Notes under the pieces: model-generated
What the model was told of the DNA's origin: nothing
The model's database searches: none
Seen by the model: only the letters and a program-made list of their open reading frames with translations
Translations under genes and position numbers: made by a program
Origin: a virus
Taxonomy: Duplodnaviria; Caudoviricetes
Direction: 5' to 3' (one strand)
Virus record (IMG/VR): IMGVR_UViG_2904196114_000002
DNA length: 64,000 bases
Part shown: positions 1 to 64,000 of the stretch, one piece after another
How positions within the stretch are numbered: the stretch's first letter is position 1
How the letters are laid out: each line of letters starts with the position of its first letter

Positions 1-621
1 CACACCATTCATTCCTGCACCACCAAACCAGCCACCTCCACCGCCTTCGCCAGTTGAATCTTTAGCAGAACACCCTTTTCCAAAACTTCCGTTTTCTGTG
101 CTTACACGACCAATACCACCTTGATATTGAGTACCGCCGGGACGATGTCTGTCGTTAGCACTATACCCAGTACCTCCTGCTAATCCTCCTCCTGCACCAC
201 CAGTATAAGGAGAATATGAACCACCGCCACCACCTGCGACAATTATACGAGATAGCAAACCTTGCTCATTATCCCAAGCACCACCAACGAGCCTTATATC
301 AGTAGCACCACCACCGTACATAGAATAATAAGTACCCATAACCTGTTGATTTAAATAACCTTTACCACCGCCATTAAAACCACTTTTAGTGTTATTACTC
401 GTAGATGAAGAAGCAAAACCACTTTCGCCGACGTAAACATATAATGTAGTTTGTTTTTTTAATGTAATTTCACCTTTAGAATATCCGCCTTTAGCATCAG
501 TATGCCAAGAAGAATTGTTGATACCTCCAGAAGAACCCCAGCATTCAAATTTATATTTGCCAGGTTTCAATATAACACTTTGTGGCGAACCATTATAACC
601 AAAATTCCATTCAGTCTGCAT
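1..621 (-). CDS. Glycine-rich tail fibre / receptor-binding-type protein (runs off the left edge; missing from ORF track)
   Basis: ATG at 621 after RBS AGAGGAGAG; translates MQTEWNFGYNGSPQSVILKPGKYKFECWGSSGG...GGGATDIRL...IIVAGGGGG, the Gly-rich domain seen in C. difficile phage tail proteins; open to position 1. Confidence 0.8.
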   Translation of the reverse strand, partial: MQTEWNFGYNGSPQSVILKPGKYKFECWGSSGGINNSSWHTDAKGGYSKGEITLKKQTTLYVYVGESGFASSSTSNNTKSGFNGGGKGYLNQQVMGTYYSMYGGGATDIRLVGGAWDNEQGLLSRIIVAGGGGGSYSPYTGGAGGGLAGGTGYSANDRHRPGGTQYQGGIGRVSTENGSFGKGCSAKDSTGEGGGGGWFGGAGMNGV

Positions 622-637
622 TTTCTCACTCTCCTCT

Positions 638-1177
638 CTAACAATAAGTTATTAACTCATTTACACTAGTTGCAATATTAGATAAACCACCATTTACCTT
701 TTCTTCTAGATTAACAAATCTATCTTCGATTTTCTTAGACGAATAAGTAGTCATTTCAGATACTCTGTTATCATCTACAGTTGCATTAATAAAATGAGTT
801 TCTGCATTTCCATTTATCACATAAACGTTTAATTCTGACCTTGTTTCACTTCTAATTTCTATAGAATTATCATCTATAATTTTAAAATTTGTAACTACAT
901 TTTCTTTTGTAGTAGCATCTATAATATTTACAACTATTCTCTGTGTTAATAAACTATGTGTTACAGTTGCTTTGAATCCATTTTCTGCATCCTCAACCCA
1001 ATCGTCAATTGTTATTGTTTGAGTAGATGCCACATTAGAGCCACCCGCTATAAGTTGGTCGATTTTAGTATTTAACTCTGTTTTAGCAGTTTCTATATTT
1101 GTATTAACTTTTCCAATTTCACTATTAGTGTCACTAGGTACATTCTTTAATTTTTTTACTACGTCTTCATTTAACAA
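638..1177 (-). CDS. Tail fibre-associated protein
   Basis: 179 aa with RBS; shares the DW...HxL...IEI...NGN...TYSSxKI module with the C-terminal part of the baseplate protein at 6683-8752. Confidence 0.65.
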   Translation of the reverse strand: MLNEDVVKKLKNVPSDTNSEIGKVNTNIETAKTELNTKIDQLIAGGSNVASTQTITIDDWVEDAENGFKATVTHSLLTQRIVVNIIDATTKENVVTNFKIIDDNSIEIRSETRSELNVYVINGNAETHFINATVDDNRVSEMTTYSSKKIEDRFVNLEEKVNGGLSNIATSVNELITYC

Positions 1178-1256
1178 TTTATCACCTTCTTTTTTATTTA
1201 GAGAGCTACATTAGTAACTCTCTATTTTGAACATAAAAAAAAGAACTCTTATAGTT

Positions 1257-1580
1257 CTATGATAATGAAATCTCTAGTGCTTCACACATTTTTCTTACCT
1301 CTTCTCTATATTTCACAGGTACTTGGTCAATTGTTTTTAAACCTCTTTCTATTAATCCTACATAAATTGCTGCCATACTACTTCCTCCTTCATTTAATTT
1401 TATATTTTTTAATGACATAGTAGATGTCTGTTGACTACTTAATATCATTTCACATATTTCAGCAGTCGCTAACATTAAATCTGTTATGTCATTATCTTGC
1501 GTTTTTTGACTTGTATCCAAATTATTTATTTTTTGTTTTTGTTTGAGTTTTTCAATTTTTTCTTCATTTATATTTAACAT
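1257..1580 (-). CDS. Small tail-module protein (CD1375-like C-terminus)
   Basis: C-terminal IYVGLIERGLKTIDQVPVKYREEV motif, typical of small genes following fibre genes in Clostridial phages. Confidence 0.6.
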   Translation of the reverse strand: MLNINEEKIEKLKQKQKINNLDTSQKTQDNDITDLMLATAEICEMILSSQQTSTMSLKNIKLNEGGSSMAAIYVGLIERGLKTIDQVPVKYREEVRKMCEALEISLS

Positions 1581-1591
1581 TTAATCACCTC

Positions 1592-4500
1592 TTAAAGCGT
1601 AGTCTCATCTATAGAAAATATCATAGATGGTCTTTTTATTGCAGTCCAATTATCACCTTTTTCAACTATGATTTTAGGCTCTGCTTGTGTCATTCCTTTT
1701 TCTTCCAACTCATAAATTTCTTGATATCCTGTATCAACTTTTTTCATTTCTAATAAATTCATATCTTTATGCATACCTGTGTTATTTGTTTTAACTTGAA
1801 CCTTTAGTTGATTTATAAGTTGATAAATTATATCTCCTACGCTTATATTATCTTCTAATGCTCTATCTAATGTTATTACAAGCTTACCATCTGCACTATT
1901 TGTTAAAGAATTTATGTTATACTTTTTATTCTTAATAAATAGATTAGCCCCTTCTGAAATATTTATAGAATTATTCTCTTTATTAATTGTTGCTCCTAGA
2001 TACATATTATCTCCAAATAAAGTATTAGCTTTAAAGTATATATTATTTATACCAAGATTCAATTTTTCAAGCGGAATAGTGAACAGCACAAAATTATTGA
2101 TAAATTCATTCTTTGAATGTATTAATTCATTGTTTAAATACATTTCAATTTTATCAATTTCATTATTTGAATCATTAACTTTTAATTTTATACCAGCTAT
2201 AGTTTTTTCAGCTAATTCTATAGATGGTTTTGTTGTAGGTACTTGGTAATTCATAAATAAAGTTTCATCTCTTCCAGCATCTAAATAAACTAAATCATTA
2301 TTAAATTCTTCTGGTATTTGAACTTTATTAAATATATATGGATTATTAGATTTCATATTATAACAATCTCTTATTTTGCCACATATCCATAAAGATTTAT
2401 CTAACTTTCTAAAAGATATATAATCTCCACCTATCTCTACATCTTCTACATCTACATCTAGTTTAGTAAATGTTTTTATTATAGTATTTGCAGAAGCTTC
2501 ACCTAATCCAAAATTACTAAATCTATTCAATCCTTGACCCCATACAGAATTATCATTTAATAATACTAAAGTAAACTTATCATCACACATTACTTTCTTT
2601 ACATTAGATATATTTACTCTTTGTAATCCATTTACCTCATTATTATGACCTAGCCCTAGTTGGTATTCTGAATTTAATCCTGTTGAATACAAAGTACCAT
2701 CATTTTTCAGAAAATATGAGAATCCAACGCCACATGAAGCTTGTCTTATATCTGCAAAATTTAGTTTAGTAAAGCTTGTCAACGAAGTTGTTGTTCTTGG
2801 ATTTAATAATTGACCATATATATTCTCTCCACATCCAAATAACTCTCCACTTGTATTTACAATCAATGAATGAGTCTTTGACATCCAAAATTCTTTTATG
2901 TTATCTTGTAATTCTATTCTATCATTATCTATATCATAATTTTCTTTATATACAGAGCCTAAAACGCTTTTATAATTTATATCACTTCGTGATGGTATTA
3001 TATATTTGTTATTTATCAGATTAAAATTATTGTTTAATATATAATTATTCAAAGTGTCAAATCTATAAAGGTAATGTCCTTCTATTTTAGTAATTTCATT
3101 TACAGAACCATCACTTACTCCTAAACCAAGTTGCCCATAACCATTATATCCTACACTGAAAATAGCACCATCATTTTTAATTACAAAAGTAACAGAATCG
3201 CTACAAGCAATTTCTTTTATATTATCTATATCAACTTTTGTAAATGTAGTTCTCTGTGTATTATCACCTAAACAAAGTTGACTATAAGAATTATTTCCTG
3301 TACTCCAAATACTCCCATCTTCTTTTAATATAAATGTATGATTACTAGCACATATGACTTCTTTAACATTATCTATATTAACTTTAGTAAATACATTTCT
3401 ATTAGTAGTATCACCTAAACCTAATTGACCACTATAGTTAAATCCACATGAATATAAAGTTCCATCATTCTTGATTATAAAGGTGTATGCCTGTCCACAA
3501 GCAATCTTTTTAACATTATCAATATCAACCTTTGTAAATATATTTCTTTGTGCAATATCACCTAAGCCTAACTCTCCATAACTATTATTTCCTGTACTCC
3601 AAATACTCCCATCTTCTTTTTGTATAAATGTTTGATTATTTCCACATATAATTTCTTTTACATTATCAATATCAACTTTAGTAAACACATTTCTATTAGT
3701 AGTATCGCCCAAACCTAATTGACCATTAGAATTAAGACCTGTACTCCACACAGTATTGTCATTTTTTAATATAACTGTTTGGTTCCAGCCACATATAACT
3801 TTTTTCACATTATCAATATCAACTTTAGTAAACACATTTCTATTAGTAGTATCACCTAAACCTAATTGACCATTAGAATTATTACCACTATTCCATACAG
3901 TCCCATCATTTTTCAATACAACCACATGCATTTTCCCACATACAACATCTTTTATATTTTCCACATTCATTCTAGTAAATACTCTTTTGCCAGCAGTATC
4001 ACCTAAACCTAATTGACCATAGGAACTACTACCACTACCCCATAAAGTATTGTCATTCTTTAATATGAAAGAAGTATCTCCTAATACGATTTTATAATTG
4101 TTTGCATATTCTGTGAAATTATTTTTTAGTTCTATATTAACTTTAGTAAATACATTTCTATTAGTAGTATCACCTAAACCTAATTGACCACTAGTATTCA
4201 TCCCACATGAGTATAAAGTTCCATCATTTTTTAGTAGAAATGTAGAATCACCACTAGATATTCCATTTTTAATATTTTCAATATTAATCTTAGTAAATAT
4301 TAACTTATCAAAATTATCACCTAAACCCAACTGTCCATAATTATTTAGACCACATGCCCATACTGTATTATCATTTTTAATTATAAATGTGTGATACATA
4401 CCACATATAATTTCTTTTACATTATCAATACCAACCTTAGTGAATACATTTCTTTGTGTAGTATCACCTAATCCTAATTGTCCTTTGCTGTTTTCACCTA

Positions 4501-6667
4501 CACACCATACTGTATTATCATTTTTGATTATAAATGTGTAATACATACCACATATAAATTTTTTAACATTATCAATATCAACCTTTGTAAATACATTTCT
4601 ATTAGTAGCATCACCTAAACCCAACTGTCCATAATTATTTAGACCACATGCCCATACTGTATTATCATTTTTAATTATAAATGTGTGATACATACCACAT
4701 ATAATTTCTTTTACATTATCAATACCAACCTTAGTGAATACATTTCTTTGTGTAGTATCACCTAATCCTAATTGTCCTTTGCTGTTTTCACCTACACACC
4801 ATACTGTATTATCATTTTTGATTATAAATGTGTAATACATACCACATATAAATTTTTTAACATTATCAATATCAACCTTTGTAAATACATTTCTATTAGT
4901 AGCATCACCTAAACCCAACTGTCCATAATTATTTAGACCACATGCCCATACTGTATTATCATTTTTAATTATAAATGTGTGATACATACCACATATAATT
5001 TCTTTTACATTATCTATATTAACTTTAGTAAACACTTTTCTATGTGTATTATCTCCTAAGCCTAAAGCCCCATGTTCATTATAACCAGTTACCCAAATAG
5101 TATCATCATTTTTAATTACATATGTACAGTTGTTACATACAACCTTTTTCACATTATTAATATCAAGCCTAGTAAATGTATTCCTATGAGAATTATCTCC
5201 TAAACCAAGTTCTCCATTATTATTTTGACCTGTACCCCATACACTTCCATCACTTTTTATTATAAATACATGATTATTTCCACATATAATTTCTTTTACA
5301 TTATCTATATTAACTCTTGTAAATACATTTCTATGTGTATTATCTCCTAAGCCTAATTGACCATTTCCATTGTTTCCTGCTCCCCATATAGTCCCATCAT
5401 TTTTTAAAATATACGTAAAATTACGACCACAAACTATTTTATCATTTCTATTTATTAGTAAATATTCACCATTGTCTTTTAATAAATATGTATCTCCATT
5501 TAAATTTACACTTTTACTAAATCCTATGTAGTCATTATTTTTATACTCTGTAAAAGTAGTAAAGTTATCTGAATTATTAAGAAAATGTTGACAACCTAAT
5601 TGCCCAAAATTATTAGAACCAGCAAATAATAGTTTATTATCTTCCTTCATTATAAAAGTATGAGTATTACCAGAGAATATTTTTTTTACATTATCTACAT
5701 TCACTTTAGTAAATATTTTTTTATCTACTTTATCACCTAGTCCCAATTGTCCAAAATAATTGTAACCAGTAGATAAAACTGAGCCATCAGTCAATATTAT
5801 AAATATACCTTGATATGAACATGTAACATCTTTAACATTATCTATATTAACTTTAGTAAATGTATTTCTATTAGTAGTATCACCTAATCCTAATTGTCCT
5901 TTGTTGTTTTCACCTACACACCATAAAGTATTGTCATTTTTTAATACAAATGTAGTTGTTCCACCACATGCAATTTTTTTAACATTATCAATATCAACCT
6001 TTGTAAATGTATTTCTATTAACTTTATCACTAAAACCTAATTGTCCATAATTATTTAAACCACACGACCAGATACTTCCATCATTTTTAATTATGAATGT
6101 ATGAGAACTTCCGCATATAATTTCTTTTATATTATCAATATTAACCTTTGTAAATACATCCTTATCATTAGTATCACCTAAACCTAATTGACCACTAGTA
6201 TTCATCCCACATGAGTATAAAGTTCCATCATTTTTAATTATGAATGTGTGAAGTCCACCACATATGACATCCTTAACATTATCTATATTAACTTTAGTAA
6301 ATGTATTTCTATTAGTAGTATCACCTAAACCTAAAGCCCCACGCTCATTCAGCCCACACGAATATATTGTACCATCATTTTTTAATATAAATGTATTATG
6401 GCTATAAGAACTAATTTTTTTAACATTATCTATATTAACTTTAGTAAATACATTTCTATTAGTAGTATCACCTAAACCTAATTGACCATAAACATTATAA
6501 CCACACGCCCAGATACTTCTGTCTATCTTTATACCGAAAGTATAACCACTACCTGGACTTATTACTATATCTACAAAATCATAATTATCAAAATCTTTGT
6601 TAAATTCATCAAAGTATATATCTGTATCTAAATATCTTCCACGTTGTAAGATTTTATTTTCTTTCAT
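1592..6667 (-). CDS. RCC1/BLIP-II repeat beta-propeller protein, putative tail-associated adhesin
   Basis: 1691 aa with more than 20 repeats of ~49 aa (CG..HTFIIKNDG.vW.cG.N..GQLGLGD...RNVFTKV.IDNVK); lies in the tail-tip module. Confidence 0.9.
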   Translation of the reverse strand: MKENKILQRGRYLDTDIYFDEFNKDFDNYDFVDIVISPGSGYTFGIKIDRSIWACGYNVYGQLGLGDTTNRNVFTKVNIDNVKKISSYSHNTFILKNDGTIYSCGLNERGALGLGDTTNRNTFTKVNIDNVKDVICGGLHTFIIKNDGTLYSCGMNTSGQLGLGDTNDKDVFTKVNIDNIKEIICGSSHTFIIKNDGSIWSCGLNNYGQLGFSDKVNRNTFTKVDIDNVKKIACGGTTTFVLKNDNTLWCVGENNKGQLGLGDTTNRNTFTKVNIDNVKDVTCSYQGIFIILTDGSVLSTGYNYFGQLGLGDKVDKKIFTKVNVDNVKKIFSGNTHTFIMKEDNKLLFAGSNNFGQLGCQHFLNNSDNFTTFTEYKNNDYIGFSKSVNLNGDTYLLKDNGEYLLINRNDKIVCGRNFTYILKNDGTIWGAGNNGNGQLGLGDNTHRNVFTRVNIDNVKEIICGNNHVFIIKSDGSVWGTGQNNNGELGLGDNSHRNTFTRLDINNVKKVVCNNCTYVIKNDDTIWVTGYNEHGALGLGDNTHRKVFTKVNIDNVKEIICGMYHTFIIKNDNTVWACGLNNYGQLGLGDATNRNVFTKVDIDNVKKFICGMYYTFIIKNDNTVWCVGENSKGQLGLGDTTQRNVFTKVGIDNVKEIICGMYHTFIIKNDNTVWACGLNNYGQLGLGDATNRNVFTKVDIDNVKKFICGMYYTFIIKNDNTVWCVGENSKGQLGLGDTTQRNVFTKVGIDNVKEIICGMYHTFIIKNDNTVWACGLNNYGQLGLGDNFDKLIFTKINIENIKNGISSGDSTFLLKNDGTLYSCGMNTSGQLGLGDTTNRNVFTKVNIELKNNFTEYANNYKIVLGDTSFILKNDNTLWGSGSSSYGQLGLGDTAGKRVFTRMNVENIKDVVCGKMHVVVLKNDGTVWNSGNNSNGQLGLGDTTNRNVFTKVDIDNVKKVICGWNQTVILKNDNTVWSTGLNSNGQLGLGDTTNRNVFTKVDIDNVKEIICGNNQTFIQKEDGSIWSTGNNSYGELGLGDIAQRNIFTKVDIDNVKKIACGQAYTFIIKNDGTLYSCGFNYSGQLGLGDTTNRNVFTKVNIDNVKEVICASNHTFILKEDGSIWSTGNNSYSQLCLGDNTQRTTFTKVDIDNIKEIACSDSVTFVIKNDGAIFSVGYNGYGQLGLGVSDGSVNEITKIEGHYLYRFDTLNNYILNNNFNLINNKYIIPSRSDINYKSVLGSVYKENYDIDNDRIELQDNIKEFWMSKTHSLIVNTSGELFGCGENIYGQLLNPRTTTSLTSFTKLNFADIRQASCGVGFSYFLKNDGTLYSTGLNSEYQLGLGHNNEVNGLQRVNISNVKKVMCDDKFTLVLLNDNSVWGQGLNRFSNFGLGEASANTIIKTFTKLDVDVEDVEIGGDYISFRKLDKSLWICGKIRDCYNMKSNNPYIFNKVQIPEEFNNDLVYLDAGRDETLFMNYQVPTTKPSIELAEKTIAGIKLKVNDSNNEIDKIEMYLNNELIHSKNEFINNFVLFTIPLEKLNLGINNIYFKANTLFGDNMYLGATINKENNSINISEGANLFIKNKKYNINSLTNSADGKLVITLDRALEDNISVGDIIYQLINQLKVQVKTNNTGMHKDMNLLEMKKVDTGYQEIYELEEKGMTQAEPKIIVEKGDNWTAIKRPSMIFSIDETTL
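4316..5014. repeat. Perfect intragenic tandem duplication, period 294 bp (two RCC1 blades)
   Basis: TCACCTAAACCCAACTGTCC starts at 4317, 4611 and 4905; the same 98-aa block is repeated in the protein. Confidence 0.9.
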
Positions 6668-6682
6668 TAAATCATTCCTTTC

Positions 6683-8752
6683 CTATTTAACTTCATAAGA
6701 AAATTTTTCAAGTTCTATACTATTAGCTCCAGCATTTGTACTTGTGTTTGAAATGGTCTCTATAAAGTTATCATCTAATTCATGTATGTATTTCACTTTA
6801 TAACAAGAAAAAGGAATGTCTATTTTATTAAAAATAACATTCCCTTCACTACCAAATATTCTTCTTCTGTCTGTGTCTAATCTTAGACCTTCAATTGATA
6901 AAATACCTTTTGAATCAGTTAAATTATCATACCATTGACCTACTTCATCCACTGCACCAGATTCTAATTCTAAATAAATTAATATATCTAAGACTTTATC
7001 AGATAGAGCATCATACTTGGCTTTTAAACTATCTAATTGTTGTCCTAAATTTCCACCCTCTTGCAAAACTTTAACACTAGCATCTAATTCATTTACTGCA
7101 TCTGATATATTTTTAGATACTGTACTTAATTCACTCGAACCAAGTTTAGTTTGCATTAAATTTATCTTCTCTAAATTAGTAGCTATATTACTTTTATTTT
7201 CATTTATCTTAGTTAGACTCTCATCAAATTTTGCATCAATTTTAACACTAGAGTAAGTACTATCTAGTGTTGTTATATTATCATTTATTGTAGCTTGTAT
7301 AACTTCTTTATTTGTATTACCATTTACAACAGTTACTTTTACATCTATGTTACTTTCATTAAATATTTCTATCGTATTAGAATCTACTATAGTATAAGAA
7401 TTAGTCATACTTTTCTTAGTTGCTTCATCTAATATTGCTACAAATATATTTTCTGTAACTAAATTATGATTAACTATAAGTTTAAAATATTCTCCATCAG
7501 CAACCCAATCCGATTCAACATAAGATTTACTAAAAGCTACATTAGTTGCAGCAGAAGTCATCTCAGCAATTTTCTCATTAACTTTCTCAAAATCATATGT
7601 TAATCTATCCTTTAAAGTGTCCTTTACATTTCCATCAATAGTTTCTCTAGCTTGTATTAACTCGCCTCTAGCATCAAGACTTTCTAATTCACTAAATCTA
7701 TTTTCAAATTCAGTTATTTTGTTAGATACAGTTGTTGTCATATCTGTCTTAGCAGTATTTACTTCAACTATTTTGTCATCTATTTCTTTTATCTTTGTAT
7801 CTAATTTTGTAGTACTTTCATCAATACAATCTTCTACATTAGATATAGCTTGATTTACTTCATCAAGTTTATAATCAATTTGTTCTTGGTTGTCTGTAAG
7901 TTTATCTTCAAATGTCTTATCATATAAATCAAAAATATTATTAGCTCTAGTATCTAAGTCCTGAAATTTCTTATCTGTTTGAGCTTGGACATCAAGCATT
8001 TTATCATCAACAATATTGTCTATTTCTTCAGACTTGGCATCTATCATTTCATCTAATTGGAGTTGACAATCAGTAAGTTTATCATCAACTTGGATTTGCA
8101 TATTCTGAATGGATTCTTCACGATTTGCTTCTTGGTTTTGACGTGTTAACTCATTAAACTCTCTTTCTTCTTCTTGTATGTTTCTTATATCTTCATTATA
8201 AATCCTAATCTGCTCTGCTTTATCCCTAACTTCTTCATTTCCTAAGATAGTTATTTCAAGTTGTTCAACTCTTTTAGTTAACTCTTTATTGTTTTTTATA
8301 ATCTCTTCTGCTTGGGCTATTATTACCAATAATACTCCATATTCATCAGTTGAGGTGATATCATCATCATTAATCATACCCTCTTCAACTCTATAATAAA
8401 GATTTGTAGTATTAAGTAGAGTTCCCTCTTTCACAAGGGATAGTTGAAATGTATTTATACCAACACTTGCAAGTGCTTGTCGACTAAGTTCTATCTCTAC
8501 AACACCATTTTCTGCATCTACAACTTCACATTCACCATTAACCTTTTGTCCATCACTTTTTGTAATGCTAACTAAAACTCTATCATATTCAGATAAATCT
8601 ATTATTTCATCTTTATTTTTCAATATTGCTTCAATATAAGCTGTTTTAACATCATTTTCATTATAAATAAAATAGTCTAGTAACCTTTTATTTATTCTAT
8701 AATTACTAAAATCTACTTCTATGGTATGATTCTTTATTTCATAATTTTTCAA
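6683..8752 (-). CDS. BppU-like upper baseplate protein with coiled-coil stalk
   Basis: N-terminal YNENDVKTAYIEAIL...ITKSDG...DAENGVVEIELSRQAL (BppU/DUF2479-like), followed by a long coiled coil. Confidence 0.75.
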   Translation of the reverse strand: MKNYEIKNHTIEVDFSNYRINKRLLDYFIYNENDVKTAYIEAILKNKDEIIDLSEYDRVLVSITKSDGQKVNGECEVVDAENGVVEIELSRQALASVGINTFQLSLVKEGTLLNTTNLYYRVEEGMINDDDITSTDEYGVLLVIIAQAEEIIKNNKELTKRVEQLEITILGNEEVRDKAEQIRIYNEDIRNIQEEEREFNELTRQNQEANREESIQNMQIQVDDKLTDCQLQLDEMIDAKSEEIDNIVDDKMLDVQAQTDKKFQDLDTRANNIFDLYDKTFEDKLTDNQEQIDYKLDEVNQAISNVEDCIDESTTKLDTKIKEIDDKIVEVNTAKTDMTTTVSNKITEFENRFSELESLDARGELIQARETIDGNVKDTLKDRLTYDFEKVNEKIAEMTSAATNVAFSKSYVESDWVADGEYFKLIVNHNLVTENIFVAILDEATKKSMTNSYTIVDSNTIEIFNESNIDVKVTVVNGNTNKEVIQATINDNITTLDSTYSSVKIDAKFDESLTKINENKSNIATNLEKINLMQTKLGSSELSTVSKNISDAVNELDASVKVLQEGGNLGQQLDSLKAKYDALSDKVLDILIYLELESGAVDEVGQWYDNLTDSKGILSIEGLRLDTDRRRIFGSEGNVIFNKIDIPFSCYKVKYIHELDDNFIETISNTSTNAGANSIELEKFSYEVK

Positions 8753-8763
8753 AGTATCACATC

Positions 8764-8919
8764 CTATTGTTCTTTATTTTGTTCTTCTAGTTCTTTTTTC
8801 AAGTTCTCAATTTCTTCTTGTTGTTGCATGTTAAGTGCTTTATAAAGTATTAGTTCATTATATAAACTTTTTATCTCTTCAAATGCTACTGTATATGCTT
8901 TTTGTAAATTTACTTCCAT
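8764..8919 (-). CDS. 51-aa coiled-coil protein (missing from ORF track)
   Basis: MEVNLQKAYTVAFEEIKSLYNELILYKALNMQQQEEIENLKKELEEQNKEQ; RBS AGGAGG lies in the end of the upstream gene; fills the intergenic gap exactly. Confidence 0.75.
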   Translation of the reverse strand: MEVNLQKAYTVAFEEIKSLYNELILYKALNMQQQEEIENLKKELEEQNKEQ

Positions 8920-8920
8920 A

Positions 8921-10849
8921 TTAATATCCTCCTAAATTATTAATTTTCTCATTTAATTCACTAACTATCATTTCCAATTCTTCTCTTTTTTGTATTTCCT
9001 CTTGAAGTGCAGTTGCTACAACAGTTGTATAACCAGATGGGCTAAACATTAATCCATTTTCTTCTCCATAATCATATAGAAATGTTTTTCCAACATAACT
9101 ATCTTTAAAATCATTAGCTATAAACCCTATTTGACTATCTGCAATTGTTCTATCTTTTTCTGCTGATACAATATAATCAAATGTTGCTGGTTTAAATTCA
9201 TCTTTTATAAAATCTAAAAATGGTGTTGGCGTTATACTTGAACGAGTTCTATTCTTAATATCTTTTATGTATACTATATTCTCTTTAAACTTTTTGTCAG
9301 ATTCACTTAGAGTAGAACGTGAATATAAATACCTCCATTTATAATCATCACAACCTAAATCAGTTGATGAACGCTCTGGATAAAATGAATATCCTATACC
9401 TAAACTATCTCCATTTGTAAATGTAAATGTAGCTCCTCCACATCTTACAAAAGTATCATCTCTTTCAACAATAAAGTGTTCTTCTCCATCAACATAAATC
9501 TCAGCAGTATCATATCCTACCCAAAAATAATTATTGCTATCATATTTTAATCTTATAGCTGATGCTTGACTAGAACCATCAGACCTTCTTGCATCTATTG
9601 CAAATCCAGACCTGCTACTTCCAAATAATCTGATTATTGGTTCATGGCCAGATGGAGTAGTTAATATATCACATGCTATAGCTCCTTGATTTACTGTTAG
9701 ACCACTCCTGCTTATCTCTACATAATTTGATATATCATTAAATCCAAATTCAATTTTATCAGGTTTAATTCCTACAATTGAACCACTTCCATTTCTTGTA
9801 ACTATCATTGTTATATCGTCTTTGGTTAATTTAATTTCAGCAGCATTAGTTTTAGTCACACCATCTACTCTAGCCACTTCTAATTTTATCTCTTTAGCTG
9901 TAGCATTTATTTGAGAAAATTCTTCTGATATACTTCCACCCATACCTGTTATATAAATTCTATCCACTGTATTTTTAAGTTCATTTATCTTTAAGTTATA
10001 TTGAGCATTTGCATTTATAGCTAAAATTCTGTCTGAAGGTGTAATTATACTATCTGAAATAACTGAATTGATTATAGAGTTTAGATTGGTACTTGCTGTA
10101 TCCAATGCTGTTTTTGAAGTGTTTATTGCAACTAAGTCTACTCCAGTAGTTTTATCAATAAGTTTTTGTAACTCTGCATATAAACTCGCTTTATCTGTAT
10201 CTAATAAATTAAGTTCAATATCAATCTTTTCTTTTTCTTCATCTGTAATCTCATTATCATTAAAATAATTAGACATATTAGAACTAAATGTACCTAAATC
10301 TGCATTTAACTTAATTATAGCTTTATTTATATTTTCTCTTAAGGTTATATTTTCTTGTGACTGACCAAAATTTTTAGTAACTTCTTTTACTAATATATTT
10401 ACATTTTCAGCTCTTTGGTCTATAAGAGACATATTTTCTTTTATATGAGATGCATCTTCTTGTACTTCTAAAACTGTTTGATGTATTCCATCTATATCTT
10501 TTTCAATAACTACAAACTTTTCATTATGCTTTTTATCAGTCTCATATAATCCCCAAATCTGTTCTTCTGTATTTTTTCTTGAATTACCATCAAATGAAAT
10601 ATCAAAAATAGAAGAATTTATAGGAACTTCTGTGTGTTTTCCATTGTCATTTACAACTACTAAAAATTGTGTGTTTCCCTCTGGTAATCTTACATTAGAA
10701 ACTTTTAATGTTCCTGGATTATCAGCATCCCAGTATATATATTTTTTATTTGTCTCTGTATCTACTACTTGATAAAGTGTATTATTGTAGGTAACAATTA
10801 CTCCAGTAATTCTAATCCATGAATCTGCTGGTGAATTATCTAATATCAA
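8921..10849 (-). CDS. Tail spike/fibre with C-terminal intramolecular chaperone (peptidase S74-like)
   Basis: C-terminal SDKKFKENI...GFIANDF followed by a coiled coil, typical of autocleaving chaperone domains. Confidence 0.75.
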   Translation of the reverse strand: MILDNSPADSWIRITGVIVTYNNTLYQVVDTETNKKYIYWDADNPGTLKVSNVRLPEGNTQFLVVVNDNGKHTEVPINSSIFDISFDGNSRKNTEEQIWGLYETDKKHNEKFVVIEKDIDGIHQTVLEVQEDASHIKENMSLIDQRAENVNILVKEVTKNFGQSQENITLRENINKAIIKLNADLGTFSSNMSNYFNDNEITDEEKEKIDIELNLLDTDKASLYAELQKLIDKTTGVDLVAINTSKTALDTASTNLNSIINSVISDSIITPSDRILAINANAQYNLKINELKNTVDRIYITGMGGSISEEFSQINATAKEIKLEVARVDGVTKTNAAEIKLTKDDITMIVTRNGSGSIVGIKPDKIEFGFNDISNYVEISRSGLTVNQGAIACDILTTPSGHEPIIRLFGSSRSGFAIDARRSDGSSQASAIRLKYDSNNYFWVGYDTAEIYVDGEEHFIVERDDTFVRCGGATFTFTNGDSLGIGYSFYPERSSTDLGCDDYKWRYLYSRSTLSESDKKFKENIVYIKDIKNRTRSSITPTPFLDFIKDEFKPATFDYIVSAEKDRTIADSQIGFIANDFKDSYVGKTFLYDYGEENGLMFSPSGYTTVVATALQEEIQKREELEMIVSELNEKINNLGGY

Positions 10850-10850
10850 T

Positions 10851-12566
10851 TTACATCAGCTCCTTTTGTATATTTTTCTTAGGAATATATTCATCTGGTA
10901 GGTTAATTCTTTTCTTCTGTTGCTGAATGAATAAATGTCTTTTAGAGTTTAATGTTCTCGTTGCATGTTCAGCTTTAGTTAAATAATCAGCTATAGTCCT
11001 TTTGTCATCTTCTTTTATTTTTTTATTACTTAAAGTTAATTCTAAAGTATCTAATTTTCCATTTTTTAAATTCTGGGTAAAAGATGTAAAATATACTAAT
11101 TCTTCTTCTTTAGATTCTTTGCTATGTAACACTATAATATCTCCCAGACTTAAATCTCCCTTCCAATGTTGTCTAAAATTAATATCTATAATTCTATCTA
11201 AGAAGTTTATAACATCCAGAGTCCATTCTCGTGTTGGAATACATTTCAAACTTAATTGCCTTTTACCTTCTGCTATTAAATCTTCAACTTTTAAAAAAGC
11301 ATCATTTGTATAAGTGTCATAGTAGAGGAACTCATTTAATTCATCTAATAGAACCTCATTAAATATTAAATATCCATCCTCATCAGTTGAAGTCTCCCTC
11401 TTACAAAGAATATTTATATCTTTTATACTTTCATTTAACTTAGCTATTTCTTCTTCTAAATGTTTTATTTGAACATCCAATATTACTTTTTTATCTTCTA
11501 GTTCACTTATCTCTACTGCTATTTTAGCTGAATTTACTTCATCTTTATGTTGTGGATTATCATATGTCTTTTTTATATCTTTTTTCTTACTTATCATTTC
11601 TATTACCATTTGCCATTCGTTGCTTTTACTATCACGTTCTCTTTGTTTCTTAAGCTTTGTATCTATTAATTCTCTCCAAATTGGCTCTCTTATTTCATTC
11701 ATTTCTTGATATTTCTTTATAGCTTTACTAAGTTCTTCACTCATTTCTTTATTGTCTAAGAAATAAGAATAATTCTCAATGTAATCATATCCTGTAACTG
11801 TAGCTCCTATTACATTCATATCTTCACTACCTTCAAGCTTCAGTCTAGTTACTATATCATCACTATTTGTAGTTCTTTCAAGTGATTTTATGTAGTTATC
11901 ATGAGATAAATATAACTGAATGTTATCTCCAAAACTGTCTATATGATACAAATTAACTAAATTATTATAAGTGTCAAAATCAGCTATACACTCAAATTGT
12001 TCTTTTAGTTCATTATTGAAATAATCTAACCAATTAGAATTAATACTCTCTTGCCATCTTACTTTTTCTCTCTTATTACCTTCACTATCAGTTTCATAAG
12101 CAATTGAATCATCCACATAACCAAGTTTCCAGCCTGTCTCTTGTTTTAAATAATCATTAAGAGATATAATAGATGCTTCTTCATCTTTGGTAAACATCTG
12201 TAATCCATAGTCCTCAATATTCACATCAATTTTTCCTAGTTTAACTTCTTTAGATTTAGCTGTTACTACTTTTAATTTATCGTCTGTAGTCACAACATTC
12301 TTAACTACAAAATATTCTTTATTATTAAGACAAATAAGACGTTCTTCTTTTACTTCTTCAAAAATGGGATTTATTATTTTATTAAATAAAAATCTATCTG
12401 TAATATATTTTGGAATGGTCAGTTGTATTTCATCTACTCCACCAAGCTCACGCTTTATAGAATTTAAAAAGTTGATTGGGATTTGACCTAAAAATGATTT
12501 GTTCATCTTGTGAATGGTTAATGTGTAATCAGATTTTATCTGTTTAAGATTCACATTAAAATGCAT
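10851..12566 (-). CDS. Tail-tip (Tal / prophage tail endopeptidase-like) protein
   Basis: YIKSLERTTNSDDIVTRL, GYDYIENYSYF and LSLGDIIVL motifs of SPbeta-like tail proteins; position in tail module. Confidence 0.7.
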   Translation of the reverse strand: MHFNVNLKQIKSDYTLTIHKMNKSFLGQIPINFLNSIKRELGGVDEIQLTIPKYITDRFLFNKIINPIFEEVKEERLICLNNKEYFVVKNVVTTDDKLKVVTAKSKEVKLGKIDVNIEDYGLQMFTKDEEASIISLNDYLKQETGWKLGYVDDSIAYETDSEGNKREKVRWQESINSNWLDYFNNELKEQFECIADFDTYNNLVNLYHIDSFGDNIQLYLSHDNYIKSLERTTNSDDIVTRLKLEGSEDMNVIGATVTGYDYIENYSYFLDNKEMSEELSKAIKKYQEMNEIREPIWRELIDTKLKKQRERDSKSNEWQMVIEMISKKKDIKKTYDNPQHKDEVNSAKIAVEISELEDKKVILDVQIKHLEEEIAKLNESIKDINILCKRETSTDEDGYLIFNEVLLDELNEFLYYDTYTNDAFLKVEDLIAEGKRQLSLKCIPTREWTLDVINFLDRIIDINFRQHWKGDLSLGDIIVLHSKESKEEELVYFTSFTQNLKNGKLDTLELTLSNKKIKEDDKRTIADYLTKAEHATRTLNSKRHLFIQQQKKRINLPDEYIPKKNIQKELM

Positions 12567-12593
12567 ATTTTATCACCTTCTTTGTATTAGAAA

Positions 12594-12615
12594 AGCCCAT
12601 CAATTAAGATGAGCT
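12594..12615. terminator. Hairpin terminator with CAATTAAG loop
   Basis: AGCCCAT-CAATTAAG-ATGAGCT flanked by A tracts. Confidence 0.6.
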
Positions 12616-12619
12616 AAAA

Positions 12620-12820
12620 TATTTTATTAATCTAAATATTGCAACAAGTTTAATAGCTTGTTACATATATGATAAAGCAAAAAACACTCAAACGCCAATA
12701 AGAGTGGTTTCAAAAGATAAATTGATTTTTTAATTAACTTTAAGGAAACAATCACTCTTTGTATTAAGTAGATTAAATTCCTTACTTTTATTATATCATA
12801 AATACGTTTTTTGTAAAACA
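12620..12820 (+). pseudogene. Degenerate type I toxin remnant with antisense promoter
   Basis: Startless, frameshifted NIATSLIACYIYDKAK / KHSNANKSGF resembles small C. difficile type I toxins (hydrophobic helix plus K(N/S)HS..KSG); minus-strand TG-N-TATAAT near 12790. Confidence 0.4.
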
Positions 12821-12897
12821 GATTCAATAAATAAAAAATCACTATTACTGATATCAATTAATACATGTTTTAAATAGGTATATTATAAATCATTTCA

Positions 12898-13053
12898 TTA
12901 TTCAAAATTCACTTCAATATCTTCAAGGTCTTTTTCATTAATATTTAGGTCTTTCAGAATTTCGTTTTGAGATATTAGTTCTTTTTCATCTATACCTTTC
13001 ATTCTTATTTCTGTCTCAATAAGAAGCTTACAATCTTCTATATTATTTATCAT
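12898..13053 (-). CDS. Small hypothetical protein (51 aa; start revised from 13098)
   Basis: RBS AAGGAGGT precedes ATG at 13053. Confidence 0.5.
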   Translation of the reverse strand: MINNIEDCKLLIETEIRMKGIDEKELISQNEILKDLNINEKDLEDIEVNFE

Positions 13054-13312
13054 TTGTAACACCTCCTTAAATAGATACCAGAGTATGAAAAAAGCCACTT
13101 GTTTAAGGTGGCATAGATAAGTAGTAATTCTTGTGTAAAATTTTTAAATTTTCTGTTACCTGTATTATATCTTTATTCTACTCCTGTCGTCAATATAATA
13201 TTAAATTTAACATTATGGAAAAATATGGTATAATATTTTTAGAGACTACAGTTTAGACTATTAGGGTGATGGCTCTTTAGTTAAAATCCCCAGTAAGAAA
13301 GGGGGTGAGACT

Positions 13313-13474
13313 ATGGAGTACTTAGTTTTGTTTTTAATAATGATAATTATGATTACAAGAATAATCAATCATTTGACAAAGCTAATAGATGCAATCTTAA
13401 ACTTGAAAGCATCTATTAGGAAACTAAAGAATCACCAGACTGGCGGGTCTAGTGATTCTGAAAGTAATACATAA
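13313..13474 (+). CDS. Type I toxin-like membrane peptide 1 (53 aa; missing from ORF track)
   Basis: MEYLVLFLIMIIMITRIINHLTKLIDAILNLKASIRKLKNHQTGGSSDSESNT; RBS GGGGGTGA can be sequestered by upstream CCCC; sigma-A-type promoter upstream. Confidence 0.75.
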   Translation: MEYLVLFLIMIIMITRIINHLTKLIDAILNLKASIRKLKNHQTGGSSDSESNT

Positions 13475-13575
13475 ATCTATTCTTTTTATTGTTAACTTTA
13501 AGAACTACACCCTACAGCAAATAGTTTGTAGTCTCTTTTTTATGTCCCTATGATATAAATTTATATCATTTATAT
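13425..13575 (-). ncRNA. Antisense antitoxin RNA 1 (boundaries approximate)
   Basis: Minus-strand TTGACT-N18-TATAAT (~13580-13609); hairpin GAATCAC...GTGATTC followed by TTT inside the 3' end of the toxin ORF. Confidence 0.6.
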
Positions 13576-13833
13576 TACTATTATACTCCAATATTATCAA
13601 AATAGTCAATGTTGTCATTATCTTCATTGAAAAATAAAAAAGCTATATTATTAATAGAATAACTTCTTAGAACACAATATTCTTTTACAATTGTAGACAA
13701 TATAATATTAAATTTAACATATTGGTAATTTATGGTATAATATTTTTAGAGACTACATAAAAAAACTATTAGGGTGAATCTTCATTTACATAAGCCTTCC
13801 ATGTCATATCAAGATGGGAGGTGATATGATATT

Positions 13834-14013
13834 ATGAAATATTTAATTTGTTTGCTAACGATAATAACATTTCTTACAACTATAATAATCAGTTTGATTA
13901 AGTTGGTTCAGAATTTGAATAGACTTTTTAAAGAAATAGATGAGTTTAAGAAAACGTTGCAAAAAATTAAGAATCACCTGAACTGCCATTCGGGTGATTC
14001 TTCCTCTAATTAA
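13834..14013 (+). CDS. Type I toxin-like membrane peptide 2 (59 aa; missing from ORF track)
   Basis: MKYLICLLTIITFLTTIIISLIKLVQNLNRLFKEIDEFKKTLQKIKNHLNCHSGDSSSN; RBS GGGAGG can pair with upstream CTTCC; same promoter as module 1. Confidence 0.75.
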   Translation: MKYLICLLTIITFLTTIIISLIKLVQNLNRLFKEIDEFKKTLQKIKNHLNCHSGDSSSN

Positions 14014-14085
14014 CACTTCGCTTATTTATGAAGAGACACCCTAGCACAAATAGTTGTAGTCTCTTTTTTTATGTCTTTATTATAT
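13965..14085 (-). ncRNA. Antisense antitoxin RNA 2 (boundaries approximate)
   Basis: Minus-strand TTGACT-N18-TATAAT (~14090-14119); hairpin GAATCACC...GGTGATTC at the toxin 3' end. Confidence 0.6.
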
Positions 14086-14204
14086 TACTATTATACCCTA
14101 ATATGGTCACAATAGTCAATATTGTCATAGTTGACAATACAGAGAAATAAAAAGCATTCTAATTATAGAATCTTTTTTCATTGATATTTATACTATATCC
14201 ACTA

Positions 14205-15218
14205 TTAACTTTGAATCTTTTTAAATAAATCAGAACTATAGTCATTTATATCAGATATATTTATTATACTATACTTAGATTTTATATTATTAAAGTATTC
14301 ATCAATAACTTCTTTTTCTATAACATTACTAGAAGATTCATATTTTCCTAATCCTTGTCTATTAATGACCCAAGGTTTTTCCTCATGTGTCATTCTTTCT
14401 AACATTTTTCCACTATAGCATCCAAAGTATTTAATCACGGCATCAACAATCTTTTCTTCCATATCATTATCCAATGAAATTATATTGTTTTCATACTCTA
14501 TTTGGTTTCTTCCAAAATCTCTATATTTCTCATATACATTTCTGTATACCGGCCCGTGAACCCATGCTTCACAATCATCATCAAATAAATTATTATTAGT
14601 AAATAATCTAGTAAATGCTTGTGAATAGTATAATAGTTTTTGTAAAGCTAGAGGTGTTATCTCTTCACATTTTGATATTATATATTCGGCAACAACACCT
14701 ATCTTATCATTTTTAAAAAAAGTGTTTTTTTCTTCTATTTCTAGAATAGCTTCTCTACATTTTTTATATGCAATATCTTTTATATTATTTTTATTTTCCT
14801 CCAATATCTTTTTCATTTCATTTGTATCATCAAGTATTAATCTCAATTTATCGGAATATGGTTTTGTTGGAATATCTCCTTTTAAATATCTTGTTATAGT
14901 CCCCTCTCCCCATCCTAATAATGAGGAAAGAGGTTTTTTACCTATGTTATATTTTTCTAATAAAAGTTCAATTTCATCTACAGTTATAATGTTATCCATT
15001 TCTCTAATTTTAGTATATAATGATTTTAAGTTTTCATCATTAAGCTCATGAATATATACATAGTTTCCACATTCTTCACAAAACGCTTCTTTCTTCATGT
15101 ATTTTATTTCTTTGCCTCTAACAGTATCAATTTCTTCTTTAATTTTAATTGTATAGTTTACATCATCTAGACAAAATTCACAAAATACTTTATTATTATC
15201 AGTTCTCATATTTTTCAT
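14205..15218 (-). CDS. Antitoxin: MqsA-type Zn finger + HTH + Panacea (DUF4065/SocA-like) domain
   Basis: CEFC...CEEC zinc ligands; LSSLLGWGEGTITRYLKG HTH; TPLALQKLLYY...EAWVHGPVY...THEEKPW Panacea signature. Confidence 0.85.
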   Translation of the reverse strand: MKNMRTDNNKVFCEFCLDDVNYTIKIKEEIDTVRGKEIKYMKKEAFCEECGNYVYIHELNDENLKSLYTKIREMDNIITVDEIELLLEKYNIGKKPLSSLLGWGEGTITRYLKGDIPTKPYSDKLRLILDDTNEMKKILEENKNNIKDIAYKKCREAILEIEEKNTFFKNDKIGVVAEYIISKCEEITPLALQKLLYYSQAFTRLFTNNNLFDDDCEAWVHGPVYRNVYEKYRDFGRNQIEYENNIISLDNDMEEKIVDAVIKYFGCYSGKMLERMTHEEKPWVINRQGLGKYESSSNVIEKEVIDEYFNNIKSKYSIINISDINDYSSDLFKKIQS

Positions 15219-15322
15219 GGTTTCCCCTCCAAGTTTTCCTTCTTATTTAATTTGCATAAAAAAGATATATTTTTTATGTATCTCATATGCTAAAATAATG
15301 TGAATTTTTTTTATTTAATAGG

Positions 15323-15718
15323 CTACATATAGTATTTAATTGAATACTTTGCAGGATGAAAAGATATTATTATCGTGAAATCTTCTTTTGTTCTTTTCTT
15401 TTCTGCAATGTAAAATTTTATGTATAACTCCACTTCTTCTCTTAATCCATCTATATTTGTCAATTCATATTTTTTTCCAAAGAAATACAATATTCTACCT
15501 TCGTGATTTCTATGTTCTTCTGATTTTGAAAAATCTTCTTTTGTTAAACAATTTAACATTTCTATTTGTTTGTTTTTATCTAGATTATATTTCTTTAAAA
15601 AATCATTATTATCCTGTCTATTTTCACTTTGAGATATAATAAAATTTTCACTTTCTATACATGCCTTAAACTTTTTTAGAATTATTTCTATGTCTTCTAG
15701 TATCGCTGATACAGCCAA
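15323..15718 (-). CDS. Putative MqsR-like toxin (RNase)
   Basis: 131 aa directly upstream of the MqsA-like antitoxin; C-terminal ELYIKF...IISFH motif. Confidence 0.65.
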   Translation of the reverse strand: MAVSAILEDIEIILKKFKACIESENFIISQSENRQDNNDFLKKYNLDKNKQIEMLNCLTKEDFSKSEEHRNHEGRILYFFGKKYELTNIDGLREEVELYIKFYIAEKKRTKEDFTIIISFHPAKYSIKYYM

Positions 15719-15932
15719 GCAGACACACTCCCTTCAAAGAAATATGAAAATACAATTTTGTATCTTCTATATATTATAGAATAACACTTTTTTTAGAATA
15801 ATTCAATACAAAACAATAAAAAAAGTATTAATTGATACTAAAAACATTTTTATTTTAATATTTTTTCAGAAATGATACTTTTTCGTAGATTCAATTAATC
15901 AAAATTTATTTCCATTAATTTTACTCTTTTTA

Positions 15933-18900
15933 TTATGATTTAATATTTTCTACTATTTTTCTATATACTCTATTTTCTAAATCTCTACCAAACTTCTCTA
16001 AATCTTTCATAGTATCCTTAGTTACATTTCCTTGAACAACAAAGAATGGTGAATTAAAGTTGACTGATGATGTTGAGGATACACTTCTTGAACGAGAATT
16101 TGAAGAAGGATTATAATTAGGCATAGCAAATTTACTTAAATCTAATTCATCTAATATGTCGTTAATATCTTCTAATGTCTCTTTACCTTCTTTTAGCTTA
16201 TCGAGCCATTCCTGCTTAGTGACAGAACCCATTGCCAACATACCATTTTCATATTTATTTATGTATTCAATAATAGCATCTTGAAGTTTCTTAACTTCTC
16301 CATCAAGACCTACAAACTTACCGCTTGAAATTGCTTCATTAATTAAATCAACTAAATTTTCATCTGAGTATTTTTTCTCTAACTCTTCTTTTAATTTATC
16401 TGCTTCTTCTTGTAGTCTGTCAGACTCCTTATCATACATATCATTGACTTGGTCGTCCACATGGTCTTGTACTAAATCCTGTAATTTCTTCTGTTCTTCT
16501 TTTAATTGTTTTTGTAAATCTTTAAGTTTCTTCTGACCACTTAAAGAACTATCTCTTTCAGCTATTGCTATTTGTTTCTCTAAATCACTTATTACATCTT
16601 GTTGTTCTTCATAATCATCTTTATATTTGGCTTCTTTTCTTGAATCATTGTAAGCATCTTGTTGCTTTTTAAGAGAATCAATTTTAGCTTTAGTTTCTTT
16701 ATCTATTTCTTTAAGTCTCTCTTCAAGCTCTTTTTTATACATGTCTCTAATTTTTTCTTGTAGGCTTTGAGCTTCTTTAAGCTGGTCTTTATAAGCATCT
16801 TGAATCTCTTTATTTAAATCTTCTATTTCTTCTTTATTTTGTTGAATTTGTTTATTAGCATCAGGTAAATCTTTAAGAAGTAAATCTAAATATTTCTTAG
16901 CATTTTCTGCTATTTCTTTGTATTTATCTGCATCTTTATTATTTTTTAGAAACGCTAATTGTTGCTCATAATTTGTTATGCTTTTACCATCAGCAGAAAA
17001 TTCAAATCCTTCTTTTGATAACCCTTCTCTTAACTCTTTTGCAGTATCTTCATAGACTTTAATAACATCTTTAATTTCCTTAGCTTGTTTGGCCAATAAC
17101 TCTTTCTTCTTTTCAATTAAGTCTAACTTTTCATCACCTTCAGCATTTTTCATAAGAATGTCTATTAAGTCTATTTCGTTTTGTATTTCAGTAACATGTT
17201 TTTGAGCTGAAGTTAAAGCAGCTTCCCTAGCAATCTCTTTTAATTCTTTTTTAAATTCCTCTGCTGCTCTAGTTGATTCTATAAGAGAATTTGTTACTTC
17301 TTGTTGAGCATCTGCAACTTTCGGTATCTCAGTAAAAGCAATCTTTAAATATTCTTCAACAACCTTTTTTTCTTCTTCTATTTTCTTCTTACGTTCTTCA
17401 CTCTTTTTACTACCTTTGTCGCTCTCTGATTGCTTATCTAATTTCTCTAATTCTTTTTCTAATGATATTAATTTTTCTTCATAACTAGTTAAGTTATCAT
17501 CATCTGAAAAAGTGTACTTATAATCTTTTTTAAGTCTATCTTTTAGTCTATTCTTTTGAGTATTAAGTGCCTTATCTTTTTGGTCTAACAATGTTAGTTC
17601 TTCTTTATATAAAGCGTTTTGTTCTTCAAGATATTTAAGTTTATCTTTTCCACTTGCATATTTCATTTTCTTATCTAAAAGAGATATTCTATCTGCAACT
17701 TTAGATATCGCATTTTCTAATTCTTTTAGTAACTCAATGCTATATTTTACTGCTGCATCAATAGATTTTGTATCTAATGCTATTTTAGGAGTTTTAGTTA
17801 TACGAGAGAATTTCTCCGTAAGAGTTTTGACTGGAGATGTGGCTCTTGATGCTGCTCTTGAGAATAGAGATGGTTTTGTTACAGGAGTTTCGTCACTTAT
17901 TGGTGCTGGTTCTGACGTTCTAGGTTGGGCTGATAGATTAGCTGGAATTGCTTGTGGAGTTTCTATAGAATTTATGGATTGCACACTTTTTCTATTACTC
18001 TTTAATCCACCTAATATATTATTTGCAAATTGAGAAGCAATTCCTCCTAGAGTCCCTACTGTACGAAGATGTGCTGTTATTGTAAAACTCTTATCACTTA
18101 GTTTTTTATTTTCAGTTTGACGAATTGTTTCTAAAGCAGCAGAATTATTCGCTTTAAGTTTAGCCCACTTGTCTTTTATTGTTTTTTTATCAACACTATC
18201 TATGCCCTCAATAGCTCCTTCAATAGCTGCAATTACCTCAACTTGTTTTTCAGGAGGTAATTTTTCTATTTCAGCAATTAATGAATTAATATCTCCATTA
18301 GTTAGTGATTTTATTATATTTATTTTTACGTCTTTGTCTAGGTCTAAAGCATTTAAATTCTCAACTTCATCTAATGCATCTGGATTATTTACTATAAGAT
18401 TAGCTATAATGTCTTTGCTTTCAGGGAAATCATTATAAAGTTGTTCTATTAAATATAACTTATCTTCATTATTTAACATAAAATTAAGAACTTGATTTTT
18501 TTGTTCATCTGGTGTTGATTCATATAGTTTTGTAGCTCTCTCAAGTTCATCTGCATTTTCTACAGCAAAGCTAACAACCTTACTTTTTGTTTCTTCTGGA
18601 ACATTATCATATAGTTTTTGAAATGCTTCAGCCTTTTCTGGATTTTTAATTATAACTTCAGCAAATACTTTTTTATCTTTTTTGTCTTCTAATCCATCAT
18701 ATATAGATTTCATTTTATCAAAATCATCTAAACCATTTAAATTTATGCTATAATCCATAGCTATAGTTGGATTATCCATAAGCCATTTTTGTACGGCTTC
18801 ATAATCCTTTAGATTTTTCAAACTATCAACATTATCAGTTATAAATTTATTAGTAAAAGTTGAATTTGTTGGAAGATTTTTTACTATATCAGCAAAAATT

Positions 18901-21900
18901 TTAACTTGTTCAGTCTCAATACCTGATGATTCTAATTTTAATTTTACATCATTTCTTCCTTCAAGTTGTTTAAATGAATTTAAAGTATTTCTAAGCTCTT
19001 CATTTTTCTTTAACTTAAGTTCAATTTGTTTTGTTGGAGGTGTATTTAATATATCATCTACAAGCTTTTCTGCTTCTTTATCCCTTGAAAATGCAACACT
19101 TTTAGGATTCGGTTTGTCTTTTAAAACCTTTTTAGTAGATTCTTTAGCTTCTTTAACAGGGTCTTTCTTATTTTTATCACCATTTATTTCTTTTAATTTT
19201 TTTTGAATCCATTCAATAGCATCTGATGCTAAGTCTTTAACCTCTATAGTAAAAATTTTATTTGCTATTTCAGAAGAACTAATAGTCTCAATATCATCTT
19301 TAGCTTTTTCTATTTCGGCAATTATTTCTACTCGTTTATCTGGTGGTAAACTTTCAATAGCTTTGCCTAAAGCATCTATATCTCCATCAGATAAGGCTTT
19401 GTATATATTTATTCTTACATCCTTATCTAAAGGAATTTTATCCAATGATGTTATTAAATCCTGAACCCCTAATTTACCATCATTTTGCTTCAAATATATT
19501 TCTGTAATTTTCTCATCAGGTATATGTTCTAAGGCATCTTTTAAATTAACAGAATTATACAAAGCCTCTCCCGCTTCTGCTATAAAATATGTTTTAAGTT
19601 CCGCAGGTACTTTCTTATATATCTCTGATACTTCAACAGCTTTTTCTAGTCCAACTCCATCAGCTTCTAATTTAGTTTTGAGTTCAGAAGGTACTTCGGC
19701 ATACTTAGATGTTAAATCTAATATTTTTCTACCGCCTTCGTCTGCTCCTTCTTCTTTTATGATAGTTTTTACTTCTTTTGGAAATTTATCATAAATTCTT
19801 TTTACTGAATCAGCTTCTTCTAATGTTGCAGTTGGATTAGCTTTTATGACTGTGATTACTTCTTCTGGAAGCTCTTCATATCTTTGCTTTAAGTTACTTA
19901 TTATTTGTTCTGCATTAGCTTGACCTGAATCATCACTCAAAAGTATTTCTGGAGTTATAGTAAATTTACCTTTACCAAATTTACTGTCTAAATCATTTTG
20001 AAGTTTATTTATATCTGGGTCGCCAGTCTGTAACTCCATTAACACATCCATAGTGAATTTCAATACATCAGTAGTACTTGCTCCTGTCCCTAATAGAGCA
20101 TCTATCATGCCCTTGACTTGACTAGGAACTTCCTTAGTATTCTTAATATCAGTTAATATATTTGCGTCAACTTTTACATCTCCAGTTATTGTAGTTGTAT
20201 CTAATATATTCTGAATACTATCAAATTGATTTTGGAGTTGCATTGCAAGTTTATCACCATTTGCTAAATCTAGTTTTGTTTTACCAAACTTAGCTAATAA
20301 TGTATTTATAGATGTCATATCTTTAATTCCATTTGGATTTACTTGCCCAAATAAATTTTCCCATATATTAGCATCTGTGTTAGTTGCTTTAGCTATACTC
20401 TTAGCTGTTTTATCTATTGTTTGATTATATTTTTCTATATCTTGTGTTCTAGCAAATTCTTCATTTGCATCCTTAAGAGTTTTAGATAAATCTCCTACAT
20501 CAACTTTCCCACTTCTAACAGCAGTAAGCAATTTGTTGACTGCCTGTTCTGTGTCTACTAGAGTATCTGGTGTAACTTCACTAAAATCAAATAAACTTTC
20601 AAGTCCAGCAAAACTAGACTTATCATTGCCTTCTAATCCACTATAAAGAGTTTTATTCTTAATGTTAGAAAATATTCCATCTCCTATTTCTTTTGAATAC
20701 CCTTGAATTTTATCTACTTGATTTCTATACATTTCATCATATTTGAAATATATTTTTTCTTCTTCTGCTTTAGCTGACATTAATTCATTTCTGGCTTTAT
20801 CTCTTGCTCTACCAGTTGAATTATTATATTTCTCGATTGCTTTTTCTTGTCTTTTTTTATTCTTTTCAACTTCTGCTGTATAATCTTCTTCTATTTTTAC
20901 AAGCTTACCAGTTTCGCTTTCTCTCATTCTTTCTTCTAAAGTTTTATTTACATCTTTACTTGGAGAATTTAATTTTTTAGCAGCAGTTTTCGCATTATCA
21001 TGTTTATCATAGGACATCAATCTTTCTTTTGCATTAATAGCTCTATCTATTTCAGCAATTAAATCAGTAACCTGACCTTTTAAAATAGGTATACCATTTT
21101 CATCTGTTCCTATAACTGCATCTGGTTTTATTTTTGCAATCTGTTGTTTTAGTTCATTTAATCTATTATTATCTTCTTTAGACTTATTTTCTTTTTTAGA
21201 TAAATTATCATATTCTTCTGCAAGTGCTTGTAATTGAACTTTTTGGCTTTCATATGAATTAATTTGTTGTTTTGAAGCTTGAATATTTTTCTTTCTAGCT
21301 TGATAAGCATTTTCTTCTCTATTTGCATAATTCTCCATAGCTTGTGCTAATAGACTTACACCTGCAAATGCAGCAGTTAAAACTAAAGAATTTCCAACTG
21401 TAGTTGCTATACCTTTACCAAAATTTACAATGCTACTCCCTGCAAATGCCTTACCAATATTACCAAGCCCATCACTTATTGTATCTTTTCTACTTTTAGA
21501 AACAACTTTTAATTTTTGATTATATTTTTCATATGACTTTGTTCTGTCTTCATTTATTTTTATTTCTTTAGCTGTTGCCTTTTTTAAACTGTTGGTTGTT
21601 GATGTATATTTTCCTACAATGCCATTTTGACTATTTATAGTTCTATTAACAACTTGATTTGATTTAGCATTGTTTTTTGAAGCATTAGTATTTTTATTTA
21701 TAGCACTTGTATATTGATTAGTAAATTTTGTAGCTCTTTCAAAGTCTTTAAATTTAACAGATTTTCTATTGTTTTGAAAGGCACTAAATATACTTCCTCC
21801 TAAATTCGTGATTGGTTTACCAGTACCTAATGCTTTAATTGTCATAAATAAAGACGATAAACCTGCTAGGGCTACAGGAAGCGAAACATGCATTTTGTCA

Positions 21901-24329
21901 GCCGCTTTAGTTATACCATTTAAAATTCCTGTAATACCAGATAATCCATCTAAACTAGTCTTAAACATATCTGTAGATATAGTATCTGTAACTAATTGTT
22001 TAAGACTTTCTTTTAATTTTATAATCTTACCTTCTGCTGAATTTATGAATCTCTCATTCTCTTTACTGGCACTACCTAGCACTTCTCCACCCAGCCATGC
22101 ACTTTGGAATTTTTTTACCTGGTTCCAATTATCCATGACAGCCATGAAAGTATTTATGTGGTTTTTACCTGAACAAAATCTTCAATTAAGTTCGCTATAC
22201 TTAACTCGTTCTCTTATGAACTGCTATATGTTTCCATATAGATGAGACTATATCTTCATCCTATAAGGATGCTCCCCATTTCCACTATCAATAGCTTATA
22301 GTGTACGGTTTATAACCTAGTCGTTGAACCTTACTCTCATTGAGTTTTGGCTGCTGATTGTCCCTATCTTTTAGTTTTTCACACTTTGGTACTAAAAGCC
22401 TAACGGGAGTTTCCAGCAATTAAAGGAGTTTATCATTATATATTACTATATAAGGCGACTAAAATTAATCGCTTCGGCAATACCACTTTTTTGATTTTTA
22501 GTTAAGGCATCTTCGCCAACACTATGCCACTTTTCTGCCAACTCATCTAAAATTGACATCATATCTCTTACTTGGCCAGTTTGCTTATCTAACACATTTA
22601 TTTTTGCTGTTTCTTGTAAAGTTTTTGCTGTTTTATTGAGGCTGATTTTTCCTGAATCTGCTGAAGCTTTGATACCACTCATGTTTATACCAATTGTTTT
22701 GAGTGCTGTACCTACTTTTTCAGCATTTTGTACAGATTCATTTCCTCCAACTATCAAAGCAACAGAGTCTTCCATTGAAACGCCTGCTGATGATAACATA
22801 CTTGCACTTCTTTGTAATGCAGCTCCTACATCGCCAGTTGTTATTGCAAAATTATTACCTGCATAGTTCGATAAATCAAGAAATTTTGTAAGATTATCAT
22901 AATCTTTACTCATTCCTTTGATTTGAACTCTAGTATCTTTAATTGGTTTTAATGCTTTTGTCATTCCACCATAAGCGGACATAACACTAGTTAAGTACTT
23001 ATCAGCAGTTTCTTGGTCTAAATCACCAACATTTGCAAAAACTGCTGATTGTTTAGCTATCTTCAAACTGTCTGATACCGATTTTACACCAGTTTGTAGA
23101 GCTTTAGATGCCCCCTGAATTATATCCTCTGATGCTCTAGCTGTATCTTTCCCTATTGATATTGCTTCATTTTTTACATTCTTTAATTGCTCACTTGTAC
23201 CTTCAAAATTATCAGGTGCTACTTTCATCATATCTCTTAAAGCACTATCTAATTCAACGATAGTTGTTTTAATATTTCTTACACCATTTGTAATAGACAT
23301 ACCTATCATATTACCTAAAGTATAAGTTCTCATCGAATTATATAGGTCACTAAAAAATCCATTTGTTGCTTTTACACTAGTTCCTAATCCTGTGAAATTA
23401 GATTTCATATTGCTTAATCTGCTTTTTATTGAATCTAATTCCTTTACTTTTTGACCTAGAGGCATACCATTTAATTGCATTAATTCTTTTTCTAGTTTAT
23501 CAATTCCAGCAGTTGATTGACCCAATTCTAAACATTTTTGTCTAAGCCTATTTAAATCTGAAATTACTTTGGAAAGATTCATATTGAACTTAGCATCTAA
23601 TTTAGTATTTTTAGTAGCATTTTCTACTTCTTTAACTTTATTTTTTAATTGTTCTAGTTTTTGTATTTCTGATTGTATTTGATTAGAAGTTAGATTTTTA
23701 AGATTCAAATTTTGAATTGACTTTAATGAATTTGATAAAGCTTGTAGTTTAGATGTATCTGCATATCCAGACTTACCCAATGTTTCTATTTTATTAGCTA
23801 ATTTTCCAGCTTCATTTTGAAGAGTTTTAAATTGAGAAGCCATTTTTGTATTCATATCTGGTATTTTCATATTAGCCAACTTAGACTGAACATTTGATAA
23901 ATCTGATAGAGCCTTTGAATTTAGACCACCTAATTTAATATTAGATAATCTTTTCAATTCTCCTGATAATTTGTTAATTTCTCCTATTTGCTTATTGTCT
24001 AAAATATTTGTCTGAGTAAATTTCTTTAATTGTCTTTGAGTAGACTCTATTTTTTTCCTAAAGTTATCGTATTGAGAAGTTAATTTATTTATATTCCCAT
24101 TTGAATTACCTTTTCCACCAAATAATCCATTTTGGGTTTCTCTACTAAGTTTATTAATTTGTTTTAATGTGTTCTCTAATTGCTTTAAATTATTTAATGA
24201 GGATGCATTCATCTCCACATTTAACTTTATATTATTTTCTTTTGCAGATGTCTTCAGTGATGCTAATTGTTTCCTAGCTTTTTTATCATCAAGCTCTATA
24301 CTGGTCTTAATCTTAAATTCTTCTGCCAT
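15933..24329 (-). CDS. Tail tape measure protein, spliced: join(22468..24329, 15933..22173), ~2700 aa
   Basis: TP901-type TMP core (ELDSALRDMMKV...GNNFAITTGDVGAAL...GNESVQNAEKVGTALKTI) in exon 1; both ORF-track pieces are in the same frame; removing the intron gives ...GIAEAI-SGKNHINTFMAVMDNW. Confidence 0.88.
22174..22467 (-). ncRNA. Group I intron (IA-like, ORF-less, 294 nt)
   Basis: P AAUUGCUGGAAAC, Q AAUCAGCAGCC, R GUUCAACGACUA and S GAAGAUAUAGUCU appear in order; P1 pairs exon GCGAU with IGS GUCGC, giving a U-G wobble at the 5' splice site; terminal G at 22174. Confidence 0.92.
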
Positions 24330-24387
24330 TTAACCAACTCCTTTTTAAAGCATAAAAAAAGACAGTTAATATACTGTCTTAATATTT

Positions 24388-25098
24388 TTATTTAATTTTC
24401 TCTAATAATACTTTTTTCTTTTCATTAAATTCTTCTTCTGTTAATATCTCTTGGTCTTTCAAACTCTGTAATTCTTTTAATGAATTTGAAATTTTTGATA
24501 TATCATCATCATCTTTTTTTATATCATTATTGCTTTCTATTTTAGCATTTTTAAATTTGGCTGCTTCATTCTCTACAACTAATTTAAATCTTTCCATTTC
24601 TTTTATTTTTTCTTGAATATCTGCATTATTTATATTTTTATATTGTGGAATATAAAATACTTCATAAGTATTAAGTTCAAATATCAAAGTTAAATATATT
24701 TTTTCTACAAAAGTATATTTATCATATGTAGGAACTATAGATATTATCCTCATCTGATTTTTTTCACTAACTTGCATGCTAAACTTAATGCTTACTAAAT
24801 CTTCTATATTTTTTTTAACTGCTGTCTTAAATCCAGCATGAATGATAGATATTTTACCATTATTGCTTAATATCACACTGTCACTGTTTGAATTACCAAA
24901 AGCTTGACATTTAGCCATTGAAATATTTTTTTGTATAGCCTTTTCCACCTTTGTTTTTTCTCTATTTCTTTCTGCTATTCTTTCTAATCTAGCTTCTTTT
25001 TCTTTAGCATTATCCATTACGTTTCTTATAAAGCAATAAACAATAATATATCCTACACCTAGCCCTATTAAAATAAAATGACCTAAATATTCTTCCAT
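24388..25098 (-). CDS. Membrane-anchored SHOCT-domain protein (possible superinfection-exclusion moron)
   Basis: N-terminal TM helix; C-terminal LKELQSLKDQEILTEEEFNEKKKVLL SHOCT motif. Confidence 0.75.
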   Translation of the reverse strand: MEEYLGHFILIGLGVGYIIVYCFIRNVMDNAKEKEARLERIAERNREKTKVEKAIQKNISMAKCQAFGNSNSDSVILSNNGKISIIHAGFKTAVKKNIEDLVSIKFSMQVSEKNQMRIISIVPTYDKYTFVEKIYLTLIFELNTYEVFYIPQYKNINNADIQEKIKEMERFKLVVENEAAKFKNAKIESNNDIKKDDDDISKISNSLKELQSLKDQEILTEEEFNEKKKVLLEKIK

Positions 25099-25157
25099 AA
25101 CATCTCCCCCTATCCTGATACTTCAATTATATCAAGAATATACTATTAGGAAAATTA

Positions 25158-26318
25158 TTACAATTCGACATTATTTTCTTTTAATTTTTTCTTTAATACT
25201 ATAGTAGTTATTGGTTCATCATAATTCCAATAAATTAATTTAACATTATTTTCATCACATAGCCTTTTCTTTTTTTTATCTCTTAATTTATTTTTTTCAA
25301 GAGTTTCTTCCCCTCCAAAAAAATCTACACTCTTAAAATGTTGTTGTCCTTGATACTCAAAAGCCAAATTAATAGAGGGAACAAATACATCTAAAGTTTG
25401 ACCATTTAACCACTCAGGTCTATATTGATGTGTTGCATCTTTAAACTTTTTACAAATTACTTTAAACATATTAATCTCACTTTTCCATTTATAAGCCATT
25501 TCATCATTTAAAATCATTTTTTTCTGGATAAGCGCTTTTTCTTCTAAATAATTTATTTTTTCTAATGATGATGTATCAATTTTCTCATACTTATTTTGCA
25601 TTGGAGTCATTATTTTCCCTCTTAAAAAATACACTAGTTCAAATTCATTATCAAAATACCCTTTTTCCATTATTTTGTTTATTACATTTCTAGCATGAAG
25701 TATTTCTATTGGGTCATTATCAGACCTAGAAATATCTCCTAAAAAATGTGTTAAATTATTTGGTTTTGGATAACAAACCTTTTTACCCTCAAACAAACAT
25801 AGATTTTCTATAAATTTTATATCTGTATCATAAATTTTATAACCTGAAAACCCATGTTGCATATAGCTAGAAATAAGTTTCAACATTAATGCTATTTCTT
25901 TTTTTTGTTCTTTTTTAAACACAACTTTGTGATTTACACTTTTGTCATCTTCAAATATATTAGGAAGTATTATATGTTTATAAGCACTATTGGCTAACTC
26001 ACAAGCTATATAATATTTTTCTTTAGAGCAACTGCTAAAAAACATTGTATATGTATCTTTTTCTTTATATTCATCTCTTATTTCTTCTGATATGCTATCA
26101 AATAAATTGTTTATTTCCTTAAATCCATCCCTATATTTTAACTTATCCAAATCTCTTCCAGTTTTCATCATACATGAGATTTCTTCGTCCCAAGTTGTTA
26201 ACAACAAATATTCTAAATCTCTATTAATAAATTCTTGTTTTATTTCTTCAAGCTTTTTGAAATATAATTTACTTTTTTTCCCACATCTATTATCTTTAAT
26301 ATATTCACTTATTAACAT
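25158..26318 (-). CDS. Protein with C-terminal Vsr/DUF559-like PD-(D/E)XK endonuclease domain (start revised from 26414)
   Basis: QTLDVFVPSINLAFEYQGQQHF...RDKKKKRLC...KLIYW motif; RBS AAGGAG before ATG at 26318. Confidence 0.65.
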   Translation of the reverse strand: MLISEYIKDNRCGKKSKLYFKKLEEIKQEFINRDLEYLLLTTWDEEISCMMKTGRDLDKLKYRDGFKEINNLFDSISEEIRDEYKEKDTYTMFFSSCSKEKYYIACELANSAYKHIILPNIFEDDKSVNHKVVFKKEQKKEIALMLKLISSYMQHGFSGYKIYDTDIKFIENLCLFEGKKVCYPKPNNLTHFLGDISRSDNDPIEILHARNVINKIMEKGYFDNEFELVYFLRGKIMTPMQNKYEKIDTSSLEKINYLEEKALIQKKMILNDEMAYKWKSEINMFKVICKKFKDATHQYRPEWLNGQTLDVFVPSINLAFEYQGQQHFKSVDFFGGEETLEKNKLRDKKKKRLCDENNVKLIYWNYDEPITTIVLKKKLKENNVEL

Positions 26319-26418
26319 AACATTATCTCCTTTATTCTGATACATTAATTGTATCAATTCTAAAGGAAAATTTATACTACAAAAGGAAATAGAAGCCAAA
26401 ACTCCTATTTCCACAAAA

Positions 26419-27462
26419 TCATTTACTCAAATATTTATTAATATCTTCTTTACTAGCTTCTTCTATGTAATCTATCATACAGATTGGAATATCCCTACTG
26501 CTAGAAACATCTCCTATTTTTTCTACTCTTATTTTCTCATTTCTTACACTCTTTAATATACCAATAAATCCATAGTACTCATGGTCATATATAGCATATG
26601 TTTTACCTATCTCAACCATAACTCCTCTTATGTAATCATTATTTATCATGAATCTCTTAAGTACTTTGTTATTCTCTTTCAATATCTTATTTACAAAATA
26701 TATTTGTCCTTTTCCAGTTACAACAGGAGTTTGTCTTATTACAGTATTTCCATCTTTATCTATCCCAGTACTCTCAGAAACCTCTAATACTTTCAAATCC
26801 ATTGACTTTTGAGTTGGAGTATTATGGTCAGCTCTTTTCTTCCTAATTAGATATTCATTATTTCTCATCCACTCAAACAATCTATTCTGCCCTATATCTA
26901 CTCCATTCTGATTTAATATCTTAGATAGTTGAGCAATTAGTATTGAGCTTGATGAACTTTCTATAGCATTAGCTAGTTCAAGTTTAGGTTTATTTTTCTC
27001 TTGCTCTACTTTTAACTTTTCTTTAGTAGCTCTCTCTTTCTTTAGTTCTGTAAGTAATTTTATAGTCCAATCTGGGTCATTGATTGCCTTCTCTAATGCT
27101 TCATTAGTCATATAAGCTCCATGTTCTCTTATTGATGGAAGAACTTCATCAAATACCCAACGCTCAAATTTTTCAGCACTTGGTAATTCGCTATTTATAA
27201 TTAATCTATACATATCACCTTCTGGTATTATATTCACTTCCAAAGTTTTAGTTTTACTTTGTGGGTGAGGTATGTGGTGTTTCACCACCCACCTACAATG
27301 TTGTTTAATTGCATTTGTTGTGTCCTTATACCCAAGAGCTTTTGCAATATCTGTTGCGACAAAATAGGGTTCATTTTCAATTCTAATTGTTCTTATTTCT
27401 CCAAATAATTCATTGTTAAAGCTTATTATTCTTTTTTCATTTTCTCTATTAATTATCTCCAT
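26419..27462 (-). CDS. Antirepressor, BRO-N + ANT/KilAC domains
   Basis: FGEIRTI...PYFVATDIAKALGY...FERWVFDEVLPSIR; IGQNRLFEWMR...TPVVTGKGQIYF. Confidence 0.9.
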   Translation of the reverse strand: MEIINRENEKRIISFNNELFGEIRTIRIENEPYFVATDIAKALGYKDTTNAIKQHCRWVVKHHIPHPQSKTKTLEVNIIPEGDMYRLIINSELPSAEKFERWVFDEVLPSIREHGAYMTNEALEKAINDPDWTIKLLTELKKERATKEKLKVEQEKNKPKLELANAIESSSSSILIAQLSKILNQNGVDIGQNRLFEWMRNNEYLIRKKRADHNTPTQKSMDLKVLEVSESTGIDKDGNTVIRQTPVVTGKGQIYFVNKILKENNKVLKRFMINNDYIRGVMVEIGKTYAIYDHEYYGFIGILKSVRNEKIRVEKIGDVSSSRDIPICMIDYIEEASKEDINKYLSK

Positions 27463-27482
27463 AATTAATCCCTCCTTATAAG

Positions 27483-27590
27483 TTGTATTTTTTATAAGAA
27501 GCTGATATAATCATTCTATTCAAGTTGATAATTATATCAGCTATTTAAGAAGTCTTACTCGCCGTCCAAAGTTTGTAAGGCTTCTTTTTA
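27483..27590 (+). ncRNA. Putative antisense sRNA in the leader of the antirepressor gene (promoter included)
   Basis: TTGTAT-N17-TATAAT with TG extension; ends in AGAAGTCTTAC...GTAAGGCTTCT hairpin plus T run. Confidence 0.5.
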
Positions 27591-27689
27591 ATTACTAAAA
27601 GTAATTTTATCACTTAAAGTAATTTATATTTTTATAATATACTCCACATAATGTAATGTCAAGTATAATATTTTATTACTTTATGTGGT
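27591..27689. promoter_or_regulatory. Four 15-bp pseudo-palindromic operators between divergent antirepressor and repressor genes
   Basis: ATTACTAAAAGTAAT (27591), ATCACTTAAAGTAAT (27609), TCCACATAATGTAAT (27643), ATTACTTTATGTGGT (27675). Confidence 0.6.
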
Positions 27690-27722
27690 ATAATAATTAT
27701 AAAGATATCTTGGAGGTGAAAA

Positions 27723-28172
27723 ATGTTTGGAGAAAGATTAAAAAAACTTAGAATTAAGTTTGGATTAAAGCAACATGAATTAGCTGAAATATTAAATGTA
27801 TCACAAAGCACTATAGGTATGTATGAAAACGACCAAAGAACTCCACCAGCAGAGTCTATAGTTAAACTAGCTGAATACTTTAATGTCACTACAGATTATC
27901 TTTTAGGTCATACAAAAACCAACTATTCAGTCAGTGCAAATATACCTGGTATGCCATCAATCGTATGTGAAGATAATTCCATCTATGATATACTTGATGG
28001 GAAAAAAGACATTAAATCTTTAGAAGATATGAATAAATTCTTAGAAAATACTGATTACAATAATGAAGTCAAAGAAGTTCTTAAAAAATATATGCAACTA
28101 GATGAAATGGATAGAAAAGCTATAGAGAGAATGATAGATAATGCATATGAACGACTAAAAGAGGATAATTAA
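27723..28172 (+). CDS. XRE-family HTH repressor
   Basis: LKQHELAEILNVSQSTIGMYENDQRTP...FNVTTDYLLG; RBS GGAGGTG. Confidence 0.9.
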   Translation: MFGERLKKLRIKFGLKQHELAEILNVSQSTIGMYENDQRTPPAESIVKLAEYFNVTTDYLLGHTKTNYSVSANIPGMPSIVCEDNSIYDILDGKKDIKSLEDMNKFLENTDYNNEVKEVLKKYMQLDEMDRKAIERMIDNAYERLKEDN

Positions 28173-28196
28173 TATACACCTCTTTTTTAAATTATA

Positions 28197-28220
28197 CTTG
28201 TCATACCTCTGTCATCATTG
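28197..28220. repeat. 24-bp direct repeat, copy 1
   Basis: CTTGTCATACCTCTGTCATCATTG, identical to 34346-34369. Confidence 0.85.
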
Positions 28221-28267
28221 AATTATAACAAAAAAAGCCTACTTTAAGTAGACCTTCTAATTGTTCA

Positions 28268-31200
28268 TTAATAAGCTAAACTTGTAACCACAGTGTCTTT
28301 TGTTGTCTTACATATATCTTCTATAGATTTACTTTCTAGCTCAATTATACCATACAAATCATATACAAAAGTATTGATTGTATTTTCGCATACATTTATA
28401 TCGTATATGATTCTATTAATAGCATCTTTGTACTTATTAAAATATTCCTCTAACTCATCAATATTCTTAAAATAAAGCTTCTTTTTTTTGCTAAGTTCAT
28501 TGTAAAATTCATCAAAATCTAATAAATAAAAATTATATAATTTATTAGATGGATTATTATCTATGCTCAATATCTTAAATACATTTTTCAAAAATTTATT
28601 AGTGTATAAGTATAATTTACCATATTTATTTATTAGTATTTTACTATTATTTATAATAATTGATTTATCAACATTTTTTAAATTTGGTATTGGTATATTT
28701 TTTACTGCATCTGCTGTCAAGTTGGTATTTGATTCTCCATAAAATTTATTATAAAAGTAATTTATTAAACTAGAATTTATAACTCCTATATAAAAATATA
28801 TATCTTCCAAATTATCTTCTTTAATTAAATTTATGATATTTCCACTAGGGAATATTATAGTACCTTCAATATCTACTGTTGCAATTATCTTATTTTGATT
28901 TTGACCAACTATTCTTTGTGTTATTATCTTAGGTGATTTGTGCCACCTCATAGTTTTGTCATCCATGTTTTCAATATTTACAAATTTATCTACTTTATCA
29001 ATATAGTATCTATGTATATCCTTACCTTCCAAACATTTATTTAAAATTCCATTTAATTGGTTATTATCTTTTATATCATTACTACTTAATATTTTCTTAT
29101 CATATATAATTCCATCACAAATTGTTTTATTAGGGACACTCATCCAACCTTTATGTAAATTTAAATAATCCCCTAATTTATGCTTACATTTGAGCATTTT
29201 TAATATTATTGGGTTGCTTTGTATAACAATTTTATTATCCAAATCATTTATAATACTTTTTATAGTAATTTTATTTTCAGAGTTGTATGTATTACTATTG
29301 AAAATCTTAATCTTTTTCATATTTTCTTTATTTATACTTATAAGATTTATATTATTTTTAATATTCGGCAATTTTTTATTAATTATAATTATAGCGGTTT
29401 CCTTGTTTACATCCTCAAAAGGAAAAAATCTATATGGAAAGTCTAAAATAGTATCAACACATACATTTTTAAGTAAATATTTTCTTAAATTTTCAAAGCT
29501 TTTATTTGTGAAATACGTATTAGGTGTTATAAATCCCAAAAATCCATCTTGCTTTAATTTATTTTCGCAAAACTCATATAAAAATAATTCATATAAATCC
29601 ATTTCACTAATTAGTAAATCTTTATATTTTTTCCAATAATATTCTCTGTGCTTTTCTGGAATCATTTTAGTTGAAACATATGGAGGATTTCCAATAATAA
29701 TATCAAACCCTCCTGACATCATTACATCTTCAAATTCAACATTCCAATCAAAAGCTTTAGCACAATCAACCTCTTTGTTATCAATAATAGAATTTCCACA
29801 TTTTATATTATTATCTAAGCTAGTTAATAAACTATACTTGTTAGCTGTTTTAAGCCATAAAGACAATTTAGTTATTTCCACAGATTCTTCATTCAAATCA
29901 ACTCCATATAAATTATTTTTTAATATATTAGCATCTAAGTCAAAAAATGATATCTCACCATCGGTTAAATCACGAAGTATTTCGTTTACTGATTCAGCTT
30001 CTTTTTTTAACATAGAAAAAGCCTCATTCAAAAAAGCTCCACTTCCACAAGCTGGGTCTAAAATTTTTATATTTTTTACAACGTCTCTATAATTTTTCCA
30101 AAAGTTTATATATTTTTGAATTTTATCAGTTTTATATTCTACAACTTGTACACGCTTATGCTGTATATTCCTACCAACCACAACTGTTTCATAATCTTCT
30201 TCTTTTAGTTCTGGAAGTTTATCTTCGCCTAATTCTTTTTTCTTCTCATCTAAATATCTTCTTATGGTGTTATTAACAATATGTTTCGTTATGTATTTGG
30301 GAGTATAAAATATCCCATCTTTGTTTCTCTTACTATCTTTTTTCTTAATATTAACTTGATTTATTTCTAGTTTTAGTTCTTCTAAGTCAGATATAGATTT
30401 TTCAAATATATGCCCTAATATATTTTCATTTAAATCACTGTTAAAATCATATAAAGATAACTTGTATAAATTCTCGAAACATTTATTTGGTATCTTTAGA
30501 TTATTCAAAATATAATCTTCTGCAAATAAACCTCCATTAAATTGATTTATGCCCTTTTCCTGATTACCTAAATCTATAGATTCAAACAGACCCTTTACTT
30601 GTTCCCAGACTCCAAACCTAGATACACTTTTTTTCCCTACTTGAATACATGTTTCAAAGATATTCTCTGGTATTAATCCTTTATGTTCTGCAAAACAAAC
30701 AAATATAACTCTATCTAATATTTTTTGTGTCTTTGTTAAACAAGTTTTTACATCCAAAATATCTTTATTATTTAAAAGTATATCATTAAATAAATTTAAT
30801 CTAGTATTTTTATATAGGTCATAAAAACCTTTTTCTATGGCTTCCTCTTGCTTTATATTTTCTTCCCAAAGTACTTCAACCCTAGATTTTCCATGTTTGG
30901 TCATTAAAGATTTAGATGACAAAAGATATAAAAATTTTTTAAATACATCATCTTTTTCATATATATCTTTAATAGAAAAAAATTCATACTCTGTAGCATC
31001 ATTAGCATTATACAATCTAATTTCCTTGAAGTTAGAGACAATAAGCCATGTGCAATTTCTTCCATATTTAGGCAAGTAAGAAAACCCTTGTTCTACTGGT
31101 GTATTATGATTGTTTTTTCTTAGTTGTTTTGCATCTAAATTAGTTGTTGGTTTTTTTAATTCTATTGCTACTCTATAGTCACTTTCTTCATTAGAAAAAT

Positions 31201-31495
31201 AGCCTAGTACAATATCAGCTCTTGTTCCATCAATCTTAGTTTTTTCTTCTGGTTTTATATTATAATCCATTATATTGTCCGTAAGACTTTTATACCTAAG
31301 AACTTTGTTTAAAATATCCGATACAAATATTTCCTTAAGTTGAATTTCATTTAATTTATCAATAGATTTATTATCAATTATATCTCTCCATTTTTCTAAA
31401 ATTAATCGTCTTTGTTTATAGTCATATAAGTCTAGGTCTATTTCCATATTATATTTTTCTTTTAATAGTTTTTGATTAAAAAGATACTTTTCCAT
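28268..31495 (-). CDS. Fused Type IIG (Eco57I-like) restriction-modification enzyme, N6-adenine methyltransferase
   Basis: N-terminal nuclease motif (ADIVL...AIELKK); GIFYTPKYI, ILDPACGSGAFL (motif I), FDIIIGNPPY (motif IV); C-terminal TaqI-like target recognition domain. Confidence 0.88.
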   Translation of the reverse strand: MEKYLFNQKLLKEKYNMEIDLDLYDYKQRRLILEKWRDIIDNKSIDKLNEIQLKEIFVSDILNKVLRYKSLTDNIMDYNIKPEEKTKIDGTRADIVLGYFSNEESDYRVAIELKKPTTNLDAKQLRKNNHNTPVEQGFSYLPKYGRNCTWLIVSNFKEIRLYNANDATEYEFFSIKDIYEKDDVFKKFLYLLSSKSLMTKHGKSRVEVLWEENIKQEEAIEKGFYDLYKNTRLNLFNDILLNNKDILDVKTCLTKTQKILDRVIFVCFAEHKGLIPENIFETCIQVGKKSVSRFGVWEQVKGLFESIDLGNQEKGINQFNGGLFAEDYILNNLKIPNKCFENLYKLSLYDFNSDLNENILGHIFEKSISDLEELKLEINQVNIKKKDSKRNKDGIFYTPKYITKHIVNNTIRRYLDEKKKELGEDKLPELKEEDYETVVVGRNIQHKRVQVVEYKTDKIQKYINFWKNYRDVVKNIKILDPACGSGAFLNEAFSMLKKEAESVNEILRDLTDGEISFFDLDANILKNNLYGVDLNEESVEITKLSLWLKTANKYSLLTSLDNNIKCGNSIIDNKEVDCAKAFDWNVEFEDVMMSGGFDIIIGNPPYVSTKMIPEKHREYYWKKYKDLLISEMDLYELFLYEFCENKLKQDGFLGFITPNTYFTNKSFENLRKYLLKNVCVDTILDFPYRFFPFEDVNKETAIIIINKKLPNIKNNINLISINKENMKKIKIFNSNTYNSENKITIKSIINDLDNKIVIQSNPIILKMLKCKHKLGDYLNLHKGWMSVPNKTICDGIIYDKKILSSNDIKDNNQLNGILNKCLEGKDIHRYYIDKVDKFVNIENMDDKTMRWHKSPKIITQRIVGQNQNKIIATVDIEGTIIFPSGNIINLIKEDNLEDIYFYIGVINSSLINYFYNKFYGESNTNLTADAVKNIPIPNLKNVDKSIIINNSKILINKYGKLYLYTNKFLKNVFKILSIDNNPSNKLYNFYLLDFDEFYNELSKKKKLYFKNIDELEEYFNKYKDAINRIIYDINVCENTINTFVYDLYGIIELESKSIEDICKTTKDTVVTSLAY

Positions 31496-31752
31496 ACAAT
31501 TCCCCTAATTCTATTTAAATAGTTTATATTTTTTATTATATCAAGTGTAAATGGTAAAATATACCAATTTACACTAAAATATAAAATCATTCATTAGATA
31601 AAAATATATATTATTTGTAATAAATATTAGATAAAAGGAATTTATTCTTGGTAACACACTAATAAAATAATAACTATCTGTTATAATAAACTTTTTTATT
31701 CTATACAAAAAAGACAGCTATATAAGCTGCCTTAATATTTTTAACTTATCCA

Positions 31753-32091
31753 TCAATATGTTTGTCTGACCAAATAATCTACAGTCCTTCTAAATCCATT
31801 CTCTCCCTTTAATATATAAGCTTCTTCAAATATACATTCTATATTTTCATACTTATTCAATGTATCCATATATCTACATATCATATCGACAGAAATCCTT
31901 TCAAAGAATAGCTCGTTTTCTATTATGTATCTCACATTCTTAAAATTATAATCTTTTACATTATCTAAAAATCTTTTAATTATAATCGTCAAATTACTAC
32001 TACCTTTTATATCCCTTATCATCTGAACTCTTTTAGCATTTCTTTGCAATATATCCCCATCAAATTTGTAAACTGTTTTAATTATACACAT
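31753..32091 (-). CDS. Hypothetical protein, paralog of 34449-34817
   Basis: Shared YIIENELFxERxS...NGFRRTxDYLVR. Confidence 0.65.
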   Translation of the reverse strand: MCIIKTVYKFDGDILQRNAKRVQMIRDIKGSSNLTIIIKRFLDNVKDYNFKNVRYIIENELFFERISVDMICRYMDTLNKYENIECIFEEAYILKGENGFRRTVDYLVRQTY

Positions 32092-32105
32092 AAACAGTCA
32101 CCATC

Positions 32106-32852
32106 CTAATGATTCCAAGTATATACATCATCCATACTCTCTATTCCATCTATCATGGCATGAACCTCATTGAATTTAGTAACTGGTATATCTTCCCACT
32201 TAGTTACATTATATATTGAAAATAATCTTGTCACTACAGTTCTATAATCATAGTTATAAGCATTTACATTATATCCTTTTATTTCCGATAGCTTTATCTT
32301 TAGCAATTTTGACAACATTCGTGTGTTCTTAGCTTTGAATCCTATCATATTTTTCATTTCTTGAAATTGCTTATCTTGTTTCTTATATTTCTTATCTAAT
32401 TTATCTTCTATTTGATTAAATCTAGTATCTATTTTCTTATCGTTTTCTATTGCAACTTGTTTAATCCCAGCAAGTATACCATTAAATATCATTGGAGCTA
32501 CTCTTTCTTCTAAATTATTTATATCATATGAACCAGTTTTTCTTATACTTGGTAAGACTTCTTTAGTAACCCAATTTTTAAATTTTTTAGCAGTTGGTAA
32601 TTTACTACCAAATATCAAAGAATACAATCCACTTTCATTTGTTATTTTCATGTTTCTATTTTGGCTGCCGTCGTGAATTACGACATCAGCTATATCTTCA
32701 CTATCAATATGAGTCTTCAACGCTTCTCTTGTATTAGCATAACCTAATGCTATAGCTACGTCTTTGCCTACAAACCAAACCTCATTATCTATCTCTATTG
32801 TTCTTATTTCTCCAAAATCATTATTTTTAAATATTTGTAAATTATTCATCAT
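32106..32852 (-). CDS. Antirepressor, BRO-N + ORF6C-like C-terminus (start revised from 32909)
   Basis: FKNNDFGEIRTI...WFVGKDVAIALGY...NESGLYSLIFGSKLP; RBS GGGGAGG. Confidence 0.88.
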   Translation of the reverse strand: MMNNLQIFKNNDFGEIRTIEIDNEVWFVGKDVAIALGYANTREALKTHIDSEDIADVVIHDGSQNRNMKITNESGLYSLIFGSKLPTAKKFKNWVTKEVLPSIRKTGSYDINNLEERVAPMIFNGILAGIKQVAIENDKKIDTRFNQIEDKLDKKYKKQDKQFQEMKNMIGFKAKNTRMLSKLLKIKLSEIKGYNVNAYNYDYRTVVTRLFSIYNVTKWEDIPVTKFNEVHAMIDGIESMDDVYTWNH

Positions 32853-32874
32853 ACAAAATCCTCCCCAAATTGAT

Positions 32875-32975
32875 TGTAAGAAGTACCTCTCTATGATAGA
32901 ATATTTCATAGAAGATAACTTCTTGTATAAAGTAGTCCATCGTTACTTTGGTCGGTATGTGGGCTACTTTTTATT
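32875..32975 (+). ncRNA. Putative antisense sRNA in the leader of the BRO gene (promoter included)
   Basis: TTGTAA-N17-TAGAAT with TG extension; ends in AAGTAGTCCA...TGGGCTACTT hairpin plus T run. Confidence 0.45.
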
Positions 32976-33141
32976 TGTTTTCCAAAAGTAAATCTACTCC
33001 TTTTCTTATTGCTTCTGTTCTAGTAATATTTTCTTTCTCACAATAATCTAACAATTTCTTATGAGTATTTTCATCAAACCTTACTTTAACATCAACATTT
33101 TTAGGATTATCTACTTTTGGTCTTCCTATCTTAGAACTCAT
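32971..33141 (-). CDS. 56-aa ribbon-helix-helix DNA-binding protein (missing from ORF track)
   Basis: MSSKIGRPKVDNPKNVDVKVRFDENTHKKLLDYCEKENITRTEAIRKGVDLLLENK; RBS GAGGTG. Confidence 0.8.
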   Translation of the reverse strand: MSSKIGRPKVDNPKNVDVKVRFDENTHKKLLDYCEKENITRTEAIRKGVDLLLENK

Positions 33142-33452
33142 TGTTTCACCTCACTTTTTGTGTTCCACAATATAATCATATTATTTGCGTTCCAAAAAGT
33201 CAATATATTATCCAGATTTTTCTAATTATTTTTTTAATTAATCAATTTGAGGAATTTCATATATTATCAATCTCCAAACAAAACCTCTATCAACCTAAAA
33301 ATAATATTATACTAAAATCAAGACAACACATGATAACATTCGTATATATTTTGTTATCTTAATTTTAGTATAATAGCACCATATCAAAATGTCAACAAAA
33401 TATATACATTTGTTGTCATTTATGTTACACTTATGACAAAGGAGCTGATATT

Positions 33453-34289
33453 ATGGGAATCGGAGAGAATATAAAAACATTTAGAAAAGATAGAAGAATG
33501 ACTCAAGAACAATTAGCTGAGAAAGCTGGGATATCAAGAGTAGCATTAGGGAACTATGAAAGAGAAGAAAGAGTTCCAAATTTAGATATACTTGAAAAAT
33601 TAGCAACAGCTTTGGATACTTCCACAGATATAATAATGAATCTTCATAAATTTAGTCTTGATGAAATTCATGAGTTAAACATCACAGATGGAAATGATAT
33701 CCCTCTAACAGAAGAGAAATATGCTTATATAAAAGAAAAAATAGATTTTTATACATCAGAGATTATAGAAGCTCCTCACCATGCTTTAGAATCTTATTAT
33801 CAAAGAGCCTTTATGTATGCTATACTTGGAGATTATGAAAATGCAATTGCTGACTATACTAAAGTGATAGAGACAAATTCTAAATATAAAAATGCTCTAC
33901 TAGAAAGAGGAAATCTTTATACTTTCCTTGGATATCCTGAAAAAGCATTGTCAGATTTAGACAAAATTTTAGATTATCCTAATAGGAAAAATTGTAGAGA
34001 TATACTTGAAGTAACCATACCTTTGAAAGACTTAAATAAAATATTAAAAATACGTAATAAAAATAATAAAGAACAAACCCCTTACCATTTTAAAAAAATA
34101 AGATTTATAGACGACAATGCCATTTTACCATTTGATGAATTTGATGACCTTATAAAAAAAGAACATTTAAATAATAAAAAAGACAAGCCTTCTCTATCTA
34201 GTAAAATAGACCTACTAAACGATGATTGCCTAGACCTAATCTCCAATCTAGTGGATAAACTAATACAAGATAAAAACAATCTAAGATAA
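33453..34289 (+). CDS. XRE HTH + TPR regulator
   Basis: N-terminal HTH (MTQEQLAEKAGISRVALGNYER); TPR motifs (YYQRAFMYAILGDYENAIADYTKVIE; LLERGNLYTFLGYPEKALSDLDKIL). Confidence 0.85.
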   Translation: MGIGENIKTFRKDRRMTQEQLAEKAGISRVALGNYEREERVPNLDILEKLATALDTSTDIIMNLHKFSLDEIHELNITDGNDIPLTEEKYAYIKEKIDFYTSEIIEAPHHALESYYQRAFMYAILGDYENAIADYTKVIETNSKYKNALLERGNLYTFLGYPEKALSDLDKILDYPNRKNCRDILEVTIPLKDLNKILKIRNKNNKEQTPYHFKKIRFIDDNAILPFDEFDDLIKKEHLNNKKDKPSLSSKIDLLNDDCLDLISNLVDKLIQDKNNLR

Positions 34290-34345
34290 GTATCTCAACA
34301 ACTAGAGATGCTTATTTTTATTTCTAATATATAAACATAATTATC

Positions 34346-34369
34346 CTTGTCATACCTCTGTCATCATTG
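34346..34369. repeat. 24-bp direct repeat, copy 2
   Basis: Identical to 28197-28220. Confidence 0.85.
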
Positions 34370-34448
34370 GAATAACTGCAACATAAATTATTTAATAAAA
34401 AAAGACAATCAATTTAGATTGCCTCTAATATATACAAATTTAATTATC

Positions 34449-34817
34449 TTAATGCTTTTTTCTAACTAAATAATCCATAGTCCTCCTAAACCCGTTTTTT
34501 GCTTTCAATCTATATGCATATTTAAAATCATTTATATCACCAAATTTATTTATATATTTATTTATTGTATGAATTGAAACTCTTTCATAAAACAATTCAT
34601 TTTCTATTATGTATTGTGCATCTTGTAAATTACATTCATTTATATTTTCAAAAAGATGTTTAATTTTAGTCAGTAAATTAATATCTCGCTTCGTATATTC
34701 AATCATCTCAAGTCTTTGCTCATTCTTCTCTAATATATTTCCTTGAAATATTTCAGATGATTTAATTATACCCATACTTTTCACAAAATCTTTTTTAAAA
34801 TTTTCCATATACGTCAT
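34449..34817 (-). CDS. Hypothetical protein, paralog of 31753-32091
   Basis: Shared C-terminal motifs; RBS AGGGGG. Confidence 0.65.
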   Translation of the reverse strand: MTYMENFKKDFVKSMGIIKSSEIFQGNILEKNEQRLEMIEYTKRDINLLTKIKHLFENINECNLQDAQYIIENELFYERVSIHTINKYINKFGDINDFKYAYRLKAKNGFRRTMDYLVRKKH

Positions 34818-35043
34818 CCCCCTATAAAATGTACTTAAAAATACTAAATAATCTCGAAACTTATCTTTAATAATTTATTTTTGATAAGTTTCTCTTTTAA
34901 ATAGGATACGTATCTTTTAATTATATAATAATTTCTTTTCAGTAGAAAATCAAGTGAAAAGGAATGAACGCATAGGAAAACGGTATAAACGCAATTTCAA
35001 GAATAATTTTATTCATTTTATAATTATAAATAATTTATTTTAT

Positions 35044-35784
35044 TCAAAATCTATCACATAGAAAAGAAGTGAGACTCTTTTTAAAATTGTTATATTTTCT
35101 ATAAGAAATTGTAGCTTTTATCTTTCTATCACCTAAAATAACTTCTTTCCTGTTATAATTTCTAACTTCTAATAAATTTATTAAAAAACTTTTATGACAT
35201 CGAAAGAATATTTTACTAGAAAGTTTCTCTTCAATCCTTTTGATTTTAATTGCAGTAAAAAAACTTTCAGTCTTAGTATGAATCTTTATATATTTACCTA
35301 AACTCTCTATACATATTATCTCTTCTAATTTTATTACTTTTGTTTCATCTTTTATTTTAAATTCTATTAATTTCTTTTCTTCAGACCTCTCAATGAAATA
35401 TTTTGACATTATTTTTTCAAAAGAATTATATGCTATAGGTTTTAGTAAATAGCTAAAAGCTCTAACATCATAACCTTCTGTAGCATACGATACGAAAGCT
35501 GTTGCAAATATTATAACAACATCCTTATCTATTTTTCTTATTTCTTTTGCTGTTTCTAAGCCATTTATACCTTTAAGTCCTATGTCCATAAAAATTATAT
35601 CTGCTTTAATATAATTATTTATTAATTCTTCTCCATTATTAAAACAAATAATTTCATATTCAATATCTTTTTTAAAGAAAATCTCTATATATTCAAACAT
35701 TATTTTTCTTTGAATTTCTTCATCTTCACATATAATTATTTTAAACATAATAATACCTCCAATATTGCTATAAAGTTCAAACAA
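35044..35784 (-). CDS. LytTR-family response regulator (AgrA-like)
   Basis: Receiver domain (IIICEDE, IIFMDI, FATA, YLLKP) plus LytTR domain (FFRCHKSFLINL); real start probably the MFKIII ATG. Confidence 0.92.
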   Translation of the reverse strand: MFELYSNIGGIIMFKIIICEDEEIQRKIMFEYIEIFFKKDIEYEIICFNNGEELINNYIKADIIFMDIGLKGINGLETAKEIRKIDKDVVIIFATAFVSYATEGYDVRAFSYLLKPIAYNSFEKIMSKYFIERSEEKKLIEFKIKDETKVIKLEEIICIESLGKYIKIHTKTESFFTAIKIKRIEEKLSSKIFFRCHKSFLINLLEVRNYNRKEVILGDRKIKATISYRKYNNFKKSLTSFLCDRF

Positions 35785-36078
35785 GTCTTTCCGGAATTAT
35801 TATTTGTTATACAAATTCTAACACTTTTTCAAAATAATTAAAATGGAAAAATATGTAATAATATGTTATTTATTTTTGTTTTTTATCATTTTATTTGTTT
35901 TTTATAAATTTATATATAATATTCTATATTCTACAAATATAATAAGATTAGTAGCTCTTATTTTATTTAAAAATCTATAAGAGTTACTAATCTTATTATA
36001 TTTATGTCATATTTCCAAAATCGCCAACAGTGGCGATTACTTAGTATTCTTAATTAAATCCCGAACTATAGATATTTT

Positions 36079-36792
36079 CTAATTTTTCCATGTATATACA
36101 TCATCAATGTTTTCTAAATTATTAATTATTTCATAAACTTCATTAAATTTAGATGCTGGTATATCCTCCCATTTATTTACATTGTATCTAAAGAATATTT
36201 TAGTCATTATGGTTTTATAATCACAATCATTTGCCTTAACATTACATCCTCTAATATAAGATAATTTTAGTTTCAATAATTTTGATAACATAGTTACATT
36301 CTTAGCTCTAAGTCCAATTAGACTTTCTATCTCATTAATTTTTCGATTATTACTTTCTTCAATTCCATTAAACCTATCATCTACATACTGTGCTACAGAT
36401 TTAAATCCTCCCATAATACCACCTTGTATCATTTCTAATAGATAATTTTGATTCATATTGTATGTACCTGTTTTACGGATAGTTGGTAACACTTCATCAG
36501 TTACCCAGTCTTGAAATCTTTCAGCCTCTTCTTTTCTTGATTTAAATATTAACTTATATACTCCACTTTCTGTAAGAAATTTCTCTCCTGCATTATTTAA
36601 TTTTCGGATATGCATATTGTGCATATCTGAATTAGTCAGTTTAACTACCTGATTATCATTAAATTTTCTAATACTGCTGTTAACATCTGAAATCTCTAAA
36701 CACTCTGCCACATGTTTAGGATTGAATAAAATTTTACCATCAAACTCAAATACTTCAACTTCCTTACCTTCAAATACCATTAAATTATTCAT
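36079..36792 (-). CDS. Antirepressor, BRO-N + ORF6C-like C-terminus
   Basis: FLTESGVYKLIFKSRKEEAERFQDWVTDEVLPTIRKTG; C-terminus paralogous to 32106-32852. Confidence 0.88.
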   Translation of the reverse strand: MNNLMVFEGKEVEVFEFDGKILFNPKHVAECLEISDVNSSIRKFNDNQVVKLTNSDMHNMHIRKLNNAGEKFLTESGVYKLIFKSRKEEAERFQDWVTDEVLPTIRKTGTYNMNQNYLLEMIQGGIMGGFKSVAQYVDDRFNGIEESNNRKINEIESLIGLRAKNVTMLSKLLKLKLSYIRGCNVKANDCDYKTIMTKIFFRYNVNKWEDIPASKFNEVYEIINNLENIDDVYTWKN

Positions 36793-36980
36793 ATTGCAAT
36801 CTCCCTTTAAATTTTATTTTTGCCAAAGAGATTAGAATGATATTAATAACTACATGCTAACCCCTTAGCAATGCCTCATTATGTAATTATTAATCTCTTC
36901 TTATGTTCCTACATCAATAGCCTCGTGTTTCACACCCCTTTAACAGTTGTTAAAAATAAATATTTTTAATTTTATTTAGT

Positions 36981-37820
36981 TTAACAAACTTTTTCTTCTA
37001 TAACAGAAATCCATTCATTCTTTAACTCTTCCACATCATTTTCAAACAGCTTACATGCTATCTCATACAATTGAGGAATCATACTCATTTCTCTATCTAT
37101 ATAGTCTATCTTATTCTTAATTTTAGGTTTGATATCACAATTATTAATTCTTCTCTTCAAATCCAAATGATATTTTTTCTCAAATTCGTCATATAACAAA
37201 TTCCATCTCTTACTGAAATTTTTAGGTTCTGCCTTGTATTTAACTATTTGATTAATTCTCTGTCTTTTCTCTGCTAAACTTATATCTTCTACAAGTCCAA
37301 TTATTACATCTTCTTTATGGACAACTTCTGTTTCTAATTGTTTGATTTTCTCTCTCTTTTCTTTTAGTTCTGTAGCCAGTTTTATAATTGTATCTGGATT
37401 AGATAGTATTTCTTCTATCTTTGTATCAGTCATATAAGCTCCATGCTTACGAATAGTTGGAATTACATCTATTGCTAACCATTTTTGAAATTTTAATGCT
37501 GCTTCATTTTTAGCTTTCATTCCTAACATGTAAAAAAGTGATTCTGGTATGTAATCATCTTTCGACCACTTGTGGTCGAAACCAAACTCCTTAGAAAATT
37601 CATTCATTCTTTTCCATCTTACTGACTTATATTCTTTTTCACCTTTTTTCTCTACCTTGCACCAACCAAATCCAATCGCTGTATCTTCAGCATTAATACC
37701 TATACTTCCATCTTCATAACTTATAGTTCTAACATTTACCCCTAGCTCTTCATTTGAAAATACTTCATTTCTTTTTTCATTTTCCATATACACATCTCCC
37801 TTTTTATAAAATTTAACCAA
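36981..37820 (-). CDS. BRO-like antirepressor
   Basis: YIPESLFYMLGMKAKNEAALKFQKWLAIDVIPTIRKHGAYMT. Confidence 0.75.
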   Translation of the reverse strand: MVKFYKKGDVYMENEKRNEVFSNEELGVNVRTISYEDGSIGINAEDTAIGFGWCKVEKKGEKEYKSVRWKRMNEFSKEFGFDHKWSKDDYIPESLFYMLGMKAKNEAALKFQKWLAIDVIPTIRKHGAYMTDTKIEEILSNPDTIIKLATELKEKREKIKQLETEVVHKEDVIIGLVEDISLAEKRQRINQIVKYKAEPKNFSKRWNLLYDEFEKKYHLDLKRRINNCDIKPKIKNKIDYIDREMSMIPQLYEIACKLFENDVEELKNEWISVIEEKVC

Positions 37821-38007
37821 TACTTTTCATATTATTAATAATTATTTTATATTTTATTTAGTTGTTGGCGTCAACAAAATAATTTATACATTAAAAATAT
37901 GATTAGCATATTAATTCTCTATTTTTAAATAGTATCATACTTTTTCATATTTTACAATATATTTTTAAATTTTATTTATTTTAAGAAAATGTGCATATGA
38001 ATTTTAA

Positions 38008-38445
38008 CTATTCTACTGGTACTCCCAATCCATTCATAGTTGATTTAAAACATTTAGGAACTCTTTCTTGTGCCTTAGAATTACTTTCCTCCATTATATT
38101 TGTTCTAGGTCTAAATGCAGGATTATATTTAGTACTTCCATGTCCCCACACACCTCCATTTTCAAATCGCTCCATTGGAAAAGCATGTGCTTTGCTATAT
38201 ATATCAAACCAGCTCCCACTATCTTTAATTTCTGTAGCTACAGAATCTGATGTTATTTCAGACACATCTATTGCATTAAGTAATTCATAAGTTCTATCAT
38301 AAAGTGATGGAGCATAATCAGAATAAACTTGTTTGTTTACTTCTTCTTTTACTATCTCTTTCATTTCTTTTCCAACTTCAGGCATAGATGCAGCAATCTT
38401 ATTTTTTGTATAAGCAACCAATTCATCTAATGATTTAAATACCAT
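38008..38445 (-). CDS. Tail completion protein (HK97 gp10-like)
   Basis: YDRTYELLNAI...RPRTNIM pattern; position in the morphogenesis operon. Confidence 0.55.
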   Translation of the reverse strand: MVFKSLDELVAYTKNKIAASMPEVGKEMKEIVKEEVNKQVYSDYAPSLYDRTYELLNAIDVSEITSDSVATEIKDSGSWFDIYSKAHAFPMERFENGGVWGHGSTKYNPAFRPRTNIMEESNSKAQERVPKCFKSTMNGLGVPVE

Positions 38446-38895
38446 CTAATTCACTACCTTTTCTTTAATATTATTCATTTTTTCAATTTCTTCAGTCTCT
38501 TTTAAAACTCTGTCCTGCAATATCTCATTCTTCATCTGACCTAACTTAACCTCAGTATTCATTAATAAAGATGCAGTTAATTCATTTTCTATTTGACCTA
38601 TATAATACATCACAGTTTCTAATTCACTAGATACTTCACTATTTATTAAATTTTCTATTTCAATATTTAATTCTATATTAGTCAATTTATCAATCAACAT
38701 TTTAAGAATCTCTTCTTGAGACAATGCTAAATCAGGATTCTCCATACCAACCCATATTTTATTTAATATATCTTCCTTAGTTTTCTTATCAGGATTTCTA
38801 ACTTCTATATATTCCTCTTTACCATTCTCATCTACAATTGGTATTATAGCCCTAACTTTATCTTGTATTAATTTATCTACTTGTATTTTATTCAT
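38446..38895 (-). CDS. Putative tail assembly chaperone
   Basis: Acidic 149-aa protein; assignment from position only. Confidence 0.4.
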   Translation of the reverse strand: MNKIQVDKLIQDKVRAIIPIVDENGKEEYIEVRNPDKKTKEDILNKIWVGMENPDLALSQEEILKMLIDKLTNIELNIEIENLINSEVSSELETVMYYIGQIENELTASLLMNTEVKLGQMKNEILQDRVLKETEEIEKMNNIKEKVVN

Positions 38896-38908
38896 ATCTA
38901 TCTCTCCC

Positions 38909-39727
38909 TTATTTTATTATTGGATATTTACACTTAATAGAAACTTTACAGTTTCCAGTAAACTTCAATATATTTACACCTCTTCTTAACCTAATCCACT
39001 TTCTATTAACAATATTGAATCTATTCTCACCATTACTATTTAAAACAGTGTAATACAAATTATCTATTGTTATTTTTTCATTTAATCCTAATCCACTTAT
39101 AACTAAATTGTCTTCTTCATTATCGCTGATAGTGGAGTTTCTAATTGTTATATCTCCTTCTTTTAGACATTCAATATCGATTACTGGAGCATATTCTTCA
39201 TCTACATTAGACACATTATTTAGTTTAATTTCCCTTGTATCTTTAACAGTTATTACCTTTTGAAAGTTCTTATAAGCATAATTTGTATATGGTTGAAACT
39301 CTATTTCTAGCACACCTTTTTTATCTTTTGTATATTTTTTTATTATTTTCTTTGCTTTAAAATAATAAATTTCTTCTATATTGTCATAACTAATAAAAGG
39401 TTTAAACTCCCTCTGCCAAAACCAATTACAAATATTTTCTAATGTATAATCATCCCATTCATAAGCCTCTCCATGTTCACTACACAAACAGAATTGTAGT
39501 GTTATAGGTTCAATAGTAGTTTCATCCTCTGAGTAACAAGGATTCTTATTAAAACTACTATCAGATTTAATTGCTTCTTCGTAGGGTAATCCATATTCAT
39601 TTAGTATTTCATCATCACCTAAAGTAACTAATTTAATGTTCATGGATTCACTTGAGATATTATCAAATAAAAACTTATCATCTAAAAATACCAATTTATC
39701 ACCTTCTTTCATTTTTTTTAAGTTCAA
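38909..39727 (-). CDS. Distal tail protein (Dit)-like; real start probably TTG at 39694
   Basis: FLFDNISSESMNI...YAPVIDI...WIRLRRGVNILKFTG, a siphovirus Dit-like pattern. Confidence 0.65.
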   Translation of the reverse strand: MNLKKMKEGDKLVFLDDKFLFDNISSESMNIKLVTLGDDEILNEYGLPYEEAIKSDSSFNKNPCYSEDETTIEPITLQFCLCSEHGEAYEWDDYTLENICNWFWQREFKPFISYDNIEEIYYFKAKKIIKKYTKDKKGVLEIEFQPYTNYAYKNFQKVITVKDTREIKLNNVSNVDEEYAPVIDIECLKEGDITIRNSTISDNEEDNLVISGLGLNEKITIDNLYYTVLNSNGENRFNIVNRKWIRLRRGVNILKFTGNCKVSIKCKYPIIK

Positions 39728-39764
39728 ATCCGATTAAAACCACATTTAAACGTAAAAAAATAAC

Positions 39765-39786
39765 CCCTACTCAATTAAGAGTAGGG
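39765..39786 (-). terminator. Hairpin terminator with CAATTAAG loop
   Basis: CCCTACT-CAATTAAG-AGTAGGG followed by a T run on the minus strand. Confidence 0.65.
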
Positions 39787-39793
39787 CATTTTA

Positions 39794-40612
39794 CTATTTC
39801 TTAGGTTTAGTATCTTTCTCATCTTCTAATTCAACACCTAGCATTGAAGCCATTCTAGCAGGATTAAGATTTTCATCTCCTATAAATGTGAATGTAGCAT
39901 ACTCTTTATTTTCATCTGGTAAAACATCTAATGTCATATTAAATCCAGATGGGTTCTCAGCAGTAAGATTTAACTCTATACTTCTTTGTGCTTTTGCATT
40001 TGGAACACTCATGTATAAAACCATATATTCACCATCCACAGTTTTAACCATTACCTCAGCTTCTACAACGTAATTTGGTGCAGTAGATTCTTCTTTTATT
40101 TTTACAACTTTTGCTTTTGGTATTTCTTCTAAATAGAATACTGCTACCTTATCTCCTGCATTAAAATCGGCAGTAGATATTGTTATTTCTGTATTAGCTC
40201 CTGTAACTGATGAAGTGAATTGTAATTTCTTAATTATAGATATTCCATCACTTTCTATACTATATACAGATATGCTATTTGCAACTGGCTTTATATTTTC
40301 TAAAGTAACTTTCTTAGTACTATCAGATGTTAATACTTTTCTTTTCCCAACCTTTGCAGTTTTTTCATCTATATCAGAAGATAATAACATCGCTAATTGT
40401 GCCATTTGTATTACTTCTTGTTCCATTGTTAAACTTGCTGTTATTGCTCCATCAAAAGCTATTGTATTTGCACCTTTAGCTTTTGCATAAACTGATTCTG
40501 AATCCAGCTTAAAGTTAAAAGCATTTAAATCCTGTGAATAAAACAATACTTCTCCTGTTACTTTATCTTTTACTATTACATTACCTGCATCTTTCACTGC
40601 AAATCTTTTCAT
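39794..40612 (-). CDS. Major tail tube protein
   Basis: 272-aa beta-rich protein followed by a terminator; SPbeta-like gene position. Confidence 0.65.
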   Translation of the reverse strand: MKRFAVKDAGNVIVKDKVTGEVLFYSQDLNAFNFKLDSESVYAKAKGANTIAFDGAITASLTMEQEVIQMAQLAMLLSSDIDEKTAKVGKRKVLTSDSTKKVTLENIKPVANSISVYSIESDGISIIKKLQFTSSVTGANTEITISTADFNAGDKVAVFYLEEIPKAKVVKIKEESTAPNYVVEAEVMVKTVDGEYMVLYMSVPNAKAQRSIELNLTAENPSGFNMTLDVLPDENKEYATFTFIGDENLNPARMASMLGVELEDEKDTKPKK

Positions 40613-40658
40613 ATTATAAAATCATCCTCTCATTTTTTTTGCATAAAAAATAGCACTG

Positions 40659-41462
40659 CTATTTAACAGTGCTAAGTGGTATTTTTATCTCTTTAGACCA
40701 ATGCTTCATTTTATCCATATCGGTTTGATATTTAAATGACCATGCAAAGCCTAAACTTTCATCATAATTTTTAAATTGTATCTTAGTCTTATAAGCATTA
40801 ATTAATTGCCAATAAGTCATTTTTAAAATCACATCCATTGATATATATCCATCTATATTTTGAACTATATTTATATAATCACATAAATGGTATGCTTCTT
40901 TTTCTCTTTTCTTTCTTTCCTTCTCTTTAAAATGTGCAATTAACTGTTTTTCTCTTTCAGAGCCAGTATTTTCAATCCACTTATCTTCCTCATCTTTAAA
41001 TAAATTCTTTTTATCAATATAAAACATTTCTAAAATTAAATCTGATACTAGTCCAAAATCCTCTCTACTTATAAAAGCATTTTTCTTTTTATCATCAAAT
41101 TTAATTAAAATTCCCGTTTTAATATTATTCATATATTCAATATTTTTAATATCAGTTTTATATAATATAGATAAAGATTTTTTTATCTTATCACTAAGTA
41201 ACTCAATTTTTTCAGAAGAATCTTTTCTTGATGTTAACATCATCAAATCTAAGATAGGTATAGCATCATATTTACATTTCAATTCAAATGATTCCTCGTT
41301 ACATAGCTGAGAATAGCTCTTTTCAAGTACTAAAAATGGATTGACTATCTCTAAATTAGCCATATCAAATTTAATTAGCTCTTCAATAGTAGGTTGATAT
41401 ACAGTTCCTAATATTTCACTTAGTTTAATTGGTAATCCTGTAATATAATAATTTTCCAACAT
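40659..41462 (-). CDS. Virion morphogenesis protein
   Basis: Coupled ORF in the head-tail region; SPbeta-like synteny. Confidence 0.5.
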   Translation of the reverse strand: MLENYYITGLPIKLSEILGTVYQPTIEELIKFDMANLEIVNPFLVLEKSYSQLCNEESFELKCKYDAIPILDLMMLTSRKDSSEKIELLSDKIKKSLSILYKTDIKNIEYMNNIKTGILIKFDDKKKNAFISREDFGLVSDLILEMFYIDKKNLFKDEEDKWIENTGSEREKQLIAHFKEKERKKREKEAYHLCDYINIVQNIDGYISMDVILKMTYWQLINAYKTKIQFKNYDESLGFAWSFKYQTDMDKMKHWSKEIKIPLSTVK

Positions 41463-41956
41463 TACATATCACCAAAACTTTCAGCTGATACAGTTATAAC
41501 AAATCCGTTATAATCCGTATTTAAATTATACATTTGATATACATTTTCTAACTTAATCTTACCTATACCAGCTATTTCCTCATTTTGAGTTACAATATCA
41601 ACTATACAACATACTAATGCAACATCTCTTAAGCCATTTGCTGTACTTTGGCATTCATCATGACAAACAACACCAATTTCTATCTTTGTTTTTTTAATTG
41701 TCCTACTTCCTTCAAAGCATGGCCTATACTCTGACATTATTATAAAAACTGAAATATCTGCTTCTTTTAATACTTTTTCTACTCTTCTATTTAGAAATAC
41801 TTTTTTGTTTCTAAGTTCTTTAACAGGATTTTTTATATCAGGCATGGATAAAATATCTTTTTGGGATTCATCATTATAAATCATAAATTTAGCGAAGTCT
41901 TGATTTGACATTAGAGTTGCTCCTATATTACTTATCATCTTGTTAGGGAAAGCCAT
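41462..41956 (-). CDS. Putative tail terminator protein
   Basis: Size and position between head closure and tail tube genes. Confidence 0.45.
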   Translation of the reverse strand: MAFPNKMISNIGATLMSNQDFAKFMIYNDESQKDILSMPDIKNPVKELRNKKVFLNRRVEKVLKEADISVFIIMSEYRPCFEGSRTIKKTKIEIGVVCHDECQSTANGLRDVALVCCIVDIVTQNEEIAGIGKIKLENVYQMYNLNTDYNGFVITVSAESFGDM

Positions 41957-41970
41957 ATAAACCCATATAT

Positions 41971-43017
41971 CTACCCCCTTAGTGTTATTTTTTTAGTATC
42001 TATTGTTTTATTTGTATCTTTATCTTTAGCCAATAGCAAGGCTTCAAAGCCAGAATATTTAGCCAATGTATTAGCCTGTATGACACATTTTTTCTCATCT
42101 TGATTAATTATATTACAATACCTATATTGCTTGTCTAAGAGCCATTCAACTCCTTGGGAATGGTCTATTCTGTATTCATTTTCTTCACCTAGATTAATAA
42201 ATCCGTCCCCCATAATTTTACTAAAAGGAATAATTATATTATCATTTTCAGATAAATCATTCCAAGCAATATTATTTATTGTATCATCTTTTGAAATCAA
42301 TGCATCTTGTAAACAAATAGCTTTAATAAGACCATCTGCCCCCGTTTCTCTGCCATTATACTCAAAGTCATTAATACTAGTAACTCTAAATGCAGTTTTA
42401 CCAGTTAACATTATTCTAGTGTCAATATCTATAGTTTTAGTGACAGGATTACTTCCAAAATAAAGCTGTCTTTTTGTATCTGAGATAGAAGTATATTTAT
42501 TATCTGCCATACCATCAGAATATAAGGTTAAATTTTCAACAGCTATAGGGATTTTATACATCTGACCTTTATATTTATAATTAAAGAATTGATTGCATCT
42601 TTTTATTATAAAATGTTTATATGTATCCATTTCTTTATGTTCCTTAAATATAGTTAACCAATAACAATTATCATAGAAAAGATAACAACCCACATCTACA
42701 TCTAAATCAGATTCAACTAATAGATTTTTTTCATCTAAAGCTCTTTTATCATTATTAGTTATATCATTAATTGCAACTATAGCTCTTTTAGTATCTTCTG
42801 TTATACAAATTTCATCTATATCAGTTATTGGTACTTCAATACAGGTTGGTGTTTCTTTTAGGTATTTCTTAAAACTTAATCTAAGTTGTAATATTCTTTT
42901 TTCTTTAGGAGTTGAACAACCAAGTCCAATTCTTTTTTTAAAATTATTAATATAACTACTCAATTTTATCCCAACCTTTAAACCCTTTATATGAATACCT
43001 TGTCTTATATTTGGCAA
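41971..43017 (-). CDS. Putative head closure / neck protein (real start probably TTG at 42963)
   Basis: Position in the head-tail joining block. Confidence 0.45.
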   Translation of the reverse strand: MPNIRQGIHIKGLKVGIKLSSYINNFKKRIGLGCSTPKEKRILQLRLSFKKYLKETPTCIEVPITDIDEICITEDTKRAIVAINDITNNDKRALDEKNLLVESDLDVDVGCYLFYDNCYWLTIFKEHKEMDTYKHFIIKRCNQFFNYKYKGQMYKIPIAVENLTLYSDGMADNKYTSISDTKRQLYFGSNPVTKTIDIDTRIMLTGKTAFRVTSINDFEYNGRETGADGLIKAICLQDALISKDDTINNIAWNDLSENDNIIIPFSKIMGDGFINLGEENEYRIDHSQGVEWLLDKQYRYCNIINQDEKKCVIQANTLAKYSGFEALLLAKDKDTNKTIDTKKITLRG

Positions 43018-43591
43018 GTTGCTCTCTAATCTGAATTTCTAATGAACAAAGTTTTGCTAACATATTAGCACCAGACTTAGTATTATAGTCTGAATCAGTT
43101 AGCATCTGCTTTAAATTTTCTTCTCTAAGAATCTTAGGTTGAAGCCACCAAATCATCATTCCATAAGCTAATATAATTATTTCATCTAAATCAAGGTCTG
43201 AAATTATTTCTCCTAGATATTTACTCTTAAATAAGATTTCTTCCTCTGTTTCTGTTTCAAAGGTTATCGTACAGTCTTCCTCTTTATACTTTATATTATA
43301 ATCTTTATTGATTTCATACTCTTTATCTGTATATTTTCCTATTAGCTTTATTTCTGCAAATTTATTATTATATTCAATAATAAATTCTGATTGGCCAATT
43401 GGAATTGTAATACAAGACTCTTCTTGTCCTATTATAGACAAATCTTTTCTACATTCGTAAAAATCAAATGTAGCCTTTTGAAGATATGAATACATCATTT
43501 CCTCAATTATTTCTTCTTCAAGTAACAACATCTCCTCATCATTTATTAAAGAAAGAAATTGTTTATATATATCTTTTACTGGTGTAGCCAT
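42956..43591 (-). CDS. Putative head-tail adaptor
   Basis: MATPVKDIYKQFLSLI...EIIILAYGMMIWWLQP...DYNTKSGANML pattern; follows the capsid genes. Confidence 0.55.
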   Translation of the reverse strand: MATPVKDIYKQFLSLINDEEMLLLEEEIIEEMMYSYLQKATFDFYECRKDLSIIGQEESCITIPIGQSEFIIEYNNKFAEIKLIGKYTDKEYEINKDYNIKYKEEDCTITFETETEEEILFKSKYLGEIISDLDLDEIIILAYGMMIWWLQPKILREENLKQMLTDSDYNTKSGANMLAKLCSLEIQIREQLAKYKTRYSYKGFKGWDKIE

Positions 43592-43636
43592 ATCATCACC
43601 ACTCTTTCAACAAAATAGGTGATGTATAACACCACC

Positions 43637-44230
43637 CTAGTCCTCAAATAAGCTTTGTAAACCTAGTCTAGTAGCTATTAAATGTTCTTTATAGTGAGAA
43701 TCAAATTTACCTTTTTTGTATAATTCGATTACCCTTGAACCTAAGCACTCTATCAAACCATAATTAGCTTTTTCTACTAGATTAACAAACTTATCATTAT
43801 CTAATTTTAATAATATATGATTTATATAGTCTAAATCATATTCATCTAAATACTCATACATATCCTTTAAGTTTAAATATTCTAATATATCTTCAACAGT
43901 ATAATCATCACTATCAACATCAATTATAGTTATAAGATAGTTTTCAAAATACCCTCTATGTTTATTTGATATCTCATATAAATCAGACAATAATATAAAT
44001 GTTTTTTCTCCAGCTTTATTCATTTCAAATATTAGTCTTTCATCTCTATCTCTATAAAGAACAGTACCTGTATCTAAGTTCATTATCTCAACTTCTATTT
44101 CATCTTTAAGCTTCCTTAATTCACTTCTCAATTGTTTATATGTTTTTTTTGAACTCTTCTTTTGCAATATTTTATTTTCATTAATTTGTTCAATTTCATT
44201 TGAAACTTCTTTTTTTGCTTTTCCAGCCAT
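43637..44230 (-). CDS. Hypothetical virion-associated protein
   Basis: 197-aa ORF with RBS directly after the major capsid gene. Confidence 0.55.
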   Translation of the reverse strand: MAGKAKKEVSNEIEQINENKILQKKSSKKTYKQLRSELRKLKDEIEVEIMNLDTGTVLYRDRDERLIFEMNKAGEKTFILLSDLYEISNKHRGYFENYLITIIDVDSDDYTVEDILEYLNLKDMYEYLDEYDLDYINHILLKLDNDKFVNLVEKANYGLIECLGSRVIELYKKGKFDSHYKEHLIATRLGLQSLFED

Positions 44231-44256
44231 TTTTAATCTCCCTTCTAATTATAATG

Positions 44257-45246
44257 TTATTGTATCTTATACATGCCAAATTTAGATGCCACAACAACTC
44301 CTAGATGCATTTTTCTTGACATGAACATTTCTATTTGTTGGTCATCTCTAACTGTTCCATCAGTATTTTCTATTATCAATGTGTCACCTTCAAAACCTAA
44401 TTTAATTATCTTCTCATCATTTGGTATAACATATAAAATATTATTGCTTAATGCCCATTTATCTCTCTCAACATCATAATAATTAGGTAATTCTATTACA
44501 GGTGTTCCACTAAAGTTTTTAACATATCCAAAGTTTCTCTTGTCATCTTTATCTAAGTCAGCTCCAACACCTTCTATATTTCCTACTGCCTCTGGAGTTC
44601 CATATATAGCTACAGATTGTCCAGTAGCACCTTTGACCTTGTTAACTATTTTCTTTAAGTCTCTATCTGAATAAGCAGCACTAGTTTTTAAATTAGTATG
44701 TACAGATGTATAAGCTCCTTCCATAGTAGATGCTATTGCCTCTGCTATATGATGTTGGAATGTAGAAGATACTCTATCTACCATTTCAGACCAGTCTATT
44801 CTTCCAGTTATAAATCTATCAAATTCTTCATATATAGCAATTGCTAATTTAAATGCAGATGTAGGAACTTTTTTCTCTAATAATCTTTGTCTTCTTGTAC
44901 TATTTTTACCTTCAGCTATATTTGCAATCCTTAATAAATCAGTATTTTTGACTGTAAATTCTTTTTTACTACCTAAATCAAAGTTTTCTACATCACAAAA
45001 ATCTGAAAATGCCTCTTCAGTTAATCTATTTACTTTATCAGTTATTGTTTCAGATAATATTTGGAATATCTTATATTTATTTTCAAAGAACGTATATTGT
45101 CCCCATTTACCTCCGCATATATCTATTATTTCTTTTCTTAATGCATCTTCACATTGAGCATAATTTTTTACTTTTCCATTTAATATATCATTTGATAAAT
45201 CTTTTAATGCTATTATATCTATAGCCATCTTTTTTCCACCTTTCAT
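44257..45246 (-). CDS. Major capsid protein (real start probably ATG at 45228)
   Basis: ~323 aa after scaffold and decoration genes; AIYEEFDRFITGRIDW and GTPVIELPN motifs of SPbeta-like capsids. Confidence 0.75.
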   Translation of the reverse strand: MKGGKKMAIDIIALKDLSNDILNGKVKNYAQCEDALRKEIIDICGGKWGQYTFFENKYKIFQILSETITDKVNRLTEEAFSDFCDVENFDLGSKKEFTVKNTDLLRIANIAEGKNSTRRQRLLEKKVPTSAFKLAIAIYEEFDRFITGRIDWSEMVDRVSSTFQHHIAEAIASTMEGAYTSVHTNLKTSAAYSDRDLKKIVNKVKGATGQSVAIYGTPEAVGNIEGVGADLDKDDKRNFGYVKNFSGTPVIELPNYYDVERDKWALSNNILYVIPNDEKIIKLGFEGDTLIIENTDGTVRDDQQIEMFMSRKMHLGVVVASKFGMYKIQ

Positions 45247-45298
45247 TAGTCATTTTTTGCATAAAAAAAAGAACTGTTTCCAGTTCATCTATTTGTTA

Positions 45299-45799
45299 TT
45301 ACATAAAAGATACATATACAGACTCTTGTCCATTAAAGTTATACAATTCCTCAACTCTTGCAACTACTGAACCTGTAGTTTTTTTTGTCAATTTATATGT
45401 ATCCGCCTTAAGTTCTAATTCATCACCAAGAGCTACTACACCATCAAAATGTTTTTTAGCTAAAGTCATACATAATCCCTTATGAGGTAATCTAACTCTA
45501 TCTATTTCACTTGCTTTTAATTCATAATCTCTTTCATCTAATCTTTCATCATATTGAAGTGCAACACTGTCTAAAATTCCAAATCTACATCCTTCTGTTA
45601 ATTTTTCTATTTTATAACAATCGTTTCCTAGTTCTGAATCGACTAAACCACCTAATGCAACTATAGCACCATTTTCTAGTACATCACTTCCATTTTTTGC
45701 TGTTACAACATCTGGGTATTTATCTATATCACAATTTAATATCGCTTTATCTGCCATTTTTATATCTCCTTTTTTATTTTTTTTCATAAAAATAAACAC
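45299..45799 (-). CDS. Capsid decoration/cement protein
   Basis: LENGAIVALGGL motif; lies between scaffold and capsid genes. Confidence 0.55.
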   Translation of the reverse strand: MFIFMKKNKKGDIKMADKAILNCDIDKYPDVVTAKNGSDVLENGAIVALGGLVDSELGNDCYKIEKLTEGCRFGILDSVALQYDERLDERDYELKASEIDRVRLPHKGLCMTLAKKHFDGVVALGDELELKADTYKLTKKTTGSVVARVEELYNFNGQESVYVSFM

Positions 45800-47181
45800 T
45801 ACTTATTTGAGTGTTTTCTTAATATTTGTTCATATGATTTTGTATTTTTATTTTCATCTTCTAATGTAGATGAATAATTTATTTTTGCTTCTTCAACTAT
45901 AAGTCCCTTATCTGAATTAAATTTCTTCGTGTTTTCTTTTAACTTAGCATAATCAAGTAAACTTAACTCTTTTCTTAAGTCCTCTAAAGATATCTCTTTA
46001 TTTATAGCAGATTCTTTAAAAGTCTTAATTTCCTCTTCTGTTAAAGAATTAAATTCTGAGATAACACTAGAAACTTCTACTTTATATTCTTCCATTTCTT
46101 TGTCAGCCTTAAATTTTCTTAAACTTTCCAACTCTTCAGTCAGATTTTTTATTTCAATCTCTTTTTCATTAAACTTTTCAAGGACTAATTCTTTTAAAGT
46201 ATCTTCTTTAGAAAAAGTTTCTATAACTTCTCCTTCTTTTTTCTCTCTCCATTCTTCTATATATGATTTTCTGTTTTCATAATCTAAAACAACATCATCT
46301 CCATCTATAGAATATGGTACACCATAATAGTTACAATAATTTATATTATCTTCTAATATAGCTATTTTTTCTTCAGGGAGAATAGTTCTTAAATAATATT
46401 CTCTAGTTGTGTATTTACCTCCCCAGTAAGGGTCTTCAACCTCAACCATCTTATTTTTTAATTGACTATTAATAGAAATTTTTATATTTTCTGTTGATAG
46501 TCCATAGTTTTTCTTTTTATCCAATACATTTTCCTCCTTTCCTTTAAACGAATACATTTCTTTACAAATATCATAAATTGCTTTTTTATATTTTGAAAAA
46601 TTACTATATGAACTTATAGATGCCCCTTCGATTCCAGGAGCAACATCGTCTCCTAAAATAGTAATTCCTAAAAAACTAAATTTTTTAATATTATAATATC
46701 CATCTGCTTTATCAACTTCTCCATCTTCAACTGCTATTTCCATACTTACACTTTTTGACTTTGACTCTGTCAATAATTGATATGCTGAATTAGAATAATG
46801 CTTCCAAATAAGTCCTGTACAGTTCAGATATGTCTTTCCATCTTCTTCTGTGTAAGTTATTTCAGTATTATTTGGAATCACACCAAGCGGTCTTTCTAAG
46901 AATTTATACTCTATAGAATAACCATCTTCATCCTTTACAACTTTAGTTATCATGTTATGCTCGTCAAAATCTATCGCATTTTCTTCATCATCATATTTTA
47001 TATATCCAAGTATTGGTATATCTGATAAAGTTGATTCTGCATTATTTATAGTCGATAAATCAAACTTAGTTTTATTTAAATTTTTACCTTCATGTAAAAT
47101 CTTTAATTTCACATTTAATTTTCTATCATCTTCTTCATTAGAAAATGTCTCAAATCTACATGGAATACTAACTACTTTCAA
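45799..47181 (-). CDS. Prohead protease/scaffold protein
   Basis: HEGKNLNKT...SVSMEI...FLGITILGDDVAPG protease-like N-terminus; acidic coiled-coil C-terminus. Confidence 0.7.
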   Translation of the reverse strand: MKVVSIPCRFETFSNEEDDRKLNVKLKILHEGKNLNKTKFDLSTINNAESTLSDIPILGYIKYDDEENAIDFDEHNMITKVVKDEDGYSIEYKFLERPLGVIPNNTEITYTEEDGKTYLNCTGLIWKHYSNSAYQLLTESKSKSVSMEIAVEDGEVDKADGYYNIKKFSFLGITILGDDVAPGIEGASISSYSNFSKYKKAIYDICKEMYSFKGKEENVLDKKKNYGLSTENIKISINSQLKNKMVEVEDPYWGGKYTTREYYLRTILPEEKIAILEDNINYCNYYGVPYSIDGDDVVLDYENRKSYIEEWREKKEGEVIETFSKEDTLKELVLEKFNEKEIEIKNLTEELESLRKFKADKEMEEYKVEVSSVISEFNSLTEEEIKTFKESAINKEISLEDLRKELSLLDYAKLKENTKKFNSDKGLIVEEAKINYSSTLEDENKNTKSYEQILRKHSNK

Positions 47182-47193
47182 CTTCTCACCTCC

Positions 47194-47397
47194 TTAAATA
47201 AACATTACATCGCTAAAACCTATATCTTTAAAATCTTCCTTACTAAAATTAAGTATTTCAGTAGGTTTATTTTCAAATAAATAAAATGATTCTTCTCCAC
47301 ATTTATTTTTGTTAATAAAAGCAAATCCTTTTTTCATTAATTCGTCTTTTTTATCACTTGTAAATGCAATAATAAACCTTTTATTATTTGTTTTCAT
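47194..47397 (-). CDS. Small hypothetical protein (start revised from 47514)
   Basis: MKTNNKRFIIAFTSDKKDELMKKGF...; overlaps the portal stop region. Confidence 0.55.
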   Translation of the reverse strand: MKTNNKRFIIAFTSDKKDELMKKGFAFINKNKCGEESFYLFENKPTEILNFSKEDFKDIGFSDVMFI

Positions 47398-48868
47398 CTT
47401 TTCTATCTGTTTTATTTCCATTTGTCCCACCATCACCTTTGTCTTCATTAGTAGGTCTTCCAGCATCATTATTTGAAAATGTATATGAAGCCTGTTTAAC
47501 TGGCAACAAATCATCTATCTCCATTAATTGTTCTGCCTTATATAAATTAGCAATTTCAATTGGTTCTTTTCCAGTACTAGCTAAATATACTAGCCTACTA
47601 TCTCCCACACTATTTATATTTTCTCTAAGTTGTTGTGATATTTTAGATTGGTTAAAATAAGTTGTACCGACAAAGTAAAGTTGAAATGCTTTTGATGAGT
47701 TCTTTTCATTTAGTTCATAATTTATCCATGTCTCTATTTCATTTTGAATCCTCATTGGTATTAAACTATCTGCTATGACACCATCTGCAATTGATTCTGT
47801 ATTTATTTTATCTGAGTTAAAAAGAGCTGTATTAATTCCAGCATTATCAAATATAAATTCTTTTGCTTCTTTAACATAATCATTAATCTTTGATTTTCCA
47901 TCACTTAGATTAATTCCTTCCATATCTAGTGGAGTAACTGCTACAGACGTACCAGCTGGTAAGTTTGATTTTATATCATGGTAGTAAGCACTTAATAAAT
48001 CAAAAGCAACTAGTGGCTCACCATCTTTACCATAAGGAACTTTCCCATGTATTAACTTAATACTTTCAATGATAGCATTAGAACCCTTTAAATCTTTCAT
48101 ATCTTCAAGTTCCAGGATATCATCAAATAAAAAGCTAAAAAATGGTATTCCTTTTGTCGAATCAACGTCTATATTAAATGCCACAGCATTATCACTTAAT
48201 TCATAATACTTATTTTCTATTAAGTCTTCTTTTTTTAATCTTCCATCATTCAATTTTTTATATGCTTCTTGAACTTCTACTGGAAATGCCGATAAAGTCT
48301 TCCTATTTATTTTTCTTAAATCAATTCCATACCTTAATACTCCATTTACTTTGGATGTTATTGTACAATAAGAGGCTGGTATTTGTTGCATCATTATGCA
48401 TTTTGAATCTTCAATTTTATATAGATATATTTCTCCTTGTTCTAACACTTTTTCAGTTATCCAAGGACAAATATGTTTAAGTTGATATTTTTTTAGAAGT
48501 GCAGCTGATTTAAAAAAAGAGTCGACATAATCATTTTTATCTTTAAATTTAGAAATATTTATTGGTATAATATAATGGTCAAATGTATTCATGGTTGAAA
48601 TCATATTTAGAATTCTTTTATATGTACCAGATGTTTCTTTAAGTAAAAGACTTACCTTTTGTAGTAATTCTACATTTTTGTAAGGGGCTGTCATAGCTTT
48701 TCTTACTTGGTCTCTACTTATATTTCTTATCTTATACATTTCATTTGATAGATTTATAGTATTTTCTATCATTGCATAATTTCTTTGTCTTAATTGTTCA
48801 TTTAAGTACTTTATTTGGTCTAAAGTATAATCTTTTTTATCTCCTTTGAGTTCTATTATGGTTTCCAC
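47384..48868 (-). CDS. Portal protein
   Basis: 494 aa directly after the terminase large subunit; C-terminal AGRP motif. Confidence 0.75.
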   Translation of the reverse strand: METIIELKGDKKDYTLDQIKYLNEQLRQRNYAMIENTINLSNEMYKIRNISRDQVRKAMTAPYKNVELLQKVSLLLKETSGTYKRILNMISTMNTFDHYIIPINISKFKDKNDYVDSFFKSAALLKKYQLKHICPWITEKVLEQGEIYLYKIEDSKCIMMQQIPASYCTITSKVNGVLRYGIDLRKINRKTLSAFPVEVQEAYKKLNDGRLKKEDLIENKYYELSDNAVAFNIDVDSTKGIPFFSFLFDDILELEDMKDLKGSNAIIESIKLIHGKVPYGKDGEPLVAFDLLSAYYHDIKSNLPAGTSVAVTPLDMEGINLSDGKSKINDYVKEAKEFIFDNAGINTALFNSDKINTESIADGVIADSLIPMRIQNEIETWINYELNEKNSSKAFQLYFVGTTYFNQSKISQQLRENINSVGDSRLVYLASTGKEPIEIANLYKAEQLMEIDDLLPVKQASYTFSNNDAGRPTNEDKGDGGTNGNKTDRKDENK

Positions 48869-50627
48869 CTCCTGACCAGAATGAAATTATTTGTCCACTG
48901 TTCTTACTATTTCTCTTTTTTAATTCTCCATCTAGTAAATTTGCTAGATAATTTCCATATGCTAAGGAAGAATATCTATCTTTCCTTGCTTTTCCCTTTT
49001 CTTTGACCTTAAGCCACTTTTGACCATCATTTTTAACAGTTTCTAAGTTTATTAATTCGTTTACAAGTAATGTAGTTTGTTTGTATGGTAATATCATTCT
49101 CGCTTGGTCTGTATAATTTTTCTTTGCATATCCAGATGTACTACTTAACATGTCATTAGCTTCTACATCATTTATAGGTAACTTTATTCTATTTTTTAGA
49201 AATACATCAAGTAAGCCAATTATACAATCATGATTTATTTGTCCATATGCCTTAATCTCAAATATAACTGGATAATTCTCTTTTGAAACAAAATTATTGT
49301 GTAAATGATTTGTATTAGCATGAGAAAATGCATTATATTCTTTATTTCTAGCATCATCATAATTAACCCTAAGTAAATCAGATAAAACACTTTGGCCTAC
49401 CCCTTGAGTATCTATAACTAAGAAATCTGCTTCAAAATCAAAGAATAATTGTTTTAATCTTATTGCTTGTTTGTCTGGCTTCATACCATTATGAGATTCT
49501 ATATGAACAACCATTCTTTCATAATAATCTTTTTCAGGCAATAATCTCCAACATGTATACACTGAGTTATCATTATTGTCACCTTCTGCAACAGCAATGT
49601 CAGCAGAAATTATTCTTAGTTCACCTTTTCTTTTCTGTAAATTACACTTAACTTTTCCATTTTTAGATGATAATACTTCTAAATCTGTTGGAGGATAAAA
49701 TGGATTTTTTAATGTTCTACATGGATTCACATAAGATGATTTAAATATAGCATCTTCATTTTCTCCAAAGAAAAGTGATTCCATCTCCATAATCCAAGAA
49801 ACGGCATCCATTTCTCTTTTCATTTCATCTGCTCTCTCTTTATCTAATATTCCATGATGAAGAGAAAGTTTATAATTACAATTAAGTACAAATTTATCTC
49901 TACCATCTATCATATCTTTTACATACAATTTAAATTTGTCATATGCTTCATGCATCCTAAACCATGCACTACTTAAATATAATTCTTTATTAGGCTCTGG
50001 AGGGTAATCTTCATATTTTCCATCTTTTTTAAACTTTAGATTTCTACTTACATTTAAAAATGGTTTAAGAATTCTATCTTGTATTTCTTTTTTTACCAAT
50101 CTAAACTCATCTACAATAAGAATATTGAAACGGAAACCTCTTGATTGCTCATTTGATACTATAGCTTCTATAGTGCTTCCATTATGAAATGTTACTTTAG
50201 AAAATTTGTTATTATATTCTATTTTTTTTATCTCTCTAGCTAACATAGGAGATTGTTTTACTAATTCTTTTTCTATCTTTTCTCTTATAATAAGTTCTGC
50301 TTGTGATTTAGTAAGTGCAGCTATACCAATTTTAGAATTTGGATATAAAACAGCTCTACAACATGCATATACAGCAGCAATCCAGCTCTTTGCAAACCCT
50401 CTGGCACATATAAGCATCGCATAATTACATTCATCAAACATATATATAAGAATAATTTGAACTAAATATAAATTAAGACCAAAATAATCAATACAAAATC
50501 TATGTGGATTTTCTCTATAGAACTTAGTCCATTCAATTATTCCTTCTTCAAGAGCTTTATTTTTATCTGAGTTAATTTCGTTATTATTTAGCTTTCTAGT
50601 CTTGGTCATCATTTGGATTATCCTCAC
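48837..50627 (-). CDS. terL: Terminase large subunit
   Basis: ARGFAKS Walker A, ILIVDEFR Walker B, ISADIA...DNS and KDRYSS nuclease motifs. Confidence 0.92.
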   Translation of the reverse strand: MRIIQMMTKTRKLNNNEINSDKNKALEEGIIEWTKFYRENPHRFCIDYFGLNLYLVQIILIYMFDECNYAMLICARGFAKSWIAAVYACCRAVLYPNSKIGIAALTKSQAELIIREKIEKELVKQSPMLAREIKKIEYNNKFSKVTFHNGSTIEAIVSNEQSRGFRFNILIVDEFRLVKKEIQDRILKPFLNVSRNLKFKKDGKYEDYPPEPNKELYLSSAWFRMHEAYDKFKLYVKDMIDGRDKFVLNCNYKLSLHHGILDKERADEMKREMDAVSWIMEMESLFFGENEDAIFKSSYVNPCRTLKNPFYPPTDLEVLSSKNGKVKCNLQKRKGELRIISADIAVAEGDNNDNSVYTCWRLLPEKDYYERMVVHIESHNGMKPDKQAIRLKQLFFDFEADFLVIDTQGVGQSVLSDLLRVNYDDARNKEYNAFSHANTNHLHNNFVSKENYPVIFEIKAYGQINHDCIIGLLDVFLKNRIKLPINDVEANDMLSSTSGYAKKNYTDQARMILPYKQTTLLVNELINLETVKNDGQKWLKVKEKGKARKDRYSSLAYGNYLANLLDGELKKRNSKNSGQIISFWSGGGNHNRTQRR

Positions 50628-51456
50628 TAGCTAAATCAAATACTTTTCTCATTTGTCCTATAAACCACTTATTAATATATGTTTTTATTTTATCTACATC
50701 TTTAAATTGTTCTGAAGGCTCTCCTATAGGTCTGTAATTTTCTATTTTATCAATCCATGTACCCCATGTAATAGTTTCATTTTCTGCTAAACTTGCTTCT
50801 TGAATAGGTTTTATATTTGCATCATTCATAAGCTTTGATATTAAGGTATTCATTTTTTCAAACCCTGTAGCATCACCATTTCTTAGAGCTTCATCACTCT
50901 TTAGTAAACATTTAGAGATTTGTTCTAATAACATCTTTTCAGCAGGTCTTTTACATTGATATGCCATAGAAAACTCATTAAATTTATTTTCTAAAAACAT
51001 ATAGTCTTCTTTTCTTAGTCCTGCTCCCCATCTTTCAACCATATCATTATTTATTTTTATTTCATTTAATTTAAAATCAGAATCAATATCATCTTCAACT
51101 GGATTTTTTGAATTAATATTATCAAGACTTGATTTACTCACATATCTAGCATTTGCTTTAGTTTTCATGTACTCGCCTAACCATTTAGATTTTCCTTTGT
51201 TTTCCTTGTTAATACATGCATTATATAAGTCTTCATCATAATAAACATCTAACATTACAAATAGTCTCTTTGCTGCTATTTTTTTATCCCCAGCATACTT
51301 GTAAACTAATTCATCATACAATTCTTCAACACAATTTTTGCACATAGGAAAAGTACTCAAGCTCTTATGTAATTTACTAGAGCTACTATAAAAATCTCTT
51401 GCTGCTGACTTTTCTTCTCCACAACAAGAACATTTGATTTTACCTTTTCTAGCCAA
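50596..51456 (-). CDS. Zn-finger protein upstream of terL, candidate terminase small subunit
   Basis: CSCC...CKNC; overlaps the terL start. Confidence 0.5.
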   Translation of the reverse strand: MARKGKIKCSCCGEEKSAARDFYSSSSKLHKSLSTFPMCKNCVEELYDELVYKYAGDKKIAAKRLFVMLDVYYDEDLYNACINKENKGKSKWLGEYMKTKANARYVSKSSLDNINSKNPVEDDIDSDFKLNEIKINNDMVERWGAGLRKEDYMFLENKFNEFSMAYQCKRPAEKMLLEQISKCLLKSDEALRNGDATGFEKMNTLISKLMNDANIKPIQEASLAENETITWGTWIDKIENYRPIGEPSEQFKDVDKIKTYINKWFIGQMRKVFDLASEDNPNDDQD

Positions 51457-51598
51457 CTTATCACTCTCCTTTTGAGATGAAAAAAGAGAGGTCAGTATGA
51501 AACCGACCTCAGAAGGGAGATTGAATTTAGCCCATTAAAGGACTAATACCATATCATAATGATGGAATATTATTGTATTAGTCCTTTAATAATTAGCT

Positions 51599-52816
51599 CT
51601 ATTTAAGCTTAATATTATAAGTACATAATCTTCCATCATCATTAAATATCATTAATTTTTGCATTGTATATGAACTTAATCTTAGATTCTTAGCATATGT
51701 ATCTGTTCCAGAAAAACTTCCATTTACAATAATTTCACTTTCTCCATAACTATCTTCTTTACAATTGTGTAGATGAGCCATGAAAATATAATCAGGAATT
51801 GATTTTATAAGAGATGTTAATTTAGGAATTGCTGTAGACATTTTATCTTTATCTCCATGTACTGCAAAACATGTATTTCCACATATTTTAGCAACTATTA
51901 TGTCATTATCATATATATTCTCTTGAAATATTACATTGTCTAAATTTTTAATTCTTAGCTTTATATATTCATCTATCAATAGTGTAAAATTATCTTTATC
52001 TAAGTTTTCATCTTTCTTTGGAAGAACTCTATCATGATTCCCTCCTACTGAATAAACAATAATCTCATTAATTTTTTTAGACAACTCATATATAAATTCA
52101 CTAAGTATTTCAGACACCTCTATAATTTGTTCAACTATATTTTCTCTATTTTCTAATCTTATAGAATTATGTATATGTCCAGAAATCAAATCTCCAAGTA
52201 ACATTACATGTACTCTCTTAACCTTATGTAACTTACTATATTCAATAATTTTATCTTTTAAATATTGTATCCTTATCTTGAATATTTCTGAATTATATCT
52301 ATTAAAAGCATTAATAGTCTCTAATCCATAATGTATATCTGAAATTAGTATAATAGCCTCTTGATTTGAAGATTCATAGCTTTTGTAACTAGAATCACTT
52401 AGAAATGGCTTATGAAGCGATATATCATCTATTTTATTATTAAATAAATCAATTATATTATCTATCCTTGAATATTCTCTTATTTTCTTATTTACTAACG
52501 ACCTTTCATCAGATAACTGTACTTTCATCTTTTTCAACTCTAATATTTTCTCATTTATTTTATCAATCTCTTCTTGAGTAGAATTATCCTGTATCTTAGA
52601 ATTAAGATAATCAAAAGCCTCTTTCAAGCCATATGAAACTTTCCTACAGTGGTCTGGCGAACATTCTAATCCTAATAGTTCAACTATCTCTCCCCAATCC
52701 AAATCTATTTCTTTATTAGCTTTTGCTAATCGTATTCTAAACCTATAGTCAACCAGTGACTCATCTTCTTTTTTCTTCAATATGTCTTCCATATTCAATA
52801 TCTCCCTATTTTTCAC
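51599..52816 (-). CDS. Calcineurin-like metallophosphoesterase
   Basis: ISDIHYG, LGDLISG, GGNHDR, HGD and AHLH motifs. Confidence 0.88.
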   Translation of the reverse strand: MKNREILNMEDILKKKEDESLVDYRFRIRLAKANKEIDLDWGEIVELLGLECSPDHCRKVSYGLKEAFDYLNSKIQDNSTQEEIDKINEKILELKKMKVQLSDERSLVNKKIREYSRIDNIIDLFNNKIDDISLHKPFLSDSSYKSYESSNQEAIILISDIHYGLETINAFNRYNSEIFKIRIQYLKDKIIEYSKLHKVKRVHVMLLGDLISGHIHNSIRLENRENIVEQIIEVSEILSEFIYELSKKINEIIVYSVGGNHDRVLPKKDENLDKDNFTLLIDEYIKLRIKNLDNVIFQENIYDNDIIVAKICGNTCFAVHGDKDKMSTAIPKLTSLIKSIPDYIFMAHLHNCKEDSYGESEIIVNGSFSGTDTYAKNLRLSSYTMQKLMIFNDDGRLCTYNIKLK

Positions 52817-52868
52817 ATAAATATCATTATCAATATATTAAGTAAAAAATAAATAGTCTAATGTTAAT

Positions 52869-53057
52869 TTATTGGACTATTGTTTCACTTAATCTTATCG
52901 TTATATTTAAATCTGTTTTTCCAATATACTGGTCAAAAACATCACTAGATAACACTTCATTATCACCATTTTTTGTATGCTCTATAAATTTATAAGTACC
53001 ATCTTCTTGTTTTATTACTTCACATTTTTCTAAAATTGTTCCTTTATTATTTTTCAT
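52869..53057 (-). CDS. Small YonK-like hypothetical protein
   Basis: 62 aa, RBS AAGGAG; precedes the metallophosphoesterase as in SPbeta-like phages. Confidence 0.55.
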   Translation of the reverse strand: MKNNKGTILEKCEVIKQEDGTYKFIEHTKNGDNEVLSSDVFDQYIGKTDLNITIRLSETIVQ

Positions 53058-53108
53058 ATATTTTCTCCTTTATTTTTATATTATATAACTCTACTGGGAA
53101 TATATTTG

Positions 53109-53403
53109 TTTGCAAATTAGGCAGCCTTGTAGCTAACAATAGCTAATATAAGTTAACGCATTTCGCATTTATCAAGGATTTTATATAACTTTTTTATTTT
53201 ATTTTTGATATTTTAATAATTTAATCTTTTATACTTGAGATTTCACATTTGAATTTTTAACTTTAAGCTTTATATCCATTATTCTCTTTTATACAGTACA
53301 ATCGTTTCGTTTGTATGTACCCATCACTTTTATATAAGCAGTTTGATTTTTAACCCAAAATCAATGGGAACTTATAATTTATGTTATTCGCCTAACCTGC
53401 AAA
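53109..53403 (-). ncRNA. Putative structured RNA with heptad-repeat array
   Basis: 14-bp closing stem UUUGCAGGUUAGGC/GCCUAAUUUGCAAA; several internal helices; 7 tandem AAANNUN-type heptads; no ORF. Confidence 0.7.
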
Positions 53404-53426
53404 TTAAAAAATAGTCCAATTAAGGA

Positions 53427-54044
53427 CTATTTTAAATCTACATCTATAATTGTAAGTGCATTTGATGTACTCAATGCAAAATCAACTTCCTTTTCAAATT
53501 CTTCTATTTCATTCCTTAACTTTTCTATTTTCTCTCTTACTTTTAAAGGGTCTACTAAAGACCATTCCTGTTGTTTTTTATAAAATGAAATAAGTTCTGC
53601 TCCATCTTTACTTTTTTCTTTTTCCTCAAACATTTTATCTGTATTTCTTTGTACTTCTTCATTTCTACGATTTACTTCAGACATCATACAATCATAGTTA
53701 CTAACCATTTGTCTCAACAAGGATTTATCTAATTCTATACTATTCTTTCTTTTTATTGCTTCTAAAACCGTATAATTTTTATTAGCAATTTGAACATTTG
53801 TTATAGCATTAGAGATATTAATTGCTTTATCTAATGCATTATAATTATATATTAAATCTTCTATTTGCTGGTATTTACTTGAAACTTCTACATTAAAATC
53901 TTCTACACTTGTTTTTGTTTCATATACATTTTTATCAGAACCTTTTTTAGTACCTACAATTTTAAAATTACTAATGCATCTATCTATCTTATCTTCTAAT
54001 AACTTCTTTTCTGCTAAAGCTTTATGAACATTATATTTAACCAT
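53427..54044 (-). CDS. Coiled-coil protein resembling the DIP1984/DUF6847 family
   Basis: KALAEKKLL N-terminus; duplicated motif AINISNAIT / ALSTSNALT; TVLEAI; family call from memory. Confidence 0.6.
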   Translation of the reverse strand: MVKYNVHKALAEKKLLEDKIDRCISNFKIVGTKKGSDKNVYETKTSVEDFNVEVSSKYQQIEDLIYNYNALDKAINISNAITNVQIANKNYTVLEAIKRKNSIELDKSLLRQMVSNYDCMMSEVNRRNEEVQRNTDKMFEEKEKSKDGAELISFYKKQQEWSLVDPLKVREKIEKLRNEIEEFEKEVDFALSTSNALTIIDVDLK

Positions 54045-54099
54045 AAAAACATCTCCCTTTTAATTAAAATATTATTTTAAAATAACAAACTCTTTTTAT

Positions 54100-54189
54100 T
54101 GGAAGAGAGGAAGGGATTTGAACCCTCGTATCAATTAATTGACCTAATAGTTTAGCAAACTATCCTCTTTACCACTTGAGTACCTCTCC
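54100..54189 (-). tRNA. tRNA-Ser (GCT)
   Basis: GGAGAGG acceptor, ATAGT-TTGCTAA-ACTAT anticodon arm, long variable arm, GGTTCAAATCC T arm, encoded CCA. Confidence 0.9.
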
Positions 54190-54194
54190 ATATT

Positions 54195-54271
54195 TGGTAG
54201 GAATAATAGGAGTCGAACCTATGACCTTTCGGGTATGAACCGAACGCTCTAGCCACCTGAGCTATATCCCT
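54195..54271 (-). tRNA. tRNA-Met (CAT), elongator-like
   Basis: AGGGATATAGCTCAGGTGGCTAGAGCG TTCGG-TTCATAC-CCGAA AGGTC ATAGG-TTCGACT-CCTAT TATTCCT ACCA. Confidence 0.9.
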
Positions 54272-54485
54272 TTTAGTAATATCATCATCTCTGTATTAAC
54301 AGATATCTATTATTAATTACTAGAACTTTAACCCATATATTACAATCATGAATAATATATCCGAAGCTTTAGCTGAGGATAACAACTGAACGAAGTGAAG
54401 GCGTTAGTTATAGCTACCGCGTCACTTACGTTCCTTGCTATCACTTCGGCTAACGCCTTGTGATTAAAATTATAATTATAAAATC

Positions 54486-55049
54486 CTACTTATTACATAT
54501 TTTATATAATGTTTCTTGTTTCTTTTTTGTTCTTTTTCTAATTTTTTCAATTCTATAATTACATTCTTTTAAATAATTAATGAATTTATTAGCAGACATT
54601 ACTCTTCTTTTATTATCTTTTAACTCATATGTATTGATGATATTTTCCAATTCATATTTAAATAACCATTTATTTAAATAGTCATCTTGTATAACCAGTC
54701 CTTCTTCTAATAATTTATTTTGTTTCTTTATTTTTTCTTTGCCTATTGCTGCATCTATATCAGCACAACCTTTACATTGTCCATTGCTCCAATAATATAA
54801 TTGCAATTTTACCTCATAATCTAATGCATCTTTTTCATTTTCAAAATACTTAATAATATCAACATTATAATTATAGTTATTGTTTTTTACTATATCATAC
54901 CATTTTTCATTTCTGATTTGATTATAAATTCTGTCTCCAATTCCTTTTCCAATATAAAAGACATTCTCTTTACCATCATGATCTATAATGTAATGTTTAT
55001 AAACATAATATTTATCCTTTTCAAAGTATTGTAAATTCATAACATACAC
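54486..55049 (-). CDS. GIY-YIG-like endonuclease
   Basis: YYVYKH...VFYIGKG..DR...ALDYE motif. Confidence 0.65.
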   Translation of the reverse strand: MYVMNLQYFEKDKYYVYKHYIIDHDGKENVFYIGKGIGDRIYNQIRNEKWYDIVKNNNYNYNVDIIKYFENEKDALDYEVKLQLYYWSNGQCKGCADIDAAIGKEKIKKQNKLLEEGLVIQDDYLNKWLFKYELENIINTYELKDNKRRVMSANKFINYLKECNYRIEKIRKRTKKKQETLYKICNK

Positions 55050-55067
55050 CTTTAAAATATTTCTTTC

Positions 55068-55135
55068 AAAAAAATCCGATGACCTGCATATTGATATATA
55101 TATTTATATAAGTATGCGAGTTATCGGAAAAATTA
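55068..55135. repeat. Large imperfect palindrome, copy 1
   Basis: TCCGATGACCTGCATA-(TTGATATATATATTTATATAAG)-TATGCGAGTTATCGGA; related copy at 62715-62783. Confidence 0.8.
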
Positions 55136-56059
55136 ATATGAGTTGTATTTTACTAGTTTATTATTAATATTACTATTATTATTTCTATACCTAAAAGCTT
55201 TAACAATTATATCTAATAACTCTTTATTTTTCATAACATTAGTTCTATATTCTGTCTTATGTACTTGATATAACTTAACTAATCCTATTTCTCTTGCAAA
55301 TTCATTGAATGCTATGTATTTATCTTTCTGAGTTACATTTAATTCATGTTTATTATGTTTCACCATATTTACTACTCTATTATAATTTTCTTTATCTTTT
55401 AAAAATGGTGTATTTGCTATAATTCTACATGCATTTAGATAATCTTCATACAAACTATTATCAACTATGATATTTTCTTTTCTTTTAAAGTTTATATTTT
55501 TATCTGCTACCAGTCTAACCTGATATCTAAAATTATCTAATTCTTTATCTTGATTTACTCTATTTTTACAATTTTCTTTATGTGGTATTAATTCACTTTT
55601 AATACTTAAGACATCTATATCTTTAAATGTAGCATATGTAACTGTTTTAGATAGATTAGAGGGCATAAAGATATTATTTTTAATTAATTTATTTTTATAT
55701 CTTGATATGGTATTTTTGTCCACTCCTACTATATTTGCAATTTGATTTGATGATAATATACTCATATTCCCCTTTATATCTTGCATAGTTAGAATCACAG
55801 CCATGTAATATAATAATTTATTTATATCTACTTTACTATCAAATTTCCAGACATTATAAGCAATTTGTTTAAAAATATCATATGCTATATATTCACTGTC
55901 TTTTATTTCTTTTCTATAAAACTTTCTTTTTTTACCTTTTCCATCATAAAAAATATTATTTTCTTCTAATTTAGAAGCATATTTTTTAAAATCTTTATAT
56001 AACGTATTTTCACTAACACATATTATCTTGCTTACTTCTTTTATATTTATTTCTTCTAT
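55133..56059 (-). CDS. Double-HTH DNA-binding protein (~308 aa, probable ATA start)
   Basis: Frame is open from ATA 56059 (RBS GAGAGGA) through the track ORF starting at 55804; HTH-like INIKEVSKIICVSENTLYK and SNQIANIVGVDKNTISRYK. Confidence 0.6.
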   Translation of the reverse strand: MEEINIKEVSKIICVSENTLYKDFKKYASKLEENNIFYDGKGKKRKFYRKEIKDSEYIAYDIFKQIAYNVWKFDSKVDINKLLYYMAVILTMQDIKGNMSILSSNQIANIVGVDKNTISRYKNKLIKNNIFMPSNLSKTVTYATFKDIDVLSIKSELIPHKENCKNRVNQDKELDNFRYQVRLVADKNINFKRKENIIVDNSLYEDYLNACRIIANTPFLKDKENYNRVVNMVKHNKHELNVTQKDKYIAFNEFAREIGLVKLYQVHKTEYRTNVMKNKELLDIIVKAFRYRNNNSNINNKLVKYNSY

Positions 56060-56143
56060 GATATCATCCTCTCTTTCTTAATAAAAAGAAAAAGAAAGAC
56101 TTACTGCTATCTCACGACATGTGCTTTCTTTTTGCTTAAAAGA

Positions 56144-56188
56144 TGGAGATTAATGGAATCGAACCATTAACAATCTCCTATATCTCCA
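56144..56188 (-). other. tRNA-like minihelix (acceptor stem + T arm only)
   Basis: GGAGATT-GTT-AATGG-TTCGATT-CCATT-AATCTCC-A. Confidence 0.55.
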
Positions 56189-56247
56189 CAATGATAAGTC
56201 CAATTAAGACTTATCCATTTTATATTTATATTTTATTTAGTTGTTAA

Positions 56248-56580
56248 CTATTTTAATATCATATGTTCTTTTACAAAAGAATTTATAAATTTAACTGTTG
56301 GTTTAGTACTGGCTGGTATAATATATTTTTCTCCTTCTTTTCCTGGTAAAGTATGTGTTTTTTCACATGCTTCTATTTCTTTTCTTCCTATTTTTAGAAA
56401 TCCACCTATAGTAGCGTCTTCACCTGATTTAAATATATCTACAACTAATTCTTTAAATGCATCTAATACTACATCTACTTCTTTTTGTTTTAGTTCTAAT
56501 CCTTCTTCCTTTAGTTTCTCTTGAAATAATTTTACATATTCATTTTTTCTCATTTTCAATCTCTCCTCGACTTTATACAT
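56248..56580 (-). CDS. HU/IHF-family DNA-binding protein (real start probably 56553)
   Basis: KQKEVDVVLDAFKELVVDIFKSGEDATIGGFLKI...IPASTKPTVKF. Confidence 0.85.
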   Translation of the reverse strand: MYKVEERLKMRKNEYVKLFQEKLKEEGLELKQKEVDVVLDAFKELVVDIFKSGEDATIGGFLKIGRKEIEACEKTHTLPGKEGEKYIIPASTKPTVKFINSFVKEHMILK

Positions 56581-56664
56581 TTTATTTATTTGTAGTAGTA
56601 TTAATTACCCCTACATATATTAATGTCTTTTCCAGCCGATTTTATACCCTATTTTCCCCACCCA

Positions 56665-57855
56665 TTAGTTGCAGTTTTTACAGTTTGAACGATAGCCCTT
56701 TTTCCCATTTTTATCAAACCTTTGTATTAGTTTAATTTCTCCACATTTGCTACATTTTTTATACTTTCCTTTTACTAAATAAACATAATAATATTCGTCT
56801 TCATATATTTCAGTATACTTATCTATAAACTTATTTACTATTCTATCAATATGTAAATTTACATTTTTTTGAGCTATACCTAATTGCTTGGCTATTTCAT
56901 TTTGTGTAACACCTTTTTCCCATAATGATAATATAATTTTTTGTGTATCAGTTAACTCTATTTTATTTAATATGTCTTGTTTACTTAATGCTATCTCATC
57001 TATTAAGTTATCATTATAAGGAATTTGTAATAGAGCTTTTACATGTACTGGGTCAAACATATCTATTAAATCACAGTCTATATTGATGTCATTACAACTA
57101 TCTTTTAATGGAGCTTTCCAAATTATGTTTTTATCTTTTTGGAGTTTGACTTGTAACATATCATCCTGAACTAGTGGTAGTTGTTTGATTGCAAACCTGT
57201 AAATATCCCCGCCTTTTTTAATTCTTAATTTTACATTATTTGAATTTATACTTTTTGATAAATTTTCTCTATGCTCTTTATCATTTTTTAAGTTTAATAA
57301 ATACTGTTTATATTTATAATAATCTTCTATTTCAGAATATTTTAATCTATCTTTTTTACTTATTTTTATATCTGGAGATAGTTTAAAATTTTTCTGATTT
57401 TTTAGTATTCTTACTGGTTTTCCATTTGAATTTTCATTGTCTTCAACATCAAATTCAACCACCTCTGCATGTTTTCGCATTTTTTTCTCTTGTTGCATAC
57501 TCCTTTTAAATTCTGAATAAGAGTCATATACTTTTATATTTTCTTTTTCTTCTTTTTTATCATCCTTTGCTAATAGATATGTACCTACTTTTTCTAAGAA
57601 ATGACTTATATTGGTTTCTGACCATAATACATCTGTTGTATTTAAATTAGCTTTGCATATTCCTTTATCGAATACTTCTTGCCAAAATTCATCATCACTG
57701 AATTTAAGCTCATCTATATTTTTTAGATTTAATAATTCATCAATAAATTTCTTTCTTTCTTCTAATGTTTCTAATTTATAGTCTAATTTATGCATGTAGT
57801 CCCAAATACTTTTATTATCTATTTTCCCTTTGAAATTGCCACTTATCAAAGCCAT
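56665..57855 (-). CDS. Putative transcription regulator with sigma region-4-like HTH and C-terminal Zn finger
   Basis: LTDTQKIILSLWEKGVTQNEIAKQLGIAQKNV; CSKC...CKNC. Confidence 0.6.
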   Translation of the reverse strand: MALISGNFKGKIDNKSIWDYMHKLDYKLETLEERKKFIDELLNLKNIDELKFSDDEFWQEVFDKGICKANLNTTDVLWSETNISHFLEKVGTYLLAKDDKKEEKENIKVYDSYSEFKRSMQQEKKMRKHAEVVEFDVEDNENSNGKPVRILKNQKNFKLSPDIKISKKDRLKYSEIEDYYKYKQYLLNLKNDKEHRENLSKSINSNNVKLRIKKGGDIYRFAIKQLPLVQDDMLQVKLQKDKNIIWKAPLKDSCNDINIDCDLIDMFDPVHVKALLQIPYNDNLIDEIALSKQDILNKIELTDTQKIILSLWEKGVTQNEIAKQLGIAQKNVNLHIDRIVNKFIDKYTEIYEDEYYYVYLVKGKYKKCSKCGEIKLIQRFDKNGKKGYRSNCKNCN

Positions 57856-58009
57856 AGCTTACCCCCTCACTATTATTATGTCTGTCACATTTATTCCCAT
57901 GATATTGACATTCTGGACATTTATATATATTTCTTTTTCCAATTATATTCCAGTCATCTAAAAATTCACTATAATCCTCTCTTAATATTTTTATATTTTT
58001 GTTTACCAT
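57815..58009 (-). CDS. Small Cys-containing hypothetical protein
   Basis: YKCPEC motif; weak start context, possibly frameshifted from an ATG at ~58052. Confidence 0.3.
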   Translation of the reverse strand: MVNKNIKILREDYSEFLDDWNIIGKRNIYKCPECQYHGNKCDRHNNSEGVSYGFDKWQFQRENR

Positions 58010-58212
58010 CTTCTAGTCCTTTCATCTTTTTGTATTCTTTACTTTTCTTCATATTTTAACCTCCGTTTCAATTTTGTTTTTTAATTTTATTTAGTTGTTA
58101 AATGTTTTTCATATATAAATTTCCTCCTATTAATTTAATATTTTATCTATAATTATATATTAACATTTTATATTATTTTTGTCAATTTAGTATTTTATTC
58201 AGTTTTATTCCC

Positions 58213-58472
58213 TGTTGATAAGCTGTTAGTAAGTTGTTGATAACATGTTGATAAGTTGCAATTTTATTAACAATTTGTATTTTTATCTGTGCATAACTAT
58301 ATAATTTTTAAATTGTTTCAGATACTTTAATTTTTCGATGTACCATCTCGTGGTATATCGAGGCAAAAATCGAAAAAACGTTGAAATATAGCGATTCTTT
58401 CGATGTACCATCTCGTGGTACATCGAATTTTTCGATATCCCATGCTATGGGCGTACCATGAGATGGTATATT
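58213..58472. promoter_or_regulatory. Putative replication origin: phased DnaA-like boxes plus palindromic iterons
   Basis: TGTTGATAA at 58213, 58235 and 58246 (plus TGTTAGTAA at 58224; 11-bp phase), TGTGCATAA at 58288; TCGATGTACCA-TCTCG-TGGTA(T/C)ATCGA at 58335 and 58400; inverted TACCATGAGATGGTA near 58454. Confidence 0.7.
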
Positions 58473-58608
58473 AATATAAACAGTTTTTAATATATTTGTT
58501 TTTGTATTTATTTGTTTATGTAAAGGGAAAAATTACCTTGAAAAAATGGGAATTATAAATTATAATAAGTTTAAAATAAAAAAAATAGGAGGGTGTAAAA
58601 ATTAGACT

Positions 58609-58848
58609 ATGGTAAAAGAAGATATATTCAAAAGTAAAAGTATTAGCTTAAAAGCTAAAGGTCTTTATGGAACTATCTCAGCATTTAAAAACGAACCTTA
58701 CTTCTCTAAACAATTTTTGATGGACTATTTAGATTTGGGAGCATATTCGTTTAGAATGGCATGGAACGAATTGAAAGACAAGGGCTATCTTGAAGTTAAT
58801 AAAAAATTTGAAAATGGAATATTTGTATATGAATACAAATTGTACTAG
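58609..58848 (+). CDS. Winged-HTH Rep-like protein (short)
   Basis: ISLKAKGLY...AWNELKDKGYL motif of phage/plasmid replication initiator N-termini. Confidence 0.65.
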   Translation: MVKEDIFKSKSISLKAKGLYGTISAFKNEPYFSKQFLMDYLDLGAYSFRMAWNELKDKGYLEVNKKFENGIFVYEYKLY

Positions 58849-58857
58849 GAGTAACTT

Positions 58858-59484
58858 ATGAATAATATAATAAAAATTAAAGATGGTGAGGTTTTAGATG
58901 TTAGACTAGAGGAAGATAGTATTCTTTCGGATGGTTATGGTATATCTCCAAAATTTCTTATGAGAAATAAGGACATACCTATTTACTCAAAAGCTATTTA
59001 CGCTTATCTGGCTAGTTTCGCAGGTAATAAAAAATACTGTCATCCAAGAATGGAAACAATCTATGGAGAGTTGAACATAAGTAAAAATGCTTTTATAAAA
59101 TATGTTGAGGTCTTAAAGGAAAATGGATTTATTAAGGTTTATAGAATCCAAAATGAAAATAATTTATATGGAAATAACGTGTATGAAATTGCAATGTCTA
59201 AGTCAAAAATTCGAGAAAATGCAGAGAGTTACATGAAGACGAAAAGGGAAAAGAAGAAAAGTAAAAAGTCACCTGATGAAGTAGCAGCTTCAACAGATGA
59301 CTCGAAACGAAAAACTTTAAATTCAATTAATGATAATAATATTATAACACAAAAAGAAAAAGATATACAAGTACTAAAAGAAAATGGATTTACTGAATTA
59401 GAAATATATTCTATGTCTGAAAAAGAAATTGCATCAGGTGCGAGTAAGATGAGAGAGATAATAAAAAAACAACAAAAGAAATAA
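58858..59484 (+). CDS. Winged-HTH replication initiator-like protein
   Basis: GYGISPKFLMRNKDI..YSKAIYAYLASFAG...HPRMETIYGELNISKNAFIKYVEVLKENGFI. Confidence 0.7.
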   Translation: MNNIIKIKDGEVLDVRLEEDSILSDGYGISPKFLMRNKDIPIYSKAIYAYLASFAGNKKYCHPRMETIYGELNISKNAFIKYVEVLKENGFIKVYRIQNENNLYGNNVYEIAMSKSKIRENAESYMKTKREKKKSKKSPDEVAASTDDSKRKTLNSINDNNIITQKEKDIQVLKENGFTELEIYSMSEKEIASGASKMREIIKKQQKK

Positions 59485-59610
59485 TAAAAAGGTCACTAAA
59501 TTAGTGACCTTTAAAATCTATTCTAAACGATTTTATTTCTGAATATGAATTAATTATCATGGACGGGCATGGAACTGTCTTAAAATGGCTCTCATTAAAT
59601 ATTTTTAGTA

Positions 59611-60555
59611 TTATTGTTCAAGGTATCCAATTACATTTGCATAGAAACGAGAATCATCATCGACTTCTAGTTGTTTACTTATAAATTGATTAGCATATTT
59701 ATTAAATGTTTTATAGCCCCCTCCAATACCAACAACATAATATCCATCTAGCTGACCAAATTTATTAGTGATTTTATTAATCATATCATCAATAATAGGG
59801 TACATGGCATCAATATAATCATCTAATTTGTATTTAGAACCCTCATACTCTATAACATCAATATCGTTTCTTAATATTACATCTATTTGACTTATTTTTA
59901 TATCTGCACCATTTTTACTATTAAATTTATTTGCTATTGCTGTTTCAAAGTCTATGATTCCTTTTTCTATAGTGTCTGTTACATTAGGATAGTACATATC
60001 ATCCTCATAATCATATTCATAATTACATAAATCTGTAGTACTGCCTCCAACATCTATTCCTAGAATATTCTGTTTAGTAGTAATCTTGTCTACAAGTGAA
60101 ATAAATCCTGAATATCCTTCTGCTTTAACATCAACATTAAGTATTTCAAAAGTTTTTTGTTTTCCATCAATAGTAATTTTTATTTCTCCAGGTTGAATAA
60201 AAATATCTTGAAATAATTTCAAATATTTTTCATTAAACATTTGAGTTGGTGGTAATCCGGTTATCAATTCCACAGAAAGATTATCCTCATCAGGAAATAT
60301 TTCATGAATCATGACTAAAACTTGTTCTAATAAATTTTTTCTAGTATGTTTAAGAACATTATTATTTAAATCTCCTACACCTAGGTAGATTACCTTACCA
60401 TCTTTTTTCATAACACGTGCTTTTGGTGATATTGTTTTTTCAAATTGAAGTTTATTTGGTAACTTTTTTAAAATTAATTCTTTTTCAATATATGCTGCTG
60501 AATTAAGCATACTATTACCTAAGTCTACTGCAACTTTTACTTTTTCTTTTTTCAT
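59611..60555 (-). CDS. parM: ParM/StbA-family actin-like partition ATPase
   Basis: AVDLGNS, TGLP, AEG, GIDVGGSTTD and GIGGG actin-fold motifs. Confidence 0.88.
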   Translation of the reverse strand: MKKEKVKVAVDLGNSMLNSAAYIEKELILKKLPNKLQFEKTISPKARVMKKDGKVIYLGVGDLNNNVLKHTRKNLLEQVLVMIHEIFPDEDNLSVELITGLPPTQMFNEKYLKLFQDIFIQPGEIKITIDGKQKTFEILNVDVKAEGYSGFISLVDKITTKQNILGIDVGGSTTDLCNYEYDYEDDMYYPNVTDTIEKGIIDFETAIANKFNSKNGADIKISQIDVILRNDIDVIEYEGSKYKLDDYIDAMYPIIDDMINKITNKFGQLDGYYVVGIGGGYKTFNKYANQFISKQLEVDDDSRFYANVIGYLEQ

Positions 60556-60572
60556 AAGTAAATCCCCCTAAA

Positions 60573-60806
60573 TTATTTTTGTGGTTTTAAAGCTCCTACT
60601 TTTCTTTTTTTAGCTGTTTCATTTTGATTATTAGTATTAGCTTCGTCAATATCATTATTATTATTATAAATTTCATCTGCATGTAATTGTAGTACTCTTT
60701 TACAATACAATCTTAAACTTCTTTCATCCTTTTCAGCTAGTGATTTTAATTTATCAGCTAATTCTATTGGAATAGGTATCTGTAAATTATAAGTATCCTT
60801 TTTTAT
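60573..60806 (-). CDS. 77-aa RHH protein, probable ParR adaptor (ATA start; missing from ORF track)
   Basis: RBS AGGAGGGG then ATA; KKDTYNLQIPIPIELADKLKSLAEKDERSLRLYCKRVLQ RHH-like fold plus a flexible tail; directly upstream of parM. Confidence 0.7.
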   Translation of the reverse strand: MKKDTYNLQIPIPIELADKLKSLAEKDERSLRLYCKRVLQLHADEIYNNNNDIDEANTNNQNETAKKRKVGALKPQK

Positions 60807-61703
60807 AAAAATCCCCTCCTTTTATAGCTCATTTAGTTTAATTATATTTCAATTGGTATATAATTACAATGCAAATTTAATATAAATTATATATACTATT
60901 AAACTATAATTGTAATACAAAATATACTACAAGCGTAAAGAAGGTTATATTACAATTTGTTTTATATTTAATTATAAATTTTAATATAATTTATATGCAA
61001 TTGCATATTAAATATTAATAATTTTTATAAAAACCATACATACACTACTTAAATTTGAAAATTGTTTTATAAAATTTATCATTTTAGATTGATTTTCTGG
61101 AGTATAGTGTCTACGAAAATTGATATGAAAAATTATATAAATTACTATATATTTTTCTATAAAATAGGCATATTTATATGTTTTAATCTTGAATAAATTG
61201 CATGAAGTATATTTTGTTTGAATTGTATTGAATTTTAAGTAAAAAATGATAACTTGATAGAATTAAAATTTTGTCTATAGGATTTTGAGATGTTCAAATT
61301 TAAAACATACACTATTTAAAATTATTTTATAACAATTATAGTTGATTTATAGGATATAATATATATTTTATATAGTTCATATAAATTAAAATAAAACATA
61401 CACCCCCTGTTCATGCTTTAGCCTTATAACATAGGTTCAAAACATAGATGGGGCTATTTTTTTATCATGATTAATGAAAAATAAGTATTGAATTAACACT
61501 GTTTTATAATACTCGGAGACGGTTTGAAATTGTTCATGAGTGTATGTTTAAAAATTTGAATTAGTGGTGTAATTTTGTATAAATGTTTATTTTAAGGGCT
61601 GAATGGAATTTGGGATGTAGAAGAAAAAGGACTACAAAATGATAATGAATATCATTTGATACTAAAGTCTAAAAATAGCCCCCTTTCTTCTATTTTTAAG
61701 GTC

Positions 61704-61735
61704 AACGTCGTATAATCATCTTATTATACGACGTT
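61704..61735. other. loxP/cer-like tyrosine-recombinase site
   Basis: AACGTCGTATAA-TCATCTTA-TTATACGACGTT: perfect 12-bp arms with an asymmetric 8-bp spacer. Confidence 0.6.
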
Positions 61736-62292
61736 ATTAATGTATGTTAAGAAAAGAAATTACTTTGTTAAAAACGAATAAAAAGGTACTAAATCTTACT
61801 TTTTATTAGAAATAATAATTTATGTTATTTTAAAGATGATAGCATGAGTTATTATTTTTTTGTGTTCATTATTAAATAAAAAAAGCTTATAGAAATAGAA
61901 CTCTTACATTACTAGCTTAATATTATCAGTACATTACTATCATCATCATTGCTACATTTATCACTACATAATCATTACATTTACTTTCTTAATCATCAAT
62001 CAAATTTACATACTATAGTAGATATAAAAAATAATTTACACAATTATGTACTCATATGCAAGTAATATCAACATGTTAAGCAATATTCTTACATGAATAA
62101 TAACTAAATAAAATATATAAATATTATAGAATATATTGACAAAAATTGGAAAGTGATGTATTATTAAATCACCAAATGAATAAAATCAAAAGGAAGTGTG
62201 ACAAATGAAAACTTATAATGACACAAGTTGATTAGAATACGACAATTAGCTGTATATAACATTAACTATTATGTTATAATAATAAAAGGAGC

Positions 62293-62670
62293 GTGGTCGT
62301 GATGGATGAAAAGATACTAGAATTATTACAGAAAATGGATAGTAATATTACTGAAATGAAACAGGACATCAATGATTTAAAAATTGGACAGGTTGAAACT
62401 AACAACAGACTTGATAACATGGACAAGCGATTTGATAGTATAGAAAATAGGCTTGACAGTATTGAAAAGAAACAAGATATACTATATAATCAATCTATTT
62501 CAACAGCAGAGGAAATGACTTCTATTAAAGATAACTTTGATGTGGTTGACATTAAGTTAAATGCAATAGAAACTAGAGTAATTAAGATTAATAGAAAGCT
62601 AAATGGAGCAACCGACCAAGTCGCTAGAAATATGGAACAATTAGAAGAAATAAAAATAAAATTACAATAA
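62293..62670 (+). CDS. Coiled-coil protein with heptad repeats
   Basis: RLDNMDKRFDSIENRLDSIEK repeats; RBS AAGGAG; terminator downstream. Confidence 0.7.
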   Translation: MVVMDEKILELLQKMDSNITEMKQDINDLKIGQVETNNRLDNMDKRFDSIENRLDSIEKKQDILYNQSISTAEEMTSIKDNFDVVDIKLNAIETRVIKINRKLNGATDQVARNMEQLEEIKIKLQ

Positions 62671-62714
62671 TACATAAAAAGTACTTGACATTTTGTTAAG
62701 TACTTTTATATTTT

Positions 62715-62783
62715 TAATTTTTCCGATGACTCGCATATTGATATATATATCTATATAAGTATGCAGGTTGTCGGATTTTTTTG
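62715..62783. repeat. Large imperfect palindrome, copy 2
   Basis: TCCGATGACTCGCATA-(TTGATATATATATCTATATAAG)-TATGCAGGTTGTCGGA. Confidence 0.8.
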
Positions 62784-62936
62784 ATATGGTTATATTATAA
62801 TACATTCTACACAATATAATATATTATACAAGCTATTATATGCCATTTTAAGCGTATTGTAATATGATTGCCTTATGTTTATACCTTTAGTTTTTAAAAT
62901 TGAATATAAAAATAAGCTAGAATATATATGTCTAGC

Positions 62937-63254
62937 TTACAGTAGTTTTTTTAATGTATTTATTTGTTCTTGTACTATTGTTTTACTTTTAGTGTCTAAC
63001 TCTCTATAATTATCTAATAGTTTGACTTCTTCTTCTTCAAGTTGTATATTTTCTCTATTATCTGTAAGACAAGTTATATAGTCTAATGATACATCATATA
63101 ATTTTGCTAACTCTTTCAATGTTTTTATATCTGCATCCCTTTTGTTGTTTTCATATCTACTGATTGAAATATCTGAAACATTTATAATTTGTGCTAACTC
63201 TTTAATTGTGTAGCCTTTTTCTTTTCTTAGTTCTCTTAATCTATCACTAATCAT
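62937..63254 (-). CDS. XRE-family HTH repressor
   Basis: YTIKELAQIINVSDISISRYENNKR...YDVSLDYI. Confidence 0.9.
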   Translation of the reverse strand: MISDRLRELRKEKGYTIKELAQIINVSDISISRYENNKRDADIKTLKELAKLYDVSLDYITCLTDNRENIQLEEEEVKLLDNYRELDTKSKTIVQEQINTLKKLL

Positions 63255-63314
63255 TTTATCACCTCTTTATATTTATTATAATATCATATATATTTATTAA
63301 GAACAATCAGTTAT

Positions 63315-63419
63315 ATATCCAATCGGTCGTATATCTAAATATATTAACATCCGTTTAGATATATTTTTTATTAAATTATAAAAATAAATATTGACAATAT
63401 ATCCGTTTGGATATATAAT
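63315..63419 (+). promoter_or_regulatory. Consensus sigma-A promoter with operators
   Basis: TTGACA(63391)-N17-TATAAT(63414); operator ATATCCGTTTGGATAT in the spacer, with variants at 63347 and 63315. Confidence 0.8.
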
Positions 63420-64000
63420 TAAATCATAGCAAGGGAGAACAAGAAAACACAAAGCCACCTCTCAAATGAAGTAACAGGCAAAGAACCTTCTTAAAACTCT
63501 AGCTAATATCTTAAAGGGTTCTATTAAAAAATATTAAACTACTATTAAAAAATTACTACCTTTAAGTTGACCTTTTAATGGTGTGAATGGTGAAAGGCAC
63601 ACAACACAAATATTACACATAGTTTTTTCTTCATTTTTTAACTACAAAAATGAATTAGTCATACCAGTTGGTGAGGTGTTCCCAACATTAAGTAATTAAG
63701 TAAATAAAATTAATAAAGGTTTCCAATTAAAGCCTACAAAAAATTGAGGTATCAACTTAGTTGCTTCTATAATGGCACTCAATACAATTTAATATGACAT
63801 AGCAGTTGTGAGGTACTGCGTTATAAAAAGTACTAAAGATTGAGCATTAAAATTATAGTTTGTACTGCTTGACACCTACATGGTTATAAACTATCTAATA
63901 TTTACTAGTATAATTTAAACTATTTATTAGATTATTTTAGTAAGTGTTAGAATACAACACTTAAATTATGATATAATAATAAAATAGGAGTGTGAACGGC

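Follow-up and report, generated by a model that had tools for sequence, protein, structure and literature searches.

Group I introns of subgroup IA2 are familiar from the td and nrdB genes of phage T4 and from Staphylococcus phage Twort. They combine the P7.1 and P7.2 hairpins and the R/S consensus with an AT-rich phage context, as does the intron described here; unlike it, most of them carry, or once carried, homing endonuclease ORFs and are found in nucleotide-metabolism genes. Introns in terminase genes are known in LL-H and Moonbeam. In prophages of the Bacillus cereus group, Tourasse & Kolsto (2008) described IA1 and IA2 introns at three positions in tape-measure genes (PMC2504315), and in the Cluster J mycobacteriophages introns are found in capsid and tail genes, the two tail-gene copies being identical to each other (PMC3706429). 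The first-pass annotation of the present locus, made from the letters and a list of their open reading frames, regarded introns in virion structural genes as uncommon, which understates the record, since tape-measure genes are a documented target (PMC2504315; PMC3706429).

The DNA analysed is a stretch of 64,000 nucleotides from IMG/VR record IMGVR_UViG_2904196114_000002, hereafter the window. It is a member of the phiCD211/phiCD5763-like plasmid-phages of Clostridioides difficile, which are ~130 kb in length and have been described as "big plasmidial" siphophages (PMC5786514); the phage records akin to it come from Clostridioides and are ~132 kb in size. The intron, its host gene and all other window features given below lie on the minus strand.

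The intron and the gene it interrupts

The intron is an ORF-less group I intron of IA type, 294 nt long, at 22174..22467 (-), identified by a match to the Rfam family RF00028 and by comparison with an intron-less allele. An Rfam search of positions 22050-22600, of the kind proposed in the first-pass annotation, matched RF00028 at 22476..22224 (-) over the full model (positions 1-253 of 253) with 110.1 bits, against a gathering score of 50, and an E-value of 8.6e-30; the same score was obtained in the plasmid record identical to the window. The insertion amounts to 98 codons, keeps the frame and contains an in-frame stop 7 codons in. The longest ORF inside it has 43 aa and a TTG start, so the intron is ORF-less and its 294 nt are essentially all ribozyme; no endonuclease ORF was found inside it.

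The 5' splice site is fixed by the U.G pair in P1. For the 3' splice site there are three candidate in-frame G residues, 22180, 22174 and 22168. Phage ES-S-0107-01 (L001), which is uninterrupted at the window's site, reads GIAEAAAGKYHINSF, and the window with its 3' end at G22174 reads GIAEAISGKNHINTF, without gaps between the two. The alternatives G22180 (intron of 288 nt) and G22168 (300 nt) were rejected, as they differ by two residues more or fewer from uninterrupted homologs and disagree with the intron-less allele. This allele is found in the C. difficile CD161 plasmid NZ_CP029155.1 (L006), whose exons are 96-100% identical in protein to those of the window and in which the last 25 nt of exon 1 abut the first 25 nt of exon 2 in an exact match. 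The terminal (omega) G at 22174..22174 (-) is thus the only in-frame G that is collinear, free of gaps, with intron-less alleles. The collinearity with ES-S-0107-01 and the junction in the CD161 plasmid place the intron exactly at 22467..22174, which is confirmed as a genuine group I intron bounded to the base, both boundaries and collinearity being directly observed. These are the coordinates and the length at which the first-pass annotation had placed it, and both the junction GCGAT/TTCAGGT and the peptide SGIAEAISGK that it had predicted are encoded, letter for letter, by the intron-less allele; the alignment to intron-less homologs that it had suggested is the one that proved collinear in the two records above.

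The host gene is that of the phage tail tape measure protein. Exon 1 (22468..24329, minus strand) comprises 1,862 nt, that is 620 codons and 2 nt, ending in ...GCC GAA GCG AT, and exon 2 (15933..22173, minus strand) begins with T TCA GGT AAA... and comprises 6,241 nt including the stop; joined, they give 8,103 nt and 2,700 aa with no internal stop. The open reading frames flanking the intron, both on the minus strand, are 22446..24329 (627 aa) and 15933..22145 (2,070 aa). Exon 1 contains Pfam PF10145 (PhageMin_Tail) between aa 387 and 607, with 73.9 bits (cut-off 33.2) and E 2e-20, and exon 2 alone gave no Pfam match. In NZ_CP029155.1 PGAP gives the two pieces one name, "phage tail tape measure protein"; the record of the window-identical plasmid has them as separate RefSeq CDS, the first named tape measure and the second "hypothetical". 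The earlier reading of an in-frame, stop-containing, ORF-less insertion with a group I core, a U-G pair in P1 and a terminal G, which leaves a tape measure gene annotated as two fragments of 627 and 2070 aa in place of one spliced product of ~2700 aa, holds in each of these parts. Its estimate of tail length is also arithmetically correct, 2,700 aa at 0.15 nm per residue giving ~400 nm. No measured tail length was found in the papers examined, among which a review says only that the group has "intriguingly long tails". Recognition of the intron restores one protein of 2,700 aa, which would account for such tails, where the RefSeq and GenBank records of the ~130-kb C. difficile plasmid-phages list between two and four genes, called "hypothetical" or "tape measure" and given as unrelated.

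The anatomy of the ribozyme can be read directly along the intron. P1 (22455..22472, minus strand) is formed by the exon end GCGAU and the intron bases UA with the internal guide UAGUCGC (GCGAUUA/UAGUCGC), and the wobble of U22468, the last exon base, with G22459 marks the 5' splice site; this pair is invariant in five divergent copies and held in 19 of 19 copies at three sites, and the terminal G is likewise conserved in all copies. It is followed by the P2 hairpin (22436..22453, minus strand), with one compensatory change between UA and CG, and by P3 (CUCCUU/GGGGAG; 22272..22428, minus strand), which encloses P4-P5-P5a-P6, the 5' strand of P7 and P7.1/P7.2. The P7 strands are GACUA (22318..22322, minus strand), within the R element GUUCAACGACUA, and its complement UAGUC (22246..22250, minus strand), within the S element AAGAUAUAGUC, and both elements fit the R/S consensus. 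Both strands are invariant among copies, so that covariation gives no signal for or against the P7 pairing, the pseudoknot in which group I introns bind guanosine. Between P7 and the 3' strand of P3 stand P7.1 (GGUU/AACC) and P7.2 (CACUAU...AUAGUG; 22283..22303, minus strand), an insert relative to the Rfam model; both hairpins are typical of subgroup IA, and P7.2 occurs as three different, fully paired helices among five copies, with double changes in 4 pairs. P8 (CAUCCU/AGGAUG) is at 22257..22271 (-) and the P9, P9.1 and P9.2 hairpins at 22184..22241 (-), with compensatory changes in P9 and P9.2. From the visible P7.1 and P7.2 hairpins the intron is assigned to subgroup IA (IA2-like), a type widespread among phages of Firmicutes.

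The consensus fold from P1 to P9.2, obtained with RNAalifold from five copies that are 72-100% identical, has 89 pairs, 15 of them kept through double changes. P3, P4, P5, P6 and P8 were recovered by RNAalifold and by minimum free energy (MFE) folding, and the MFE fold of the window intron alone gives the intron helices with z = -3.4, none of 100 shuffles being equally stable. Inspected by eye, none of the copies offered a convincing P10 pairing with the 3' exon. Judged from these copies, the ribozyme fold is intact and under purifying selection; chance is excluded by the Rfam E-value, the z-score of the fold and the 15 doubly changed pairs taken together.

Copies, sites and further interruptions in relatives

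Two C. difficile plasmids of 127-132 kb carry copies that are 100% identical to the intron, and those in three others are 94-98% identical to it. A search pattern drawn from P2-P3, downstream of the guide, found 12 further loci in IMG/VR, and a pattern scan of genome contigs gave no match. Altogether 19 copies of the lineage were observed among IMG/VR, plasmid and phage records, in homologous tape-measure genes and at three sites, in every case after GCGAT. Site A (ACWGGCGAT, after the residues TTGD) is at codon 500; site A2 (GTTGCCGAAGCGAT, after GVAEA) belongs to a divergent gene lineage; and the window's own site (ATTGCCGAAGCGAT, after GIAEA) is at codon 620/621. The copies share the guide GUCGC, apart from one divergent branch that has GUUGC. 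In one locus (L020) the lineage occupies both site A and the window's site, and in the window itself site A is empty (ACT GGC GAT followed by GTA at codon 500; 22830..22834, minus strand), a position that the lineage occupies in relatives.

The spliced mRNA of the window contains GCGAT three times, against 3.5 expected from base composition, and two of the three are known sites, namely that of the window's intron and the empty site A. The third and last, at 17707-17711 (-), has no intron in relatives within a survey that covered the first ~1,000 codons. Where other lineages have no intron at a homologous site, the pentamer is missing and GCAAT, GAGGCA or GCATT stands in its place, yet the CD161 allele has GCGAT at the window's site and is empty there, as is site A of the window; a matching target is thus necessary but not sufficient.

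The copy at site A2 of L005 (L005:3492-3799) is a mosaic, as seen on alignment with the window and L001. Its exon end, P1 and P2 are of the window type at 10 of 10 informative positions, and its core through P7.2 is of the site-A type at 16 of the next 19 positions, the remaining three agreeing with neither type. Recombination thus takes place between copies at different sites. In L029 the A2 site is empty and still encodes GVAEA with other codons, which indicates that the peptide motif is older than the intron; the view that it arose at A2 by co-conversion was rejected on this ground. Co-conversion is not required for GVAEA; the identity of 13 nt at two sites may reflect it.

The intron is one of several insertions found in these genes, the relatives taken together having at least eight interrupted positions in the stretch of ~200 codons from aa 436 to 640. 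The NYAG family, located after aa 491, is group I by Rfam, with 50.7 bits in the CD161 plasmid; its copy in pCD1602_4 scores 39.7 bits with RF00028 (gathering score 50). Between the NYAG-family intron, which is the upstream one, and the site-A intron lies a micro-exon of 27 nt (NNFAITTGD; L006:3474-3500), also present in L021 and L020, and the two introns that flank it both exceed the Rfam cut-off, with 50.7 and 84.9 bits. Five interruptions were identified in the single tape-measure gene at L020:983-5451 (IMGVR_UViG_2547132209_000008), at aa 436, 491, 500, 621 and ~640. Two further insertion families, of ~285-315 nt, gave no Rfam family match; copies are found at L004:2645-2943, L004:3851-4165, L002:~3096-3379, L002:3629-3916 and L005:~3158-3446. 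Both families occur at several sites each, follow an exon U and end in G; their exon ends, GGU or GCU, are matched by short complementary guides, GCC or GGC. Similarity of 70-75% links them to sequences of the AR9 gyrase A gene (gyrA) and of the tape measure gene of Staphylococcus phage 6ec, and also to crAss-like phage sequences adjoining homing endonuclease genes. From these features they are probably of a group I type that RF00028 models poorly. A blastn search of the window for these other families of the relatives found none of them.

The default Rfam scan of the whole window (64 kb) returned only two tRNAs and missed the 110-bit intron, and a 16-kb scan of L001 and L002 gave no match although L001 holds a copy that is 91% identical. 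The intron was recovered only by the narrow-window search or by the genome-search route. Both misses are failures of the speed filter on AT-rich sequence and not absences, and a blank wide scan of an AT-rich genome is no evidence that introns are absent. Together with the two families to which RF00028 is blind, the miss under default filters suggests that introns in AT-rich phage genomes are probably under-counted. The two tRNA genes are adjacent, at 54103-54271 (-), and score 66.8 and 57.1 bits, the second having a long variable arm.

Splicing and spread

In the late transcript the guide GUCGC would pair with the exon end GCGAU, placing a U.G pair at the cleavage site. An external guanosine would then attack after U22468 and the freed exon end would attack after G22174, joining ...GCGAU to UUCAGG... 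in one frame of 8,103 nt that encodes the tape measure protein of 2,700 aa. Such a guanosine-initiated, two-step transesterification, and self-splicing itself, are what an intact and covarying ribozyme of this kind suggests. An unspliced transcript meets the stop 7 codons into the intron and yields the N-terminal piece of 627 aa only, so that the full-length protein, and hence tail assembly, would require splicing.

The segment 22467..22174 is very probably an intact IA-type intron that is spliced from the tape-measure mRNA, and most likely a selfish passenger, not a regulator. Some close alleles have the lineage and others lack it; with an unchanged guide it is found at three GCGAT sites in homologous genes, and its copies recombine with one another. 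The first-pass annotation had raised the idea of a late-gene checkpoint, that is, of splicing as a regulated step in which a cofactor, or the folding of the intron, controls tape-measure production and thereby the moment at which tails are assembled. In its favour, tail assembly would logically depend on splicing, and a ribosome leaving exon 1 would meet P1 and P2 and stop in P2, a layout in which translation can influence folding, as is established for T4 td. Close alleles vary, however: the CD161 plasmid has no intron at the window's site, others have one to five interruptions at varying sites, and such scattered occurrence is what one expects when a selfish element is gained and lost, and not of a conserved regulatory device. 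With no regulatory element identified for it either, a checkpoint is very unlikely. That the intron is instead a decayed relic which no longer splices, the plasmid-prophage being defective and its tape measure gene either a pseudogene or genuinely in two parts, would agree with the separate CDS that RefSeq lists for the two halves and with the rarity with which plasmid-phages of this group are seen as particles (PMC5786514). It is nevertheless extremely unlikely, since the core helices are intact, those that vary being kept paired by compensatory changes, the U.G pair and the terminal G persist in every copy, the 8.1 kb of exon are free of stops, copies that are 98-100% identical occur in several independent plasmids, and no ribosome-binding site is evident before the ATG of the second fragment.

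As there is no endonuclease in the intron, spread to identical sites probably needs no more than homologous recombination when related phages meet. New sites may be reached under the direction of the guide, by reverse splicing, or through exchange at the DNA level; the constant guide and the shared pentamer fit the former and the mosaic copy supports the latter as well. It is possible, though on the whole doubtful, that this ORF-less lineage, moved among at least three GCGAU sites with an unchanged guide of 5 nt, is a natural record of guide-directed (reverse-splicing) transposition. If so, the transposition took place within a stretch of ~200 codons in which no fewer than four families of intron have accumulated, with as many as five interruptions in a single gene. 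Spread of the ORF-less intron at the DNA level by a nuclease acting in trans, and not by guide-directed reverse splicing, is unlikely; its candidate is a gene of 418 aa at 25158-26414 (-), two genes upstream of the tape measure gene. Among PHROG families, those of HNH, homing and intron-encoded nucleases are matched moderately by the product of this gene (E 2e-12 to 2e-10), but it matches no Pfam family and its best PHROG is of unknown function. Its C-terminus resembles the product of a gene of Bacillus phage BpSp that abuts a related intron. The 418-aa gene is present in three of the three loci showing both gene and occupied window-type site, and is absent from the allele in which this site is intact but empty; however, it is also absent from several genomes that have the intron at other sites, so that it tracks intron occupancy only loosely and in a tiny sample. 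The mosaic in L005 and the 13 identical exon bases at two sites fit exchange at the DNA level, whereas the GVAEA motif at an empty site can be explained without co-conversion. Identification of the 418-aa product as a Vsr-like nuclease was rejected, having no Pfam support. The gene is variably present, and a match of ~30 aa to its N-terminus persists at the same place in several relatives.

Whichever route applies, the allele set, with its empty, single and double forms and up to five interruptions, one guide, three sites and mosaics, is a compact natural system in which one can ask how group I introns that lack an endonuclease reach new sites.

Comparison with known introns

The closest sequence relatives outside Clostridioides are annotated introns of Bacillus phage AR9/PBS1, 84% identical over 74% of the intron. 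The AR9 host gene encodes the beta subunit of the virion RNA polymerase and is annotated as 6 joined pieces, whereas the window's encodes the tape measure protein; both AR9 and the C. difficile group are cases of a gene with several introns in a large phage of Firmicutes. The AR9 copy is adjoined by a gene for an HNH homing endonuclease and the window intron has none.

The Cluster J mycobacteriophages resemble the present group in having group I introns in virion structural genes and in being temperate siphophages with large genomes (PMC3706429). Their splicing was shown experimentally in late expression and their hosts are of high GC, whereas splicing of the window intron is predicted.

The Bacillus introns TMP-IVS1/2/3 share with the window intron the tape measure host gene, the IA class and the occurrence at several positions in one gene; in both groups some copies have no endonuclease gene, some are found on plasmid prophages, related introns occupy different sites and different introns occupy one site (PMC2504315). 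The host genus is different and the tape measure protein is unrelated, with >1,200 aa in Bacillus against 2,700 aa here. As far as the Bacillus introns can be compared by their description, their P1 guides diverged with the site, whereas here one guide (GUCGC/GUUGC) serves three GCGAU sites.

The papers examined on large C. difficile phages mention neither an intron nor a tape measure gene, and the intron is apparently unreported for phiCD211/phiCD5763-like phages. With the precedents of the Bacillus tape-measure genes, Cluster J and the terminase genes, the kind of intron is already established, and the understanding of group I introns is not changed by that of the window. What is new here is the host group, and the presence of one unchanged guide at three sites.

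Follow-up and report, generated by a model that had tools for sequence, protein, structure and literature searches.

RNA element and its locus

A large plasmid-phage of Clostridioides difficile carries a conserved, doubly knotted non-coding RNA of 295 bases directly behind the gene of a small helical protein. The gene-plus-RNA pair is shared by hundreds of phages, T5 among them, and by prophages. The window (the whole stretch of 64,000 nucleotides that was analysed) belongs to a plasmid-prophage replicon, and the features of the locus are listed in Table 1. The first-pass annotation had described the element at these positions, and both its sequence and its coordinates were found to be correct. 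The strand of the gene encodes a genuine structured RNA here: its many G-U pairs work on that strand only, and compensatory changes keep four helices across distant taxa.

The RNA is closed by P1, the longest long-range stem of the region. The closing stem had been proposed as 14 bp with two G-U pairs; the stem is present, but it has 15 bp with three G-U pairs (UUUGCAGGUUAGGCG with UGCCUAAUUUGCAAA). P1 was recovered by the MFE fold (z -3.06; 0/200 shuffles equally good), and its mean contiguous pairing was 14.8 bp, compared with 9.5 bp in shuffled arms. The register of P1 is constant in most of 29 loci (about 24 by eye); the arm sequences differ, and G-U pairs are frequent. From one P1 arm to the other, the T5-like phages have a length of about 357 nt.

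The protein gene is directly preceded by two tRNA genes, and the space between the gene and the RNA is too short for a promoter. The element lies upstream of a 62-aa gene, YonJ-like and YonG-like genes, and the terminase genes. The hairpin that had been reported to separate gene and RNA at the stop codon is present and resembles a terminator. Since it runs straight into the 5' arm of the RNA, it is probably a leaky terminator or a processing or stability hairpin. An equivalent hairpin without the U-run was found at the homologous locus L017, and further hairpins occur at L021, L024 and in phage Hobo. The terminator-like form of this hairpin in the window counts against reading the gene and the RNA as one module.

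Table 1. Features of the gene and RNA locus in the window, in the order of transcription
Positions	Strand	Feature	Basis
54100..54271	-	tRNA-Ser(GCU) and tRNA-Met(CAU), immediately before the protein gene	Rfam tRNA matches at gathering score
53427..54044	-	Gene of the 205-aa helical protein, phrog_1491; DIP1984/DUF6847-like fold, two beta-alpha-alpha-beta halves, two SNAxT motifs	ORF, HMM, AF2
53408..53433	-	Terminator-like hairpin overlapping the stop codon; 10 bp, 3 G-C pairs, then a U-run	Hairpin search
53109..53403	-	Whole structured RNA, P1 5' arm to P1 3' arm, 295 nt	MFE fold, stem search, homologue comparison
53389..53403	-	P1 closing stem, 5' arm (UUUGCAGGUUAGGCG); conserved (C/U)G at its end, followed by a near-invariant AA	Stem search, homologue register
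53369..53376	-	PK2, 5' strand (UAUAAGUU)	Cross-locus permutation test
53343..53368	-	PK1, H-type pseudoknot; S1 CCC (53368-53366) with GGG (53356-53354), S2 UUGAUUUU (53364-53357) with AAAAUCAA (53350-53343)	22/22 homologues
53272..53342	-	Variable region with a local hairpin	MFE fold; other hairpins there in other lineages
53179..53271	-	Repeat array; seven AAAGNUY-type heptads (53271-53223), two 8-mers (to 53207), A-rich tail running into P3'	Sequence, self-match
53173..53177	-	P3', 5' strand (CCUUG), within the conserved AAAAUCCUUGAU	Covariation, RNAalifold
53147..53154	-	PK2, 3' strand (AACUUAUA), within the 3' domain	Cross-locus permutation test
53130..53145	-	3'-domain hairpin UAGCUA-UUGU-UAGCUA	MFE fold
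53125..53129	-	P3', 3' strand (CAAGG); the conserved C-UG at the opening of the P1 3' arm comes next	Covariation, RNAalifold
53109..53123	-	P1 closing stem, 3' arm (UGCCUAAUUUGCAAA)	Stem search, homologue register

Pseudoknots and the 3' domain

Comparison of the homologues showed that the RNA has a compact core, which is composed of P1, the 5' H-type pseudoknot PK1, the long-range stem P3', and PK2, by which the 5' linker is tied to the 3' domain. A CCCAU/AUGGG helix had been suggested in the 5' domain and was not supported; in 22/22 homologues the C-run pairs instead with a G-run in the loop of the neighbouring hairpin, and thus forms PK1. The pairs of PK1 were counted by per-sequence pseudoknot searches with shuffled controls, because the MAFFT alignment of the 5' domain was insufficiently structure-aware for this purpose. 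PK1 was found in all 22 loci at 16-21 nt after P1 (at position 20 in the window), with a score of 28 versus 14.8 in shuffles. Its UUGAUUUU/AAAAUCAA helix had been predicted before; it is present and covaries in distant homologues.

The same is true of the UAUAAGUU/AACUUAUA helix and of the CCUUG/CAAGG helix (P3'), which cross each other. The former had been suspected to form a pseudoknot, and a position-specific permutation test supports this: the observed pairing of PK2, which has 8 bp in the window, was reached by 0/2000 cross-locus permutations. A cruder test with wide search windows gave a weak signal (7.3 vs 6.3). P3' was predicted by RNAalifold unaided. Its pairing stands at 97.2% (68.9% in shuffles), and 40 double changes were counted; the corresponding values for 74 bacterial-genome matches, which form an independent set, are 99.7% and 92. 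The UACAA/UUGUA helix is a local hairpin in the region that varies between lineages. For example, this region in the Erwinia phage Simmy50 holds a YrlA-like tRNA mimic (44.5 bits; the cut-off is 69).

Repeat array

Both ends of the 90-100-nt array are anchored in the compact core, and the array therefore forms a topologically closed loop. Among the RNAs compared, none was found to be described with such an architecture, in which two pseudoknots hold a topologically closed array of repeats. The heptad periodicity noted in the window was confirmed by self-match at lag 7 (z 3.3), which was reached by 1/500 dinucleotide shuffles. Over 75 loci, the spacing of AAG has its peak at 7 nt (101 cases), followed by 6, 8, 14 and 21 nt. 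The periodicity is loose: the period is 8 nt in the T5-like phages, Simmy50 and KIL1, and no single lag stands out in Hobo and Jenst. The consensus of the repeat unit in the 75 loci is U-Y-A-A-A-G-N, with six of the seven positions constrained and one free per heptad. A repeated unit of this kind would fit a repeated binding site, and on its sequence the array looks like a protein-binding array.

The predicted pairing probability of the array in the window is 0.38, versus 0.62 elsewhere in the RNA; the mean values for 14 homologues are 0.56 and 0.62, and by thermodynamic folding the array is not clearly unpaired in most homologues. Among 13 distinct copies from C. difficile phages and 24 distinct T5-like copies, conservation in the array equals that in the remainder of the RNA, and no position is hypervariable. 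The heptads were also compared by eye with particular anticodon loops and the 3' end of 16S rRNA; the idea that they mimic or complement one of these was unsupported and was dropped.

Putative partner protein

The protein matches the phrog_1491 HMM over residues 1-203 (E 8.6e-71). The label of this family, 'tail fiber protein', is supported neither by the fold nor by the gene context, and the family is mislabelled. The protein had been predicted to be mostly helical with a duplicated SNAxT motif. Both features are borne out: the AF2 model (pLDDT 94.8) shows an all-helical bundle to which a small sheet is added, and the motifs are SNAIT (78-82) and SNALT (194-198). The invariant or near-invariant residues (K14, K72, S78-T82, T92-K100 and D188-T198) are located at the helix ends beside the sheet in the AF2 model. 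The protein is mildly acidic (pI 5.7; family median 5.5), which is unusual for an RNA binder.

The proposed likeness to DIP1984 was confirmed at the level of structure. The fold is that of 3KDQ, which is the top structural match (3kdq_A; 151/152 residues aligned, rmsd 7.5) with a Z of 10.1, a value that is only moderate for helical bundles, and about 2 Z units above the next match. The Foldseek comparison with 3KDQ gave a probability of 1.00 (E 0.018), and an ESM Atlas cluster carrying DUF6847 has a TM of 0.57/0.67 to the protein. Searches of the window protein against Pfam and NCBIfam, including DUF6847 (PF20935) and NF038048, gave no match over the curated cut-offs. Weak DUF6847 HMM matches were obtained in 6/46 family members (best E 0.0029). 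RAMP and Cas proteins were absent from the structural match lists for the protein. The DUF family is large: clustering at 50% identity gives more than 2,100 clusters.

Distribution of the gene and the RNA

The RNA family was defined by the 3' domain with P3', an AAAG array, PK2, a closing stem whose register reads (C/U)G|AA ... GGC|UG, and an H-type pseudoknot lying 16-21 nt downstream of P1, all of which the window has. With the 3'-domain covariance model R1, whose seed alignment includes the window sequence, the window reaches 72.2 bits (E 9.4e-13). The model gave one same-strand match downstream of the phrog_1491 homologue in each of 30 sources, 13 of them outside model building; the sources include T5-like, Bastille-like, Lactococcus, Vibrio, Pseudomonas and Erwinia phages. 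Among bacterial-genome loci, 73/80 have a 3'-domain match; four of the misses were evaluable, and in all four the best weak match is at the same spot. Exactly one match per genome was found in five phage records scanned whole, and every annotated phage that was inspected has a long unannotated gap behind the protein homologue. At the locus L117, two tandem copies of the 3' domain follow one gene. Thus the downstream element that had been anticipated for homologues of the DIP1984-like gene is strictly linked to it across very distant phages and prophages.

The carriers include T5-like, Bastille-like, Vequintavirinae, jumbo Erwinia and Lactococcus phages, SPbeta-like prophages, and big C. difficile plasmid-phages; virulent and temperate phages of many phyla are represented. 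The neighbours in other phages are completely different (endolysin, topoisomerase or tRNAs). A constant tie of the module to tRNA clusters was considered and rejected, since only 22/75 loci have a same-strand tRNA within the locus. The 3' end of the RNA is set by a tRNA 3-6 nt after P1 in 4MG and L017, and by a terminator in Hobo, P1048, Jenst and KIL1; in 45/75 loci neither a terminator nor a tRNA lies just after the RNA by our own criteria. Adjacency by itself is no proof that protein and RNA are physically associated.

Proposed function and alternative explanations

We lean slightly towards the view that the gene and the RNA constitute one two-part module, a putative ribonucleoprotein in which protomers would sit along the heptads of the topologically closed RNA. 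Both would be made from a single transcript, which would here include the upstream tRNAs; the space between them is too short for a promoter. Several copies of the helical protein would bind the array, about one per 7-8-nt unit; contact would be made by the conserved end of the bundle, with its four-stranded sheet, two SNAxT motifs and conserved lysines. Such binding would yield a particle whose size is fixed, with parallels in TRAP on triplet repeats and Vipr on 5-nt repeats. The acidity of the protein, the loose period, and the predicted folding of most homologues, in which the array is not clearly unpaired, weigh against this view. Since virulent and temperate phages of many phyla have retained the pair, our guess is that it serves the phage, either in taking over the host or in conflict with defences or rival elements. 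The first-pass annotation had offered a ribonucleoprotein or a type III-like toxin-antitoxin pair; its structured RNA, gene linkage, pseudoknot and absence from catalogues all stand, whereas the toxin-antitoxin alternative is disfavoured.

The RNA might also work alone, as an RNA-only machine or a multimeric assembly like ROOL and GOLLD, with a protein that is merely co-transcribed or helps to fold or stabilise it. This is unlikely in our view, although it deserves some weight: the architecture is elaborate and doubly knotted, the protein is acidic, other orphan phage RNAs are found nearby (skipping-rope matches beside homologous loci), the long ncRNAs of Kayvirus phages adjoin tRNA genes (PMC10383478), and GOLLD and ROOL do form RNA-only complexes (bioRxiv 10.1101/2024.12.08.627333). 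However, the 1:1 linkage on the same strand and in a fixed order across phyla is far tighter than would be expected of an unrelated neighbour, the short repeat with its six constrained positions resembles a protein-binding array, and the Rfam models of ROOL and GOLLD have no match here. The linkage could also be read as that of a cis-acting 3' UTR of the protein's mRNA, serving autoregulation, mRNA stabilisation or cis-preferential assembly. The lack of promoter room, the constant position of the RNA 3' of the gene, and the many loci without a terminator or tRNA after the RNA are consistent with this. Nevertheless, a separate functional RNA is much the more plausible: a length of about 300-440 nt with two pseudoknots far exceeds the needs of known 3' stabilisers, the precise 3' ends set by tRNAs or terminators suggest a discrete species, and L117 has its tandem 3'-domain copies behind a single gene.

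Explanations of other kinds have still less in their favour. It is very unlikely that the repeat RNA neutralises a toxic protein in a type III-like toxin-antitoxin or abortive-infection pair. A plasmid-prophage could profit from addiction, and in the window a protein gene does stand next to an RNA with repeats, separated from it by a terminator-like hairpin; but known type III repeats are tandem units of about 34-36 nt that are cut into monomers, whereas 7-nt units in a large knotted RNA are found here, and the RNA lies downstream rather than upstream of the gene. Moreover, the helical bundle has no nuclease-like domain, PADLOC gave no match for the gene/RNA pair, and the module is present as a single copy in strictly virulent phages such as the T5-like ones. 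A programmable guide, in which the protein grips the conserved part of each unit and the variable part reads a gapped nucleic-acid target, would resemble VIPR in concept, since that system also combines a phage protein with a tandem short-repeat RNA beside a pseudoknotted part (bioRxiv 10.64898/2026.04.26.720920). Such a guide is highly improbable because the units are not hypervariable between close relatives, as the C. difficile-phage and T5-like copies show; only one position per heptad is free, the AAAGNUY period is 7 rather than the 5 of YNNGG, and the protein belongs with the all-helical DIP1984-like bundles rather than with RAMP/RRM proteins. Finally, the AT-rich stretch with its A-runs lies upstream of the 62-aa, YonJ-like, YonG-like and terminase genes and contains a TTGATA...TATATT resemblance to a promoter, which might suggest a DNA-level element such as an A-tract/UP-element promoter region, iterons or a packaging site. 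This is hardly credible because of the covariation in the four helices and the strand-specific G-U pairs; in addition, the downstream genes are not shared by other phages, a promoter scan found no above-chance site there (12 found vs 12.0 expected), and a period of 7 nt does not match the helical repeat of DNA.

Returning to the two-part module, a more specific form of it can be put forward tentatively, with somewhat less than even confidence. The pair might represent an unrecognised, very widespread class of phage ribonucleoprotein, in which the doubly pseudoknotted RNA offers a closed loop of about 10-13 UYAAAGN units that carry one DIP1984-fold protomer each. The resulting ring- or barrel-like particle would be aimed at a conserved target, cellular or from a rival phage, and might for example sequester or shield a component of translation or RNA metabolism. 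If so, it would be a third repeat-RNA/protein principle beside the CRISPR-type and VIPR-type complexes, and the first function for the orphan DUF6847 family labelled 'septicolysin'. Any particle of the protein and the RNA would mean that an unstudied ribonucleoprotein exists in hundreds of cultured phages and is directly testable in model systems (T5/E. coli, Bacillus phages). It would also provide a function for a large DUF family, correct the widespread 'tail fiber' and 'septicolysin' mis-annotation, and enlarge the catalogue by a new family of large structured RNAs.

Comparison with known systems

The Rfam comparison agreed with the view that the element is uncatalogued, as no Rfam 15 family matches it. 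At the gathering score only the two tRNAs were matched in the window and none over the element, and at E up to 10 the region 53000-53480 gave only chance-level matches (SraG, GP20-a and freshwater-2). Nothing in Rfam covers the element in 46 homologous loci, and RAGATH-27 (RF03100) and RAGATH-19 (RF03096) have no match at the element in five whole phage records. Skipping-rope RNA matches adjoin homologous loci. No publication describing the gene/RNA pair was found in the literature on DIP1984, DUF6847, septicolysin, T5 non-coding RNA and skipping-rope. The 7-nt periodic cluster of bioRxiv 10.64898/2026.10.21.760802 is a different element, with inverted arrays in Patescibacteriota and no protein partner.

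The ROOL, GOLLD and skipping-rope RNAs are likewise orphan RNAs, large or ornate and non-coding, which phages and prophages often carry beside tRNA clusters; they differ in having no dedicated partner gene, and none of them is matched here by sequence or structure in Rfam 15. The VIPR system consists of a phage-encoded RAMP protein, Vipr, and a vrRNA with short tandem repeats, along which the protomers polymerise (bioRxiv 10.64898/2026.04.26.720920, 10.64898/2026.04.26.720927). Both systems are two-part phage modules of a small protein and an RNA in which 9-16 short tandem repeats lie beside a structured, pseudoknotted part. Vipr has an RRM core, a G-loop and a thumb, whereas the window protein is a DIP1984-like helical bundle; the vrRNA repeat has a hypervariable NN, whereas the AAAGNUY repeat has one free position and no hypervariability. 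The vap gene of VIPR is absent here.

The Y RNAs (YrlA) of the Ro60 (Rsr) system are also closed by pairing of their 5' and 3' ends and encoded beside a protein partner. Unlike that system, the present locus has no Ro60/TROVE protein, and the window RNA has no tRNA-like module; the Y RNAs in turn lack heptad arrays and the two pseudoknots of the window RNA family. On the protein side, the best structural match is the DIP1984/DUF6847 family (PF20935; 3KDQ), often labelled 'septicolysin', from which the window protein differs by being about 50 residues longer. To our knowledge no function is known for DUF6847, and the match is therefore mechanistically uninformative.

In Bacillus, TRAP (on the trp leader RNA) and HutP (on the hut leader) are oligomeric proteins that read many short, evenly spaced RNA motifs, one per subunit; the motifs are (G/U)AG triplets with 2-3-nt spacers. 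The folds of TRAP and HutP are unrelated to that of the window protein, and their RNAs are regulatory mRNA leaders, whereas the RNA here is knotted and stand-alone. The window family has a period of 7-8 nt with a U-Y-A-A-A-G core in place of the triplets. TRAP and HutP nevertheless provide the working analogy for an array in which each subunit would read one short motif.

Genomic context of the gene and the RNA

The window is part of a Clostridioides difficile plasmid-phage of about 130 kb, of the phiCD211/phiCD5763 type. Clostridioides phage ES-S-0107-01 shares 93% identity over the 1.7 kb surrounding the gene and the RNA, and seven C. difficile plasmids (127-136 kb) share 95-96% identity with the non-coding gap. 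The neighbours are SPbeta-like, including an HU-like protein, a sigma factor, a YonJ-like metallophosphoesterase/exonuclease, a YonG-like protein, the large terminase and the portal. No ORF of at least 40 codons was found in the gap after the 205-aa gene on the gene's strand. The local features and those of homologous loci are listed in the table.

Features of the window and of homologous loci (L numbers, each with its own coordinates)
Feature	Source	Coordinates	Strand	Remark
tRNA-Met and tRNA-Ser	window	54271-54100	-	first in local minus-strand order, ahead of 205-aa gene
205-aa gene (phrog_1491)	window	54044-53427	-	after tRNAs, before stop-codon hairpin
Hairpin over stop codon of 205-aa gene	window	53433-53408	-	terminator-like; precedes 295-nt element
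295-nt element	window	53403-53109	-	between stop-codon hairpin and 62-aa gene
R1 match	window	53106-53211		single match in 64 kb
Two degenerate heptads	window	53223-53250		AAAUGUG and AAGUAUA
62-aa gene (phrog_21503)	window	53057-52869	-	begins 51 nt beyond 295-nt element
Hairpin after 62-aa gene	window	52851-52881		terminator-like
Gene upstream of tRNAs	window	54486-55049	-	weak PADLOC match PD-T4-3, E 9e-5
Gene upstream of tRNAs	window	55133-55804	-	weak PADLOC match PDC-S05, E 7e-6, HTH region
Extra DNA, about 1.2 kb	L001, phage ES-S-0107-01	about 2870-4230		tRNA-Ser gene to next upstream gene
tRNA-like module within RNA copy	L029, Erwinia phage Simmy50	2160-2223		YrlA match below threshold
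BsrG type I toxin RNA match	L028, Brevibacillus phage Jenst	3040-3314		119 bits; just 3' of module
Gene annotated ProQ-like RNA chaperone	L030, Aeromonas phage LAh_8	1103-1399		directly precedes phrog_1491 homologue
RNA 3' domain, two tandem copies	L117, Parabacteroides MAG contig	2318-2424; 2680-2782		behind one protein gene
Skipping-rope RNAs (RF02924)	L028; L021; L068; L070; L126	2505-2582; 2388-2472; 545-632; 542-629; 2522-2650		Rfam match

The 62-aa gene product weakly resembles the DNA-binding domain of the Tn916 integrase (E 0.0024, short of the cut-off), and the relatives of 59% identity carry a 59-aa gene at this position. The two terminator-like hairpins share sequence (AAATAGTCTAAT and AAATAGTCCAAT, 558 nt apart) and flank the RNA and the 62-aa gene as if these formed a cassette. 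Upstream of the tRNAs stand two genes that might be defence- or regulator-like morons. Compared with the window, phage ES-S-0107-01 contains extra DNA beside tRNA-Ser; the tRNA region therefore varies among phages that are otherwise 93-94% identical.

Linkage of the RNA to the phrog_1491 gene

The 205-aa protein belongs to phrog_1491 (E 8.6e-71), a family of more than 2,100 clusters at 50% identity with tblastn matches in 731 phage records. The first-pass annotation had paired the gene with a downstream RNA, and a long unannotated gap on the same strand, with the same anatomy, followed the gene at every homologous locus inspected. The loci were metagenomic relatives (59%, 44% and 36% identity), Bacillus phage Hobo, T5-like Salmonella phage Spc35, Lactococcus phage P1048, Brevibacillus phage Jenst, Erwinia jumbo phage Simmy50, Aeromonas phage LAh_8, Escherichia phage 4MG, Xoo-sp15, Vibrio phage GRLPWR and Pseudomonas phage KIL1.

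A covariance model (R1) of the 106-nt 3' domain of the RNA gave one match per source in 30/30 sources, on the gene's strand and 230-430 nt downstream of the gene; 13 of the loci were outside model building (E from 5e-11 to 4e-5). Over the whole records of Spc35, Hobo, P1048, 4MG and the window's nearest relative, one match each was found at the same position behind the gene. Protein searches also recovered 80 loci in bacterial genomes (Bacillus, Lysinibacillus, Brevibacillus, Clostridia and others), which are probably prophages, and R1 matched 73 of them, each time on the same strand and in the same place. Of the seven loci missed, three are truncated, and the remaining four show their highest sub-threshold score at the expected site. 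The linkage between gene and RNA is strict.

Several other RNAs and genes were observed near these loci. Several phages and prophages carry skipping-rope RNAs, which are also orphan phage RNAs, within 1-2 kb of the gene-RNA pair. The tRNA-like module inside the Simmy50 RNA resembles YrlA, a Y-RNA-like family (44.5 bits against a threshold of 69). The Jenst, LAh_8 and Parabacteroides loci show further features (see table).

Structure and covariation of the RNA

All of the features listed in the first-pass annotation are present in the window sequence. The MFE fold (z-score -3.06) recovered the closing stem, UUGAUUUU/AAAAUCAA, CCUUG/CAAGG and the UAGCUA hairpin. Comparative support was obtained for four helices: the closing stem P1, the 5' H-type pseudoknot PK1, the CCUUG/CAAGG stem P3', and PK2, which ties the 5' linker to the 3' domain. 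Judged from sequence comparison, this evidence is decisive for the element being a conserved RNA.

In the window, P1 comprises 15 bp, three of them G-U, and no other long-range stem of the region is as long. Across loci it has a mean of 14.8 contiguous pairs, compared with 9.5 in shuffled arms, and its register is constant in most of 29 loci (about 24, by eye). Its borders are also defined: (C/U)G closes the 5' arm, followed by AA, and the 3' arm opens with UG immediately after GGC. The arm sequences are unrelated across lineages and G-U pairs are frequent; the latter fix the transcribed strand and speak against a DNA-level palindrome. PK1 starts 16-21 nt past P1 and is present in 22/22 distinct loci, superseding the CCCAU/AUGGG helix proposed earlier. 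It scores 28 against 14.8 in shuffles, with covariation in both stems (S1 variants CCC/GGG, UCCG/CGGA, GUCC/GGAC and CGU/ACG).

P3', already noted from the sequence, was predicted by RNAalifold without guidance, and its pairing is kept across homologues within a conserved AAAUCC-NNG ... CNN-GGCUG context. It is 97.2% paired (68.9% when shuffled), with 40 double changes among 29 distinct sequences; in an independent set of 74 bacterial-genome matches, the values are 99.7% and 92 double changes. The crossing helix UAUAAGUU/AACUUAUA, suggested earlier as a pseudoknot or switch, corresponds to PK2, in which the 8-12 nt immediately 5' of PK1 pair with a constant site in the 3' domain. The observed pairing was reached by 0/2,000 cross-locus permutations, and compensatory variants include AUCUUA/UAAGAU, AUCUUG/CAAGAU, UUACGC/GCGUAA and UAGACU/GGUCUA. 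Together, the four helices indicate from comparative data that the RNA is doubly pseudoknotted, with the repeat array as a loop held at both ends by a compact core.

The gene-to-RNA spacing leaves no room for a promoter. In 4MG and one further locus (L017), a tRNA begins 3-6 nt beyond P1, where RNase P would thus cut; Hobo, P1048, Jenst and KIL1 have an intrinsic terminator downstream of the RNA. By our criteria, the RNA is followed by a terminator within 100 nt at 26 of 75 loci and by a tRNA within 40 nt at 4; the remaining 45, the window among them, show neither. The RNA would most likely be transcribed together with the gene and then processed.

Repeat array

The 7-nt period recognized earlier was confirmed in the window (lag-7 self-similarity z 3.3, equalled in 1/500 dinucleotide shuffles) and extends across taxa. 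The AAG-to-AAG distance in 75 loci has its mode at 7 nt (101 cases), followed by 8 (45), 6 (39), 14 (33) and 21 (16). The unit logo is U-Y-A-A-A-G-N, with a single free position. Some lineages (T5-like, Simmy50, KIL1) tend towards 8 nt, and the Hobo and Jenst arrays are broken up by hairpins. The array had been described as apparently unpaired; thermodynamic folding leaves it mostly open in the window (predicted pairing probability 0.38 vs 0.62 elsewhere) but generally not in homologues, and its single-strandedness therefore stays an assumption. Conservation of the array equals that of the remaining RNA, both in 13 distinct copies from C. difficile phages and in 24 distinct T5-like copies. At the two degenerate heptads of the window, the remaining 12 distinct copies from C. 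difficile phages have AAAAGAG in most and AAGUAGA in all; by this sequence comparison, the window's copy is slightly eroded at these units.

Protein

The AlphaFold2 model of the 205-aa protein is confident (pLDDT 94.8) and predicts two beta-alpha-alpha-beta halves, each closing with SNAxT and then a strand; the duplicated motif is indeed found as SNAIT 78-82 and SNALT 194-198. The best solved structural match is 3KDQ (Z 10.1, 151/152 residues, Foldseek probability 1.00), an uncharacterised protein from Corynebacterium diphtheriae. An ESM Atlas cluster carrying DUF6847 is also similar (TM 0.57/0.67), and a few phrog_1491 relatives have weak Pfam DUF6847 matches. The description 'DIP1984-like' is therefore correct at the fold level, although HMM thresholds give no family membership. 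In the model, conserved residues appear to gather at the sheet end of the bundle. The mildly acidic character of the family weighs somewhat against simple RNA binding.

Alternative identities and proposed mechanism

No family matching the RNA was found in Rfam 15, which for this lineage applies to the RAGATH families as well, and literature searches found no publication describing the gene-RNA pair. A promoter or other DNA element is very unlikely in view of the covariation and G-U pairs, and because the neighbouring genes of other phages are unrelated. A ToxIN-like pair would likewise combine a protein gene with a repeat RNA; unit size, gene order and protein fold speak against it, as does the lack of a PADLOC match for the pair. 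The recently described phage system VIPR consists of a RAMP protein and YNNGG repeats with hypervariable NN (bioRxiv 10.64898/2026.04.26.720920). A VIPR array is unlikely here, since the phrog_1491 protein is modelled as a helical bundle and the arrays, conserved among close relatives, vary no more than the remaining RNA.

On balance, we slightly favour a dedicated ribonucleoprotein: copies of the helical protein would act as protomers that occupy and read the UYAAAGN units along the closed array. The observed part of this proposal is the structure of the RNA, its repeats and its strict linkage to the gene; protein binding, stoichiometry and particle shape are what we infer. As working analogies, the proposed protomers on their heptads may be compared with TRAP reading its triplets, and also with Vipr on its pentamers.
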